Source: Escherichia coli (GTDB lineage: Bacteria; Pseudomonadota; Gammaproteobacteria; Enterobacterales; Enterobacteriaceae). Taken from it: a DNA stretch of 64,000 nt. The DNA is taken from the NCBI RefSeq assembly GCF_003334815.1, contig NZ_QOWO01000003.1; one strand, written 5' to 3'. Below are positions 1 through 64,000 of this stretch, piece by piece. Each line of letters starts with the position of its first letter. Positions within the stretch are counted from its first letter, which is position 1. The notes beneath the pieces are model-generated. The model ran no database searches and had not been told where the DNA came from. It saw only the letters and a list, made by a program, of their open reading frames with translations. Both the position numbers and the translations under genes were made by a program.

Positions 1-60
1 GCTTCTCCGGTTGAAGCTGCACGTCAGTTCAAACGTTCCATCGCCGAACTGTGGGGCTAA
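1..60 (+). CDS. ulaD: 3-keto-L-gulonate-6-phosphate decarboxylase UlaD, C-terminal fragment (5' end lies outside window)
   Basis: Frame 1 reads ...ASPVEAARQFKRSIAELWG then TAA at 58-60; matches my recollection of the UlaD C-terminus and lies directly upstream of ulaE/ulaF. Confidence 0.7.
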   Translation, partial: ASPVEAARQFKRSIAELWG

Positions 61-69
61 GGAGCGGAT

Positions 70-924
70 ATGTTGTCCAAACAAATCCCGCTTGGCATCT
101 ATGAAAAAGCGCTCCCCGCCGGGGAGTGCTGGCTGGAACGCCTGCAACTGGCAAAAACGTTGGGCTTCGATTTTGTCGAGATGTCGGTAGATGAAACGGA
201 CGAGCGCCTGTCGCGCCTCGACTGGAGCCGCGAGCAGCGTCTGGCGCTGGTGAACGCGATTGTTGAAACCGGCGTGCGCGTGCCGTCCATGTGCCTTTCT
301 GCTCATCGTCGTTTCCCGCTGGGCAGTGAAGATGACGCGGTGCGGGCGCAGGGGCTGGAGATTATGCGTAAAGCTATCCAGTTCGCCCAGGATGTCGGTA
401 TTCGCGTGATCCAACTGGCGGGCTATGACGTTTACTATCAGGAAGCCAATAACGAAACGCGTCGTCGTTTCCGTGACGGCCTGAAAGAGAGCGTTGAGAT
501 GGCAAGCCGCGCGCAGGTGACGCTGGCGATGGAGATCATGGATTACCCATTGATGAACTCCATCAGCAAGGCGCTGGGCTACGCGCACTATCTCAACAAC
601 CCGTGGTTCCAGCTCTACCCGGATATCGGCAACCTCTCGGCGTGGGACAACGACGTGCAGATGGAGTTGCAGGCCGGAATCGGGCATATCGTCGCGGTAC
701 ATGTGAAAGACACCAAACCGGGCGTCTTCAAAAACGTGCCGTTTGGCGAAGGCGTGGTGGATTTCGAACGTTGTTTCGAAACGCTCAAACAGAGTGGCTA
801 TTGCGGGCCGTACCTGATTGAGATGTGGAGCGAAACGGCGGAAGACCCGGCGGCAGAAGTGGCGAAAGCGCGTGATTGGGTGAAAGCGCGCATGGCGAAA
901 GCGGGCATGGTGGAGGCGGCATAA
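70..924 (+). CDS. ulaE: L-ribulose-5-phosphate 3-epimerase (L-xylulose-5-P 3-epimerase)
   Basis: 284-aa ORF ([26 protein letters not shown]...) recognised as UlaE/SgaU; ATG at 70; stop overlaps ulaF start by 1 nt. Confidence 0.95.
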
Positions 925-1610
925 TGCAAAAGCTAAAACAGCAGGTATTTGAAGCCAACATGGAGCTGCCGCGCTACGGGCTGGTGACCTTTACCTGGGG
1001 CAACGTCAGCGCTATCGACCGCGAACGCGGGCTGGTGGTGATCAAGCCCAGCGGCGTTGCCTACGAAACCATGAAAGCGGCCGATATGGTGGTGGTTGAT
1101 ATGAGCGGCAAGGTGGTGGAAGGGGAGTATCGCCCATCTTCCGACACCGCGACGCATCTCGAACTCTACCGTCGTTACCCGTCGCTTGGCGGCATTGTCC
1201 ATACCCACTCCACTCATGCCACCGCATGGGCGCAGGCGGGGCTGGCGATCCCGGCGTTAGGCACCACGCACGCTGACTACTTCTTTGGTGATATCCCGTG
1301 CACGCGCGGATTAAGCGAAGAAGAGGTGCAGGGTGAGTACGAACTGAACACTGGCAAAGTGATTATCGAAACGCTGGGCAACGCCGAGCCGCTGCATACG
1401 CCGGGAATTGTGGTGTATCAGCACGGACCGTTCGCCTGGGGGAAAGATGCCCACGACGCGGTGCATAACGCGGTAGTGATGGAAGAAGTGGCGAAAATGG
1501 CGTGGATTGCGCGCAGTATTAATCCACAACTCAATCACATCGACAGCTTCCTGATGAATAAACACTTCATGCGTAAACACGGTCCTAACGCTTATTACGG
1601 GCAGAAGTAG
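924..1610 (+). CDS. ulaF: L-ribulose-5-phosphate 4-epimerase
   Basis: Internal ATG at 924 of the 876..1610 ORF gives a 228-aa protein [30 protein letters not shown]... recognised as UlaF/SgaE (class II aldolase/epimerase); the longer ORF start is an upstream artefact overlapping ulaE. Confidence 0.93.
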
Positions 1611-1673
1611 AACACGCGCTGCGGAAATTTCCTTCCTCGGGAGATAACTGGTCTAATTCCGCAGCCGTTTTTC

Positions 1674-1706
1674 AAAAAAAGCCCCCTGAGAAGGGGGCAA
1701 AGCAAA
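1674..1706 (-). terminator. Rho-independent terminator downstream of yjfY (minus strand); hairpin GCCCCCT-N5-AGGGGGC followed by a U-run on the minus strand
   Basis: Plus strand aaaaaaagccccctgagaagggggc: inverted repeat with a T-tract on the complementary strand. Confidence 0.6.
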
Positions 1707-1738
1707 CTATGGCAATGTTTCTTTGGTTATACCTGGTG

Positions 1739-2014
1739 CTAGCGATAAATATCCGCGCTGGCGTGCATATTGCCGTTACTCCCCGGTTCCCGCATCAGAA
1801 TCACGTGGTAGTACGTTGCGCCCTGCGCATCTGTCTCTTCATTTAATGCCTGACGCGCTTCGCTTTCAGTGGCGAAATTATGATTGATATAAATCACGCC
1901 TAAGCTTTGCACATCGTCCATATTTCTGGCCTGGTGGTTATTAATTTCAATGGCTGCCCATGTATTTGCACTTAGCAAAAGCACAGCCAGAAGGGCTAAA
2001 ACACGGCTGAACAT
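1739..2014 (-). CDS. yjfY: small secreted DUF1471 (YdgH/BhsA/McbA-like) protein YjfY
   Basis: 91-aa ORF with N-terminal signal-like segment MFSRVLALLAVLLLSANTWA; position between ulaF and rpsF as in K-12. Confidence 0.85.
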   Translation of the reverse strand: MFSRVLALLAVLLLSANTWAAIEINNHQARNMDDVQSLGVIYINHNFATESEARQALNEETDAQGATYYHVILMREPGSNGNMHASADIYR

Positions 2015-2323
2015 AGATACCTCCTCGACGGCTGTTTTTGTGTGCTCTCCTCATGTGGTGATGGTCTGATTTAATTTTAATCACGGATGAAAAAGTTGAT
2101 GGCGACCATTTCTGATGCAGTTGTTCAAAAAAACAGCATGATGAAGTGTGATGAACTTCAAATCAGCGGCTTAGTGGTTATTTGCGAAAGGGGAGATTTA
2201 TTTCTGCTCTGCCCTTGAGTTTAGCAAGGTATGTCAGTACTATAACGCGTCATTTTTCAGCCGACCTTTAACACGTTCCTTGCCTCCCCGGGATTCGGCT
2301 GACCCAGACAGGAGGCTGAATAA

Positions 2324-2737
<414 letters not shown>

Positions 2738-2743
2738 TTTCTG

Positions 2744-3290
<547 letters not shown>

Positions 3291-3319
3291 TCGGTCACGG
3301 TCCATTAATACGACTTTGA

Positions 3320-3781
<462 letters not shown>

Positions 3782-3801
3782 TTCGTTATTCAACGAGACG
3801 T

Positions 3802-3836
3802 AAAAACGCCGACCATTGGTCGGCGTTTTGCTTTTG
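3802..3836. terminator. Bidirectional Rho-independent terminator between rplI (+) and the convergent TRAP solute-binding gene (-)
   Basis: aaaaaCGCCGACCattgGGTCGGCGttttgctttt: GC-rich hairpin flanked by an A-tract upstream and a T-tract downstream, so it can terminate in both directions. Confidence 0.75.
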
Positions 3837-3892
3837 TAGCGAGCACTTGCAGATATCGATAAGGGCCACAATAAGCAGCCCTACGAAGATAA

Positions 3893-4864
3893 TTACTTAG
3901 CTGCCTGAATATCAGCCAGCATTGGGGCAAGGGCTGGGTTGTCCTTAGCGAAGTTTGCGTACATTGGCTGTACTTTCTCGATAAACGGAGCTTTATCTAC
4001 CTGGTAGACTTTCACGCCCATTTTATCCAGTTTTGCAAATTCTTGTTTCTCTTCCTCGCTCCACAAGTCTTTCATGTAGCTCATTGATTCTTTAGCTGCT
4101 TTTAATATAACTGCCTGATTTTCCTGGCTAAGTTTATCAAACGCAGCATTGCTCATCAGAACCACATCGGGAACCATAGTGTGTTCGTCAAGGCTGAAGG
4201 ATTTTGCCACTTCACCGTGACGCATGGTAGTCAGCGCCATCACGCTGTTTTCTGCCATATCGACCACACCCTGCTGTAAGGCTGTATACAACTCGCCGTA
4301 ATCCAGTGGCGTCGGGTTACCGCCCATGACTTTGATCATTTCAACTGCGCCAGGGCTTGGCTGGACACGGACTTTCATGCCTTTCAGATCGTCTGGTTTC
4401 AGTACTGGTTTATTGCCATAGAAACTGCGGGCGCCTCCATCATAAAAAGTCAGCCCGAAATAACCTTTGCTTTTCGTTGAGTCGAGGATTTTTCTCCCGA
4501 TATCGCCCTGCATGACCTGATAATAATGATCACGATCGCGGAACAAATAAGGCAGGCTAAATAATTTATAGGAATTTTCAAATGCTTCCATTTCTGCCGC
4601 ATTGGTTTTTACCAGGGGAATAGCGCCAGAACGAATCAGCTCCATTGTTTCTCGTTGAGTACCCAATGTTCCATTTGGATAAATACGAATAGTAATATCA
4701 CCGTTAGAGTACTCTTTGCTCTTTTTCGCAAAGAACTCCATCGCTTTATGAACAGGATGAGACTTATCCTGATTATGACTCAGTTTTAATGTCACTGCCC
4801 AGGACTGGCTTGCGGATAACATAAGAACAGCACCGATAATGCCAGCGGATACTTTTATTTTCAT
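3893..4864 (-). CDS. TRAP transporter periplasmic solute-binding protein, DctP family (substrate unknown)
   Basis: 323-aa ORF with signal peptide (MKIKVSAGIIGAVLMLSASQSWA); length and composition typical of DctP-type receptors; last gene of the 8-gene minus-strand operon, after the DctM and DctQ genes. Confidence 0.8.
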   Translation of the reverse strand: MKIKVSAGIIGAVLMLSASQSWAVTLKLSHNQDKSHPVHKAMEFFAKKSKEYSNGDITIRIYPNGTLGTQRETMELIRSGAIPLVKTNAAEMEAFENSYKLFSLPYLFRDRDHYYQVMQGDIGRKILDSTKSKGYFGLTFYDGGARSFYGNKPVLKPDDLKGMKVRVQPSPGAVEMIKVMGGNPTPLDYGELYTALQQGVVDMAENSVMALTTMRHGEVAKSFSLDEHTMVPDVVLMSNAAFDKLSQENQAVILKAAKESMSYMKDLWSEEEKQEFAKLDKMGVKVYQVDKAPFIEKVQPMYANFAKDNPALAPMLADIQAAK

Positions 4865-4916
4865 AGATGTTCCTTTTCTAATAAATATGGCGGCAGGTGC
4901 CGCCAGTGAATGCGCA

Positions 4917-6218
4917 TCAGTAGCCCAGTGCTCTTGGCAATGCCATACTGATTTGCGGAATATAGGTCACCATTGCCAGCACCAATACCATCACGGCATA
5001 GAATGGCAGCATAGGTTTGATAATTTTATTAATCGGTAATTTAGATACACTACAACCGACAAATAACACACTGCCTACAGGCGGAGTACAAATACCGATA
5101 CACATGTTCAGTACCATGACAATACCAAAGTGAATCGGGTCCATGCCCAGTTCGGTGACAACCGGTAAAAATATCGGCGTAAAAATCAGTACCGCCGGTG
5201 TCATATCCATAAAAGTGCCGATAATCAACAGGATAATATTGATAATAAGCAGGATTATTATTGGGTTGTCAGAAATAGTGTTAAGCAAATCGAGAATCAG
5301 GAAGGGAACGTCAGCGTTTGACATTGCCCATGACATACCCATCGAAGAACCAATTAATAACAAGACAATTGCAGTGGTAATAACGGATTCCAGAAATATT
5401 TTAGGTAAATCTTTAACTGAGATTTCACGATAAAGAACCAGTGCAAGGAAAAGGGTATAAATTACTGCAATTGCGGAGGCCTCTGTCGGGGTAAAAATAC
5501 CACTTAATACACCCCCCATAATTAAAATAATCAGGAAAATACTGGGGATAGCCATCCATATCGCAACGCCAGCCTGGCGTAAAGTCGGGCGTTCTGGCTT
5601 TGGATAACCGCGACGTACCGCGATAATACCGGCTATTACCATCAGTGCCAGACCCAGCAAAATTCCCGGAACATAACCCGCCAGGAACAGTGCGGCAATA
5701 GAAGTACCACCACTGACCAGTGAATAGACGATTAACGTATTACTTGGTGGAATAAGCAAACCCGTCGGGGCAGAGGCAACGTTAACCGCAGTACTGAATG
5801 CCGGGTCGTAACCCTCTTTAACCTGTTGCGGATGCATGACGCCGCCCATCGCAGCCGCCGAAGCCACGGCTGAACCAGAAATTGCCCCGAACAGCATATT
5901 GGCGAGAATATTACAGTGGGCAAGTGAGCCTGGCAGACGACCGCCGAGAATACGGGCAAAGTTGATTAATCGTCGCGCTATTCCTCCATGGTTCATAATG
6001 TTGCCAGACAAGATAAAAAATGGGATTGCCAACAACGTAAAACTATCTAACCCGGAGGCTAACTTTTGGGAAACCACACTCAATGCTGAGTTGAAATCGA
6101 GTTGTGTGGAAATTGATGCCAGTGTCGATAAACCAATGGCATAAACAATAGGTACACCTAATGCCAACATAAAAAAGAAGGCACCAAATAACACAATAAT
6201 CGGTAACCAGTAATCCAT
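4917..6218 (-). CDS. TRAP transporter large permease, DctM family
   Basis: 433-aa highly hydrophobic polytopic ORF of typical DctM size, immediately upstream of the DctP-like gene. Confidence 0.85.
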   Translation of the reverse strand: MDYWLPIIVLFGAFFFMLALGVPIVYAIGLSTLASISTQLDFNSALSVVSQKLASGLDSFTLLAIPFFILSGNIMNHGGIARRLINFARILGGRLPGSLAHCNILANMLFGAISGSAVASAAAMGGVMHPQQVKEGYDPAFSTAVNVASAPTGLLIPPSNTLIVYSLVSGGTSIAALFLAGYVPGILLGLALMVIAGIIAVRRGYPKPERPTLRQAGVAIWMAIPSIFLIILIMGGVLSGIFTPTEASAIAVIYTLFLALVLYREISVKDLPKIFLESVITTAIVLLLIGSSMGMSWAMSNADVPFLILDLLNTISDNPIIILLIINIILLIIGTFMDMTPAVLIFTPIFLPVVTELGMDPIHFGIVMVLNMCIGICTPPVGSVLFVGCSVSKLPINKIIKPMLPFYAVMVLVLAMVTYIPQISMALPRALGY

Positions 6219-6260
6219 AATTTCTCCATTCCTACTATGGTTGGTTGTTGTTTGTTATCT

Positions 6261-6761
6261 TTAGAGTGGTTGTTTAAGTTCGGTTAAAACCATATCTATG
6301 GTGTATATAATAATAAGTACACCACTAATCGGGATGCTCATATAGATATATCCCATTTGCCAGCCTAAAGCGGGCGAGGTCTGACCTGAATCGAATGTAT
6401 CCATCGTTAATAGCCCACCACCATATACCATAATGATGGTTGCGAAGATAATAACGATAATCTGAATACACAAAAATAAATGACGTCGGGCTTTTCCTTT
6501 CAGCATCATAGGTAGCAGGTCAATCGCCAGATGCCGGTTTTGCCCTGCGGTGTATGCCCCACCAAAAAGTCCAAGACAAATAAAGAGCAAACGGCTGAGT
6601 TCATCTGTAAAAATACTGGGACTAGTAAATATAAATCGTGCAGCCACCTGCCACGTCACACATGCCACGATGATCGCCAAAATGGTAATGTTCAATGCTG
6701 CAAGCAGAGCATTAATAGATCTAATTATATTTCGCATAGTGATTAACCTTTGCAATATCAT
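6261..6761 (-). CDS. TRAP transporter small permease, DctQ family
   Basis: 166-aa hydrophobic ORF with about 4 predicted TM segments, located upstream of the DctM gene; its ATG overlaps the stop of the upstream flavoprotein gene (ATGA). Confidence 0.7.
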   Translation of the reverse strand: MILQRLITMRNIIRSINALLAALNITILAIIVACVTWQVAARFIFTSPSIFTDELSRLLFICLGLFGGAYTAGQNRHLAIDLLPMMLKGKARRHLFLCIQIIVIIFATIIMVYGGGLLTMDTFDSGQTSPALGWQMGYIYMSIPISGVLIIIYTIDMVLTELKQPL

Positions 6762-8839
6762 TCATCCTGTGGCTGGTAAATTGTCCCATTAAGAAAACCA
6801 GGCCAGTTTTTTTCAAACCAAATACCTCGGATAATAGGAAACTCACGAACAGGTGTTTCTCTGACGTGAAAGATACCGTTGCAATAATGAATAAGTAGTT
6901 TATCTTTTTTATCCTCAGTACGCTCTGAACGAAAGCGCCAGGCATCACAAAAACCATTTCGTGTTTGCGGAATAGAATTTCCATCCCTGTCGAGAATAAT
7001 ACGTGCTCCCCGACTACCACCACCTGCGTCAATATAATGCGTTAATTGCGTTAATACGGCGGCAGAAGTCAGTGCCATATGCCGCCACATAAACAGCTCG
7101 GCAACTTCACCCACATGTTTGATAGCCAATCCATGCCGTTGGACAAATTCGCTCAATAGCAGGGCATCGCGAGTGGCGCGTCGGACTTTATCGGCATGGC
7201 AAATAAATCCCGCATGGTCAGACATTCGTGCCTGAATTTTTTCTCTCACAACCGACAACGGCATCCCGGTCCCGTTATCGTGCGCCTGAGTAATGATCTC
7301 TCTTATAGAAGCCAGTGTAGGAGCTACCAGCTGTGCTATATCTCCATCAATATTCCGCTTTTGCGTGCAACCAATAAAACGTGCCAGACGAACAGCAAAA
7401 ACCTGCCCGGCATTCAATGCTGCACCACCAGGGCGAGTGACGCCGTGTGTGCCAGCAACTTCCCCCACGGCGAAACAGCCGGGCAGGGAGGTTTGTCCCC
7501 AGATATCCACTTCAATGCCGCCATTCATATGCTGATTATTCATGGCAAACTGCAAAGGCTGTGTGGTGAGATCGTAACCGTGCATCTTATACAGCGAGAT
7601 AGACAGCGGATTCATTCGTTGCAGCCGTTCGATGGGCGATGGTGCCAGAGCGTCGTTATTTTCCAGATACGCGCGAACGTCGTCGTCCAGTCGATCTAAT
7701 GAGAACGGCAGGTCACCCGGCACCGCTTCAGGATTGCGATTGAAATCCATAAATACCTGACGCCCTGATTGCTGCTCTTGCGCTACTGCCATATCTAACA
7801 AGCTGGAGCCAAAATCCATCACCCGAGTGGCGTGGAACGGCCACTGATAGCCTTTACGGAAAATGTTTGAAGCCAGCTCCTGGGTGGTGCGATAGTAATC
7901 CGCGAGGAAGTTATACTCGTTACCCTCAGCATCCACGGAATAGATATACGGGATCACCTGTACATAGGTGCCGGATAAATTCCACGGAAACGTGCTACGC
8001 GGCGTGCCTATACCAAACTGGCTTTCGGTCAGATTGGTTAGCGTCAGGCCTTCCTCCAGCGCCAGCCCCAGCGAGCCAAAACATTTGTGTGGGTACACAC
8101 TGTCGCGATAAAGCTCGCCAGGCCCTCCTGTTGCCAGTACCACATTGGGCGCAGTCACAATTGCCAGCCCCCAAGGGTTATGGGCGCGATGACCGGTCGC
8201 GAGGATTGCCCCCGCAACACGGTCTTCGCCGTTTTCGTCACGCTGATGCAGCAGTTTAATCACTGTTGCACTGGTCAACACTGGAATGGCGAGGCGCTGT
8301 ACTTCTTCCAACAGCACTTTCACCATTAACCTTGAGGTACGCGGCCCACACGAGGTTGCACGCCCGGCTTCGTCATGGTCGGTTTGATAACGAAGAATCG
8401 CGCCATAGCGATCTTCCGGTAATTCCAGACCAAGATATTGCAACCCGCCAAGAGTGTGCAGAGAACCTACCGCTTCGACATAAGCGGTGTCGTGATCCAT
8501 CGCCCCACCGCTCGCCAGTGCCTCTGCCAGTTTGGTGAAGTTGTCGCCGTTGCCCGCGGTAGCGGCGGTAAACAGTGTCTGTTTATCGGAACCAGAACAT
8601 GCCGACGTCCCCATATATAACCCGGCGGTGGCGATCAGCACATTTTGCTGGCGGCGTTTAAGTTCCACAGCTGCACGCAGCCCGGCTGCACCACTGCCGA
8701 CTACCAGGGCATCTGTTTGCCAGAGTGGGTAATCAACACCGTCTACCGTGACAACCCATGCGGGCTCTGCCTGTGCAAAACCCTTTGGGAAAGTAACGTG
8801 CGTCAGCGCATCAAGGATGGTGTCATCAAGCTGACTCAT
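6758..8839 (-). CDS. FAD-dependent oxidoreductase of the fumarate reductase/succinate dehydrogenase/L-aspartate oxidase flavoprotein superfamily (stand-alone; substrate unknown)
   Basis: 693-aa ORF; dinucleotide-binding motif DALVVGSGAAGLRAAVEL after an N-terminal extension of about 40 aa; VLATGGPGELY and HMNGGIEVD...FAVGEVAGTHGVTRPGGAALNAGQVFAV resemble the SdhA/FrdA/NadB FAD and active-site segments; 4-nt ATGA overlaps at both ends. Confidence 0.65.
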   Translation of the reverse strand: MSQLDDTILDALTHVTFPKGFAQAEPAWVVTVDGVDYPLWQTDALVVGSGAAGLRAAVELKRRQQNVLIATAGLYMGTSACSGSDKQTLFTAATAGNGDNFTKLAEALASGGAMDHDTAYVEAVGSLHTLGGLQYLGLELPEDRYGAILRYQTDHDEAGRATSCGPRTSRLMVKVLLEEVQRLAIPVLTSATVIKLLHQRDENGEDRVAGAILATGHRAHNPWGLAIVTAPNVVLATGGPGELYRDSVYPHKCFGSLGLALEEGLTLTNLTESQFGIGTPRSTFPWNLSGTYVQVIPYIYSVDAEGNEYNFLADYYRTTQELASNIFRKGYQWPFHATRVMDFGSSLLDMAVAQEQQSGRQVFMDFNRNPEAVPGDLPFSLDRLDDDVRAYLENNDALAPSPIERLQRMNPLSISLYKMHGYDLTTQPLQFAMNNQHMNGGIEVDIWGQTSLPGCFAVGEVAGTHGVTRPGGAALNAGQVFAVRLARFIGCTQKRNIDGDIAQLVAPTLASIREIITQAHDNGTGMPLSVVREKIQARMSDHAGFICHADKVRRATRDALLLSEFVQRHGLAIKHVGEVAELFMWRHMALTSAAVLTQLTHYIDAGGGSRGARIILDRDGNSIPQTRNGFCDAWRFRSERTEDKKDKLLIHYCNGIFHVRETPVREFPIIRGIWFEKNWPGFLNGTIYQPQDE

Positions 8840-10377
8840 GCATCCTCCATCGGCGTAAACAGGCTACTTTCCATCAGGCGTGGGTGCTTGATAATTGGAC
8901 GGAAAGCCATATACGGCAGAATGTCGCGCTCAATCTCCACACCCGGCGCGATTTCAATTAATTCAACGCCTTCTGCCGTTAACTGGAATACTGCGCGTTC
9001 AGTGATATACAACACTTCCTGACCACTTTGCTGTGCGTAGGCGGCGCTAAAAGTGATTTTTTCCACCTTGGTAACCAGTTTAGGGATTTGACCTGACTGG
9101 GCGATATGCAAGCCATCTGGTGTTATATCGATCTTGCTGCCTTTAGCGTCGAACGTGCCGCAGAACACCACTTTACGGGCATTTTGCGCAATTTCGAGAA
9201 ATCCGCCGGGGCCAATCAGATTGCCATTGAGATGGGAGACGTTGACGTTACCGTACTGATCCATCTCTCCCATGCCGAGGAAGGTGATATCGATCCCTCC
9301 GCCACTGTAGAACTCAAATTGATCGAGTGATGGAATAATGGCATCGGCGTTGCGGGCGCAGCCGAAAAACGCATCATCCAGCATCATGCCGTTATGTACG
9401 CCTTGCTCGACGCTCAGCCATAAACTTTGGTAAGGAACGCCTTCGCGCAGCGCTACTCCTGGAATGCCGCCGGGAATACCAAAGCCAAAGTTGGTTGAAG
9501 CGCCAGCTACCAGTTCGCGTGCTGCCCGACGGGCAATCAGGCGACGTACCGGATGACTAACCAGTTCAATAGCGTCGTTAGAACTCAGACGGCGATGTTG
9601 GCCGCTGATGGTCAGGTCGTAACCGCCAAGATAGGTTTGTGGTTGTTCGCGGTGTTCAACGATGCCATCAACCAGAATGCCCGGTAATTTGACCCGGCGT
9701 GGTTCAATCGCGCCAGCTTCCAGCACATCGCGTACCTGTACGAACACTTTGCCGCCGCTGTTGTGTGCTGCCAGCGCCATGGAATAGCTATCCATATCAA
9801 TCGCTTCTTCTTCAAGGCTGACGTTGCCTCGAGGATCGGCATAAGTGCCACGCAAAATCGCGTAATCCACTTTGAAAGGGCGATAACGAAGTTTGGTTTC
9901 ACCGTCGATTTCAATCAGTTCTACCAGCTCGTCGGTAGTGCATTCATTCGACTTACCGCCGCCATTGCGTGGATCAACAAACGATCCCAGCCCAACGTGG
10001 GTAAAAAGCCCCGGACGTCCGGCGCCGATCTCCCGTAGCAGTGCCTGAATCACGCCACCAGGAAAGCAGTAGGCTTCAATCGTGTTATTTTTTACCAGCG
10101 CCTGCATTTTGGGCGACCAGGTAAAGTGCCCGGCAATAATGCGTTTGAGCATCTCTGCGTGCGCAAAACGATTAGTGCCTTTGCAGTCGCGATCGCCAAT
10201 ACCCAGCGAGTGGATTAGCGTCAGGTCGCGAGGGTGTCCGGTTTGCAGGAAACGCGCTTCAATAGCAGCCAGAATATGGTCGGCTTCCACCATACCGCCG
10301 CCGTTACCGCTAATAGCAATAGTCGCACCGTCCTGAATTTGCGCCGCCAGTGCCTCGGCGGTTGTTATCTTACGCAT
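8836..10377 (-). CDS. family I CoA-transferase, fused alpha/beta subunits (YdiF-like acyl-CoA:carboxylate CoA-transferase)
   Basis: 513-aa ORF with architecture and local similarity to E. coli YdiF as I recall it (N-terminal GNGGG... region; SVEQGVHNG segment at the position of the catalytic-Glu motif; C-terminal YITERAVF...LIEIAPGVE); AAGGAA RBS upstream. Confidence 0.75.
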   Translation of the reverse strand: MRKITTAEALAAQIQDGATIAISGNGGGMVEADHILAAIEARFLQTGHPRDLTLIHSLGIGDRDCKGTNRFAHAEMLKRIIAGHFTWSPKMQALVKNNTIEAYCFPGGVIQALLREIGAGRPGLFTHVGLGSFVDPRNGGGKSNECTTDELVELIEIDGETKLRYRPFKVDYAILRGTYADPRGNVSLEEEAIDMDSYSMALAAHNSGGKVFVQVRDVLEAGAIEPRRVKLPGILVDGIVEHREQPQTYLGGYDLTISGQHRRLSSNDAIELVSHPVRRLIARRAARELVAGASTNFGFGIPGGIPGVALREGVPYQSLWLSVEQGVHNGMMLDDAFFGCARNADAIIPSLDQFEFYSGGGIDITFLGMGEMDQYGNVNVSHLNGNLIGPGGFLEIAQNARKVVFCGTFDAKGSKIDITPDGLHIAQSGQIPKLVTKVEKITFSAAYAQQSGQEVLYITERAVFQLTAEGVELIEIAPGVEIERDILPYMAFRPIIKHPRLMESSLFTPMEDA

Positions 10378-10386
10378 ACAATTTCC

Positions 10387-11169
10387 TTATTGATTATGGA
10401 AGCTCACGCTACTTTTTTCGGCAAAGGCGCGCGTCGCCTGCTGGCAATCCTGAGTGGCAGACATTAATCCGGCCAGTAGCTGGTGCGGGTAATCGGCATG
10501 TTTATTTTCCAGTGCCAGAATCAGTTGCTTAATATGCGCCAGTGCCACCGGGCCGCATTTTTCCAGCTGCGCTAACTGGTTCGCCATCCAGCTTTCCACC
10601 TGTTCTTTTTCTACCACTTCATCAATTAAATTCGCCGCCTGGGCTTCCTGCGCCGTCAGGCGTTTACCCAGCATCAGCATCTGGCGACCGACCACCGGAC
10701 CAACCTGATTAAGCACACGTTCAATGCCCATCCAGCCAGGCACCATGCCGAGCATCACTTCCGGGTTAGAGAATTTCGCGCCGGGGCGGGCAATACGAAT
10801 ATCGCAGCACAAGGCCAGTTCAATACCACCGCCGATGGTATGACCGTTGAGATTCGCAACGGTTAATTGGGGTAAGTTTCGCAGGCGATTAAAAACGTCA
10901 TTACCGCGTTTAATCCATTTTCTGCCCATATCTAATGGCGAATAGGCCGACCACGATTTAATATCGCCGCCCGCACAAAAGAATTTATCGCCGGTTGCCG
11001 TTAATTCGACTAATCGTAATGTGGTGTCGTTTTCAATTTCATTTAAATAATGGTCGAGAGATTCGATCATCTCTTCGTTAATAGCATGACATTTATCTTC
11101 ACGGTTCAATGTCAGGCGGCAGGAAGCCGCCGCTCTGCTGAACAGAACGGGTTGGTCACTCATGATCAT
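10387..11169 (-). CDS. enoyl-CoA hydratase/isomerase (crotonase superfamily)
   Basis: 260-aa ORF; crotonase signature LNGHTIGGGIELALCCD followed by FSNPEVMLGMVPG, with Glu residues at both canonical catalytic positions. Confidence 0.8.
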   Translation of the reverse strand: MIMSDQPVLFSRAAASCRLTLNREDKCHAINEEMIESLDHYLNEIENDTTLRLVELTATGDKFFCAGGDIKSWSAYSPLDMGRKWIKRGNDVFNRLRNLPQLTVANLNGHTIGGGIELALCCDIRIARPGAKFSNPEVMLGMVPGWMGIERVLNQVGPVVGRQMLMLGKRLTAQEAQAANLIDEVVEKEQVESWMANQLAQLEKCGPVALAHIKQLILALENKHADYPHQLLAGLMSATQDCQQATRAFAEKSSVSFHNQ

Positions 11170-11172
11170 TCC

Positions 11173-20078: not shown

Positions 20079-20170
20079 GCCGGCTGCGCTTATCCGGCCT
20101 ACGGTTCATGACTTGTAGGGCGGATAAGATGCGCCAGCATCGCATCCGACAAAAGTGCCGGATGCGGTTG
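20079..20170. repeat. REP/BIME element (repetitive extragenic palindromes) between ytfH and cpdB
   Basis: Typical E. coli REP consensus copies: gccggctgcgcttatccggcctacgg and gtagggcggataagatgcgccagcatcgcatccgac...gccggatgcgg. Confidence 0.8.
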
Positions 20171-20198
20171 ATGATTTATAGGCCGAAAAAGAAGTGTA

Positions 20199-22142
20199 TT
20201 ACTTACTCAAATCCACCTGATAAATCGCAAACCCGATATCATCGGTCGCGACTTTATTCATCGGATATTGCCCTTTCTCTTTAATAAACGCCGCGGCTTT
20301 ATCTGATGGAGAGGTTTCGAAACGGATATCCAGTTTCTTATCGCCAGCTATCGGTGCTAAACGCCAGTTGTTATCTGCCGCCGGGTGAATTTCCCCCGCA
20401 CGTTTCGACTCATCAGCAATCCACGCTGCCAGCACCGAGCGGTTCTCATCCGGTGAAGCAAAAGCGATATGGCTGTCGCCCGTACCGGCAAATTTGCCGC
20501 CGTAAGCGCGATAGTTATTGGTGGCAACCAGGAACATGGCGTTCGGATCAATCGGCTTGCCATTAAAGGTCAGGTTCTTAATCCTTTCCGCATTGGCATT
20601 AACCATCTGGCACTCGCCGTCATAACGGGCAGGCTGGGTAACATCAATCTGATAATTCACACCATCAATCACATCAAAGTTATAGGTGCGGAAACCATCC
20701 CAGTTGATGAGTGACTGTGGTTTCGTGTTGTCAGGATCAATCTGGTTAAACTGTCCGGCGGAGCACTCCAGCCACTCTTTCACCTCTTTACCGCTGGCTT
20801 TCACCACAATCAGCGTATTGGGGTAGAGATAAAGATCGGCGGCATTACGGAAGGTCAACTGGCCTTTTTCCACCTCCACATAGCTTGCCGGATCATTTTT
20901 GCGACCACCAACTTTAAACGGTGCAGCAGCTGAAAGCACCGGCAGTTTTGCCAGATCCGGATCGCCCTGAATGTAATGCTCGACATACGCTTTTTGCGCG
21001 TTGTTCACCACCTGCACGGTCGGATCGTCCTGCACCAGCGCCAGATAGCTATACATATTGTCGGCGGATTTACCGATTGGCTTGCTGACGAACTGGCGTG
21101 TGGCATCGTGATCGGCTTTGAGTGTTTCTACCAGCTTGCTGTCTTCCGCCGCGAGGGATTTTTTATTGGCGATGTCGTAAATCGGCCGTGCTTCCGCTTT
21201 CGCCTGCGTCACCTGCCATTTACCGCTGTTATTACTGAGTTGTAAGTCGACCACCCCAAGATGATCGCCCCACATGCCCGGCATTACCGCCGGAACACCA
21301 TTCAGCGTGCCTTTCGCGATATCAGCCCCTTCGATATCAGCAAAATCTTTACCTGGGAAAACGGCGTGAGCATGGCCAAACATAATGGCGTTAACGCCAG
21401 GAATTTCACTGAGGTAATAAACTGAGTTTTCCGCCATCACTTTATACGGATCGGCAGATAGCCCGGAATGCGCCAGAACGACAACGACATCGGCACCTTT
21501 CTCGCGCATTTCAGGCACGTATTTGCGCACGGTTTCGGTAATATCATTCACCGTCACTTTTCCGGATAAATTAGCTTTATCCCAGCCCATGATTTGCGGC
21601 GGCACGACGCCAATATAGCCAATCTTCAGCGTCTGTTTTTTTCCGTCTTTATCGACCACTTCGGTATCTTTAATTAAATACGGTGTAAACATTGGCTGTT
21701 TGGTTCTGGCGTCAATGACGTTGGCATTTACATAAGGGAATTTCGCTCCCGCCAACGCATTTTTCAGGTAATCCAGACCGTAGTTAAATTCATGATTGCC
21801 GAGTGTACCGACCGTATAATCCAGCGTATTCAGCGCCTTATAAACCGGATGAACATCACCTGCTTTTAATCCTTTCGCCGATATGTAATCGGCCAGCGGA
21901 CTCCCCTGAATCAAATCGCCGTTATCGACCAGTACGCTGTTTTTCACTTCATTGCGGGCATCGTTAATCAGGCTTGCCGTACGTACCAGTCCGAATTTTT
22001 CCGTGGCGGTGTCTTTGTAATAATCGAAATCCATCATGTTGCTATGCAGATCAGTGGTTTCCATGATACGTAGATCGACCGTCGCTGCATTCACACTGGC
22101 GGCAATCAGCGTGGCCAGGAGCGTTGCGCTAAACTTAATCAT
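20199..22142 (-). CDS. cpdB: periplasmic 2',3'-cyclic-nucleotide 2'-phosphodiesterase/3'-nucleotidase CpdB
   Basis: Translation [44 protein letters not shown]... recognised as CpdB (signal peptide plus metallophosphatase domain); start set at the ATG 8 nt downstream of an AAGGA RBS (the ORF track starts 3 codons earlier). Confidence 0.93.
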
Positions 22143-22331
22143 CAGGGACATCCTTTTATCATCGGGAATACGAAAGAAAAGGGAGAATAAACGCCTTACT
22201 TATAGAACAGTGAAGAATGCCACAATTTTACGCTTTGAAAATGATGACACTAACACAGTTGGCGCATTCATTAACGATAGGGTATAAGTAAAACAATAAG
22301 TTAACACCGCTCACAGAGACGAGGTGGAGAA

Positions 22332-23072
22332 ATGTTAGATCAAGTATGCCAGCTTGCACGGAATGCAGGCGATGCCATTATGCAGGTCTACGACGGGACG
22401 AAACCGATGGACGTCGTCAGCAAAGCGGACAATTCTCCGGTAACGGCAGCGGATATTGCCGCTCACACCGTTATCATGGACGGTTTACGTACGCTGACAC
22501 CGGATATTCCGGTCCTTTCTGAAGAAGATCCTCCCGGTTGGGAAGTCCGTCAGCACTGGCAGCGTTACTGGCTGGTAGACCCGCTGGATGGTACTAAAGA
22601 GTTTATTAAACTTAATGGCGAATTCACCGTTAACATTGCGCTCATTGACCATGGCAAACCGATTTTAGGTGTGGTGTATGCGCCGGTAATGAACATAATG
22701 TACAGCGCGGCAGAAGGCAAGGCCTGGAAAGAAGAGTGCGGTGTGCGCAAGCAGATTCAGGTCCGCGATGCGCGCCCGCCGCTGGTGGTTATCAGCCGTT
22801 CCCATGCAGATGCGGAGCTGAAAGAGTATCTGCAACAGCTTGGCGAACATCAGACCACGTCCATCGGCTCTTCGCTGAAATTCTGCCTGGTGGCGGAAGG
22901 GCAGGCGCAGCTGTACCCGCGCTTCGGACCAACGAATATTTGGGATACCGCCGCTGGTCATGCTGTGGCTGCAGCTGCCGGAGCGCACGTTCATGACTGG
23001 CAGGGTAAACCGCTGGATTACACTCCGCGCGAGTCGTTCCTGAATCCGGGATTCAGAGTGTCTATTTATTAA
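22332..23072 (+). CDS. cysQ: 3'(2'),5'-bisphosphate nucleotidase CysQ
   Basis: 246-aa [48 protein letters not shown]...[12 protein letters not shown] (inositol-monophosphatase-family motifs). Confidence 0.95.
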
Positions 23073-23619
23073 TTAATTTATGCAGCAGGTCCATCACTTG
23101 CTGCACCTCTTCCTGTGTGAGCGCCCCGTCTTTGGCCCATTGCACGCGACCATCCTTATCCAGCACCACTACAGCGGAACTTTCTTCATCCAGCTGCCAG
23201 GCACCGCGCGCGACGCCATTGCTATCGACAATAAACTGCGACCAGGGATAAAGCTTTTTATTACTCTCCAGACTGCTGCGCACAAACATCCCTGAACCCG
23301 GAATCGCGTCGTCGGTGTTAACAATGGTGGTGGTCTGGTAGCGATCGTGCGGTAACTTCGCTGATTTAATCGCTTCAATCAGCGTCGCGTTTTTCTCTTT
23401 TGCAGAGGTGCGACCAGCAATATGTTGCAGTACTCGCACTTTTCCCACTAACTGTGCGCTGTTCCAGGTTTTGTAGCTAAACTGATCTTTATCAAGCACC
23501 AACTCGCCTCGATCGGTAATGCCAATCGGCGGCACTCGCTGACCGGTTTCGAACTGATGTGCGGAAGCCATCATCGGCAACAGCAGGCAGGTGAGTGCCA
23601 GAATCTTGCGTAGGGTCAT
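23062..23619 (-). CDS. ytfJ: periplasmic protein YtfJ (DUF1107-type)
   Basis: 185-aa ORF with signal peptide [31 protein letters not shown]...; convergent with cysQ and overlapping its 3' end by 11 nt. Confidence 0.85.
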
Positions 23620-23943
23620 GGTGTTTCCTTCTTATGATATGCAGGTGATCCGACCACTTGGGTCTGAGTTTTAATCATATGTGCTATTTATCGAATTTCC
23701 CGCAAGTGTGATGCCAGTTTGCGGTCAAGCGCACAAATCATATGAAAAATGAATGCTTATACTGAAGACCGCGCTTCGGTAAAAAGATAATTCTGAATAA
23801 TTGTAACCTTTAGGTAAAAAAAGTTATACGCGGTGGAAACATTGCCCGGATAGTCTATAGTCACTAAGCATTAAAATTTGCGCCTCATAATAGTTGGGCC
23901 GATTGTGGCACCGCACAGGCGTAATACTCAGCAGGAGATAACA

Positions 23944-24150
23944 ATGAAAATTTTCCAACGGTACAACCCACTTCAGGTGGCGAAGTACGTAAAGATCCTG
24001 TTCCGTGGACGGTTATACATCAAGGACGTTGGCGCTTTTGAATTTGATAAGGGTAAGATTCTTATCCCAAAAGTGAAGGATAAGCTGCATTTGTCAGTGA
24101 TGTCCGAAGTTAACCGTCAGGTTATGCGTCTGCAAACAGAGATGGCTTAA
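23944..24150 (+). CDS. ytfK: small DUF1107 protein YtfK
   Basis: Internal ATG with AGGAGA RBS gives [68 protein letters not shown] (68 aa), recognised as YtfK. Confidence 0.85.
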
Positions 24151-24211
24151 CCAAAGTGCTATGCAGTAATAAGACGGCTCCTGATTCAGGAGCCGTTGAT
24201 GTTTCTGGGGG

Positions 24212-25555
24212 TTACGCGACGCTTTCTTCTTTATCTTTAGCGTCAGGCAGTTTTGGCGAAAGGGCGGTGGCCTTGCTGTCGATCCGGGTCACCAGCAGCT
24301 GGTCGATGCGGTAGTTATCGATATCCACCACTTCAAATTTGTAGCCGGCGAATTTCACCGAATCGGTGCGTTTCGGGATCTTACGCAGCATAAACATCAT
24401 AAAGCCGCCGATGGTTTCGTAGTTGCCCGACTGCGGGAACTCGTCAATATCCAGCACGCGCATGACGTCGTCAATTGGGGTGCCGCCGTCAATCAGCCAT
24501 GAGTTCTCATCACGGGCGACAATCTGCTCTTCCAGCCCCTGACCGACTAGATCGCCCATCAGCGTGGTCATCACGTCATTGAGGGTGATGATCCCCACCA
24601 CCAGCGCGTACTCGTTCATGATCACCGCGAAGTCTTCACCTGCGGTTTTAAAACTTTCCAACGCCTCTGAAAGGGTTAACGTATCCGGCACAATCAGCGT
24701 GTTGCGAATTTGTACGCCGCTGTTCAGTGCCAGGCTTTGGTTAGCCAGCACGCGGTTCAGCAGGTCTTTAGAATCGACATAGCCGATGATGTGGTCAATA
24801 TCTTCATTACAGACGAGGAACTTAGAGTGCGGATGTTCCGCCACCTTATTCTTCAGGCTTTGCTCATCTTCGTGGAGATCAAACCAAATCACGTTTTCAC
24901 GCGGTGTCATTGACGACGGAACGGTACGGGATTCCAGCTCAAAGACGTTTTCAATCAGCTCGTGTTCCTGTTTACGTAACACGCCCGCCAGCGCACCGGC
25001 TTCCACTACCGCGTAGATGTCATCAGAAGTGATGTCATCTTTACGTACCATTGGCAGTTTGAAAATACGGAAGATTATGTTCGCCAGTCCGTTGAAGAAC
25101 CACACCAGCGGGGTGCAAACGTACAGGCAGAAGCGCATCGGGTTGATGATACGCAAAGCGACAGCTTCTGGCGCAATCATACCGATGCGTTTCGGGGTTA
25201 AATCCGCAAACAGGATAAACATGCCAGTCACTAACGAGAAAGAGAGAATAAAGCTCAGTTGCTCAGAGAGCTCTGCCGACATATAGCGGGAGAACAGGCT
25301 GTGAAAAGCTGGAGAAAATGCCGCATCACCGACGATACCGCCGAGAATCGCCACTGCGTTCAGACCGATTTGGACCACGGTAAAGAACATGCCGGGATTT
25401 TCCTGCATATTCAGAACGCGTTGGGCATTTATATTGCCTTCATCAGCCAGCAGTTTAAGTTTGATTTTGCGTGAGGCGGCAAGTGAGATCTCGGACATCG
25501 AGAAGAACGCACTTACAGCGATCAAGCAGAGTATGACTAAAATACTGTTTAACAT
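24212..25555 (-). CDS. ytfL: UPF0053 inner-membrane protein YtfL (DUF21 + CBS pair + CorC_HlyC domains)
   Basis: 447-aa ORF MLNSILVILCLIAVSAFFSMSEISLAASRKIKLKLLADEGNINAQRVL... recognised as YtfL. Confidence 0.9.
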   Translation of the reverse strand: MLNSILVILCLIAVSAFFSMSEISLAASRKIKLKLLADEGNINAQRVLNMQENPGMFFTVVQIGLNAVAILGGIVGDAAFSPAFHSLFSRYMSAELSEQLSFILSFSLVTGMFILFADLTPKRIGMIAPEAVALRIINPMRFCLYVCTPLVWFFNGLANIIFRIFKLPMVRKDDITSDDIYAVVEAGALAGVLRKQEHELIENVFELESRTVPSSMTPRENVIWFDLHEDEQSLKNKVAEHPHSKFLVCNEDIDHIIGYVDSKDLLNRVLANQSLALNSGVQIRNTLIVPDTLTLSEALESFKTAGEDFAVIMNEYALVVGIITLNDVMTTLMGDLVGQGLEEQIVARDENSWLIDGGTPIDDVMRVLDIDEFPQSGNYETIGGFMMFMLRKIPKRTDSVKFAGYKFEVVDIDNYRIDQLLVTRIDSKATALSPKLPDAKDKEESVA

Positions 25556-25730
25556 ATCTTATCCGACCTTTCAGGCCAGATCCTCGGAAGGGGAAGTTGA
25601 TTAATTTGTGTGAAATACACATTGAAAGCCGATTCGAAGAAAGTGAACCGGCATTTTCAGTGGCTAGTATAGCGTAAGGTACTGTAAAGTCGCCAGAGGG
25701 TTAAAATTCAGACTGCTGATAAATGCAATA

Positions 25731-25835
25731 CTGCCTGATGCGCTATGCCAATCAGGCCTACGCAGTCCTTGCAATATATTGAATTTGGACGATTTTGTAG
25801 GCCTGGTAAGGCGTTTACGCCGCATCTGGCATAAA
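25731..25835. repeat. REP-like palindromic repeats between ytfL and msrA
   Basis: ctgcctgatgcgctatgccaatcaggcctacg ... gtaggcctggtaaggcgtttacgccgcatctggc, resembling REP consensus units. Confidence 0.6.
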
Positions 25836-25877
25836 TAAAGCGCACTTTATCAACAATCTACATTTGTACCCGTAACG

Positions 25878-26516
25878 CTATGCTTCCGGTGGCAGACAGA
25901 CGCCAATTCCGCCAATTCCACAGTAACCATACGGGTTTTTATGCAGATATTGCTGGTGGTCATCTTCGGCATAATAAAACGGTGTGGCGTTAGCGATTTC
26001 CGTGGTGATGTGACGATCATCATCGGCGGCAAGCATCGCCGCCTGAAAACGTTCCAGACTGGCGCGAGCTGCGGCATCCTGTTCTGGGGTCAGCGGATAA
26101 ATCGCTGAACGATACTGCGTGCCGTGGTCATTGCCCTGACGCATTCCCTGGGCGGGATCGTGATTCTCCCAAAATACCTGTAGCAACTGCTCATAGCTGA
26201 TGACGGAAGGATCGTAAACAATGCGTACCGCTTCGGCATGACCCGTATCACCGGAGCACACTTCCCGATAAGTCGGATTTGGCGTATAGCCTCCGGTATA
26301 GCCTGCGGCGGTGCTGTAAACGCCGGGTAACTGCCAGAACAGACGCTCCACACCCCAGAAACAACCCATCGCAAAAATGGCAATCTCCATTCCGTCAGGT
26401 ACATTGGTCATTGAGTGACCGTTGACCGCATGCAGCGTGGCTACGGGCATCGGGGTGTTACGTCCAGGCAGGGCATCGGCGGGGGAAACCAGATGCTTTT
26501 TATCAAATAAACTCAT
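25878..26516 (-). CDS. msrA: peptide methionine sulfoxide reductase MsrA
   Basis: Internal ATG gives [62 protein letters not shown]... (212 aa) with the GCFWG active-site motif; the ORF-track start is 22 codons upstream. Confidence 0.95.
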
Positions 26517-26679
26517 GGTGTCGCTCTCCCGAAAATCGGTCATTGGGGTTAAGGTTGTAACAAGAGGCGTATTTGCACACAATAACCACCGTGAATAGGT
26601 CTAAAGTAAAACATAAGAAATATTTGGGGTTTAGTCTGCTTTTTAATCCATATTACTGGATTTTTGTTAAGCCGTTTAA

Positions 26680-32231
<5,552 letters not shown>

Positions 32232-32233
32232 CA

Positions 32234-32575
32234 ATGCGAATATTTGTCTACGGCAGTTTACGCCACAAACAAGGCAACAGTCACTGGATGACCAATGCCC
32301 AGTTACTGGGCGATTTCAGTATCGATAACTACCAGTTGTATAGCCTGGGCCACTATCCAGGCGCAGTTCCGGGGAACGGAACAGTACACGGTGAAGTTTA
32401 TCGTATTGACAACGCCACGCTGGCCGAACTTGATGCCTTGCGCACCAGGGGCGGTGAATACGCGCGCCAGTTGATTCAGACGCCGTACGGGAGTGCATGG
32501 ATGTACGTTTATCAACGACCCGTCGATGGATTAAAGCTAATTGAAAGCGGCGACTGGTTAGACAGGGATAAGTAA
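32234..32575 (+). CDS. ytfP: gamma-glutamylcyclotransferase-family protein YtfP
   Basis: 113-aa ORF MRIFVYGSLRHKQGNSHWMTNAQLLGDFSIDNYQLYSLGHYPGAVPG... (AIG2-like YGSL motif). Confidence 0.88.
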   Translation: MRIFVYGSLRHKQGNSHWMTNAQLLGDFSIDNYQLYSLGHYPGAVPGNGTVHGEVYRIDNATLAELDALRTRGGEYARQLIQTPYGSAWMYVYQRPVDGLKLIESGDWLDRDK

Positions 32576-32583
32576 TAATAAAA

Positions 32584-32612
32584 GCACGCCACCTTCGGGT
32601 GGCGTTGTTTTA
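32584..32612 (+). terminator. Rho-independent terminator of the tamAB-ytfP transcript
   Basis: CGCCACC-ttcg-GGTGGCG hairpin followed by TTGTTTTA. Confidence 0.8.
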
Positions 32613-32954
32613 TGCGATGTATCTCGCGATTTTTTTTTGTAACTTTTCCATCTTTTGCTTTTCTCTCCGAGCCGCTTTCCATATCTGCAATCGCATAAAA
32701 AACTCTGCTGGCGTTCACAAATGTGCAGGGGTAAAACGGGGGCACGCTTTGAACGGTGAGTATGAGTGAGGTCGGCTAACTTCCAGCAAGTGGCTATGAA
32801 CAGCAAAATGGTGGTCGGGTTTGCTTGTTCTTACCGTTCAAGCCTTGCAACCGCTGAGAATAATGATGGTGGAATAGAGAGTTTATTTATCGCGGGCATA
32901 AAAAAACCCTTACTAACCGAAGCCCGGCGTTCAGGGTTATTGCGCTAGAAGAAC

Positions 32955-33485
32955 TTATTTATTCTTTGCGCGCTCGAAGGAAGCAACGATTTCAGCTTTA
33001 GCGGCTTCTGCGTTTTCCCAACCTTCAACTTTCACCCACTTGCCTTTTTCGAGGTCTTTGTAGTGCTCGAAGAAGTGAGCGATCTGCGCTTTCAGCAGCT
33101 CTGGCAGATCGTTAACGTCTTTAATGTGATCGTATTCTTTGCTCAGCTTTGTGTGCGGAACAGCAATCAGTTTCGCATCTTCACCGGCTTCGTCGGTCAT
33201 TTTCAGAACGCCAACCGGACGGCAACGGATCACAGAACCCGGCTGCAGCGGGTACGGAGTCGGGACCAGTACGTCAACCGGGTCACCGTCCAGAGACAGG
33301 GTGTGGTTGATGTAACCGTAGTTGCACGGATAGAACATCGCGGTGGACATGAAGCGGTCAACGAACAGTGCGCCGCTCTCTTTGTCGATTTCGTATTTGA
33401 TCGGATCTGCGTTAGCCGGGATCTCAATAACAACGTAGATGTCTTCCGGCAGATCTTTACCCGCAGGGACGTTGAGTAAGCTCAT
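32955..33485 (-). CDS. ppa: inorganic pyrophosphatase
   Basis: 176-aa [77 protein letters not shown]... recognised as Ppa. Confidence 0.97.
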
Positions 33486-33794
33486 GTCTGTTTCCTTTAA
33501 AAATATGTGGCAAACAAGTGCCGAGTATTATAGCCAACTCGCGCCGAATGTCTTCGCTTGTTTTCGTCTTCATTTTCCTTTTTCGCCAATTTTAAGACGG
33601 TATACAGAGCAGGAAAATCCATAACCGTAGCCGCATTTTTCATAGTGAGATGAAAGCGATTACAAACTTGTGATTAACGTTTTATTTACTTCTTTGAAGT
33701 GTGATGTAACGCAATCCGTTACATAACGAATTGTCTATAGTTTTTTCGCGAACATCTTTTCACCAATAATAATTACCCCGACGAGGACAACCCT

Positions 33795-34751
33795 ATGTGG
33801 AAACGCTTACTTGTAGTCTCTGCAGTCTCGGCAGCCATGTCGTCTATGGCGTTGGCCGCTCCATTAACCGTAGGATTTTCGCAGGTCGGATCGGAATCTG
33901 GCTGGCGCGCCGCAGAAACCAATGTGGCGAAAAGTGAGGCCGAAAAACGCGGAATTACGCTGAAAATTGCCGATGGTCAGCAAAAGCAGGAAAACCAGAT
34001 TAAAGCGGTACGTTCCTTCGTCGCGCAAGGGGTGGATGCGATCTTTATCGCTCCGGTGGTTGCGACTGGTTGGGAACCGGTATTAAAAGAGGCGAAAGAT
34101 GCCGAAATCCCGGTCTTCTTGCTCGATCGTTCTATTGATGTGAAAGACAAATCTCTCTATATGACCACCGTCACTGCCGACAACATTCTCGAAGGCAAGT
34201 TGATTGGTGACTGGCTGGTAAAAGAAGTGAATGGCAAACCATGCAACGTGGTGGAGCTGCAGGGCACTGTTGGGGCCAGCGTCGCCATTGACCGTAAGAA
34301 AGGCTTTGCCGAAGCCATTAAGAATGCGCCAAATATCAAAATTATCCGCTCGCAGTCAGGTGACTTCACCCGCAGTAAAGGCAAAGAAGTCATGGAGAGC
34401 TTTATCAAAGCGGAAAACAACGGCAAAAACATCTGCATGGTTTACGCCCATAACGACGACATGGTGATTGGTGCAATTCAGGCAATTAAAGAAGCGGGCC
34501 TGAAACCAGGCAAAGATATTCTGACAGGTTCTATCGACGGCGTACCGGATATCTACAAAGCGATGATTGATGGCGAAGCGAACGCCAGTGTTGAACTGAC
34601 GCCGAATATGGCAGGTCCCGCCTTCGACGCGCTGGAGAAATACAAAAAAGACGGCACCATGCCTGAAAAGCTGACGCTGACCAAATCCACCCTTTATCTG
34701 CCTGATACCGCAAAAGAAGAGTTAGAGAAGAAGAAAAATATGGGGTATTGA
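33795..34751 (+). CDS. ytfQ: galactofuranose ABC transporter periplasmic binding protein YtfQ
   Basis: 318-aa ORF with signal peptide MWKRLLVVSAVSAAMSSMALAAPLTVGFSQVGSESGWRAAET... Confidence 0.93.
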   Translation: MWKRLLVVSAVSAAMSSMALAAPLTVGFSQVGSESGWRAAETNVAKSEAEKRGITLKIADGQQKQENQIKAVRSFVAQGVDAIFIAPVVATGWEPVLKEAKDAEIPVFLLDRSIDVKDKSLYMTTVTADNILEGKLIGDWLVKEVNGKPCNVVELQGTVGASVAIDRKKGFAEAIKNAPNIKIIRSQSGDFTRSKGKEVMESFIKAENNGKNICMVYAHNDDMVIGAIQAIKEAGLKPGKDILTGSIDGVPDIYKAMIDGEANASVELTPNMAGPAFDALEKYKKDGTMPEKLTLTKSTLYLPDTAKEELEKKKNMGY

Positions 34752-34760
34752 GGGTTGCTA

Positions 34761-34862
34761 TGCCTGATGCCGATTCGTAGGCCGGATAAGGCGCTCGCGC
34801 CGCATCCGGCGGTGGTGCGCTGAAGCCTGATGCGACGCTTACCGCGTCTTATCATGCCTACT
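34761..34862. repeat. REP/BIME element between ytfQ and ytfR
   Basis: tgcctgatgccgattcgtaggccggataaggcgctcgcgccgcatccggc...gcctgatgcgacgcttaccgcgtcttatcatgcctac. Confidence 0.8.
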
Positions 34863-34890
34863 GGGAGCACGCTTTACACCGGGGGAAACC

Positions 34891-36393
34891 ATGACGACTA
34901 ACCAACACCAGGAGATCCTCCGCACCGAAGGATTAAGTAAATTTTTCCCCGGCGTCAAAGCGTTAGACAACGTTGATTTCAGCCTGCGCCGCGGCGAAAT
35001 CATGGCGCTGCTCGGTGAAAACGGGGCAGGAAAATCAACGCTAATCAAAGCATTAACTGGTGTATACCACGCCGATCGCGGCACCATCTGGCTGGAAGGC
35101 CAGGCTATCTCACCGAAAAATACCGCCCATGCACAACAACTCGGTATCGGCACCGTCTATCAGGAAGTAAACCTGCTACCCAATATGTCGGTCGCTGATA
35201 ATCTATTTATAGGCCGCGAACCCAAACGCTTCGGCCTTCTACGCCGCAAAGAGATGGAAAAGCGCGCCACCGAACTGATGGCATCTTACGGTTTCTCCCT
35301 CGACGTGCGCGAACCGCTCAACCGCTTTTCAGTCGCGATGCAGCAAATCGTCGCTATTTGCCGGGCTATCGATCTCTCTGCCAAAGTGCTGATCCTCGAT
35401 GAACCCACCGCCAGTCTCGACACCCAGGAAGTGGAGTTACTGTTTGACCTGATGCGTCAGTTGCGCGATCGCGGCGTCAGCCTGATTTTTGTCACTCACT
35501 TTCTCGATCAGGTCTATCAGGTCAGCGATCGGATCACCGTCTTACGCAACGGCAGTTTCGTAGGCTGTCGGGAAACGTGCGAGCTACCGCAGATCGAACT
35601 GGTAAAAATGATGCTGGGGCGCGAGCTGGATACCCACGCGCTACAGCGTGCCGGGCGAACATTGTTGAGCGACAAACCCGTTGCCGCGTTCAAAAATTAC
35701 GGCAAAAAAGGAACGATCGCACCGTTTGATCTCGAAGTACGCCCCGGCGAGATCGTCGGTCTGGCTGGATTGCTGGGATCAGGACGTACCGAAACCGCCG
35801 AAGTGATCTTCGGTATCAAACCTGCTGACAGCGGCACGGCGTTGATCAAAGGCAAACCGCAAAACCTGCGATCGCCACATCAGGCTTCGGTACTGGGCAT
35901 TGGCTTCTGCCCGGAAGACAGGAAAACCGATGGCATCATCGCTGCCGCCTCGGTGCGGGAAAATATCATCCTCGCTCTCCAGGCCCAGCGCGGCTGGCTA
36001 CGTCCCATTTCCCGCAAAGAACAGCAAGAGATTGCCGAACGCTTTATCCGCCAGCTTGGCATTCGCACACCTTCAACTGAACAACCGATTGAATTTCTCT
36101 CTGGCGGCAATCAGCAAAAAGTGTTGCTTTCACGTTGGCTACTGACCCGACCGCAATTTCTGATCCTTGATGAGCCAACTCGCGGCATTGATGTTGGTGC
36201 CCACGCCGAGATCATCCGCCTGATTGAAACGCTATGCGCCGATGGTCTGGCGCTGCTGGTGATCTCCTCCGAACTGGAAGAACTGGTGGGCTATGCCGAC
36301 CGGGTGATCATCATGCGCGATCGCAAACAGGTGGCGGAGATCCCGCTGGCAGAGCTTTCCGTTCCGGCGATCATGAACGCCATTGCGGCGTAA
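34891..36393 (+). CDS. ytfR: galactofuranose ABC transporter ATP-binding protein YtfR (duplicated ABC domains)
   Basis: 500-aa ORF with two Walker A motifs (GENGAGKST and GLLGSGRTE) and two ABC signatures. Confidence 0.93.
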   Translation: MTTNQHQEILRTEGLSKFFPGVKALDNVDFSLRRGEIMALLGENGAGKSTLIKALTGVYHADRGTIWLEGQAISPKNTAHAQQLGIGTVYQEVNLLPNMSVADNLFIGREPKRFGLLRRKEMEKRATELMASYGFSLDVREPLNRFSVAMQQIVAICRAIDLSAKVLILDEPTASLDTQEVELLFDLMRQLRDRGVSLIFVTHFLDQVYQVSDRITVLRNGSFVGCRETCELPQIELVKMMLGRELDTHALQRAGRTLLSDKPVAAFKNYGKKGTIAPFDLEVRPGEIVGLAGLLGSGRTETAEVIFGIKPADSGTALIKGKPQNLRSPHQASVLGIGFCPEDRKTDGIIAAASVRENIILALQAQRGWLRPISRKEQQEIAERFIRQLGIRTPSTEQPIEFLSGGNQQKVLLSRWLLTRPQFLILDEPTRGIDVGAHAEIIRLIETLCADGLALLVISSELEELVGYADRVIIMRDRKQVAEIPLAELSVPAIMNAIAA

Positions 36394-36403
36394 GGAGAAC
36401 AGT

Positions 36404-37429
36404 GTGATGCCTCAATCTCTCCCGGACACTACGCCGCCGAAAAGGCGCTTTCGCTGGCCAACGGGAATGCCGCAGCTGGCGGCACTGTTGCTGGTGCTGC
36501 TGGTCGATAGCCTGGTGGCCCCGCATTTCTGGCAGGTGGTGCTCCAGGATGGGCGTTTATTCGGTAGCCCCATAGACATTCTTAACCGTGCGGCCCCCGT
36601 TGCGCTGTTGGCTATCGGAATGACGCTGGTGATCGCAACAGGTGGGATTGATCTCTCCGTGGGGGCGGTGATGGCTATCGCCGGAGCCACAACGGCTGCG
36701 ATGACGGTCGCGGGATTCAGCCTGCCGATTGTTTTGTTAAGCGCCCTGGGCACTGGCATCCTGGCGGGATTGTGGAACGGCATACTGGTAGCGATCCTCA
36801 AAATTCAGCCGTTTGTTGCCACCCTGATCCTGATGGTCGCCGGGCGCGGCGTGGCGCAACTGATCACCTCCGGACAGATCGTCACGTTTAACTCGCCGGA
36901 TCTCTCATGGTTTGGCAGTGGATCGCTGTTGTTCCTGCCAACGCCGGTCATTATCGCGGTGCTGACGCTTATCCTGTTCTGGCTGTTGACCCGCAAAACG
37001 GCGCTGGGGATGTTTATCGAAGCCGTTGGTATCAACATTCGGGCGGCAAAAAATGCCGGGGTAAACACGCGGATCATCGTCATGCTTACCTACGTGTTGA
37101 GCGGGCTGTGTGCGGCGATTGCGGGCATTATCGTGGCGGCGGATATTCGCGGTGCCGATGCCAATAACGCCGGGTTATGGCTGGAGCTGGACGCCATTCT
37201 CGCGGTGGTTATTGGCGGCGGATCGCTGATGGGCGGACGTTTTAACCTACTGCTTTCGGTGGTGGGGGCGCTGATTATTCAGGGGATGAACACCGGAATT
37301 TTGCTTTCGGGCTTTCCGCCAGAGATGAACCAGGTTGTAAAAGCGGTGGTGGTTCTTTGCGTGCTGATTGTCCAGTCGCAACGCTTTATCAGTCTGATTA
37401 AAGGAGTACGTAGCCGTGATAAAACGTAA
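36404..37429 (+). CDS. ytfT: galactofuranose ABC transporter permease YtfT
   Basis: Polytopic permease; start set at GTG 36404 (VMPQSLPDTTPPKRRF..., 341 aa; AAGGAG RBS 6 nt upstream); the ORF track begins 7 codons earlier at a TTG inside ytfR. Confidence 0.85.
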   Translation: MMPQSLPDTTPPKRRFRWPTGMPQLAALLLVLLVDSLVAPHFWQVVLQDGRLFGSPIDILNRAAPVALLAIGMTLVIATGGIDLSVGAVMAIAGATTAAMTVAGFSLPIVLLSALGTGILAGLWNGILVAILKIQPFVATLILMVAGRGVAQLITSGQIVTFNSPDLSWFGSGSLLFLPTPVIIAVLTLILFWLLTRKTALGMFIEAVGINIRAAKNAGVNTRIIVMLTYVLSGLCAAIAGIIVAADIRGADANNAGLWLELDAILAVVIGGGSLMGGRFNLLLSVVGALIIQGMNTGILLSGFPPEMNQVVKAVVVLCVLIVQSQRFISLIKGVRSRDKT

Positions 37430-38411
37430 TTTGCCACTGATGATCACCATCGGCGTCTTTGTGTTGGGTTATCTTTACTGCCTGACCCAGTTTCCCGGTT
37501 TTGCTTCCACAAGAGTGATCTGCAATATCCTGACCGATAACGCCTTTCTTGGGATCATTGCCGTTGGCATGACCTTTGTGATCCTCTCCGGTGGGATCGA
37601 TCTCTCCGTCGGTTCGGTGATCGCCTTTACTGGCGTGTTTCTGGCAAAAGTGATTGGCGATTTCGGCCTCTCGCCGCTACTGGCGTTTCCGCTAGTGCTG
37701 GTGATGGGCTGTGCCTTCGGCGCATTTATGGGGCTTTTGATCGACGCCCTGAAGATCCCGGCATTTATCATTACCCTGGCGGGGATGTTCTTTTTGCGCG
37801 GTGTCAGCTATCTCGTTTCGGAAGAGTCGATTCCGATAAACCATCCCATTTATGACACGCTCTCAAGCCTTGCGTGGAAAATCCCTGGCGGCGGTCGCTT
37901 AAGTGCGATGGGACTGCTGATGTTGGCGGTGGTGGTTATCGGTATTTTCCTCGCGCATCGTACCCGTTTTGGTAATCAGGTATACGCCATTGGCGGCAAC
38001 GCAACGTCGGCGAACCTGATGGGGATTTCCACTCGCAGCACCACTATTCGCATTTATATGCTCTCCACCGGACTGGCAACGCTGGCGGGGATTGTCTTCT
38101 CGATTTATACCCAGGCCGGATATGCGCTGGCGGGCGTAGGTGTGGAACTGGATGCTATCGCCTCAGTGGTAATTGGCGGTACGCTTCTGAGCGGTGGCGT
38201 TGGAACGGTATTAGGGACGCTTTTTGGCGTGGCGATTCAGGGGCTAATACAGACTTATATCAACTTTGATGGCACGCTGAGCTCATGGTGGACGAAAATC
38301 GCCATCGGTATTTTGTTATTTATTTTTATAGCATTACAGCGTGGATTAACGGTGCTGTGGGAGAATCGTCAGAGTTCGCCTGTGACAAGAGTCAACATTG
38401 CGCAGCGATAA
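37416..38411 (+). CDS. yjfF: galactofuranose ABC transporter permease YjfF
   Basis: 331-aa polytopic ORF with GTG start (AAGGAG RBS), overlapping the ytfT 3' end; translation (M)IKRNLPLMITIGVFVLGYLYCLTQFPGFAS... Confidence 0.9.
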   Translation: MIKRNLPLMITIGVFVLGYLYCLTQFPGFASTRVICNILTDNAFLGIIAVGMTFVILSGGIDLSVGSVIAFTGVFLAKVIGDFGLSPLLAFPLVLVMGCAFGAFMGLLIDALKIPAFIITLAGMFFLRGVSYLVSEESIPINHPIYDTLSSLAWKIPGGGRLSAMGLLMLAVVVIGIFLAHRTRFGNQVYAIGGNATSANLMGISTRSTTIRIYMLSTGLATLAGIVFSIYTQAGYALAGVGVELDAIASVVIGGTLLSGGVGTVLGTLFGVAIQGLIQTYINFDGTLSSWWTKIAIGILLFIFIALQRGLTVLWENRQSSPVTRVNIAQR

Positions 38412-38440
38412 AAACGCCTCTCCGTGTGGAGAGGCGCAGG
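38411..38440 (-). terminator. Rho-independent terminator downstream of fbp (minus strand), also abutting the yjfF stop
   Basis: CGCCTCTCC-gtgt-GGAGAGGCG hairpin with A-tract on the plus strand (U-run on the minus strand). Confidence 0.7.
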
Positions 38441-38443
38441 AGA

Positions 38444-39442
38444 TTACGCGTCCGGGAACTCACGGATAAAGCGTTCGACATCTTCAACCATATGGTCGTT
38501 GCCGACAAAGAACGAACGGCGCTGGTGCAGAGTTTCCGGGATGATATCCAGAATACGCTCTTTGCCATCGCTCGCTTTACCGCCCGCTTGTTCCGCCAGG
38601 AATGCCATCGGGTTGCACTCATACAGCAAACGCAGTTTGCCGTCCGGGTGGCTGGCGGTGCTTGGGTAGAGATAAATACCGCCTTTCAGCAGGTTACGGT
38701 GGAAATCCGCGACCAGTGAACCGATATAACGTGAGGTATAAGGGCGGTTGGTGGACTTATCTTCTTCCTGGCAGAATTTAATGTACTTCTTCACCCCGTT
38801 CGGAAACTTAATGTAGTTTCCTTCGTTGATGGAGTAGGTTTTGCCTTTCTCCGGGAAGCGCATCCGTTCCTGGCACAGACAGAAAACGCCCAGCGAAGGA
38901 TCGTAAGTAAAGGCGTGAACACCGCATCCGGTGGTGTAAACCAGCATGGTAGAGGAGCCGTATACCACGTAACCTGCCGCAACCTGTTTGTTACCAGGCT
39001 GGAGGAAATCTTCTTCCGTTACCGGCGTGCCAACAGGCGTAACGCGGCGGTAGATGGAGAAAATGGTACCGACAGAGACGTTAACATCGATGTTGGACGA
39101 GCCATCCAGTGGGTCCATCAGCACCACGTATTTTGCGTGTTCACAGCCTTCAAAGACGACAATCTCATCTTCTTCTTCAGAGGCAATGCCCGCAACGATA
39201 TCGCGTGCTTTCAGTGCGGCTTTCAGTTTTTCATTAGCGAACAAGTCGAGTTTCTGCTGAACCTCGCCCTGCACGTTCTCAGCACCGCTGGCACCCAGGA
39301 TATCAACCAGTCCTGCTTTGTTGATATCGCGATGGATAATCTTGGCGCCCAGTTTTATTGCCGACAGCAAAGCAGTGAGCTCACCGGTAGCATGAGAAAA
39401 CTCGTGCTGCTTTTCGACAATAAATTCACCTAACGTTTTCAT
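38444..39442 (-). CDS. fbp: fructose-1,6-bisphosphatase class 1
   Basis: Internal ATG gives [53 protein letters not shown]... (332 aa); the ORF track is extended 61 codons upstream. Confidence 0.95.
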
Positions 39443-39617
39443 AAAACTTTCCCTGCAATGTTTATGGAGTAAAGCGACCGCAACAATCTTAACAAATAAT
39501 CTCAATGTTGCGCTCAGGTGAATCGCGCCAGCAAATTGCGGATTATCCTGAAATGCGTTTCTCACTTGCCCGACATATGCGTAAAATGAGCGGCAGATTA
39601 AAAAAGGATAGTGACGT

Positions 39618-40991
39618 ATGCGCATTCATATTTTAGGAATTTGTGGCACGTTTATGGGCGGTCTGGCGATGCTGGCGCGCCAGTTAGGCCATGAAGTAAC
39701 GGGTTCGGACGCCAATGTGTATCCGCCGATGAGCACCTTACTTGAGAAGCAAGGCATTGAACTGATTCAGGGTTACGATGCCAGCCAGCTCGATCCGCAG
39801 CCGGATCTGGTGATTATTGGCAACGCCATGACCCGTGGAAATCCGTGTGTGGAAGCGGTACTGGAAAAAAACATCCCTTATATGTCAGGTCCACAGTGGC
39901 TGCACGATTTTGTGCTGCGCGACCGCTGGGTGCTGGCCGTTGCCGGTACACATGGCAAAACCACCACCGCGGGAATGGCAACCTGGATTCTGGAACAGTG
40001 CGGTTACAAACCGGGATTTGTGATCGGCGGTGTGCCGGGGAACTTTGAGGTTTCGGCGCGTCTGGGCGAAAGCGACTTCTTTGTTATCGAAGCGGATGAG
40101 TATGACTGCGCCTTCTTCGACAAACGCTCTAAATTTGTCCATTACTGCCCACGTACGCTGATCCTCAACAACCTTGAGTTCGATCACGCCGATATCTTTG
40201 ACGACCTGAAAGCGATCCAGAAACAGTTCCACCATCTGGTGCGTATCGTTCCGGGGCAGGGCCGTATTATCTGGCCAGAAAACGACATCAACCTGAAACA
40301 GACCATGGCGATGGGCTGCTGGAGCGAGCAGGAGCTGGTGGGTGAGCAGGGGCACTGGCAGGCGAAAAAGCTGACCACCGATGCTTCCGAATGGGAAGTT
40401 TTGCTGGATGGCGAAAAAGTGGGCGAAGTGAAATGGTCGCTGGTAGGCGAACATAATATGCACAATGGCCTGATGGCGATTGCGGCGGCTCGCCATGTTG
40501 GTGTAGCGCCGGCAGATGCCGCTAACGCGCTGGGTTCGTTTATTAACGCTCGTCGCCGTCTGGAGTTGCGTGGTGAAGCGAATGGCGTCACGGTATATGA
40601 CGATTTTGCCCATCACCCAACGGCGATTCTGGCAACGCTTGCGGCGCTGCGTGGCAAAGTTGGCGGTACGGCGCGCATTATTGCCGTGCTGGAACCGCGC
40701 TCGAATACCATGAAAATGGGGATCTGCAAAGACGATCTGGCACCTTCATTAGGTCGTGCCGATGAAGTCTTCCTGCTGCAACCGGCGCATATTCCGTGGC
40801 AGGTGGCAGAAGTGGCAGAAGCCTGCGTTCAGCCTGCACACTGGAGTGGCGATGTGGATACGCTGGCAGATATGGTGGTGAAAACCGCTCAGCCTGGCGA
40901 CCATATTCTGGTGATGAGCAACGGCGGTTTTGGTGGGATCCATCAGAAACTGCTGGATGGTCTGGCGAAGAAGGCGGAAGCCGCGCAGTAA
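39618..40991 (+). CDS. mpl: UDP-N-acetylmuramate:L-alanyl-gamma-D-glutamyl-meso-diaminopimelate ligase (murein peptide ligase)
   Basis: 457-aa [50 protein letters not shown]... recognised as Mpl. Confidence 0.95.
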
Positions 40992-41014
40992 TTCGGCCTT
41001 AGCCTGATATAGTG

Positions 41015-41122
41015 TGCGTAGGCCGGATAAGGCGTTCACGCCGCATCCGGCATTTGAGCATAGTGCCTGATGCGACGCTTGATGCGTCTTATCAGGCCTA
41101 CAGGTGCACCGCATCCGGCAAA
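41015..41122. repeat. REP/BIME element between mpl and yjgA
   Basis: gtaggccggataaggcgttcacgccgcatccggca...gcctgatgcgacgcttgatgcgtcttatcaggcctac...ccgcatccggc. Confidence 0.8.
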
Positions 41123-41146
41123 CCATACTCACATCAACAACGAAAA

Positions 41147-41698
41147 TTACCCTTCATTCTCCGCCAGTTCGCGCAGATACTGGAAAATCTGGCGTGCGGA
41201 TTTCGGCGGCTTATTCCCTTCTTTCTCTTTCTTCGCGTTGCGGATCAGAGTACGCAGTTGCTGACGATCGGCATCGGGCCACAGATTTAATACCTCAGCG
41301 ATGGCGTCATCACCTTGATCGATCAGACGATCGCGCAGGTTTTCCAGTTTATGGAACAGCACCACCTGCTGGTTGTGACGGTTTTTCAGCTTATCCAGCG
41401 CCTGACGAATAGGCTCTACGTCGCGCTGGCGCAGCATCTTACCGATGAGCTGCAACTGGCGGCGGCGACCTTCCATCTTAATACGCTGGGCGAGCTCAAT
41501 AGCCGCGCGCAGATCCGCATCTAACGGGATCTTATCCAGCGCGTTTTTCCCCAGATCAACAATTTCCGCGCCAAGGCGTTTTAGCTCCTCGGCATCACGT
41601 TTAATTTCACTTTTACTGACCCAGATAATTTCATCGTCTTCGTCTTCGATGTCATCACCGGGAACGTCGTCGAGCCAGTCTTCGGGCTGCTTAGTCAT
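41147..41698 (-). CDS. yjgA: ribosome-associated DUF615/UPF0307 protein YjgA
   Basis: 183-aa [52 protein letters not shown]... Confidence 0.9.
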
Positions 41699-41792
41699 CT
41701 CAGGCTCCTTAAAAAAAAGAGGCTAATGTTACCAGTTAAGATGCGCACTGAAAAACGGTTCTCTGTTAGACTTCAGAGAAACTCTCTACATT

Positions 41793-43145
41793 ATGGCACT
41801 TGCAATGAAAGTAATCTCTCAAGTTGAAGCGCAGCGCAAGATTCTGGAAGAAGCAGTTTCCACTGCGCTGGAGTTGGCCTCAGGCAAATCGGACGGTGCG
41901 GAAGTTGCCGTCAGCAAGACCACCGGCATTAGCGTAAGCACGCGTTATGGTGAAGTGGAGAATGTTGAATTCAATAGCGATGGCGCGCTGGGGATCACTG
42001 TTTATCACCAGAACCGCAAAGGTAGCGCATCATCCACCGATTTAAGCCCGCAGGCCATTGCCCGTACTGTACAGGCGGCGCTGGATATTGCCCGTTATAC
42101 CTCGCCAGATCCCTGTGCCGGCGTGGCAGACAAAGAGCTGCTGGCCTTTGACGCACCAGATCTCGACTTGTTCCACCCTGCGGAAGTTTCCCCGGATGAA
42201 GCCATTGAACTGGCGGCCCGCGCAGAACAGGCGGCATTGCAGGCGGACAAACGCATCACCAATACCGAAGGTGGCAGCTTTAACAGCCACTACGGTGTCA
42301 AAGTTTTTGGCAACAGCCACGGCATGTTGCAGGGTTACTGCTCAACGCGTCATTCGCTCTCCAGCTGTGTAATTGCCGAAGAAAATGGCGATATGGAGCG
42401 TGATTACGCCTACACCATTGGTCGTGCGATGAGCGATCTGCAAACGCCAGAGTGGGTTGGGGCCGACTGTGCTCGCCGTACTTTATCGCGCCTGTCACCG
42501 CGTAAACTCTCCACCATGAAAGCGCCGGTCATTTTTGCCAATGAAGTGGCAACCGGGCTTTTTGGCCATCTGGTGGGGGCGATAGCGGGTGGATCGGTTT
42601 ACCGTAAATCCACCTTCCTGCTGGATTCGCTGGGTAAACAAATTCTGCCGGACTGGCTGACCATTGAAGAGCATCCGCATCTGCTGAAAGGGCTGGCATC
42701 GACGCCATTTGACAGCGAAGGTGTGCGCACCGAGCGTCGCGATATTATTAAAGATGGCATCCTGACTCAGTGGCTGCTGACCAGCTACTCGGCGCGGAAA
42801 CTGGGGCTGAAAAGCACCGGACATGCGGGCGGTATTCACAACTGGCGGATTGCCGGACAAGGGCTAAGCTTCGAACAAATGCTCAAAGAGATGGGTACCG
42901 GGCTGGTGGTGACGGAGCTGATGGGCCAGGGCGTGAGTGCCATTACCGGTGATTATTCCCGTGGTGCAGCGGGCTTCTGGGTAGAGAATGGCGAAATTCA
43001 GTATCCGGTTAGCGAAATCACCATCGCAGGTAATTTAAAAGATATGTGGCGCAATATTGTCACCGTCGGTAACGATATTGAAACACGCAGTAATATACAG
43101 TGTGGTTCTGTGCTGTTGCCGGAGATGAAAATCGCCGGGCAGTAA
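41793..43145 (+). CDS. pmbA: metalloprotease PmbA (TldE)
   Basis: 450-aa [54 protein letters not shown]... recognised as PmbA. Confidence 0.93.
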
Positions 43146-43324
43146 AAAACTGGCGCGACCTGCCGCGCTATAAACTAAAAAATTACACAAAATCATTCGC
43201 ACTGCATCGAGACGGAAAGTGAATGAGGGCCGGGGAGCGTACTCGCAGTACGTGACCCGGGCGAATGAGCGTAGCCGTCGATGAGGCAGTGTGAAGGATG
43301 AAGTGTAAATAAAAAAGGAAGTGA

Positions 43325-43714
<390 letters not shown>

Positions 43715-43758
43715 TTCCTCATTTCCCTGTTGCCTGCACTCAGGTAACAGGGAACTTA

Positions 43759-44223
43759 TCATCGCAAATGATGCACCACCTGATTGCTGCTGCCGCGCCA
43801 GATCAGGGAAGGGTCTTTTAAATCCTGCACAAATTTGCCGTCGACCAGTACGTTAATCAAATCAACAACCTGCATTTGCGCAGCGTTGAGATCGTCGAGT
43901 TTATAGCCTGTCCACACCCAGATGTCTTTATCCGGACACTCGGCGCGGATGCGTTTTACCAGTTTCAGAATATCCGGCACGTTTTGCGGATGCAGCGGAT
44001 CGCCGCCGGAGAGGGAAATCCCCTGGCGTTTGATACGAGTGTCATTCAGATCGTTAATGATCTGGTCTTCCATTGCTTTGGTAAATGGCTGACCAGAATT
44101 TACCCGCCATGTGCTTTTGTTATAGCAACCGGGGCATTCATGAACACACCCGGAGACAAACAGGGTGCAGCGAGTGCCGGGGCCGTTGACGATGTCGACA
44201 GGATAGTACTGATGATAATTCAT
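43759..44223 (-). CDS. nrdG: anaerobic ribonucleoside-triphosphate reductase activating protein (radical SAM)
   Basis: 154-aa ORF MNYHQYYPVDIVNGPGTRCTLFVSGCVHECPGCYNKSTW... with CxxxCxxC-type cluster motif. Confidence 0.95.
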   Translation of the reverse strand: MNYHQYYPVDIVNGPGTRCTLFVSGCVHECPGCYNKSTWRVNSGQPFTKAMEDQIINDLNDTRIKRQGISLSGGDPLHPQNVPDILKLVKRIRAECPDKDIWVWTGYKLDDLNAAQMQVVDLINVLVDGKFVQDLKDPSLIWRGSSNQVVHHLR

Positions 44224-44249
44224 TATTTCGCCTGGCTTATCAGTCCGCG

Positions 44250-44365
<116 letters not shown>

Positions 44366-44380
44366 AACGTAGAGTGAAGA

Positions 44381-46519
44381 TTAACCTATCTGCCCATTTC
44401 CCAAATGTTTAACGCGGCGCTTAACTTCTTCCTGCTTACCGGCGTTAAATGGACGTGCATCCGGGCTACCTAAATATCCGCACACGCGGCGAGTTACCGA
44501 CACACGGGAGGCGTCATGGTTACCACATTTCGGGCAAGTGAAGCCTTTGCTGGTGCACTCGAACTCACCGGTAAAGCCACACTCGTAGCACTCATCAATC
44601 GGTGTATTGGTGCCGTAATACGGTACATGCTGATAGCTGTAATCCCAGACATCTTCCAGCGCCTTCAGGTTGTGCTGAATGTTTGGATACTCGCCGTAGC
44701 AAATGAAACCACCGTTCGCCAGCGGCGGGTAAGGCGCTTCAAAGTCGATCTTGTCGTACGGGTTCACCTTCTTCTCCACATCGAGGTGGAAACTGTTGGT
44801 GTAGTAACCTTTATCGGTCACGCCCGGCACCACGCCAAACTCAGCAGTATCGAGACGGCAGAAGCGGTCGCACAGGTTTTCACTCGGCGTGCTGTAGAGA
44901 CTGAAACCATAACCCGTTTCTTCTTTCCACTGATCCACTGCCTGACGCAGACGTTCAACAATGGCGATACCTTTCGCGCGAAGCTGCTCGTTGTCGTAAA
45001 CATGCTCGCCGCCGAACAGCGCGTTAATGGTTTCGTGGATGCCGATGTAACCCAGCGAAATAGACGCACGACCGTTTTTGAAGATTTCAGAAACATCATC
45101 GTCAGCATTGAGACGCACGCCACAAGCACCTTCCATATAGAGGATCGGGGCCACGCGCGCTTTCACGCCTTCGAGACGAGCGATACGGGTCATCAGCGCC
45201 TTACGTGCCAGCACCAGACGTTCATCCAGCAGCTTCCAGAAGGTGGCTTCATCGCCTTTTGCTTCCAGAGCAATACGCGGCAGGTTCAGGCTGATCACGC
45301 CGAGGTTGTTACGACCATCGTGGATCTGCTCGCCGTTTTCATTTTCCCACACGCCGAGGAAGCTGCGGCAGCCCATCGGGGTTTTAAACGAACCGGTGAC
45401 TTTCACTACCTGATCGTAGTTCAGGATATCCGGATACATGCGCTTGCTTGCGCACTCCAGCGCCAGCTGTTTGATGTCGTAGTTCGGATCGCCTTTTTTA
45501 TGGTTCAGACCATCGCGAATCGCAAACACCAGTTTCGGGAACACCGCAGTTTTACGGTTTTTACCGAGACCTGCGATACGGTTACGCAGGATAGATTCCT
45601 GAATCAGGCGCGATTCCCAGCTGGTGCCCAGACCAAAACCAAAAGTTACAAACGGCGTTTGACCGTTGGCGGTATGCAGGGTGTTTACTTCGTACTCCAG
45701 CGACTGGAAGGCATCGTAGCACTCTTTAATGGTACGAGAGTTAGCGTAGCCTTCTGCGTCCGGGATGCTCCACTCTTCTGCGGTCTTGCGATGTTTGTTG
45801 TAGCTGGCGGTGACAAACGGTGCCAGCACTTCATCGATACGGTTAATGGTGGTGCCGCCATAAATATGGCTGGCAACCTGAGCAATAATCTGCGCAGTTA
45901 CCGCGGTTGCCGTTGAGATCGACTTCGGCGGTTCAATCTCGGCGTTCCCCATTTTAAAGCCCTGGGTCAGCATGCCTTTCAGGTCGATCAACATGCAGTT
46001 GAACATCGGGAAAAACGGTGAGTAATCGAGATCGTGATAGTGAATATCGCCACGCTCATGTGCCTGCACCACGTCACGCGGCAGCAGGTGCTGACGTGCA
46101 TAGTGTTTAGCCACGATCCCGGCCAGCAGGTCGCGCTGGGTTGGAATCACCTTGCTGTCTTTGTTGGCGTTTTCGTTGAGTAACGAGGCGTTGGTCTGCT
46201 CGACCAGACCACGGATCTCCTGGTTCAGGCGACCGCGTTTTTCACGTTCAATGTCGCGATCGTGACGGTACTCGATGTAAGCACGAGCCAGTTGTTTGTA
46301 TGGACCCGACATCAGCTGGTTTTCAACTGCGGTCTGGATCTCATTGATATCCACCTGGTTGCGGCCCTGCATCTGCTCGCTGACAACCGCGGCAACAGTG
46401 GCGCAATAATCGGCATCATCGACTTCCGCTGCTTTAGCTGCACGCAGAATCGCTTCTTTGATGCGCTCTGATTTAAACGGCACTTTGCAGCCGTCTCGTT
46501 TCATCACATGCGGTGTCAT
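44381..46519 (-). CDS. nrdD: anaerobic ribonucleoside-triphosphate reductase (class III RNR)
   Basis: 712-aa ORF MTPHVMKRDGCKVPFKSERIKEAILRAAKAAEVDDADYCATVAAVV... ending in a glycyl-radical region and C-terminal Cys cluster. Confidence 0.97.
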   Translation of the reverse strand: MTPHVMKRDGCKVPFKSERIKEAILRAAKAAEVDDADYCATVAAVVSEQMQGRNQVDINEIQTAVENQLMSGPYKQLARAYIEYRHDRDIEREKRGRLNQEIRGLVEQTNASLLNENANKDSKVIPTQRDLLAGIVAKHYARQHLLPRDVVQAHERGDIHYHDLDYSPFFPMFNCMLIDLKGMLTQGFKMGNAEIEPPKSISTATAVTAQIIAQVASHIYGGTTINRIDEVLAPFVTASYNKHRKTAEEWSIPDAEGYANSRTIKECYDAFQSLEYEVNTLHTANGQTPFVTFGFGLGTSWESRLIQESILRNRIAGLGKNRKTAVFPKLVFAIRDGLNHKKGDPNYDIKQLALECASKRMYPDILNYDQVVKVTGSFKTPMGCRSFLGVWENENGEQIHDGRNNLGVISLNLPRIALEAKGDEATFWKLLDERLVLARKALMTRIARLEGVKARVAPILYMEGACGVRLNADDDVSEIFKNGRASISLGYIGIHETINALFGGEHVYDNEQLRAKGIAIVERLRQAVDQWKEETGYGFSLYSTPSENLCDRFCRLDTAEFGVVPGVTDKGYYTNSFHLDVEKKVNPYDKIDFEAPYPPLANGGFICYGEYPNIQHNLKALEDVWDYSYQHVPYYGTNTPIDECYECGFTGEFECTSKGFTCPKCGNHDASRVSVTRRVCGYLGSPDARPFNAGKQEEVKRRVKHLGNGQIG

Positions 46520-46912
46520 GATCGCTCCATATTTTTAAGAACAGGTTATCCACAGAAATTGGGAAAGGCGTTTTCCGGTTTTTTCGTTTCGTTTTCCGGT
46601 GCTTTCCGCAATCGCCATCCGCTTATCCACAACGCCGCACCTTTTTCGTGGGGAGCTGTAGTAGCAATTATAGTCGATTAATACAACATATTGGGTTGGG
46701 ACGCATTTTAAAGTCTATATATAGTGCTTTGCATCAAGGATGTTTGAACTTTTTTTGATGTAGCTCAAAGTAAAAAGCAGAGCGTACGGATGACGGGCGC
46801 TACAGCGTTATGTAAATTTTTTAATGAATTTGCTGGTTGAAAAATCAACAAAAACAACATGCTGACAGACAAAACCCCGGAATGACCGGCATTACCGGGG
46901 CTTAGGGAAGAT

Positions 46913-48568
46913 TTACTTCTGTAACCACCAGACAGCCTCAAAAGGCCGTAAATTCATGGCACAGGGTTGTGGTGAGGCTTCTTCGTAGTTATGCATCACA
47001 AGCTGCCAGTTGCCGCGCATTTGCCCTGGCTGCCAGGGTTGGATCTCACGGCTAAGGTTGGCAATGACCAGCAAGGTTTGCCCCTTCCATTCACGGCGAT
47101 AGCACCACAATACAGGGCTGTTTGGCAGCAGATCCTGGTAATTGCCCCATGTCAGGATGGCTTCCTGCTTACGCAGTGCGATTAACTTTTGGTAGGTGTA
47201 AAACACCGAGGAATCATCGGCCAGCGCGGCTTCTACGTTGATTTGTTGATAGTTATCGCCCAGGCCAATCCACGGTTCGCCAGCCGTAAACCCGGCATTA
47301 TCGCCGTTGCTCCATTGCATGGGCGTGCGGCTGTTGTCACGGGATTTACTGGCGAGGATTGCCAATAACTCGTCGGCATCACGCCCATCGTTGCGCAGCT
47401 CGGCAAACATATTGAGGCTCTCCACGTCGCGATAGTCAGTAATGCGCGTGAAATGCGGGTTGGTCATGCCAATCTCTTCGCCCTGGTAGATATACGGCGT
47501 TCCCTGCATGCCATGCAGCACCATCGCTAGCATTTTTGCCGCAGGCACGCGGTATTCACCTTCATCACCAAAGCGAGAAACAATGCGCGGCTGATCGTGG
47601 TTACACCAGAACAAGGCATTCCATGCTACGTTGTGCATTCCTTGTTGCCAGTGGCGGAACAATGTTTTCAACGCCACAAAGTCAGGTTTAGCCAGCGTCC
47701 ATTTTTCACCACCGGGATAATCGACCTTCAGGTGATGAAAATTAAAGGTCATCGATAATTCACTGCCTGCCAGTGCCGCGTATCGCTGGCAATGCTCAAG
47801 GCTGGTGGAGGACATTTCACCTACGGTCATTAACCCGCGTGGCGTAAACACATCGCGGTTCATCTCGTGCAAAAACTCGTGTGCTCGTGGCCCGTCGGTG
47901 TAGAAGCGACGCCCGTCGCCATCCAGGTCTTCAGGGAAACGCGGGTCTTTGGAGATCAGATTCACCACATCCAGGCGCAACCCATCGACCCCACGATCGG
48001 CCCAGAATTCACAGACTTTTTTCAGCTCTGCGCGTACCGCTGGATTCTCCCAGTTGAGATCCGCCTGTTCTGGTGCAAAGAGATGCAAATAGTACTGTTC
48101 GCTTTCCGCATGCCAGCGCCACGCACTACCGCCAAATTTTGAACGCCAGTTATTCGGTGGCGTTTCTGGTTCGCCATCGCGCCAGATATAAAACTGGCGG
48201 TAAGGGCTTTCTTTGTTCAGCGCCTCGCGAAACCAGGCATGTTGGGTAGAGGTATGGTTAAACACCATATCGAGAATGATACGAATCCCGCGCGATTTTG
48301 CCTGCGTCACCAGTTCGTCAAAATCGTCCAGCGTGCCGTAGGTGGGATCAATCGCCGTATAGTTCGCTACGTCGTAACCGTTATCGACCTGGGGAGAGAC
48401 ATAAAAGGGGGTTAGCCAGATGGCATCAACGCCCAGTTTATGCAGATAGTCCAGGCGTTGGATAACGCCACGTAAATCGCCGGTACCGCTACCCGTGGTG
48501 TCCTGAAAACTCTTTGGATAAATCTGGTAGATAACGCCGTTTTGCCACCAGTGGGGAAGATTAGTCAT
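46913..48568 (-). CDS. treC: trehalose-6-phosphate hydrolase
   Basis: Internal ATG gives MTNLPHWWQNGVIYQIYPKSFQDTTGSGTGDLRGVIQRLDYLHKLGVDAIWLTPF... (551 aa, GH13); the ORF track is extended 49 codons upstream. Confidence 0.95.
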   Translation of the reverse strand: MTNLPHWWQNGVIYQIYPKSFQDTTGSGTGDLRGVIQRLDYLHKLGVDAIWLTPFYVSPQVDNGYDVANYTAIDPTYGTLDDFDELVTQAKSRGIRIILDMVFNHTSTQHAWFREALNKESPYRQFYIWRDGEPETPPNNWRSKFGGSAWRWHAESEQYYLHLFAPEQADLNWENPAVRAELKKVCEFWADRGVDGLRLDVVNLISKDPRFPEDLDGDGRRFYTDGPRAHEFLHEMNRDVFTPRGLMTVGEMSSTSLEHCQRYAALAGSELSMTFNFHHLKVDYPGGEKWTLAKPDFVALKTLFRHWQQGMHNVAWNALFWCNHDQPRIVSRFGDEGEYRVPAAKMLAMVLHGMQGTPYIYQGEEIGMTNPHFTRITDYRDVESLNMFAELRNDGRDADELLAILASKSRDNSRTPMQWSNGDNAGFTAGEPWIGLGDNYQQINVEAALADDSSVFYTYQKLIALRKQEAILTWGNYQDLLPNSPVLWCYRREWKGQTLLVIANLSREIQPWQPGQMRGNWQLVMHNYEEASPQPCAMNLRPFEAVWWLQK

Positions 48569-48617
48569 TACGTTATTCCTGCGAATGCGAGGGGGCGCAA
48601 TTGCGCCCCGAAGAAAA

Positions 48618-50039
48618 TTAAACAATGTCCAGCGTGCCCAGGCGGTATTTCCGCTGATAGATAAACGAGGTGAGTACAATCGGGATGATGATGGCGATAG
48701 CCATTGCCAGCGCAAACACCTGCCAGTAGCTCGGTTGAATCGAGAGAATTCCCGGCAGGCCGCCTACGCCGATGCCATTCGCCATAACGCCGTTCAGGCC
48801 GCATAGCAATCCTGCCAGACCAGAACCAATCATCGCGCACAGCATCGGGAAGCGATATTTCAGGTTGATGCCGTACATTGCAGGCTCAGTGACCCCAAGC
48901 CAGGCGGAGATAGCGGCAGGCACGGAGATCTCGCGTTCATTGTGCTTGCGGCTGGAAATGATAATGCCTATCACGGCGGAGCCCTGAGCGATATTCGACA
49001 GCGCAATCAGCGGCCACACTGGCGTACCACCCATGCTTTGAATCATCTGCAAATCAATAGCAAGCGTGGTCTGGTGTACACCGGTGATCACCAGCGGGGC
49101 GTACAGGAAGCCAAACAATGCTGCGCCAATAGGTGCAAAGCTGCCGGTCATCAGGTGACGTACCGCAAAGGCAACGCCATCGCCAATCATGCGTCCAAAC
49201 GGACCAATCAGCGCATGGGCGAGGAACACCGCGAGGATCAGCGAACAGACGGGCACCACCACCAGATAGAGGTAATCCGGCACGATGCGTTTAAGGCGAG
49301 TTTCAATAACGCCCAGCGCCAGCCCGGCTAACAGTGCCGGGATCACCTGCGCCTGATAGCCTACTTTGGCGATGCTGAACATGCCAAAGTCCCACACTTC
49401 CGGCAGCTGCTGCCCGAGCAGATAAGCGTTCATCAGCTGTGGAGAAACCAGCGTTACGCCAAGTACGATACCAAGGATCGGCGTGCCGCCCATTTTTTTC
49501 ACCGCTGACCAGCAAATCCCGACCGGCAGGTAGAAGAAGATCGCTTCACCGATCAACCACAGAAAATCGTAGATCGTTTGCAGGGAAGGGTACATTTGCG
49601 CCAGCGTTTGACCGTTGCTCATGGGCAAATCGCCGATCACATTGCGAAAACCGAGGATCAAACCGCCGCTAATCAACGCGGGCAGCAACGGGAAGAAGAT
49701 CTCCGCGAAATGAGAGATCAACTGCTCATGCCATTTCATATTCTGCCGGGCGGCTTTTTTTACCTGCTCTTTATCAACCTGCGCCTGTCCGGTTGACGCA
49801 ATCAGTGCTTGATAGTAATCACCCACATTGGTGCCAATCACCACCTGAAATTGCCCGGCATTGGTGAAACAGCCTTTCACCATGGGGAGTTGCTCAATTT
49901 CTTTCGGTCTGGCATTGGCCGGTTGGTTGAGGACAAAGCGCAGGCGAGTAATACAGTGGCTCACCGTCGCAATATTGCCGCGCCCGCCGACCAGTTCAAT
50001 CAACCGATCGATATCCGTTTGGTTTATTTTGCTCATCAT
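48618..50039 (-). CDS. treB: PTS trehalose-specific EIIBC component
   Basis: 473-aa ORF MMSKINQTDIDRLIELVGGRGNIATVSHCITRLRFVLNQPANARPKEIEQLPMVKG... (EIIB then polytopic EIIC). Confidence 0.95.
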   Translation of the reverse strand: MMSKINQTDIDRLIELVGGRGNIATVSHCITRLRFVLNQPANARPKEIEQLPMVKGCFTNAGQFQVVIGTNVGDYYQALIASTGQAQVDKEQVKKAARQNMKWHEQLISHFAEIFFPLLPALISGGLILGFRNVIGDLPMSNGQTLAQMYPSLQTIYDFLWLIGEAIFFYLPVGICWSAVKKMGGTPILGIVLGVTLVSPQLMNAYLLGQQLPEVWDFGMFSIAKVGYQAQVIPALLAGLALGVIETRLKRIVPDYLYLVVVPVCSLILAVFLAHALIGPFGRMIGDGVAFAVRHLMTGSFAPIGAALFGFLYAPLVITGVHQTTLAIDLQMIQSMGGTPVWPLIALSNIAQGSAVIGIIISSRKHNEREISVPAAISAWLGVTEPAMYGINLKYRFPMLCAMIGSGLAGLLCGLNGVMANGIGVGGLPGILSIQPSYWQVFALAMAIAIIIPIVLTSFIYQRKYRLGTLDIV

Positions 50040-50157
50040 AAAGCCCCATGGCAGATGACATTTTTGGTTGGCTGCAGAATATATTGCGCGGAAAAATTTA
50101 AAAACGGGAACGTTCCCGAAACGCAGCGAAGATCACAATTTATCGTTCAGGAAACGA

Positions 50158-51105
50158 TCAGGACAGGGTGGCGGGGATGATGATTTGTTGCGGTTCGCTG
50201 CGCCCGGTTACCTGTGCGATCAATTGGCAGGCCGCCTGGCGTCCAGCTTCGGCGTAACCAGGATCTACGGTGACGATCTCCGGATGAAGGAATTTCATTA
50301 ACGGCGTATTACCGACGCTCGCCAGTTGCAAGGTGTCGATGCGTTGCTCTTGCAGGTATTTACTTGCGCCAAGTGCCAGCGTGTCGGTTGCGCACAGTAA
50401 GGCGGTAGTTTCAGGCGTAATCACTTTTGCTACGTTCTCATAGCCTTGCTTCATAGCAAGCCCTGGCAGAGCGGCAACGGGATGCAGTTTATGCGCTTTG
50501 CAGAACGCCAGGTAGGCTTCGTGACGTCGCTTACCGGTCGTCACGTCACTGTGCGGCACGCCGAGATAACTGATATTACGATGCCCCTGGTCATAGAGCC
50601 GTTGCATCAGGATCTTGATTGCCCCTTCGTCGTCATAACAGACCGAAGCAAAGCCTTTTGCGTCACGCGCCAGCAGAACCAGCGATGACTGCCAGTGGGC
50701 TAACATTTCTTCTGTTATGCCGGTAAAACCGAACAGCACTACGCCGTCGATATTACGCCGTTTTAGGATCCCCAAATGTTCGGCAACTAATTGCGGGGAA
50801 AACTGACTTTCCATCATGATTGGGTCGTAACCTTGTTCATAGAACGCTGGCAGCATGGTTTGAACGGCGAGATTTTCTGACAACGAATCCAGGCGGGTAA
50901 CAATGATGGCGACCACTTTATCGCTTTGCCCACGCATAGCGCGCGCAGAGCGGGAAGGGGAAAATCCATGCTGATTCATCACTGCTTCCACGCGCTCGCG
51001 CGTGCGCTGGCTCACGCCGCTTTCGTTATTCAGCACCCGGGAAACCGTAGATTTCCCCACGCCGCTTAAGCGCGCGATGTCTTTGATGGTCAGCCGATTT
51101 TGCAT
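50158..51105 (-). CDS. treR: trehalose operon repressor TreR (LacI family)
   Basis: 315-aa ORF MQNRLTIKDIARLSGVGKSTVSRVLNNESGVSQRTRERVEAVMNQHGFSPS... Confidence 0.95.
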   Translation of the reverse strand: MQNRLTIKDIARLSGVGKSTVSRVLNNESGVSQRTRERVEAVMNQHGFSPSRSARAMRGQSDKVVAIIVTRLDSLSENLAVQTMLPAFYEQGYDPIMMESQFSPQLVAEHLGILKRRNIDGVVLFGFTGITEEMLAHWQSSLVLLARDAKGFASVCYDDEGAIKILMQRLYDQGHRNISYLGVPHSDVTTGKRRHEAYLAFCKAHKLHPVAALPGLAMKQGYENVAKVITPETTALLCATDTLALGASKYLQEQRIDTLQLASVGNTPLMKFLHPEIVTVDPGYAEAGRQAACQLIAQVTGRSEPQQIIIPATLS

Positions 51106-51179
51106 CCTGTTGTCCCGTAACGTGTTGTTTAATTATTTGAGGCTAACTTTACCCGTGCATTCAGCAATGGGTAAAGTCT

Positions 51180-51196
51180 GGTTTATCGTTGGTTTA
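51180..51196 (+). promoter_or_regulatory. PhoP box (direct repeat GGTTTA-N5-GGTTTA) of the mgtA promoter
   Basis: GGTTTAtcgttGGTTTA read directly; matches the PhoP-box direct-repeat consensus and the known PhoPQ control of mgtA. Confidence 0.75.
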
Positions 51197-51483
51197 GTTG
51201 CCAGCAGGTATTATATCGCCATAAATGCTACGAATATTATTGGATTCTCCTTATTATTTGCGGCGCTTTTTTCACTTACCGGAGGTTATATGGAACCTGA
51301 TCCCACGCCTCTCCCTCGACGGAGATTAAAACTTTTTCGGTAAGCCCGTCTTTTCACGGCGTTACCGGATGCGTAAGGCCGTGACGTTTTAACGTCCCTG
51401 CTCAGCTTTATTACCTTCAGGTAAGGCTTCGCCACGCCTGAAGACATTTCTGTACTGTTTCAGACAGTGCGGAGGGACTCCTT
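51197..51483 (+). promoter_or_regulatory. mgtA 5' leader (Mg2+- and proline-responsive attenuation region; contains mgtL)
   Basis: Long untranslated leader between the PhoP box and the mgtA start containing the proline-rich leader ORF; role assigned from established knowledge of the mgtA leader. Confidence 0.6.
51290..51343 (+). CDS. mgtL: mgtA leader peptide MgtL
   Basis: 17-codon [20 protein letters not shown] with GGAGG RBS, about 140 bp upstream of mgtA. Confidence 0.8.
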
Positions 51484-54180
51484 ATGTTTAAAGAAATTTT
51501 TACCCGGCTCATTCGCCATTTACCTTCCCGTCTGGTTCATCGTGATCCATTGCCTGGCGCGCAGCAGACAGTGAATACGGTGGTCCCGCCGTCCTTAAGT
51601 GCGCATTGCCTGAAAATGGCGGTGATGCCCGAAGAAGAATTGTGGAAAACGTTCGACACCCATCCGGAAGGGTTAAATCAGGCGGAAGTGGAATCTGCCC
51701 GCGAACAACATGGTGAAAATAAATTACCCGCACAACAACCGTCGCCGTGGTGGGTACATTTATGGGTCTGCTATCGCAACCCCTTTAATATTTTACTCAC
51801 CATTCTCGGCGCTATTTCTTACGCCACGGAAGATTTATTTGCCGCGGGCGTTATCGCGCTAATGGTCGCCATTTCTACGTTGCTGAACTTTATTCAGGAA
51901 GCACGTTCCACTAAAGCGGCAGATGCCCTGAAAGCGATGGTCAGCAATACTGCGACGGTGCTGCGCGTAATTAACGACAAAGGCGAAAATGGCTGGCTGG
52001 AGATCCCGATCGACCAGCTGGTGCCCGGCGATATTATAAAACTGGCGGCGGGGGATATGATCCCGGCAGATTTACGTATCTTGCAGGCGCGGGATCTGTT
52101 CGTCGCTCAGGCGTCGTTAACCGGTGAGTCTCTGCCCGTAGAAAAAGCAGCTACCACTCGCCAGCCGGAGCACAGCAATCCGCTGGAGTGCGACACCCTG
52201 TGTTTTATGGGCACCACCGTGGTGAGCGGCACGGCACAAGCAATGGTGATTGCTACAGGTGCCAATACCTGGTTTGGTCAACTGGCGGGGCGTGTTAGTG
52301 AGCAGGAAAGCGAGCCGAATGCCTTTCAGCAAGGGATCAGCCGCGTCAGTATGCTGCTGATTCGCTTTATGCTGGTGATGGCTCCGGTGGTGCTGTTAAT
52401 CAATGGTTACACCAAAGGCGACTGGTGGGAAGCGGCACTGTTTGCGCTTTCGGTCGCGGTAGGCTTAACGCCGGAAATGTTGCCGATGATTGTTACCTCG
52501 ACGCTGGCGCGCGGCGCAGTAAAGCTGTCGAAACAGAAAGTGATCGTCAAACATCTGGATGCTATTCAGAACTTTGGCGCAATGGATATTCTGTGCACTG
52601 ATAAAACTGGCACCCTGACACAGGACAAAATTGTGCTGGAGAATCATACCGATATCTCCGGTAAAACCAGCGAACGCGTGCTGCATAGCGCGTGGTTGAA
52701 CAGTCATTATCAGACCGGACTTAAAAACCTGCTCGATACAGCGGTGCTCGAAGGTACGGATGAAGAGTCAGCGCGCTCGCTGGCCAGTCGTTGGCAAAAA
52801 ATCGATGAGATTCCGTTTGATTTCGAGCGTCGCCGGATGTCGGTGGTAGTGGCAGAAAATACCGAGCACCATCAGCTGGTTTGCAAAGGTGCATTGCAGG
52901 AAATCCTCAATGTGTGTTCGCAGGTGCGTCACAATGGCGAGATTGTGCCGCTCGATGACATCATGCTGCGTAAGATTAAGCGGGTTACTGATACGCTGAA
53001 TCGTCAGGGGCTGCGCGTGGTTGCGGTGGCGACGAAATACCTGCCAGCGCGTGAAGGAGATTACCAGCGGGCGGATGAATCCGACCTGATCCTCGAAGGA
53101 TATATTGCTTTCCTTGATCCGCCAAAAGAGACAACTGCTCCGGCACTGAAGGCATTAAAAGCGAGTGGAATTACCGTAAAAATCCTTACTGGCGACAGTG
53201 AGTTAGTTGCAGCGAAAGTGTGCCATGAAGTGGGGCTGGACGCGGGAGAGGTGGTCATTGGTAGTGATATTGAAACGCTATCTGACGACGAACTGGCAAA
53301 TCTCGCACAGCGCACCACGCTGTTTGCTCGTCTGACGCCGATGCATAAAGAACGCATTGTGACCTTACTGAAGCGCGAAGGGCATGTGGTTGGCTTTATG
53401 GGCGATGGTATTAATGATGCGCCCGCCTTACGCGCTGCGGATATCGGCATTTCTGTGGACGGCGCGGTAGATATTGCCCGTGAAGCGGCTGATATCATCC
53501 TGCTGGAAAAAAGCCTGATGGTGCTGGAAGAGGGGGTTATTGAGGGACGTCGCACTTTCGCCAACATGCTGAAATACATCAAAATGACGGCGAGCTCTAA
53601 CTTCGGTAATGTGTTCAGCGTGCTGGTGGCGAGTGCTTTCTTGCCCTTCCTGCCGATGTTGCCGTTACACTTGCTTATTCAGAACCTGCTGTACGATGTG
53701 TCACAGGTGGCGATCCCGTTTGATAACGTCGACGACGAGCAAATTCAAAAGCCGCAGCGTTGGAATCCGGCGGATCTGGGGCGCTTTATGATCTTCTTCG
53801 GACCGATCAGCTCGATCTTCGATATTCTGACGTTTTGCCTGATGTGGTGGGTATTCCATGCCAACACGCCGGAAACGCAAACGCTGTTCCAGTCGGGATG
53901 GTTTGTGGTGGGCTTACTGTCGCAAACGCTGATTGTGCATATGATCCGTACCCGCCGTGTGCCGTTTATTCAGAGCTGTGCATCGTGGCCGTTAATGATC
54001 ATGACCGTGATCGTGATGATTGTCGGGATCGCATTGCCGTTTTCACCGCTGGCCAGTTATCTGCAGCTGCAGGCGCTGCCGTTAAGCTATTTCCCGTGGC
54101 TGGTTGCGATTCTGGCAGGGTATATGACGTTAACCCAGTTGGTGAAAGGGTTCTATAGCCGTCGTTACGGCTGGCAGTAA
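51484..54180 (+). CDS. mgtA: Mg2+-importing P-type ATPase MgtA
   Basis: 898-aa ORF with P-type ATPase motifs DKTGTLT, TGDS and GDGINDAPAL. Confidence 0.97.
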   Translation: MFKEIFTRLIRHLPSRLVHRDPLPGAQQTVNTVVPPSLSAHCLKMAVMPEEELWKTFDTHPEGLNQAEVESAREQHGENKLPAQQPSPWWVHLWVCYRNPFNILLTILGAISYATEDLFAAGVIALMVAISTLLNFIQEARSTKAADALKAMVSNTATVLRVINDKGENGWLEIPIDQLVPGDIIKLAAGDMIPADLRILQARDLFVAQASLTGESLPVEKAATTRQPEHSNPLECDTLCFMGTTVVSGTAQAMVIATGANTWFGQLAGRVSEQESEPNAFQQGISRVSMLLIRFMLVMAPVVLLINGYTKGDWWEAALFALSVAVGLTPEMLPMIVTSTLARGAVKLSKQKVIVKHLDAIQNFGAMDILCTDKTGTLTQDKIVLENHTDISGKTSERVLHSAWLNSHYQTGLKNLLDTAVLEGTDEESARSLASRWQKIDEIPFDFERRRMSVVVAENTEHHQLVCKGALQEILNVCSQVRHNGEIVPLDDIMLRKIKRVTDTLNRQGLRVVAVATKYLPAREGDYQRADESDLILEGYIAFLDPPKETTAPALKALKASGITVKILTGDSELVAAKVCHEVGLDAGEVVIGSDIETLSDDELANLAQRTTLFARLTPMHKERIVTLLKREGHVVGFMGDGINDAPALRAADIGISVDGAVDIAREAADIILLEKSLMVLEEGVIEGRRTFANMLKYIKMTASSNFGNVFSVLVASAFLPFLPMLPLHLLIQNLLYDVSQVAIPFDNVDDEQIQKPQRWNPADLGRFMIFFGPISSIFDILTFCLMWWVFHANTPETQTLFQSGWFVVGLLSQTLIVHMIRTRRVPFIQSCASWPLMIMTVIVMIVGIALPFSPLASYLQLQALPLSYFPWLVAILAGYMTLTQLVKGFYSRRYGWQ

Positions 54181-54239
54181 AGAATAAACTGGGCACGATA
54201 GCCCCGATTCAGATTGCAGACAAAGTGAGCGTTGTTCAT

Positions 54240-54335
54240 GCCGGATGCGGCGTAAATGCCTTATCCGGCCTACAAATTCAATCAATTGCAGGAATCACGT
54301 AGGCCTGATAAGCGTAGCGCATCAGGCAATTTTGC
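54240..54335. repeat. REP/BIME element downstream of mgtA
   Basis: gccggatgcggcgtaaatgccttatccggcctac...gtaggcctgataagcgtagcgcatcaggca. Confidence 0.75.
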
Positions 54336-54385
54336 GTTTGTCATCAGATTTAATCCGGGCATGATAGCCCGGATTTCCATCAAGA

Positions 54386-54772
54386 TTAGCGACGAACAGC
54401 GATCGCTTCGATCTCAATTTTTACGTCTTTCGGCAGACGGGCAACTTCAACGCAAGAACGTGCCGGGAAGGTGGCATTGTGTTCGGTGAAGAAGGCTTCG
54501 TAGGTAGCATTAACGGTTGCGAAGTCGTTCAGATCTTTCACAAACACGGTGGTTTTAACGATGTCGCCCACTTTCAGGCCTGCGGCTTCGACGATCGCTT
54601 TTACGTTATCCAGCGACTGACGTGCCTGTGCAGCGACGTCTGCCGGTACTTCGCCCGTTTTCGGATTTACCGGGATCTGGCCGGAGGTGATGATCATATT
54701 GCCCAGATCAACGCCCTGTACGTAAGGACCGATAGCTGCCGGTGCATTTTCCGTCGCGATAGTTTTGCTCAT
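54386..54772 (-). CDS. ridA: 2-iminobutanoate/2-iminopropanoate deaminase RidA (YjgF)
   Basis: Internal ATG gives MSKTIATENAPAAIGPYVQGVDLGNMIITSGQIPVNPKTGEVPADVAAQARQSLDNVKAIVEAAGLKVGDIVKTTVFVKDLNDF... (128 aa). Confidence 0.95.
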   Translation of the reverse strand: MSKTIATENAPAAIGPYVQGVDLGNMIITSGQIPVNPKTGEVPADVAAQARQSLDNVKAIVEAAGLKVGDIVKTTVFVKDLNDFATVNATYEAFFTEHNATFPARSCVEVARLPKDVKIEIEAIAVRR

Positions 54773-54844
54773 GATTTCTCCTTTATTACAGCGGTAAAAA
54801 GTCTGGCTCATTATAGGGAGCCAGACTTTTATTACCAACCGCAA

Positions 54845-55306
54845 TTAATTGGCCAGCACCACATTATGGGAAAACTCTTTTTCACAGTATTTGCATTTGA
54901 GCGCGATGTCATTGGCGCGTTTTCGCACGGCAAAGCTGGAAGAAACCGGTTCGGCATGGCTGATACAGTTGCTGTTCGGGCAGACCAGCACATTGTCGAT
55001 GCGCTCCGGCAGACTGGGGCGCGATTTACCCACCACTTCATAGTTGTCGATACGGTTAACCGTGGCTTGCGGCGCATACAATGCCAGTTGATCTACCTGA
55101 TCTTCACTCAAAAAGGTATTTTCGATTTTGATCAGATCTTTGCGGCCCATCTCGCCAGAAGGCAGGTTCAGACCAATGGTGATGCGCTGATCCGTTTCGG
55201 TCAGCTTGAACAGACTCAACAGCTTAAAACCGATCTGGGCGGGGATATGGTCAATTACCGTGCCGCGTTTAATAGCTTCAACCTGCAATTTATTATCGTG
55301 TGTCAT
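54845..55306 (-). CDS. pyrI: aspartate carbamoyltransferase regulatory chain
   Basis: 153-aa [54 protein letters not shown]... with C-terminal Zn-binding Cys cluster. Confidence 0.97.
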
Positions 55307-55318
55307 CTCTATTTCCCC

Positions 55319-56254
55319 TTACAGTACCAGATCGCGATTCAGAACCAGTGCCAGTAACGCCTGGCGAGCGAAAATCCCGTTGCCTGCCTGCTGGAAGTAC
55401 CAGGCGTGTGGCGTTTTATCAACATCCGTCGCAATCTCATCAACACGCGGCAGCGGATGCAGCACTTTCATATTGGCTTTGGCGTTGTGGAGATCGCTGG
55501 CGCGAAGAACAAACTGCGCTTTCACGTTGGCGTACTCGGACGGGTCCAGACGCTCTTTTTGCACGCGGGTCATGTACAGGATGTCTACTTCCGCCATCAC
55601 TTCTTCAATAGAGCTGTGCAGACTCCATGCGATCCCTTTTTCATCGAGCATATCCAGAATGTATTGCGGCATTGCCAGCGCGTCCGGCGCGATGAAGTAA
55701 AAACGGTTGCCATCGAACTTCGCTAACGCCTGAGTCAGGGAGTGAACGGTGCGGCCATATTTCAGGTCACCAACCATTGTGACGTGGAGATTGTCCAGAC
55801 GCCCCTGGGTTTCCTGAATAGTGAATAAGTCCAGCAAGGTTTGCGTCGGATGTTGGTTGGAGCCATCACCGGCATTCAGTACCGGTACATTGCCGGAAAA
55901 CTCGGTGGCCAGGCGCGCCGCACCTTCCTGCGGATGACGCATCACTATCGCATCGACGTAAGTGCTGATAACCGAAATGGTATCGGCCAGCGTTTCGCCC
56001 TTTTTACCCAGTGATGTATTGGCGCTGTCGGAGAAGCCCACCACGCTGGCACCCAGGCGGTGCATAGATGTTTCGAAAGAGAGGCGGGTACGGGTAGAGG
56101 CTTCGAAGAAACAGCTGGCAATGACTTTGTGCTTCAACAGCTCTGGTTGCGGGTTTGCTTTCAGTTTCGCCGCTGTCGCCAGCACCAGATTAAGGTCATC
56201 GCGACTAAGGTCGTTTATGGAAATGATATGTTTCTGATATAGCGGATTAGCCAT
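55319..56254 (-). CDS. pyrB: aspartate carbamoyltransferase catalytic chain
   Basis: 311-aa [63 protein letters not shown]... (STRTR carbamoyl-phosphate-binding motif). Confidence 0.97.
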
Positions 56255-56257
56255 CTT

Positions 56258-56392
56258 TTATCTCCTGACGCCTGGGCAAAAAAAAGCCCCTCGATTGAGG
56301 GGCTGGGAATGGGTGATCAACGGGAAGAAAAACGGCAGGCCAGCGTCTTTTTTCAGACGCGGTAAGACAAAATGTCGAACACACTGAACCAT
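56258..56392 (-). CDS. pyrL: pyrBI operon leader peptide
   Basis: Internal ATG gives MVQCVRHFVLPRLKKDAGLPFFFPLITHSQPLNRGAFFCPGVRR (44 aa), matching PyrL as I recall it. Confidence 0.9.
   Translation of the reverse strand: MVQCVRHFVLPRLKKDAGLPFFFPLITHSQPLNRGAFFCPGVRR
56275..56303 (-). terminator. pyrBI attenuator (Rho-independent terminator within the 3' part of pyrL)
   Basis: Minus-strand GCCCCTC-aatc-GAGGGGC hairpin followed by a run of eight U, 21-49 bp upstream of the pyrB start. Confidence 0.85.
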
Positions 56393-56672
56393 ACATCCTC
56401 CCGGCAAATTGTCCGGCATTATACTCATAGCCAGAAGCGGTGCAAGCATTTGATGCAATATTTTGTCAGCGCAAACGGTTTATTTGAATTAAAAGTCAAA
56501 ATGTATGCATTTTTATTTGCTTTGATTCTGGAGGAGAACTGTCGTTCGGTATCAATAATTGCAGACATTTCCTGCTTTTTTCTTTTTCACTTTCACGCAA
56601 TCAGATATGCATTTTATTCCATTCATCCGACTTATAGGGCGGAGTGTGAAAACGAACGGCTAACACTATTGC

Positions 56673-57068
56673 TTACAGCTCAGGGATGCGCGCTATCACT
56701 TTAATTTCAAAATCAAAGCCTGCCAGCCAGGTAACGCCCACCGCCGTCCAGTTTGGATAAGGAGGGGCGCTAAATATTTCATTTTTGACCGTCATGATGT
56801 CTTCAAATTGTTTTTCCGGATCGGTATGAAAGCTCGTAACATCAATGATATCGTCAAAAGTGCATCCCGCAGCAGCCAGGGTCGCATGCAAATTATCAAA
56901 TGCCAGTCTGACTTGTTGCTGAAAATCGGGTTCTGGTGTTCCGTCCTCTCGACTTCCTACTTGCCCGGAAACAAACAGCAAATCGCCGGAACGAATAGCC
57001 GCAGAATAACGATGCTCAGCATACAGTGAATGTCGGCCAGCAGGGAAAACAGCGGTTCTTTCTACCAT
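56673..57068 (-). CDS. yjgH: RidA/YjgF-family protein YjgH
   Basis: 131-aa ORF MVERTAVFPAGRHSLYAEHRYSAAIRSGDLLFVSGQVGSREDGTPEPDFQQQVRLAFDNLHATLAAAG... Confidence 0.85.
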   Translation of the reverse strand: MVERTAVFPAGRHSLYAEHRYSAAIRSGDLLFVSGQVGSREDGTPEPDFQQQVRLAFDNLHATLAAAGCTFDDIIDVTSFHTDPEKQFEDIMTVKNEIFSAPPYPNWTAVGVTWLAGFDFEIKVIARIPEL

Positions 57069-57198
57069 TTGGTTATCCTCAAGATTTACGACATGAACAG
57101 AAGATTTCTCTTTACCGGGAGCCGCTTTTAGCGGACGACGTGAGTAAACAAAACCCAGACATCATGGATAATGGCTGGGCTTAATTGAGCGTAGTCGG

Positions 57199-57912
57199 TT
57201 ATGCGCCAAACGCGCCATCAATGGTATGCATCGCGCCGGTAACAAAACTGGCTTCTGGCCCTGCTAACCATGCGACCATACCAGCGACCTCTTCCGGTTG
57301 CCCATGTCTTTTGATAGCCATCAAACTATGCAACATATCGCGCATTGGCCCGTTGGCGGGATTAGCGTCGGTATCAATTGGCCCTGGCTGGACGACGTTA
57401 ATGGTGATCCCACGCGGTCCAAAATCACGGGCCAGCCCGCGCGCCATGCCTTGCAGGGCAGATTTGCTGGCGGCATAAGCAGCCATGCCTGCAACAGGCA
57501 TACGATCGCCATTCACGGAGCCGATGATTAAGATGCGCCCGCCTTCGGGCATCTGCCGGGCGGCTTCAACAGAGGCATGATAAGGAGCATGAATATTGAT
57601 TTTGAAAAGGCGATCAATATCGTCGGCATTTAATTCCAGGGCATCGCCAAAGACGCCAATACCTGCATTTACCACCAGGATATCCAATGCGCCGCTCTTA
57701 CGAACGACATCAATGACAGCGTCTCTGTCAGCACTATCTGTAAATACTGCTGTCGCTCCAGTCTCTTGTGCCAGATGTTCAGCGGCATCTTTCGACCCCG
57801 CATAGGTGAATCGTACATTGGCCCCATCAGTGACGAAACGACGTACGATAGCGGCACCGATTCCACGACTGCCACCGAGGATGAGAACTGTCTTACCTGT
57901 AAAAGCGCCCAT
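57199..57912 (-). CDS. bdcA: SDR-family oxidoreductase BdcA (YjgI)
   Basis: Internal ATG gives MGAFTGKTVLILGGSRGIGAAIVRRFVTDGANVRFTYAGSKDAAEHLAQETGA... (237 aa); the ORF track is extended 26 codons upstream. Confidence 0.9.
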   Translation of the reverse strand: MGAFTGKTVLILGGSRGIGAAIVRRFVTDGANVRFTYAGSKDAAEHLAQETGATAVFTDSADRDAVIDVVRKSGALDILVVNAGIGVFGDALELNADDIDRLFKINIHAPYHASVEAARQMPEGGRILIIGSVNGDRMPVAGMAAYAASKSALQGMARGLARDFGPRGITINVVQPGPIDTDANPANGPMRDMLHSLMAIKRHGQPEEVAGMVAWLAGPEASFVTGAMHTIDGAFGA

Positions 57913-57982
57913 AAGGACTCCTTGATTTATTATGTAACATGCATTACAAAACTGTTTTAACTTTCTGTCAACAAGTTTTGTA

Positions 57983-58576
57983 ATGGTCACTAAAAAACAA
58001 TCTCGCGTTCCAGGTCGTCCCAGACGTTTCGCTCCTGAGCAGGCAGTCTCTGCGGCAAAAGTGCTTTTTCACCAAAAAGGTTTCGATGCTGTCAGTGTTG
58101 CTGAAGTTACTGATTATCTTGGTATTAACCCCCCGAGCCTCTACGCAGCTTTTGGCAGTAAAGTTGGGTTATTTAGCCGTGTACTCAATGAATATGTCGG
58201 TACGGAAGCTATTCCGCTTGCCGATATTCTTCGTGATGATCGTCCGGTAGGCGAGTGCCTGGTTGAGGTATTAAAAGAAGCGGCGCGCAGATATAGCCAA
58301 AACGGCGGCTGCGCTGGCTGTATGGTTCTTGAAGGTATTCATAGTCATGATCCACAAGCGCGTGATATTGCCGTTCAATATTATCACGCCGCAGAAACGA
58401 CCATTTATGACTATATCGCCAGGCGGCATCCACAAAGCGCACAATGTGTGACTGATTTTATGAGTACCGTGATGTCAGGGCTTTCTGCGAAGGCACGGGA
58501 GGGGCACTCCATCGAACAACTCTGTGCAACAGCTGCACTGGCGGGGGAAGCGATAAAAACTATTCTCAAGGAGTGA
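57983..58576 (+). CDS. bdcR: TetR-family regulator BdcR (YjgJ)
   Basis: 197-aa ORF MVTKKQSRVPGRPRRFAPEQAVSAAKVLFHQKGFDAVSVAEVTDYLGINPPSLYAAFGSK...; divergent from bdcA. Confidence 0.88.
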   Translation: MVTKKQSRVPGRPRRFAPEQAVSAAKVLFHQKGFDAVSVAEVTDYLGINPPSLYAAFGSKVGLFSRVLNEYVGTEAIPLADILRDDRPVGECLVEVLKEAARRYSQNGGCAGCMVLEGIHSHDPQARDIAVQYYHAAETTIYDYIARRHPQSAQCVTDFMSTVMSGLSAKAREGHSIEQLCATAALAGEAIKTILKE

Positions 58577-58708
58577 TGCTGGCCTTGACCCGAAAGGCGG
58601 GAACGCGCCTGCCGATAAGTTGTGATAAGACAATAATTCACGCGTTAAGGCTAGCGGAATTGATCATCTTTTCGTATAACGGTGGAAATGAAACATTGTT
58701 TTAATTAA

Positions 58709-59173
<465 letters not shown>

Positions 59174-59295
59174 TGACTTTTCGCCGTAAATAACTCCAGG
59201 TTTACGGCGAGTTTGTGAAAAGAGCGTTTTTTGATATTTTTTTGTGAGTAGAATTTGTAATGCTTAGACGTTCTTATTAACTCAAGGAGTCCGTC

Positions 59296-64000: not shown

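What the first reader, a model, noticed from the sequence alone, without database searches (positions are those of the whole stretch)
6758..8839. Stand-alone fumarate-reductase-like flavoprotein inside the CoA-thioester operon
The 693-aa protein has the FAD-binding and capping-domain hallmarks of the SdhA/FrdA/NadB/KstD superfamily (GSGAAG dinucleotide motif, VLATGGPGELY, HMNGGIEVD...FAVGEVAG...RPGGAALN). No iron-sulfur or membrane-anchor subunit gene is adjacent, and there is no His at the position where SdhA/FrdA attach FAD covalently, so it is probably a soluble enzyme with non-covalent FAD. It also carries an N-terminal extension of about 40 aa and a C-terminal extension of about 60 aa (..LLIHYCNGIFHVRETPVREFPIIRGIWFEKNWPGFLNGTIYQPQDE) that I do not recognise. 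In context it could act as an enoate or enoyl-CoA reductase (an anaerobic electron sink) or as a desaturating dehydrogenase standing in for an acyl-CoA dehydrogenase. Either would be unusual for E. coli.
Basis: partly seen in the sequence, partly recalled or inferred. Interest (0 to 1): 0.7.

Follow-up and report, generated by a model that had tools for sequence, protein, structure and literature searches.

The report
Uncharacterised fumarate-reductase-like flavoprotein, sugar-acid operon
The gene is real and encodes a soluble flavoprotein from a large, unstudied branch of the succinate dehydrogenase/fumarate reductase family; in many bacteria it sits in sugar and sugar-acid breakdown operons, so it probably marks an undescribed catabolic route carried by at least a quarter of E. 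coli strains.

Summary
The 693-aa ORF is exactly at 6758-8839, on the minus strand, with every quoted motif. It is an SdhA/FrdA/NadB-superfamily flavoprotein (Pfam FAD_binding_2; AF2 pLDDT 92; best solved fold FrdA/SdhA). It is not an orthologue of any characterised enzyme: all NCBIfam scores fall far below cut-off, and every database name is generic.

It belongs to a large distinct clade (422 clusters at 50% identity). The clade keeps the FAD-domain His437/Arg469 carboxylate clamp. It lacks the covalent-FAD His (Thr78), FrdA His232 (invariant Gly276) and the catalytic Arg287, and has its own invariant motifs (GSDKQT, WNLSG, KGYQWPF).

Its recurrent neighbours across phyla are sugar enzymes, not fatty-acid enzymes. 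A YdiF/Pct-type CoA-transferase plus crotonase recurs with it in Enterobacteriaceae, a Rhizobium sugar operon and a few other loci. An OYE-like FMN/Fe-S protein is often adjacent and once fused.

The E. coli TRAP binding protein carries six of seven glucuronate-contact residues. The island lies between rplI and ytfB in at least 1452 of 5426 complete E. coli genomes.

Best reading: it carries out a Cα-Cβ redox step on a hexuronate-like sugar acid. Substrate and direction are unproven.

The parts
6758..8839 (-). FADp: 693-aa non-covalent-FAD flavoprotein of an uncharacterised SdhA/FrdA/NadB-like clade (the finding)
   Evidence: ORF and translation. Pfam FAD_binding_2 E 8e-28. AF2 pLDDT 91.7, pTM 0.93. 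Foldseek FrdA/SdhA E 1e-29. Family invariants include H437 and R469. hhalign against FrdA.
8836..10377 (-). Family-I CoA-transferase (YdiF/Pct/FadX-like), stop codon overlapping the FADp start by 4 bp
   Evidence: PDB YdiF 2ahu E 1e-113. NCBIfam FadX 383 bits, below cut-off. RefSeq 'acyl CoA:acetate/3-ketoacid CoA transferase'. Some sources name it propionate CoA-transferase.
10387..11163 (-). Crotonase-family enoyl-CoA hydratase. Both catalytic Glu motifs (GGGIELAL, NPEVMLG) were read by eye against the rat enzyme from memory
   Evidence: NCBIfam short-chain enoyl-CoA hydratase 151 bits. Best PDB hit is 3-hydroxypropionyl-CoA dehydratase 5zai, E 4e-40. Sequence, RefSeq start.
11173..12015 (-). 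Xylose-isomerase-like TIM barrel (AP_endonuc_2), annotated 'sugar phosphate isomerase/epimerase'; function unknown
   Evidence: PDB 3qc0/3ju2 (SMc04130) E 1e-84 with 50% identity, and 7vpf at 40%; all three are uncharacterised 'sugar isomerases'. IolI, ketose 3-epimerases, YcjR and UlaE are more distant. AF2 pLDDT 88.
12025..12816 (-). Short-chain dehydrogenase/reductase of the PRK12745 type; the most frequent neighbour of FADp across phyla
   Evidence: NCBIfam PRK12745 417 bits against a cut-off of 250. PDB 4da9 and 4one, both uncharacterised. Present in 29 of 78 related loci. RefSeq start.
6261..6737 (-). TRAP small permease (DctQ)
   Evidence: NCBIfam YiaM-like. RefSeq annotation and start.
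4917..6218 (-). TRAP large permease (DctM)
   Evidence: TIGR00786 458 bits, above cut-off.
3893..4864 (-). TRAP solute-binding protein (DctP), hexuronate-binder-like
   Evidence: Best PDB hits are 4ovr, 4x8r, 4n8y and 4n15, E 7e-71 to 6e-66. 4x8r binds glucuronate and 4n8y binds galacturonate (PMC11668362). STM3169 glucuronate contacts map by a constant offset to N31, Q32, R146, R166, N206 and D233, with Glu74 replaced by Gln70 (PMC7660916; sequence).
13029..13676 (+). Divergent TetR/AcrR regulator, presumed repressor of the operon
   Evidence: RefSeq annotation. NCBIfam TetR-family hits are all below cut-off. Conserved next to the operon in Klebsiella, Salmonella, Brenneria and Pseudescherichia.
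12885..12906 (.). Inverted repeat ATCAACCAACCAGATGGTTGAT in the TetR/SDR intergenic region; candidate operator (inference)
   Evidence: Reported by the terminator scan. Sequence read. Not tested further.

Best explanation
FADp is a cytoplasmic oxidoreductase with non-covalently bound FAD. It belongs to a large, uncharacterised sister clade of the SdhA/FrdA/NadB flavoproteins. It is the flavin redox enzyme of an accessory sugar-acid catabolic operon, most likely for a hexuronate-type acid.

Proposed mechanism:
- The conserved FAD-domain pair His437/Arg469 holds the substrate's carboxylate over flavin N5, as in FrdA.
- Two hydrogens are moved across the Cα-Cβ bond next to that carboxylate, as desaturation or ene-reduction.
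- The acid/base catalyst is not FrdA's Arg287/His232. It comes from the clade's own invariant residues: D85/K86 in an 8-residue insertion by the flavin, and Q294, K329, Y331 and D349 in a remodelled, aromatic-rich capping domain that I infer binds a sugar-like moiety.
- The substrate is more likely the free acid than a CoA ester.
- The adjacent CoA-transferase and crotonase would act as a CoA-recycling (de)hydratase on the same or the next acid, like CaiB/CaiD or AcuN/AcuK. Alternatively they work up a small 3-oxo or 3-hydroxy acid fragment, as in the Anaerostipes oxcT-ecdH module.
- The SDR and TIM-barrel isomerase carry out the keto-reduction and isomerisation steps.
- Electrons probably pass to or from an Fe-S flavoprotein where one is encoded nearby. 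In E. coli they would pass to an unidentified acceptor (quinone, O2) or donor.

Shown: fold, family, motif pattern, gene order, cross-genome associations, transporter similarity.
Inferred: substrate class, site of redox chemistry, direction, roles of the partner enzymes.
For: Family and fold:
- Pfam FAD_binding_2.
- AF2 model pLDDT 91.7.
- Foldseek top hits are FrdA/SdhA, TM-score 0.67 on the query and 0.79 on the target; PAPS/APS reductase and NadB rank lower.

Distinct clade:
- 3309 proteins at E<=1e-3 and 422 clusters at E<=1e-30, mostly 640-700 aa and matching over the full length.
- All NCBIfam scores are far below cut-off.
- AFDB and source names are generic only.

Active site:
- H437 and R469 are invariant in 47 diverse members and align with FrdA H355 and R390.
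- FrdA H44 aligns with T78, H232 with invariant G276, and R287 with a gap. An 8-residue insertion carries the DKQT motif.

Context:
- Of 78 non-redundant loci, the PRK12745-type SDR is present in 29, each of two GMC oxidoreductases in 20-21, an LgdA-like Gfo/Idh/MocA in 17, the TIM-barrel isomerase in 14, KDG-kinase-like genes in 12 and 6, a KDPG-aldolase-like gene in 12, and OYE-like Fe-S flavoproteins in 8 and 6.
- A Lentisphaeria locus has isomerase-Gfo-SDR-FADp flanked by housekeeping genes.
- In Brenneria the set is SDR-isomerase-FADp plus an acid transporter, with no CoA enzymes.
- A Rhizobium plasmid operon on one strand reads LacI-Gfo-CoAT-ECH-ALDH-sugar ABC-GMC-GMC-Gfo-FADp-kinase-aldolase.
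- P0150 is a natural fusion of an OYE-like FMN/4Fe-4S domain with FADp.

Carboxylate substrate:
- The TRAP DctP retains six of seven glucuronate contacts.
- Klebsiella and Salmonella instead use a galactonate/hexuronate-type MFS at the same locus.

CoA-module precedent: PMC8355322.
Against: - No substrate, product or redox partner has been identified.
- The capping-domain alignment with FrdA has low confidence, so a functional replacement of Arg287 from elsewhere in the sequence cannot be excluded.
- Partner sets differ between lineages (SDR+isomerase; Gfo+kinase; OYE+SDR+aldolase), so the clade may not be isofunctional.
- Brenneria uses an aromatic-acid-type MFS (PcaK-like). A hydroaromatic acid such as quinate or shikimate is therefore not excluded.
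- CoAT and FADp are translationally coupled in enterobacteria, which would also fit a CoA-ester substrate.
- I could not write a complete, chemically necessary pathway from a hexuronate to central metabolism that needs all five enzymes.
- Gene calling in the related loci was a simple ORF caller, and flanks were limited to 10 kb.
Confidence: 0.4

Rival explanations
1. First reader's reading. FADp works on CoA thioesters, either as an enoyl-CoA reductase (an anaerobic electron sink, analogous to CaiA in the carnitine pathway) or as an α,β-desaturase replacing an acyl-CoA dehydrogenase. With the CoA-transferase, crotonase and SDR it would form a β-oxidation-like cycle.
For: The CoAT stop overlaps the FADp start, and the same arrangement occurs in Klebsiella and Salmonella. 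CoAT and ECH recur with FADp in Rhizobium, Devosia, a betaproteobacterium and a Desulfobacterales MAG. The operon contains CoAT, ECH and an SDR annotated '3-ketoacyl reductase', but no ACAD.
Against: Many loci, including Brenneria (SDR 74% and isomerase 71% identical to the E. coli proteins) and a Lentisphaeria locus flanked by housekeeping genes, have no CoA enzyme within 10 kb. The two richest CoA loci, L017 and L079, also encode bona fide ACADs, and L017 also encodes ETF. The retained His/Arg pair is a carboxylate clamp in FrdA/NadB. There is no thiolase in the operon.
Confidence: 0.2
2. NadB-like oxidase chemistry. FADp oxidises a Cα-OH or Cα-NH2 group next to the clamped carboxylate, for example a uronate or aldonate α-hydroxy group giving a 2-keto acid. 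Electrons pass to O2, quinone or fumarate.
For: By sequence profile the closest solved proteins are L-aspartate oxidases. No redox partner is encoded in the E. coli operon. KDG-kinase-like and aldolase-like genes lie downstream in many loci, which would fit a 2-keto-acid product.
Against: The NadB catalytic His244/Arg290 equivalents are absent, as for FrdA. Many members occur in strict anaerobes and are fused or adjacent to Fe-S flavoproteins.
Confidence: 0.15
3. The clade is heterogeneous. The E. coli/Brenneria subgroup acts on a hydroaromatic or cyclitol carboxylate (quinate, shikimate or a related ring acid) rather than on a hexuronate.
For: The Brenneria transporter is PcaK/AAHS-like, 369 bits. 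Iol-type enzyme families recur in the neighbourhoods: Gfo/IolG-like, IolI-like TIM barrel, IolM-like Zn-ADH, IolC-like kinase. The L017 ACAD scores well against cyclohexane-1-carbonyl-CoA dehydrogenase, 303 bits.
Against: The E. coli DctP matches glucuronate-binding residues. The Klebsiella/Salmonella MFS is of the galactonate/hexuronate type. Many loci carry KDG-kinase-like and KDPG-aldolase-like genes.
Confidence: 0.12
4. It is an ordinary fumarate reductase/succinate dehydrogenase flavoprotein, L-aspartate oxidase or APS-reductase α subunit that is merely divergent. Alternatively it is a decaying gene.
For: Some sources annotate it as 'succinate dehydrogenase flavoprotein subunit'. The overall fold is the same.
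Against: Scores lie 3- to 20-fold below every curated cut-off. Catalytic residues are missing. There is no FrdB/SdhB/AprB or nadA/nadC partner. The protein is intact and length-conserved at 77-79% identity across Klebsiella and Salmonella, and its 90% cluster has 4164 members.
Confidence: 0.02

Closest known systems
FrdA/SdhA flavoprotein subunits of quinol:fumarate reductase / succinate dehydrogenase (e.g. E. coli FrdA, PDB 1kf6, 5vpn)
   Same: Same four-part fold: FAD Rossmann domain, capping domain, helical domain and C-terminal domain. Best Foldseek hits, E 1e-29, TM-score 0.67/0.79. Shares GxGxxG, the His355/Arg390 pair (His437/Arg469) and the ESRG motif.
   Different: Only 17-18% identity. 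No covalent-FAD His (Thr78). His232 is replaced by Gly276 and Arg287 is absent. An 8-residue insertion (DKQT...) lies next to the flavin, and there is a 36-38 aa N-terminal addition. No Fe-S or anchor subunits. Sits in a sugar-acid operon.
L-aspartate oxidase NadB (PDB 1chu, 5kxj)
   Same: Soluble, single-subunit, non-covalent FAD, same superfamily. Best solved match by sequence profile, E 6e-29.
   Different: NCBIfam TIGR00551 scores 101 bits against a cut-off of 453. The capping-domain catalytic residues are not conserved. About 150 residues longer. No NAD-biosynthesis context.
Soluble enoate-type reductases and desaturases of the same Pfam family: flavocytochrome c3, urocanate/acrylate/cinnamate reductases, KstD, TcuA
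   Same: Stand-alone FAD_binding_2 enzymes that reduce or form a C=C bond next to a carboxylate or ketone. This is the functional analogy I favour.
   Different: Flavocytochrome c scores only 37 bits and is absent from the top 50 fold hits. From my own knowledge, those enzymes lack the helical and C-terminal domains and usually carry haem or FMN_bind domains or a TcuB partner. None of these is present here.
CaiB/CaiD/CaiA (carnitine) and AcuN/AcuK (acrylate) CoA-recycling (de)hydration systems; Anaerostipes oxcT-ecdH-acaD with AcaD/Etf
   Same: A CoA-transferase plus a crotonase next to a flavoprotein, acting on a small or hydroxylated acid. In Anaerostipes the module processes 3-oxopropionate, a fragment derived from a cyclitol (PMC8355322). 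Locus L017 has CoAT-ECH-MaoC-ACAD(AcrC-like)-EtfBA beside FADp.
   Different: The flavoprotein in those systems has the ACAD fold, not the SdhA fold. CaiB and AcuN are class III transferases (from my own knowledge), whereas this one is class I. No ETF is encoded in the E. coli operon.
2,4-dienoyl-CoA reductase / clostridial enoate reductase / BaiCD-type OYE-Fe-S flavoenzymes
   Same: The fusion P0150 and 14 adjacent gene pairs join an OYE-like FMN/4Fe-4S module to FADp. This gives an FMN-[4Fe-4S]-FAD arrangement like these enzymes.
   Different: In those enzymes the FAD module is an NAD(P)H-binding reductase domain. Here it is an SdhA-like substrate-binding flavoprotein. E. coli has no such partner in the operon.

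Membership tests
SdhA/FrdA/NadB flavoprotein superfamily (Pfam PF00890 FAD_binding_2) | Significant match to the family HMM across the FAD and capping domains | tested here: met
   PF00890 over residues 43-475, model positions 1-414 of 414, E 8.4e-28.
SdhA/FrdA/NadB flavoprotein superfamily (Pfam PF00890 FAD_binding_2) | Fold: Rossmann FAD domain with inserted capping domain, followed by helical and C-terminal domains | tested here: met
   AF2 pLDDT 91.7. Foldseek against FrdA/SdhA E 1e-29 with 660-700 aligned columns.
SdhA/FrdA/NadB flavoprotein superfamily (Pfam PF00890 FAD_binding_2) | Dinucleotide-binding GxGxxG motif and the FAD-domain His/Arg substrate-carboxylate pair | tested here: met
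   G48/G50, H437 and R469 are invariant in 47 sequences. H437 and R469 align with FrdA H355 and R390.
Fumarate reductase / succinate dehydrogenase flavoprotein subunit (FrdA/SdhA proper) | 8α-N3-histidyl covalent FAD (FrdA His44) | tested here: not met
   FrdA His44 aligns with Thr78. There is no His in the invariant G77-T78-S79...G83-S84-D85-K86-Q87-T88 stretch.
Fumarate reductase / succinate dehydrogenase flavoprotein subunit (FrdA/SdhA proper) | Capping-domain catalytic set: His232, Thr244/Glu245, proton-donor Arg287 | tested here: not met
   H232 aligns with invariant G276. R287 falls in a gap within invariant G-S345-S346. T244 aligns with Q294 at low confidence. No invariant Arg or His lies in residues 276-400 apart from structural R405.
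Fumarate reductase / succinate dehydrogenase flavoprotein subunit (FrdA/SdhA proper) | Adjacent Fe-S subunit and membrane-anchor genes | tested here: not met
   The neighbours are a CoA-transferase and TRAP permease genes. The genuine frdABCD lies about 45 kb away in the same genome.
Fumarate reductase / succinate dehydrogenase flavoprotein subunit (FrdA/SdhA proper) | Score above the curated NCBIfam cut-off | tested here: not met
   TIGR01812 scores 80.7 against a cut-off of 567, and TfrA NF004900 scores 126.5 against 718.
L-aspartate oxidase (NadB) | Score above the curated cut-off and NadB catalytic His244/Arg290 | tested here: not met
   TIGR00551 scores 100.7 against a cut-off of 452.75. 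NadB 'QFHPT' aligns with 'QFGIGT'. No nad genes are nearby.
Adenylylsulfate (APS/PAPS) reductase α subunit | Curated HMM score and an AprB partner | tested here: not met
   NF005331 scores 24.3 against a cut-off of 557. The only resemblance is a lower-ranked fold match. No AprB-like gene is present.
Flavocytochrome c3 / UrdA / KstD / TcuA-type soluble FAD_binding_2 enzymes | Sequence or fold closest to this branch; haem or FMN_bind domain, or a TcuB partner | tested here: not met
   TIGR01813 scores 37 against a cut-off of 285. None appears in the Foldseek top 50. Pfam finds no extra domain.
The new clade itself ('GSDKQT/KGYQWPF' flavoproteins) | Full-length similarity including the N-terminal hairpin and C-terminal tail, plus invariant GSDKQT, WNLSG, KGYQWPF, QHxNGG and RPGG motifs | tested here: met
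   Alignment A1 of 47 sequences at 33-79% identity. 422 clusters at E<=1e-30. AFDB members give TM-scores of 0.85-0.96.
Acyl-CoA dehydrogenase (functional analogy only) | Activity on acyl-CoA thioesters | not testable with these tools
   The fold is unrelated to ACADs. Only enzymology can decide. Context evidence is mixed.

The most novel reading that the evidence does not exclude
FADp defines a new enzyme activity: a flavin-dependent C4-C5 (α,β to the carboxylate) dehydrogenation or ene-reduction of hexuronates or lyase-derived unsaturated uronates. With it comes a previously unrecognised sugar-acid catabolic route that uses transient CoA thioesters for (de)hydration. The route would be shared by extra-intestinal and commensal E. 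coli, Klebsiella, Salmonella, rhizobia, roseobacters and marine Planctomycetota/Verrucomicrobiota. In anaerobes it would be wired to an OYE-type Fe-S flavoprotein.
Probability: 0.3. Interest if true: 0.8.

Novelty: new variant of a known kind. Interest (0 to 1): 0.6.

Why it matters
The SdhA/FrdA/NadB superfamily is one of the best-studied flavoenzyme families. Even so, a clade with hundreds of sequence clusters, including a gene in more than a quarter of sequenced E. coli, has no known substrate, no curated model and a rebuilt active site.

Its setting is unusual: sugar oxidoreductases, KDG-type kinase and aldolase genes, and recurrent CoA-transferase/crotonase pairs. Established bacterial sugar-acid pathways do not combine CoA thioesters with an SdhA-type flavoprotein.

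Identifying the substrate would assign a function to a whole operon family. It would clarify what extra nutrient niche B2-type E. coli, Klebsiella and Salmonella gain at the rplI-ytfB locus. It could also add a step to models of polysaccharide turnover by marine and gut bacteria.

The question is directly testable with a short list of commercially or enzymatically available sugar acids.

Tried and rejected
1. Orthology to a characterised enzyme. NCBIfam, Pfam, PDB sequence and fold searches, AFDB50 and source names gave only superfamily-level or generic hits.
2. Lead: the CoA-dependent deoxyribonate cluster of Klebsiella michiganensis (Price 2019). On reading the paper, that cluster has a CoA-synthetase, a β-hydroxyacyl-CoA dehydrogenase, a thiolase and glycerate kinase. 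It is a different locus, so the lead was rejected.
3. Literature searches found nothing relevant. I searched by protein accession, by PDB codes 7VPF and SMc04130, and by combinations of the operon's gene names.
4. Anti-phage defence: no PADLOC hits for any of the five enzymes.
5. Function of the TIM-barrel partner from structure: the nearest PDB entries are themselves uncharacterised 'putative sugar isomerases'.
6. Two look-ups of encoding contigs failed because tblastn bounds did not give the exact protein. Metagenome contigs for distant homologues were too short to be useful.
7. Pathways sketched and not adopted because they leave an enzyme without a role or make a futile detour:
   - uronyl-CoA dehydration to an unsaturated uronate, followed by KduI/KduD-like steps (FADp has no role);
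   - reduction of an unsaturated uronate to a 4-deoxyuronate (a detour relative to spontaneous DKI formation);
   - 4-keto-uronate decarboxylation to a pentulose (does not explain the KDG-kinase and aldolase neighbours);
   - oxidative cleavage of lactyl-ether sugars (no supporting evidence).
8. The promoter and terminator scans gave no more sites than shuffled controls.

Full report

Window 6758..8839 holds an ATG-to-stop ORF of 693 codons on the minus strand. The plus strand in that frame is full of stops.

The gene lies in a tight co-directional block. Reading 5' to 3' on the minus strand:
- SDR 12816-12025
- xylose-isomerase-like TIM barrel 12015-11173
- crotonase 11163-10387
- family-I CoA-transferase 10377-8836
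- FADp 8839-6758
- TRAP DctQ, DctM and DctP 6737-3893

A divergent TetR gene lies at 13029-13676. The CoA-transferase stop overlaps the FADp start by 4 bp. No Fe-S or membrane-anchor gene is adjacent. The genuine frdABCD of the same genome is about 45 kb away.

**2. Where the locus comes from**

The window is E. coli chromosome. The block is an accessory island between rplI and ytfB.
- The whole island is present, at 80% coverage or more, in 1452 of 5426 complete E. coli genomes. This is a lower bound because a variant at about 88% identity also exists.
- The TetR gene is full-length in 3131 genomes. Laboratory-type strains keep only its 3' half.
- Klebsiella oxytoca/grimontii and Salmonella enterica carry the same TetR and five enzyme genes at the same ytfB...rplI position, but with an MFS transporter in place of the TRAP system.
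- The TRAP genes have lower G+C (0.40-0.45) than the enzyme genes (0.52-0.56).

The enzyme core is therefore old in Enterobacteriaceae, and the transporter module has been exchanged.

**3. What kind of protein it is**

- Pfam places residues 43-475 in FAD_binding_2, E 8e-28.
- An AlphaFold2 model built on 47 diverse homologues is confident: pLDDT 91.7, pTM 0.93.
- Its best solved-structure matches are FrdA and SdhA flavoprotein subunits (E 1e-29, TM-score 0.67/0.79, 17-18% identity). PAPS/APS reductase α and NadB follow. Flavocytochrome c3, UrdA and KstD types are not among the top 50.

It therefore belongs to the four-domain SdhA/FrdA/NadB/AprA branch. It is not an orthologue of any of them. 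Curated NCBIfam models score 127 against a cut-off of 718 (TfrA), 101 against 453 (NadB), 81 against 567 (SdhA/FrdA) and 24 against 557 (AprA). PDB sequence hits are E 5e-9 at best.

**4. A distinct, large, unnamed clade**

An exhaustive HMMER scan of 1.84 billion cluster representatives found 3309 relatives at E<=1e-3 and 422 at E<=1e-30. Most are 640-700 aa long and align from about residue 30 to the C-terminus.

Forty-seven members at 33-79% identity share invariant motifs not seen in FrdA or NadB: G77-T-S79...G83-S-D-K-Q-T88, Y151-x-T-D154, W286-N-x-S-G290, Q294, K329-G-Y-x-W-P334, S345-S346...D349, Q436-H-x-N-G-G441, R469-P-G-G472 and S-R610-G.

AFDB50 contains many structurally near-identical members (TM-score 0.85-0.96) from Succinatimonas, Enterocloster bolteae, Halanaerobium, Treponema, Coriobacterium and others. 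All are labelled only 'FAD-binding protein' or 'oxidoreductase'. Every source name for the E. coli protein and its operon partners is generic. No paper was found.

**5. Active site**

A profile alignment with E. coli FrdA (hhalign probability 99.4) and HMMER alignments with NadB agree on the FAD domain. FrdA His355 and Arg390 (NadB His351 and Arg386), the pair that clamps a substrate carboxylate, are His437 and Arg469. Both are invariant in the clade.

The other positions differ:
- The covalent-FAD His44 aligns with Thr78, so FAD is expected to be non-covalent.
- An 8-residue insertion carrying the invariant D85-K86-Q87-T88 follows the position of FrdA Gly50-Gly51, next to the flavin.
- FrdA His232 ('QYHPT') is an invariant Gly276 ('QFGxxS/T').
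- The proton-donor Arg287 falls in a gap inside an invariant Gly-Ser-Ser.
- No invariant Arg or His exists in the capping domain (276-400) apart from a structural Arg405.

The capping-domain alignment has low confidence, but the lack of any invariant basic catalytic candidate other than Lys329 does not depend on it. The carboxylate clamp is retained, and the acid/base machinery is replaced by a new, aromatic- and Ser/Asn/Gln-rich set. I read this as a pocket for a sugar-like group; that is inference.

The N-terminal addition of about 36-38 aa is real and includes a family-wide β-hairpin. The C-terminal 'extension' is mostly the normal C-terminal domain: GGGSRG aligns with ESRG, and 83 residues follow it against roughly 70 in FrdA. 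Only about the last 40 residues are clade-specific, and they are conserved.

**6. Genomic company across bacteria**

A scan of one genome per species returned 80 loci from Enterobacterales, Rhizobiaceae, Devosia, Rhodobacteraceae, Betaproteobacteria, Planctomycetota, Lentisphaerota, Verrucomicrobiota, Bacillota and others. I called ORFs and clustered neighbours within 10 kb.

Families recurring among the 78 non-redundant loci:
- an SDR 37-93% identical to the E. coli one, in 29 loci
- a sugar ABC transporter ATPase, in 22
- LacI regulators, in 21
- two GMC oxidoreductases, in 20-21
- a Gfo/Idh/MocA protein resembling levoglucosan dehydrogenase over its full length (310 bits), in 17
- the TIM-barrel isomerase, in 14
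- KDG-kinase-like PfkB genes, in 12 and 6
- a KDPG-aldolase-like gene, in 12
- a second Gfo/Idh/MocA family, in 9
- OYE-like FMN/4Fe-4S proteins, in 8 and 6
- CoA-transferase and crotonase, in 8 each

Informative single loci:
- Brenneria: TetR/SDR-isomerase-FADp plus a PcaK-like MFS, with no CoA enzymes. Its SDR and isomerase are 74% and 71% identical to the E. coli proteins.
- Pseudescherichia, Mangrovibacter and Phytobacter: TetR/SDR-Gfo-isomerase-MFS-FADp.
- A Lentisphaeria MAG: isomerase-Gfo-SDR-FADp flanked by clpPX and ksgA.
- Phycisphaerae: OYE/Fe-S/GltD fusion-SDR-KDPG aldolase-BNR_4 protein-FADp-KDG kinase.
- A Peptococcaceae MAG: LacI-OYE-Zn-ADH-FADp-Gfo-Gfo.
- Rhizobium sp. CCGE531 plasmid, PGAP-annotated, on one strand: LacI-Gfo-CoA-transferase-crotonase-aldehyde dehydrogenase-sugar ABC transporter-GMC-GMC-Gfo-FADp-sugar kinase-class I aldolase.
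- A betaproteobacterium: CoA-transferase-crotonase-TRAP-MaoC-ACAD (AcrC-like)-EtfBA-isomerase-FADp.
- P0150 (1084 aa): a natural fusion of the OYE-like FMN/4Fe-4S module to FADp.

Four conclusions follow:
a. The clade lives in carbohydrate and sugar-acid catabolic operons, not fatty-acid operons.
b. The CoA-transferase/crotonase pair is a recurrent but optional companion. In the 10-kb analysis it is undercounted, because in the Rhizobium operon it lies about 13 kb from FADp.
c. FADp does not replace an ACAD where ACADs are present.
d. In anaerobes FADp is physically or genetically coupled to an Fe-S flavoprotein that could feed or drain its electrons.

**7. What enters the E. coli pathway**

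TRAP DctP proteins bind carboxylates. The island's DctP is closest to 4ovr, 4x8r, 4n8y and 4n15, E 1e-66 to 1e-71. 4x8r was solved with glucuronate and 4n8y with galacturonate (PMC11668362).

The glucuronate-contacting residues described for Salmonella STM3169 are Asn35, Gln36, Glu74, Arg150, Arg170, Asn210 and Asp237 (PMC7660916). At a constant offset of 4 they map onto Asn31, Gln32, Gln70, Arg146, Arg166, Asn206 and Asp233 of the island protein (sequence). Arg146, Arg166 and Asn206 are also conserved in the aligned uronate binders. Six of seven contacts are therefore kept and one is changed (Glu to Gln). The offset mapping was done by eye, not against an alignment with STM3169 itself.

In Klebsiella and Salmonella the replacement MFS belongs to the galactonate/hexuronate (ACS) subfamily, 315 bits. 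A hexuronate-like sugar acid is the best guess for the substrate. It may not be plain glucuronate, which E. coli already uses through Uxa/Uxu.

**8. Mechanism proposed**

Shown: a soluble SdhA-fold flavoprotein with a retained carboxylate clamp, non-covalent FAD and a remodelled capping domain, embedded in sugar-acid operons.

Inferred:
- It binds the substrate's carboxylate with His437/Arg469 and moves a hydride and a proton across the adjacent Cα-Cβ bond. For a hexuronate this is C5-C4. The catalytic groups would be clade-specific (candidates D85/K86, K329, Y331, D349).
- The free acid is favoured as substrate, because many loci lack CoA enzymes.
- The CoA-transferase and crotonase would work as a CoA-recycling (de)hydratase on a β-hydroxy acid/enoate pair, as CaiB/CaiD and AcuN/AcuK do (my own knowledge). 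Alternatively they process a small 3-oxo or 3-hydroxy acid fragment, as the Anaerostipes oxcT-ecdH-acaD module does with 3-oxopropionate (PMC8355322). The crotonase's best solved relative is a 3-hydroxypropionyl-CoA dehydratase.
- The SDR and TIM-barrel enzyme supply keto-reduction and isomerisation or epimerisation. Their nearest solved relatives are uncharacterised.

Direction is open. Aerobic hosts without a partner suggest an oxidase or dehydrogenase. The OYE/Fe-S fusions in anaerobes suggest electron input, or an internal redox shuttle. I could not derive a unique pathway that needs all five enzymes, so the specific scheme carries about 0.4 confidence. The general assignment is far more secure, at roughly 0.85.

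**9. Rivals**

It is weakened by CoA-free loci and by co-resident ACADs.
- NadB-like α-hydroxy or α-amino oxidation fits the lack of a partner and the KDG-type downstream genes, but lacks the NadB catalytic residues.
- A hydroaromatic or cyclitol-acid substrate is suggested by the Brenneria PcaK-like transporter and by the many Iol-type neighbour families.
- An ordinary FrdA, SdhA, NadB or AprA, or a decaying gene, is excluded by scores, residues, context and conservation.

**10. Novelty and value**

The fold and superfamily are known. The clade, its active-site pattern and its operon setting are not described in any resource I could search, including NCBIfam release 20 and the literature library. 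I rate it a new variant of a known kind.

It is interesting because a common E. coli accessory operon and a widespread environmental gene family both lack a function, and because the substrate question can be settled with a modest panel of sugar acids. Interest is 0.6. It would rise to about 0.8 if a new hexuronate redox step and a CoA-assisted sugar-acid route are confirmed.

Noticed in passing
window 12860-13700 (TetR gene and ytfB end): The TetR gene is full-length in 3131 of 5426 complete E. coli genomes, but the whole island is present in only 1452. Laboratory-type strains retain just the 3' half of the TetR gene next to ytfB. This looks like a deletion scar of the island; from memory, it may correspond to the K-12 'ytfA' fragment.
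   Followed up: partly
window 3893-6737 versus L002/L004 12127-13405: The transporter module has been swapped at the same chromosomal locus: TRAP DctPQM in E. coli, an ACS-family MFS in Klebsiella and Salmonella. The E. coli TRAP genes have clearly lower G+C (0.40-0.45) than the enzyme genes (0.52-0.56), which suggests separate acquisition.
   Followed up: partly
window 12885-12906: A near-perfect inverted repeat, ATCAACCAACCAGATGGTTGAT, lies in the 212-bp TetR/SDR intergenic region. It is a likely operator for the divergent TetR repressor.
   Followed up: no
protein P0150 (metagenome representative, 1084 aa): A natural fusion of an OYE-like FMN/4Fe-4S domain (residues 1 to about 445) to a full FADp domain. 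Separate genes of the same OYE type lie next to FADp in 14 loci. This implies an FMN-[4Fe-4S]-FAD electron path.
   Followed up: partly
proteins P0002 (1078 aa), P0034 (973 aa), P0086 (1043 aa); window 8836-8839: Some E. coli records carry a single ORF with both CoA_trans and FAD_binding_2 domains, that is, CoAT-FADp fusions at the 4-bp overlap. I did not check whether these are real fusions, deletions or sequencing frameshifts.
   Followed up: no
window 12816-12858, 11163-11169 and 6737-6761: The mechanical ORF starts are longer than the RefSeq starts: SDR TTG 12858 against ATG 12816, crotonase 11169 against 11163, DctQ 6761 against 6737. With the RefSeq start there is a 20-bp gap between FADp and dctQ rather than an overlap. 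An AAGAGAG Shine-Dalgarno-like run precedes the 12816 ATG.
   Followed up: partly
window 3803-3829: A strong 12-bp-stem hairpin flanked by A and T runs sits between the convergent rplI and dctP genes. It is a probable bidirectional terminator marking the island's right-hand edge.
   Followed up: no
L089 (Rhizobium sp. CCGE531 plasmid pRCCGE531c) 1-18138: A 16-gene, single-strand sugar operon combines two GMC and two Gfo/Idh/MocA oxidoreductases, an aldehyde dehydrogenase, a YdiF-like CoA-transferase, a crotonase, FADp, a KDG-kinase-like kinase and a class I aldolase. As far as I could find, the whole pathway is undescribed.
   Followed up: partly

What the first reader, a model, noticed from the sequence alone, without database searches (positions are those of the whole stretch)
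6758..10377. Consecutive ATGA stop/start overlaps suggest translational coupling across the enzyme-transporter junction
The CoA-transferase stop overlaps the flavoprotein start (8836..8839), and the flavoprotein stop overlaps the DctQ start (6758..6761), both as ATGA. The other junctions in the operon are 3-9 bp. The flavoprotein and the transporter are therefore probably made in fixed stoichiometry from one mRNA, supporting the idea that the imported substrate is the one processed by these enzymes rather than the transporter being an unrelated passenger.
Basis: seen in the sequence. Interest (0 to 1): 0.3.

Follow-up and report, generated by a model that had tools for sequence, protein, structure and literature searches.

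The report
One real gene overlap, one illusory
In this E. coli operon, the 4-base overlap between the CoA-transferase and flavoprotein genes is real, conserved and of a very common kind. The supposed overlap between the flavoprotein and the transporter gene is probably a coincidence, because the transporter gene most likely starts 20 bases further on and belongs to a swappable transporter cassette.

Summary
The window is E. coli chromosome between rplI and ytfB. It carries a minus-strand, TetR-flanked operon: SDR, TIM-barrel, enoyl-CoA hydratase, CoA-transferase, FAD oxidoreductase, DctQ, DctM, DctP.

- **First overlap (8839..8836):** real. The CoA-transferase stop overlaps the only possible flavoprotein start. 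A GGAGG lies 4 nt upstream. The junction is conserved in all 13 related loci examined.
- **Second overlap (6761..6758):** the letters are there, but this ATG is probably not the DctQ start. RefSeq starts DctQ at 6737. In four other TRAP-type loci DctQ begins at the homologous Met, 12 to 214 nt after the flavoprotein stop. In a second E. coli allele the stop is TAA, so the upstream codon is ATA.
- **Other junctions:** DctQ-DctM is 42 nt and DctM-DctP is 52 nt, not 3-9.
- **Chance:** -4 overlaps are the commonest junction in E. coli, so the pattern is ordinary.
- **Functional link:** supported, but by different evidence. Related bacteria and 1673 E. coli genomes carry an MFS acid transporter in the same slot; 1446 carry TRAP. 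The swap's left breakpoint lies inside the flavoprotein gene (about 7109-7073).

Fixed flavoprotein:transporter stoichiometry is not supported.

The parts
13029..13676 (+). Divergent TetR/AcrR-family regulator (RefSeq start; the longest ORF starts at TTG 13005). Its 3' end overlaps the end of the convergent ytfB gene.
   Evidence: Present next to the cassette in the 12 loci whose contig reaches that far.
12885..12906 (-). Conserved palindrome ATCAACCAACCAGATGGTTGAT, about 70 nt upstream of the first gene. Candidate TetR operator in the single upstream control region.
   Evidence: Flagged as a hairpin. CAACCAACyAGATGGTTGATCTTT is nearly invariant in 11 loci, while the surrounding spacer diverges. 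The operator role is inferred.
12025..12816 (-). SDR oxidoreductase (NF009386, '3-ketoacyl-ACP reductase'), first gene of the operon.
11173..12015 (-). Xylose-isomerase-like TIM-barrel protein (PF01261, AP_endonuc_2). 9-nt spacer from the SDR gene.
   Evidence: Nearest solved structures are 3qc0 and 3ju2, both uncharacterised.
10387..11163 (-). Enoyl-CoA hydratase/isomerase family protein.
8836..10377 (-). Family I acyl-CoA:acetate/3-ketoacid CoA-transferase, 513 aa.
8836..8848 (-). Genuine -4 junction: GGAGG (8848..8844), a 4-nt spacer, then ATGA (8839..8836). This is the CoA-transferase stop overlapping the flavoprotein start.
   Evidence: conserved in 10 loci; SD duplex -9.3 kcal/mol. Read directly, there is no other in-frame ATG/GTG/TTG before the GSGAAG FAD-binding motif at residues 48-53.
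6758..8839 (-). FAD-dependent oxidoreductase (PF00890; SdhA/NadB/TfrA-like), 693 aa. The last ~105 codons (from about 7109-7073) are of different origin from the rest.
7073..7109 (.). Left recombination breakpoint of the transporter swap. Upstream, the window is ~98% identical to an MFS-type E. coli locus. Downstream it is ~60% identical, and GC falls from ~0.54 to ~0.42.
6758..6761 (-). Second ATGA. TGA is the true flavoprotein stop. The ATG is an in-frame upstream codon of the DctQ frame and is probably not the start.
6738..6757 (-). 20-nt spacer TATTGCAAAGGTTAATCACT, with a weak SD (AAAGG 6751..6747) 9 nt before ATG 6737.
   Evidence: The spacer is 20/20 identical in the second E. coli TRAP allele (L008), although the flanking flavoprotein 3' end is only 63% identical and dctQ 83%.
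6261..6737 (-). TRAP small permease DctQ, 158 aa from the conserved start (166 aa if 6761 were used).
4917..6218 (-). TRAP large permease DctM, 433 aa. 42-nt spacer from dctQ; own SD (GGAG).
4888..4905 (-). GC-rich hairpin (7 bp, about -14 kcal/mol) followed by AUAUUUAUU, in the dctM-dctP spacer. Possible attenuator or RNA-stability element.
   Evidence: Present in L008 but not in L006, L007 or L009.
3893..4864 (-). TRAP solute-binding protein DctP, 323 aa with a signal peptide. 52-nt spacer from dctM; own SD (AAGGA).
3803..3836 (.). Right breakpoint of the swap (about 3836) and the bidirectional terminator shared with rplI (3803..3829).

Best explanation
This is an eight-gene catabolic operon in the variable rplI-ytfB region of E. 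coli. It is probably transcribed from one promoter region that carries a conserved palindrome, next to a divergent TetR gene.

**Translation along the mRNA.**
- The first three junctions are 9-nt spacers with their own ribosome-binding sites. This is a common E. coli arrangement.
- The CoA-transferase and flavoprotein genes share a genuine, conserved ATGA overlap with a strong GGAGG inside the end of the upstream gene. The flavoprotein is therefore probably translated largely by termination-reinitiation (inferred).
- The flavoprotein then stops at TGA 6760..6758. DctQ is started afresh 20 nt downstream at ATG 6737, from a weak AAAGG site.
- DctM and DctP start from their own sites after 42-nt and 52-nt spacers.
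- The ATG at 6761 exists only because the stop is TGA preceded by A. At most it is a minor extra start.

**The transporter genes are an interchangeable module.** The segment from about 7100 (inside the flavoprotein gene) to about 3836 (the rplI terminator) replaced, or was replaced by, an MFS acid transporter through homologous recombination. The transporter is therefore tied to the pathway by function and co-transcription, not by translational coupling or stoichiometry.

**Likely function (inferred).** Uptake of an unidentified hydroxy-carboxylate or sugar-acid-like compound, followed by CoA-dependent processing.
For: **Shown in sequence.**
- Both ATGA strings and all spacers.
- RefSeq gene starts.
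- CoA-transferase/flavoprotein overlap plus GGAGG conserved in 10 aligned loci, and the same overlap in the gene calls of 3 more.
- SD energies: -9.3 kcal/mol for the flavoprotein, against about -4 for either DctQ candidate. The spacing suits 6737 (7-9 nt) and is poor for 6761 (2-3 nt).
- DctQ starts MR(K/Q/N)xI(K/R)xIN at the homologous ATG in L006, L007, L008 and L009. The gaps are 214, 12, 20 and 90 nt. L008 has ATA/TAA in place of ATG/TGA.
- The YiaM profile begins aligning at residue 21 of the long form.
- No significant RNA structure at the junction (z = +1.15).
- No promoter-like or terminator-like hit on the minus strand between the flavoprotein and dctQ.

**Transporter swap.**
- MFS in L002-L005, L010 and L013-L015; TRAP in L006-L009 and the window.
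- 1446 TRAP-type and 1673 MFS-type among 5426 complete E. coli genomes.
- Breakpoints located; GC shift.
- The MFS belongs to the D-galactonate/ACS transporter family.

**Literature.** -4 is the modal junction. +9 to +12 nt is a known E. coli peak, mostly on polycistronic transcripts. Reinitiation collapses with distance (PMC10666635; PMC6728339).
Against: - ATG 6761 is present in 1445 of about 1450 TRAP-type E. coli genomes, so it is available to ribosomes. Many GenBank and Prodigal-type annotations call the 166-aa form.
- Those genomes are at least 95% (mostly at least 99%) identical here, so this is one allele counted many times, not independent conservation.
- The SD before 6737 is weak (-3.8 kcal/mol). 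Some help from ribosomes terminating 20 nt upstream cannot be excluded.
- No expression data of any kind were available. Transcript structure, start sites and coupling are all inferred.
- The consensus promoter scan did not find the main promoter either, so its silence about internal promoters is weak evidence.
Confidence: 0.75

Rival explanations
1. Both ATGA overlaps are functional. DctQ starts at 6761, and ribosomes finishing the flavoprotein reinitiate on it. Enzyme and transporter are therefore made in a fixed ratio.
For: - The ATGA is in the sequence.
- ATG 6761 is in frame with DctQ with no intervening stop, and an AGGA lies just upstream.
- The allele is near-universal among TRAP-type E. 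coli.
- The 166-aa form is widely annotated.
- 4 of 5 tested E. coli -4 pairs were coupled (PMC6728339).
Against: - The 8-codon extension has no counterpart in the four other TRAP-type loci, and the ATG is ATA in L008.
- SD spacing is only 2-3 nt.
- RefSeq chooses 6737.
- The spacer and the first ~26 nt after 6737 are conserved between two otherwise diverged alleles, as expected of a real initiation region.
- The junction width is unconstrained across lineages, at 12-214 nt.
- A soluble flavoenzyme and a membrane subunit have no evident need for fixed stoichiometry (inference).
Confidence: 0.12
2. The TRAP genes are expressed at least partly from their own promoter inside the AT-rich 3' end of the flavoprotein gene, or are otherwise regulated separately from the enzymes. 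The hairpin before dctP further uncouples dctP.
For: - The imported segment is AT-rich (GC ~0.41), a composition that often creates promoter-like sites.
- Klebsiella-type loci have 90-214 nt between the flavoprotein gene and dctQ, enough room for a promoter.
- A terminator-like hairpin lies at 4905..4888.
Against: - No minus-strand promoter-like hit between 7100 and 6261. Overall counts of promoter-like and terminator-like hits are at shuffle expectation: 14 versus 14.4, and 16 versus 11 +/- 4.
- The window has only a 20-nt spacer.
- The hairpin is not conserved in L006, L007 or L009.
- An extra promoter would not contradict co-transcription.
Confidence: 0.13

Closest known systems
E. coli -4 (ATGA) overlapping gene pairs coupled by termination-reinitiation (hyfH-hyfI, astD-astB, ydbH-ynbE, menD-menH; Huber et al. 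2019, PMC6728339)
   Same: The CoA-transferase/flavoprotein junction has the same anatomy: ATGA with an SD motif inside the 3' end of the upstream gene.
   Different: Coupling is untested here. The same study found that one of five pairs (bioB-bioF) was not coupled despite the overlap. The flavoprotein/DctQ 'overlap' fails the requirement that the overlapped ATG be the real start.
E. coli operon junctions of +9 to +12 nt (203 pairs, mostly on polycistronic transcripts; Huber et al. 2023, PMC10666635)
   Same: Three junctions of this operon are exactly 9 nt, each with an SD in or just before the spacer.
   Different: None of note. This shows that the operon's spacing pattern is typical for E. 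coli.
Catabolic operons that include their own TRAP transporter, such as E. coli yiaK-S with YiaMNO (2,3-diketo-L-gulonate). Named from the NCBIfam hits; the operon context is from my own knowledge.
   Same: DctQ and DctM hit the YiaM and YiaN models. The transporter genes are co-oriented with the enzymes for a carboxylate substrate.
   Different: - Scores are far below the YiaM/YiaN equivalog cut-offs (36 versus 260, and 291 versus 800), so this is a different system.
- The gene order is Q-M-P at the end of the operon.
- The enzymes are CoA-dependent.
- The transporter slot alternates with an MFS.

Membership tests
-4 stop/start overlap pair (candidate for termination-reinitiation): CoA-transferase/flavoprotein | The upstream stop codon shares bases with the downstream start codon (ATGA). 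| tested here: met
   TGA 8838..8836 and ATG 8839..8837. RefSeq annotates the same.
-4 stop/start overlap pair: CoA-transferase/flavoprotein | The overlapped ATG is the real start of the downstream gene. | tested here: met
   M1 and S2 are invariant in 14 orthologues. The junction is conserved in 10 loci. There is no other in-frame start codon before the FAD-binding GSGAAG motif (read).
-4 stop/start overlap pair: CoA-transferase/flavoprotein | An SD motif lies inside the 3' end of the upstream gene. | tested here: met
   GGAGG at 8848..8844, duplex -9.3 kcal/mol. Conserved.
-4 stop/start overlap pair: CoA-transferase/flavoprotein | Downstream translation depends on upstream translation. | not testable with these tools
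   This needs reporter fusions with premature stop codons.
-4 stop/start overlap pair: flavoprotein/DctQ | The upstream stop codon shares bases with an ATG in the downstream frame. | tested here: met
   ATGA at 6761..6758. Present in 1445 E. coli genomes.
-4 stop/start overlap pair: flavoprotein/DctQ | The overlapped ATG is the real start of the downstream gene. | tested here: not met
   - All four other TRAP-type loci start at the Met homologous to 6737.
- L008 has ATA at the 6761 position.
- The gaps are 12-214 nt.
- RefSeq uses 6737.

This is comparative evidence, not experimental.
-4 stop/start overlap pair: flavoprotein/DctQ | An SD motif at a workable distance from the overlapped ATG. 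| tested here: inconclusive
   AGGA, -4.1 kcal/mol, only 2-3 nt from ATG 6761. AAAGG, -3.8 kcal/mol, 7-9 nt from ATG 6737.
Tripartite TRAP transporter (DctP-type) | A small permease (DctQ), a large permease (DctM) and a periplasmic binding protein (DctP) are encoded together. | tested here: met
   TIGR00786 (458 bits against a cut-off of 268) and TIGR00787/NF037995, both above cut-off. DctQ is identified by PF04290 in the orthologues and by a YiaM hit.
Single polycistronic operon | No terminator or promoter between the genes, and one transcript. | tested here: inconclusive
   The consensus scans show nothing between the enzyme and transporter genes, and one hairpin before dctP. Transcripts cannot be observed with these tools.

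The most novel reading that the evidence does not exclude
The more interesting feature is not the ATGA. This uncharacterised CoA-dependent acid-catabolic operon exists in E. coli as two common alleles that differ only in the uptake system: a TRAP DctQMP transporter or an unrelated ACS-family MFS transporter. The alleles were exchanged by homologous recombination, with one crossover inside the flavoprotein gene and the other at the rplI terminator. In one Salmonella variant the crotonase-type hydratase is likewise replaced by a MaoC-type one. If both transporters carry the same still-unknown substrate, the locus is a natural experiment in non-homologous transporter replacement within a species.
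Probability: 0.7. Interest if true: 0.35.

Novelty: new member of a known kind. Interest (0 to 1): 0.12.

Why it matters
It matters little as a mechanism. A 4-base overlap with an internal ribosome-binding site is the commonest gene junction in E. coli.

There are two practical points.
- DctQ of this widespread allele is annotated with two different starts in public databases (158 and 166 aa). Comparative evidence favours the shorter form.
- Using an ATGA seen in the longest ORF as evidence of coupling or functional linkage can mislead. Here the sound evidence for linkage is the alternation of two unrelated acid importers in the same operon slot. That alternation also marks the pathway as an uncharacterised acid-utilisation trait, present in roughly 58% of complete E. 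coli genomes.

Tried and rejected
- **RNA structure that could hide the DctQ start and impose coupling.** The fold of 6830..6700 is no more stable than shuffles. Rejected.
- **Known RNA elements in or between the genes.** The Rfam E-value scan of 3000..13800 gave only one sub-threshold sRNA hit near the terminator. Rejected.
- **Internal promoters or terminators.** The consensus scan found none at the enzyme-transporter junction, and totals are at shuffle expectation.
- **Literature on the operon.** Searches for ytfA/yjfZ, for the PDB and locus names of the TIM-barrel homologues, and for the gene-product combination returned nothing relevant.
- **Substrate identification from solved structures.**
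  - DctP's best PDB relatives are structural-genomics TRAP binding proteins (4ovr, 4x8r, 4n8y). I recall these as uronate-binding, but the table gives no ligands.
  - The TIM-barrel relatives are uncharacterised.
  - The flavoprotein is only distantly NadB/SdhA-like.
  - No substrate could be assigned.
- **CoA-transferase/flavoprotein fusion proteins in the database** (P0002 and similar). These might have hinted at a natural fusion at the ATGA. P0002 is instead an internal in-frame deletion allele. The junctions of P0034 and P0086 were not resolved.
- **Large scan not run.** The genome-contig scan was not used, because 13 loci from at least five genera already settled the question.


Full report
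**What the window is**

The 9.9-kb region matches E. coli chromosomes at up to 100% identity. At least 80% of it is present in 1447 of 5426 complete genomes. It lies between rplI and ytfB.

On the minus strand the genes are as follows:

| Gene | Coordinates | Notes |
|---|---|---|
| SDR | 12816..12025 | first gene |
| Xylose-isomerase-like TIM-barrel protein | 12015..11173 | |
| Enoyl-CoA hydratase | 11163..10387 | RefSeq start |
| Family I CoA-transferase | 10377..8836 | 513 aa |
| FAD-dependent oxidoreductase | 8839..6758 | SdhA/NadB type, 693 aa |
| TRAP small permease DctQ | ..6261 | start discussed below |
| TRAP large permease DctM | 6218..4917 | |
| TRAP binding protein DctP | 4864..3893 | |

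A TetR-family gene is divergent upstream (13029..13676). A bidirectional terminator shared with rplI closes the block (3803..3829).

**Checking the observation**

The first one (8839..8836) joins the CoA-transferase stop to the flavoprotein start.
- RefSeq annotates it the same way.
- No other in-frame ATG, GTG or TTG lies before the GSGAAG dinucleotide-binding motif at residues 48-53 (read).
- M1 and S2 are invariant in 14 orthologues.
- The sequence ATGGAGGxxGCATGAGCC is conserved in ten loci from Escherichia, Salmonella, Klebsiella and unnamed enterobacterial contigs.
- The gene calls of three more loci show the same overlap.
- The GGAGG (8848..8844) pairs with the 16S rRNA tail at -9.3 kcal/mol, the strongest site in the operon.

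The second string (6761..6758) is different. The TGA is the real flavoprotein stop, but ATG 6761 is only the first possible start of the DctQ frame.
- RefSeq starts DctQ at ATG 6737 (158 aa), which leaves a 20-nt spacer.
- Both the 158-aa and 166-aa forms circulate in databases.

DctQ-DctM is 42 nt and DctM-DctP is 52 nt.

**Which DctQ start is real**

I fetched related loci through orthologues of the flavoprotein. Four of them carry TRAP genes after the flavoprotein gene. In all four, DctQ begins MR(K/Q/N)xI(K/R)xIN at the ATG homologous to 6737, and no conserved extension lies upstream.

| Locus | Source | Gap from flavoprotein stop to DctQ start |
|---|---|---|
| L006 | Klebsiella sp. | 214 nt |
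| L009 | metagenome | 90 nt |
| L008 | second E. coli allele | 20 nt |
| L007 | enterobacterial contig | 12 nt |

L008 is the telling case. Its spacer TATTGCAAAGGTTAATCACT is identical to the window's. Its stop is TAA, so the codon at the 6761 position is ATA. The window's upstream ATG is therefore a by-product of using TGA after an A.

That 20-nt spacer and the first ~26 nt of dctQ are conserved between the two E. coli alleles. The flanking flavoprotein 3' end is only 63% identical and dctQ overall 83%. This pattern fits a real initiation region at 6737.

The SD-like sites are weak for both candidates, about -4 kcal/mol. The spacing is 7-9 nt for 6737 and only 2-3 nt for 6761. The YiaM profile starts to align at residue 21 of the long form.

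The ATGA allele is in 1445 E. coli genomes and the TAA allele in 5. I measured this with 55-nt queries centred on the variable base, so that every 28-mer seed contains it. Those 1445 genomes share one near-identical allele, so this is not independent conservation.

**Is it more than chance**

No. In E. coli, -4 is the commonest junction of unidirectional pairs. Junctions from -8 to +6 nt make up 707 of 2987 pairs, and +9 to +12 nt is a second small peak of 203 pairs, nearly all on polycistronic transcripts (PMC10666635).

I also hand-counted the RefSeq table of a strain that is 99.98% identical over window 1-31076. Of 34 unidirectional neighbour pairs, 2 are -4 overlaps (tamA/tamB and CoA-transferase/flavoprotein), one is -1 and one is -14. 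The second half of the window matched that strain less well in register (92%), probably because of indels.

My rough estimate is that a pair with a short spacer has about a 2% chance of showing an in-frame, open ATG that overlaps the upstream stop. Dozens of such coincidences are therefore expected per genome (inference).

**Coupling**

For the CoA-transferase/flavoprotein pair, the anatomy matches pairs shown to be coupled by termination-reinitiation in E. coli. Four of five tested pairs were coupled (PMC6728339). Coupling here is plausible but inferred.

For flavoprotein/DctQ with a 20-nt spacer, the published distance dependence argues against efficient reinitiation. The abstract states that about 20 nt almost abolishes coupling. 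The E. coli data show 80-100% loss at 38 nt and variable loss at 2-14 nt.

No RNA structure is predicted that would mask the DctQ start (z = +1.15).

**The transporter is a swappable module**

Eight loci carry a 425/426-aa MFS transporter instead of DctQMP, 50-127 nt after the flavoprotein gene:
- E. albertii (L002), E. marmotae (L003), K. oxytoca (L004) and S. enterica (L005)
- an E. coli strain (L010) and C. tructae (L013)
- a Salmonella variant (L014) and one short contig (L015)

All but the short contig L015 show the same TetR-plus-enzyme cassette at the same chromosomal site. In L014 the hydratase gene is missing. The MFS belongs to the D-galactonate/anion:cation symporter family.

Among complete E. 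coli genomes, 1446 have the TRAP genes and 1673 the MFS gene. The rest have neither.

The window is ~98% identical to the MFS-type E. coli locus from the TetR gene down to about 7109. Mismatches become dense from 7073 onward, and identity falls to ~60%. This coincides with a GC drop from ~0.54 to ~0.42. It also coincides with the point where the protein diverges from the MFS-type allele, just after GGGSRGAR at about residue 613. Homology resumes at the rplI terminator, at about 3836.

The TRAP genes therefore arrived together with the last ~105 codons of an orthologous flavoprotein gene. The donor operon already had flavoprotein-DctQMP adjacency.

Both transporter types import carboxylates, which fits a pathway that begins with a CoA-transferase (inference).

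**Transcription**

The consensus scan finds no minus-strand promoter-like site between 7100 and 6261, and no terminator-like site between the flavoprotein and dctQ. Totals are at shuffle expectation. The scan is crude and did not detect the main promoter either.

Upstream of the first gene, the palindrome CAACCAACyAGATGGTTGATCTTT (12906..12885) is almost invariant in 11 loci, within an otherwise diverging spacer. It is a good candidate for the TetR operator.

A 7-bp GC hairpin followed by AUAUUUAUU lies between dctM and dctP (4905..4888, about -14 kcal/mol). It is shared with L008 but absent from the Klebsiella-type loci. Its role is open.

**Function**

No paper in the held library describes the operon. 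Solved-structure relatives do not identify a substrate. I recall DctP's nearest PDB relatives as uronate binders, but that is a lead from memory, not a test.

My working model is uptake of a hydroxy-carboxylate, activation by the CoA-transferase, then hydratase, SDR, TIM-barrel and flavoprotein steps. This is inferred from family membership only.

**Verdict**

One ordinary, genuine and conserved overlap. One coincidental ATGA that is probably not a start. The functional-link conclusion is correct but was reached for the wrong reason. The stoichiometry claim is unsupported. The transporter swap is the only mildly noteworthy feature.

Noticed in passing
window 3836..7109; loci L002-L010, L013-L015: The slot after the flavoprotein gene holds either TRAP DctQMP or an unrelated ACS-family MFS transporter. 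E. coli itself is polymorphic: 1446 TRAP-type, 1673 MFS-type, and about 2300 with neither among 5426 genomes. The breakpoints lie inside the flavoprotein gene and at the rplI terminator.
   Followed up: yes
window 12885..12906 (minus strand): The palindrome ATCAACCAACCAGATGGTTGAT, in the TetR/SDR intergenic region, is almost invariant across 11 loci from several genera. It is probably the operator of the adjacent TetR regulator.
   Followed up: partly
window 4888..4905 (minus strand): A GC-rich hairpin followed by a U-rich stretch lies between dctM and dctP. It is shared with the second E. coli TRAP allele and absent in the Klebsiella-type loci. It could attenuate or stabilise the transcript before the binding-protein gene.
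   Followed up: partly
L014 (Salmonella contig, Logan SRR5711988) 4886..4962 and 10025..10504: In this variant the crotonase-type enoyl-CoA hydratase gene is missing from its usual place, and a MaoC-type dehydratase gene follows the MFS gene. This looks like a second non-homologous replacement within the same pathway.
   Followed up: no
L006 8598..8811 (Klebsiella sp. RHBSTW-00484): The flavoprotein-dctQ spacer is 214 nt. It contains a ~127-nt imperfect palindrome (27-nt outer arms, 14-nt inner arms) that is absent from the otherwise similar 90-nt spacer of L009. From memory it resembles an ERIC/IRU intergenic repeat.
   Followed up: partly
window 6758..7073; alignment A1 columns ~615-700: The C-terminal ~80-100 residues of the flavoprotein are much more divergent between lineages than the rest (57-63% nucleotide identity, even between the two E. 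coli TRAP alleles). A few motifs are kept (GGGSRGAR, WRFR, FEKNWP). Protein length varies from 689 to 698 aa.
   Followed up: partly
E. coli genomes H1-H4, H13, H17, H27, H31; L008 10456..11430; protein P0002: There are signs of decay in some strains:
- IS1 insertions in the TRAP or MFS genes (named for H13, H17, H27 and H31). H1-H4 carry an uncharacterised ~780-bp insertion somewhere in the region.
- A frameshifted dctP in L008.
- An in-frame deletion allele that fuses CoA-transferase residues 1 to ~385 to the flavoprotein.
   Followed up: partly
window 13660..13676: The convergent TetR gene and ytfB overlap by 17 nt at their 3' ends. The same arrangement appears in all related loci whose contig reaches that far.
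   Followed up: no
window 11163..11169 and 12816..12858: Two further start-site ambiguities come from longest-ORF reading:
- The hydratase has ATG 11169 versus the RefSeq ATG 11163. This changes that junction from 3 nt to 9 nt.
- The SDR has TTG 12858 versus the RefSeq ATG 12816.
   Followed up: partly

What the first reader, a model, noticed from the sequence alone, without database searches (positions are those of the whole stretch)
23062..23072. cysQ and ytfJ overlap tail-to-tail; ytfI is absent
cysQ (+) ends at 23072 and the convergent ytfJ (-) ends at 23062, an 11-bp overlap of 3' ends. I recall an extra gene (ytfI) between them in K-12, which is missing here. Overlapping convergent genes mean the transcripts must terminate inside each other's coding sequence, so some mutual antisense interference is possible.
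Basis: partly seen in the sequence, partly recalled or inferred. Interest (0 to 1): 0.25.

Follow-up and report, generated by a model that had tools for sequence, protein, structure and literature searches.

The report
Ordinary ancestral cysQ–ytfJ tail overlap
The 11-base tail-to-tail overlap of cysQ and ytfJ is real, but it is the normal, ancient arrangement in E. coli and its relatives; ytfI is a foreign gene that K-12 and about 30% of E. coli strains gained at this spot, so its absence here is ordinary.

Summary
cysQ (+, 22332-23072) and ytfJ (-, 23062-23619) share 11 bp, and there is no ytfI anywhere in the window.

The arrangement is not unusual:
- RefSeq annotates the same overlap in an identical strain.
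- About 70% of 5,413 complete E. coli genomes carry this contiguous junction.
- 74 of 80 Enterobacteriaceae species representatives show a tail-to-tail overlap of 11, 7 or 4 bp.

K-12's ytfI lies on a 1,222-bp segment of 35% GC that has replaced 2 bp just after the cysQ stop. It encodes an orphan protein and occurs in about 30% of E. coli genomes. It has already been published as a strain-specific, H-NS-bound insertion. So ytfI is absent here most likely because it was never gained, not because it was lost.

Convergent overlaps are common; 75 are reported in E. coli.

The idea that each transcript ends inside the other gene is plausible but untested. A GC-rich hairpin (23081-23105) lies inside ytfJ, 8 nt past the cysQ stop. 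It is nearly invariant across genera and covers the most codon-conserved stretch of either gene, which makes it a candidate cysQ terminator. ytfJ has no canonical terminator.

Verdict: already known, low interest.

The parts
22332..23072 (+). cysQ CDS (3'(2'),5'-bisphosphate nucleotidase, 246 aa), stop TAA at 23070-23072
   Evidence: ORF list. NCBIfam NF008182 scores 521.6 bits against a cutoff of 379. PGAP annotation of an identical strain agrees. 99% identical to K-12 CysQ.
23062..23619 (-). ytfJ CDS (YtfJ family periplasmic protein, 185 aa, ends ...HKLINK*), stop TAG = CTA at 23062-23064
   Evidence: ORF list. TIGR01626 scores 306.8 bits against a cutoff of 151.1, with profile positions 1-183 of 184 matched by residues 1-183 of the 185-aa protein. 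PGAP annotation agrees. Orthologues in 70 species have the same length, 558 bp.
23062..23072 (.). 11-bp convergent overlap CTATTTATTAA. It encodes the last cysQ codons (S-I-Y-stop) and the last ytfJ codons (I)-N-K-stop.
   Evidence: Read directly from the sequence. An 11-bp overlap is found in 40 of 80 species representatives, 7 bp in 28 and 4 bp in 6.
23073..23074 (.). Position where K-12-type strains carry the 1,222-bp ytfI segment. Homology to K-12 breaks between 23072 and 23075.
   Evidence: blastn of the window against K-12: window 20000-23072 matches L001 418-3496, and 23075-26000 matches L001 4719-7661. The split of the junction query at positions 173 and 178 in ytfI-carrying genomes agrees.
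23040..23056 (+). HP1: hairpin CTGAATC-CGG-GATTCAG inside cysQ codons 237-242, followed by T-rich sequence. It is a terminator-like site on the cysQ strand. This form is specific to Escherichia.
   Evidence: Terminator scan hit. About -7 kcal/mol. Only 64% of cells pair across genera. No excess synonymous-site conservation, p=0.42. 7-10% of synonymous resamplings are at least as stable.
23057..23080 (.). A/T-rich tract between the two hairpins; it includes the overlap. It carries four G/C-to-A/T changes relative to other Escherichia clades and Citrobacter (GAGCAAC to AATTAAT).
   Evidence: Junction alignments.
23081..23105 (.). HP2: 10-bp stem TGCAGCAGGT / ACTTGCTGCA with a 5-nt loop, inside ytfJ codons 172-180 and starting 8 nt after the cysQ stop. 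Candidate cysQ terminator or 3'-end stabiliser.
   Evidence: -14.6 kcal/mol on the + strand and -14.0 on the - strand; family consensus about -20. It is the only helix in the RNAalifold consensus of 74 species. 94.5% of cells pair, with one GC/AU/GU compensatory pair. 5 of 6 stem codons have at least 0.9 codon conservation against 17 of 121 in the gene, p=1.7e-4, post hoc. It is the top-ranked of 305 sliding 9-codon windows.

Best explanation
The window carries the ancestral and majority arrangement of this locus. cysQ and ytfJ converge and share their last 11 bp, so each stop codon lies in the other gene's final codons.

Shown: this layout predates the split of Escherichia, Salmonella, Citrobacter, Klebsiella, Enterobacter and related genera. 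It has been kept, with small indels that shift the overlap between 11, 7 and 4 bp without changing YtfJ length. ytfI is not lost here. It is a 1.2-kb AT-rich orphan gene, silenced by H-NS in K-12, that was inserted just after the cysQ stop in one Escherichia lineage. It now segregates in about 30% of E. coli.

Inferred: there is no intergenic DNA, so 3'-end formation must use signals inside coding sequence. cysQ transcripts most likely stop at the weak HP1 plus T-tract (23040-23066), at the strong conserved hairpin HP2 (23081-23105) inside ytfJ, or at both. ytfJ has no hairpin with a U-tract. It probably reads some tens of bases or more into antisense cysQ, until Rho or an RNA polymerase collision stops it. 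The two mRNAs would then have short complementary 3' ends. This is the usual situation for tightly packed convergent genes, not a dedicated regulatory device.
For: Overlap and gene identity.

Population frequency: 3,795 of 5,413 complete E. coli genomes have the contiguous junction. 1,623 of 5,426 have the K-12 segment.

Ancestry: 74 of 80 species-level representatives overlap by 11, 7 or 4 bp, and their junction sequences can be aligned.

Foreign origin of ytfI: GC is 0.35 against 0.52-0.55 in the flanks. There is no Pfam or NCBIfam family and no phage homologue. Alleles are 69-78% identical while flanking genes are 96-99% identical. It is published as a K-12-specific, H-NS-bound insertion absent from SE11 and SE15 (PMC4720273).

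Commonness of the class: 75 convergent overlapping pairs in E. coli (PMC4161906).

Hairpins. In every lineage with an insertion, a new hairpin sits about 5-15 nt after the cysQ stop. In C. youngae a 42-nt copy of the ytfJ 3' end, including HP2, remains next to cysQ.
Against: Direction within E. coli proper is not fully settled. K-12's ytfJ 3' end keeps the ancestral GAGCAAC, whereas ytfI-less E. coli has the derived AATTAAT. The two alleles are therefore old and did not arise simply one from the other.

The termination model has no transcript data behind it. HP2's tail on the cysQ strand (CCUCUUCCUG) fails the U-tract rule of the scan. In the window alone, 12-22% of synonymous recodings fold as stably as HP2, so much of the hairpin follows from the peptide VQQ...LLH and preferred codons. 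Its lead in the codon-conservation scan is small, 0.884 against 0.86 for another ytfJ region. The hypergeometric test was chosen after seeing the alignment.
Confidence: 0.85

Rival explanations
1. The window's lineage once had ytfI and lost it by deletion. That deletion fused the 3' ends of cysQ and ytfJ and created the overlap secondarily.
For: ytfI alleles are deeply diverged, and one is present in a separate Escherichia species-level representative (L007), so the polymorphism is old. The ytfI-less E. coli junction carries four clustered substitutions relative to other clades, while K-12 keeps the ancestral ytfJ end. Deletions at this locus do occur (IS1 in ETEC1738).
Against: The overlap has the same length, the same frame and alignable sequence in Citrobacter, Salmonella, Klebsiella and Raoultella. 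A deletion would have to rebuild it to the base. Strain E69 (L008) shows an intermediate junction (AAGCAAT), which fits stepwise point changes. The one deletion observed is messy and truncates ytfJ. No significant direct repeats flank the K-12 insert that could drive a precise excision.
Confidence: 0.07
2. The overlap is a selected regulatory device. Complementary 3' ends of cysQ and ytfJ mRNAs, or RNA polymerase collisions, reciprocally tune the two genes, and that function is why the overlap is conserved.
For: The tail-to-tail overlap has been kept across many genera despite indels. HP2 is nearly invariant at synonymous sites. RNA polymerase collision at a stem-loop is a documented termination mode for convergent E. 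coli pairs (bioRxiv 10.1101/2022.10.23.513370).
Against: The overlap length is not conserved (11, 7 or 4 bp). At least five independent lineages separated the genes by 71-2,120 bp, and about 30% of E. coli live with them 1.2 kb apart. No functional link between CysQ and YtfJ is known. No paper in the searched library ties them together. Conservation is equally explained by the lack of any pressure to create a spacer.
Confidence: 0.07
3. The overlap is an annotation or sequencing artefact, such as a wrong ytfJ stop or a frameshift.
For: None found. K-12 YtfJ is one residue shorter (184 aa) and ends differently.
Against: The stop is the first in-frame stop. The sequence is identical in many independent complete genomes. 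70 species share the 558-bp ytfJ length. The YtfJ family model is covered to its end.
Confidence: 0.01

Closest known systems
Short convergent (tail-to-tail) overlapping gene pairs of bacteria
   Same: Two real genes on opposite strands share a few 3'-terminal bases that include both stop codons. The overlap is short, 11 bp. It is conserved among orthologous pairs, as reported for overlapping genes in general. 75 such pairs are reported in E. coli (PMC4161906).
   Different: Nothing material. The only detail is that the overlap length has shifted between 11, 7 and 4 bp through a 4-nt indel and stop changes, while YtfJ length stayed the same.
K-12 ytfI locus: strain-specific, H-NS-bound horizontally acquired insertion (Higashi et al. 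2016, PLoS Genet, S10 Fig; PMC4720273)
   Same: Same chromosomal site, with cpdB-cysQ on one side and ytfJ-ytfK on the other. The window matches the published ytfI-less state of strains SE11 and SE15.
   Different: The window lacks the 1,222-bp segment. In K-12 each flanking gene is followed by a hairpin carried on the insert, instead of relying on sequence inside its neighbour.
Bidirectional termination of convergent gene pairs at a stem-loop, with RNA polymerase collision (Liu lab; bioRxiv 10.1101/2022.10.23.513370)
   Same: This is a convergent E. coli pair with stem-loops at the gene boundary and A/T-rich sequence beside them. HP2 is palindromic enough to fold on both strands.
   Different: Here the stem-loops lie inside coding sequence, not between the genes. 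There are two of them flanking the overlap. Neither has a good U-tract for ytfJ. No transcript ends have been mapped for this arrangement.
The neighbouring convergent pair ytfK/paeA in the same window
   Same: A convergent pair in the same region of the same genome.
   Different: That pair has a 61-bp spacer (24151-24211) holding a canonical 10-bp GC-rich hairpin (24174-24196). This is the textbook layout that cysQ/ytfJ lacks.

Membership tests
Convergent overlapping gene pair | Two protein-coding genes on opposite strands whose 3' ends share nucleotides | tested here: met
   cysQ ends at 23072 and ytfJ ends at 23062, sharing 11 bp. PGAP gives the same result.
Convergent overlapping gene pair | Both ORFs are genuine genes, not spurious ORFs | tested here: met
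   NF008182 scores 521.6 bits against a cutoff of 379. TIGR01626 scores 306.8 against 151.1. Orthologues are found in 80 species representatives.
Convergent overlapping gene pair | The overlap is found in orthologous pairs of other genomes, so it is not strain-specific noise | tested here: met
   74 of 80 representatives overlap: 40 by 11 bp, 28 by 7 bp and 6 by 4 bp.
K-12-type ytfI insertion allele | Presence of the roughly 1.2-kb AT-rich segment encoding YtfI between cysQ and ytfJ | tested here: not met
   Homology to K-12 is continuous except that L001:3497-4718 is replaced by 2 bp. There is no ytfI-like DNA or protein anywhere in the window.
Intrinsic (Rho-independent) terminator, for HP2 acting on cysQ | Stable GC-rich stem-loop shortly after the stop codon | tested here: met
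   10-bp stem, -14.6 kcal/mol, 8 nt after the cysQ stop. Conserved in 74 species.
Intrinsic (Rho-independent) terminator, for HP2 acting on cysQ | U-rich tract directly after the stem | tested here: not met
   The tail is CCUCUUCCUG. The consensus scan, which requires at least 5 T in 8, reports HP1 but not HP2.
Intrinsic (Rho-independent) terminator, for HP2 acting on cysQ | Mapped RNA 3' ends or read-through assay | not testable with these tools
   No transcript data are available. Published E. coli 3'-end maps that I know of use K-12, which has ytfI.
Bidirectional terminator of a convergent pair | One stem-loop between the gene boundaries, flanked by an A-tract and a U-tract so that it works on both strands | tested here: inconclusive
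   Two hairpins lie inside the coding sequences around an A/T-rich tract. There is no scan hit on the ytfJ strand. The collision mechanism is described in bioRxiv 10.1101/2022.10.23.513370.
Known RNA families (Rfam) at the junction | Match to a curated covariance model | tested here: not met
   There is no match at 22300-24300. The only hit in 21800-24300 is ES239, upstream of cysQ.

The most novel reading that the evidence does not exclude
HP2 (23081-23105) is the real cysQ terminator or 3' stabiliser, embedded in the last 40 nt of ytfJ. Purifying selection on ytfJ's synonymous sites has held it nearly invariant across Enterobacteriaceae. cysQ and ytfJ mRNAs would then share a complementary 3' end of roughly 45-80 nt, which couples their stability. 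Insertions at this junction, such as ytfI in K-12, survive only if they supply a replacement hairpin. That requirement would explain why this stop-to-stop junction repeatedly receives small foreign cargo that arrives with its own terminators.
Probability: 0.15. Interest if true: 0.3.

Novelty: already known. Interest (0 to 1): 0.1.

Why it matters
It matters very little beyond correct bookkeeping. K-12 is the odd one out at this locus, not the window, so K-12 should not be taken as the default gene order.

The modest points of interest are three:
- This is a clean example of a convergent overlap kept across a whole bacterial family.
- A coding-sequence hairpin in ytfJ may double as the neighbour's terminator.
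- The junction has taken up unrelated small cargo several times.

None of these changes current understanding.

Tried and rejected
1. Target-site duplication around the K-12 ytfI segment. By eye the cysQ end seemed to be repeated at the right junction. Local alignment against shuffled controls gave p=0.19-0.96 for K-12, L003 and L007, so I rejected it. Only C. youngae L045 has a real 42-nt duplication.

2. HP1 as a conserved terminator. The E. coli form pairs in only 64% of cells across genera. It shows no excess synonymous conservation (p=0.42). Many species with the Arg codon CGC break the alternative CCCGG/CCGGG stem.

3. Hairpin stability against synonymous recoding in the window alone. 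The result was not exceptional: 12-22% of recodings match HP2 and 7-10% match HP1. Single-genome folding energy is therefore not evidence.

4. Rfam scan of 21800-24300. Nothing was found at the junction.

5. Function of YtfI. There is no Pfam or NCBIfam match, and only a 17-bit PADLOC Cas6b fragment that I regard as spurious. There are no phage hits. The 'plasmid' hits are chromosome-sized E. coli records. I did not run the large protein-database searches or structure prediction, because ytfI is not in the window and the verdict does not depend on it.

6. Literature linking cysQ and ytfJ. Five papers mention both genes, and none concerns the overlap.

Full report
**Observation**

The ORF list and the raw sequence confirm the finding to the base.
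- cysQ runs on the + strand from 22332 to 23072 and ends ...GTG TCT ATT TAT TAA.
- ytfJ runs on the - strand from 23619 down to 23062 and ends ...AAA TTA ATT AAT AAA TAG.
- The shared bases are CTATTTATTAA (23062-23072), 11 bp.

Both are bona fide genes. CysQ matches NF008182 at 521.6 bits (cutoff 379). YtfJ matches TIGR01626 at 306.8 bits (cutoff 151.1), with the profile covered to its end. RefSeq's PGAP annotates exactly the same 11-bp overlap in strain 720632, which is 100% identical over the 331-nt junction query. The ytfJ stop is the first in-frame stop, so no re-annotation can remove the overlap.

**Comparison with K-12**

In MG1655 the order is cysQ (b4214), ytfI (b4215) and ytfJ (b4216), with 1,212 bp between the two stop codons. 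The window aligns to K-12 continuously on both sides. Window 23072 corresponds to the last base of the K-12 cysQ stop, and window 23075 to a position inside the last codons of K-12 ytfJ. K-12 therefore has 1,222 bp (L001:3497-4718) where the window has 2 bp. K-12 YtfJ ends QKLLK* and the window protein ends HKLINK*. No ytfI-like DNA or protein exists elsewhere in the window.

**How common each state is in E. coli**

A 331-nt query across the junction found 5,413 of 5,426 complete genomes. In 3,795 of them the junction is contiguous, as in the window. In the rest it splits exactly at the cysQ stop. The K-12 segment itself is present in 1,623 genomes, among them K-12 derivatives and O157:H7/O55:H7. 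The ytfI-less state is therefore the majority allele at about 70%. Four sampled ytfI-less strains from different backgrounds have the same junction sequence and the same annotated overlap.

**Which state is ancestral**

I scanned one genome per GTDB species for YtfJ and kept the 80 best loci. All are Enterobacteriaceae. In each I located both stop codons.
- 74 of 80 show a tail-to-tail overlap: 40 of 11 bp, 28 of 7 bp and 6 of 4 bp.
- The genera include Escherichia clades, Citrobacter, Salmonella, Klebsiella, Raoultella, Kosakonia, Enterobacter, Lelliottia, Leclercia, Pluralibacter, Trabulsiella, Yokenella and Kluyvera.
- The junctions can be aligned. The 7-bp class differs from the 11-bp class by a 4-nt indel that changes which triplet serves as the ytfJ stop, while YtfJ stays 185 aa.

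The overlap is therefore ancestral to the family. The six exceptions are separate insertions at the same point:
- ytfI-type segments in an Escherichia representative (L007).
- A 1.5-kb AT-rich segment encoding a pentapeptide-repeat protein in E. albertii (L009).
- A 2.1-kb radical-SAM/SPASM plus TIGR04222 cassette in Citrobacter youngae (L045).
- A 0.9-kb DD-carboxypeptidase-like gene in two Kluyvera (L062, L063).
- A 71-bp spacer in K. intermedia (L070).

**Nature of ytfI**

The K-12 segment has 35% GC against 52-55% in cysQ and ytfJ. YtfI has no Pfam or NCBIfam family, only a 17-bit PADLOC fragment and no phage homologue. Its alleles are 69-78% identical in protein, while the flanking genes are 96-99% identical. 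Higashi et al. 2016 already use this locus as their example of a strain-specific inserted sequence: ytfI in K-12, bound by H-NS and absent from SE11 and SE15 (PMC4720273, S10 Fig). The 'absence' in the window is thus the published, ordinary state.

**A caveat on direction within E. coli**

The ytfJ 3' end next to ytfI in K-12 keeps the ancestral GAGCAAC, which is also seen in E. whittamii and Citrobacter. ytfI-less E. coli has AATTAAT, and strain E69 has the intermediate AAGCAAT. The two alleles are therefore old and did not derive simply from one another. Most likely ytfI entered a lineage with the ancestral junction and spread by homologous recombination.

A secondary precise deletion in the window's lineage cannot be fully excluded, but it would have to regenerate the family-wide overlap to the base. 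The one deletion I saw (IS1 in ETEC1738) destroys the ytfJ 3' end. I looked for flanking direct repeats that could mediate insertion or excision and found none above chance. I give loss about 7%.

**How transcripts might end**

Two hairpins flank the overlap.

HP1 (23040-23056, CTGAATC-CGG-GATTCAG) lies in cysQ and is followed by T-rich sequence. It is the only terminator-like hit of the consensus scan at the junction.
- It is weak, about -7 kcal/mol.
- Its E. coli form pairs in only 64% of cells across genera.
- Its codons show no excess conservation (p=0.42).

HP2 (23081-23105) lies in ytfJ codons 172-180 (VQQ...LLH) and starts 8 nt after the cysQ stop.
- Its energy is -14.6 kcal/mol in the window and about -20 for the family consensus.
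- It is the only helix RNAalifold predicts for 74 species.
- It pairs in 94.5% of cells, with one GC/GU/AU compensatory pair.
- 5 of its 6 stem codons use one codon in at least 91% of species, against 17 of 121 comparable codons in the gene (p=1.7e-4, chosen post hoc).
- In an unbiased scan of 305 nine-codon windows over both genes, the top window is ytfJ 171-179. Its lead is small, 0.884 against 0.86 for another ytfJ region.

Against over-reading HP2: 12-22% of synonymous recodings of the window sequence fold as stably. Its tail on the cysQ strand, CCUCUUCCUG, fails the U-tract criterion.

Suggestive but anecdotal: every lineage with an insertion has a fresh hairpin about 5-15 nt after the cysQ stop, and C. 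youngae retains a 42-nt copy of the ytfJ end, including HP2, next to cysQ.

My reading is as follows. cysQ probably terminates at HP1, HP2 or both. ytfJ has no canonical intrinsic terminator and probably runs into antisense cysQ until Rho or a polymerase collision stops it. The two mRNAs would then have short complementary ends. This is inference; no transcript data exist for this arrangement.

**Comparison with what is known**

Short convergent overlaps are routine. Huvet and Stumpf count 75 convergent overlapping pairs in E. coli (PMC4161906). Termination of convergent E. coli pairs at a shared stem-loop, helped by RNA polymerase collision, is documented (bioRxiv 10.1101/2022.10.23.513370). 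The next convergent pair in the window, ytfK/paeA, shows the textbook alternative: a 61-bp spacer with a 10-bp GC-rich hairpin. No paper in the searched library discusses the cysQ-ytfJ overlap itself, and Rfam has nothing at the junction.

**Verdict**

The novelty class is already known and the interest is low, about 0.1. The most novel reading still open is that HP2 is a selected cysQ terminator embedded in ytfJ that couples the two mRNAs. I give that about 15%, and even if true it would be of modest interest.

Noticed in passing
window 22143-22265 (+): Full-length Rfam match to ES239 sRNA (RF02756; 148.8 bits against a gathering score of 62; E=4e-30). It lies in the cpdB-cysQ divergent region, overlaps the cpdB start and sits just upstream of cysQ.
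   Followed up: no
L009:4556-6059, L045:4559-6678, L062:4556-5459, L063:4556-5460, L070:4556-4626 (sites equivalent to window 23073-23074): The exact cysQ/ytfJ stop-to-stop junction has received unrelated insertions in several lineages. E. albertii has an AT-rich 385-aa pentapeptide-repeat protein. C. youngae has a radical SAM/SPASM gene plus a TIGR04222 membrane protein with a Cys/Gly-rich tail. Kluyvera has a DD-carboxypeptidase-like gene. K. intermedia has a 71-bp hairpin spacer. No mobility genes were seen.
   Followed up: partly
L001:3708-4646, L003:4965-5888, L007 insert ORF: ytfI alleles are only 69-78% identical in protein between Escherichia strains whose flanking cysQ and ytfJ are 96-99% identical. 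The protein has no recognisable family. This fits the H-NS-associated diversification described in PMC4720273.
   Followed up: partly
L045, next to the cysQ stop and again at the ytfJ 3' end: In C. youngae ATCC 29220 a 42-nt copy of the ytfJ 3' end, including the HP2 hairpin, is duplicated on both sides of the 2.1-kb insert (40 of 42 identical; p about 0.002 against shuffles). The insertion therefore rebuilt the ytfJ end and left HP2 beside cysQ.
   Followed up: partly
window 23071-23077 compared with L004, L008 and L001: ytfI-less E. coli has AATTAAT where other Escherichia clades, Citrobacter and K-12's own ytfJ end have GAGCAAC. That is four G/C-to-A/T changes in 7 nt, with an intermediate in strain E69. 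The changes turn the cysQ stop from TGA into TAA and YtfJ Leu183 into Ile, and they make the tract between the hairpins more A/T-rich.
   Followed up: partly
L088 (E. coli ETEC1738), 2501-3794: An IS1 element has replaced most of ytfI and the 3' end of ytfJ, leaving ytfJ as a pseudogene. ytfJ is therefore dispensable in at least this strain. Another strain has IS1 inside ytfI (H68).
   Followed up: no
window 24174-24196 (-): A canonical 10-bp, 7-GC hairpin lies in the short spacer between the convergent ytfK and paeA genes. It is a likely shared terminator and a useful contrast to the spacer-less cysQ/ytfJ pair.
   Followed up: no
ytfJ codons 45-56 (window about 23452-23487, - strand): This is a second stretch of unusually high synonymous-codon conservation across 70 species (0.85-0.86), almost equal to that of HP2. 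I did not examine it for structure or other overlapping signals.
   Followed up: no
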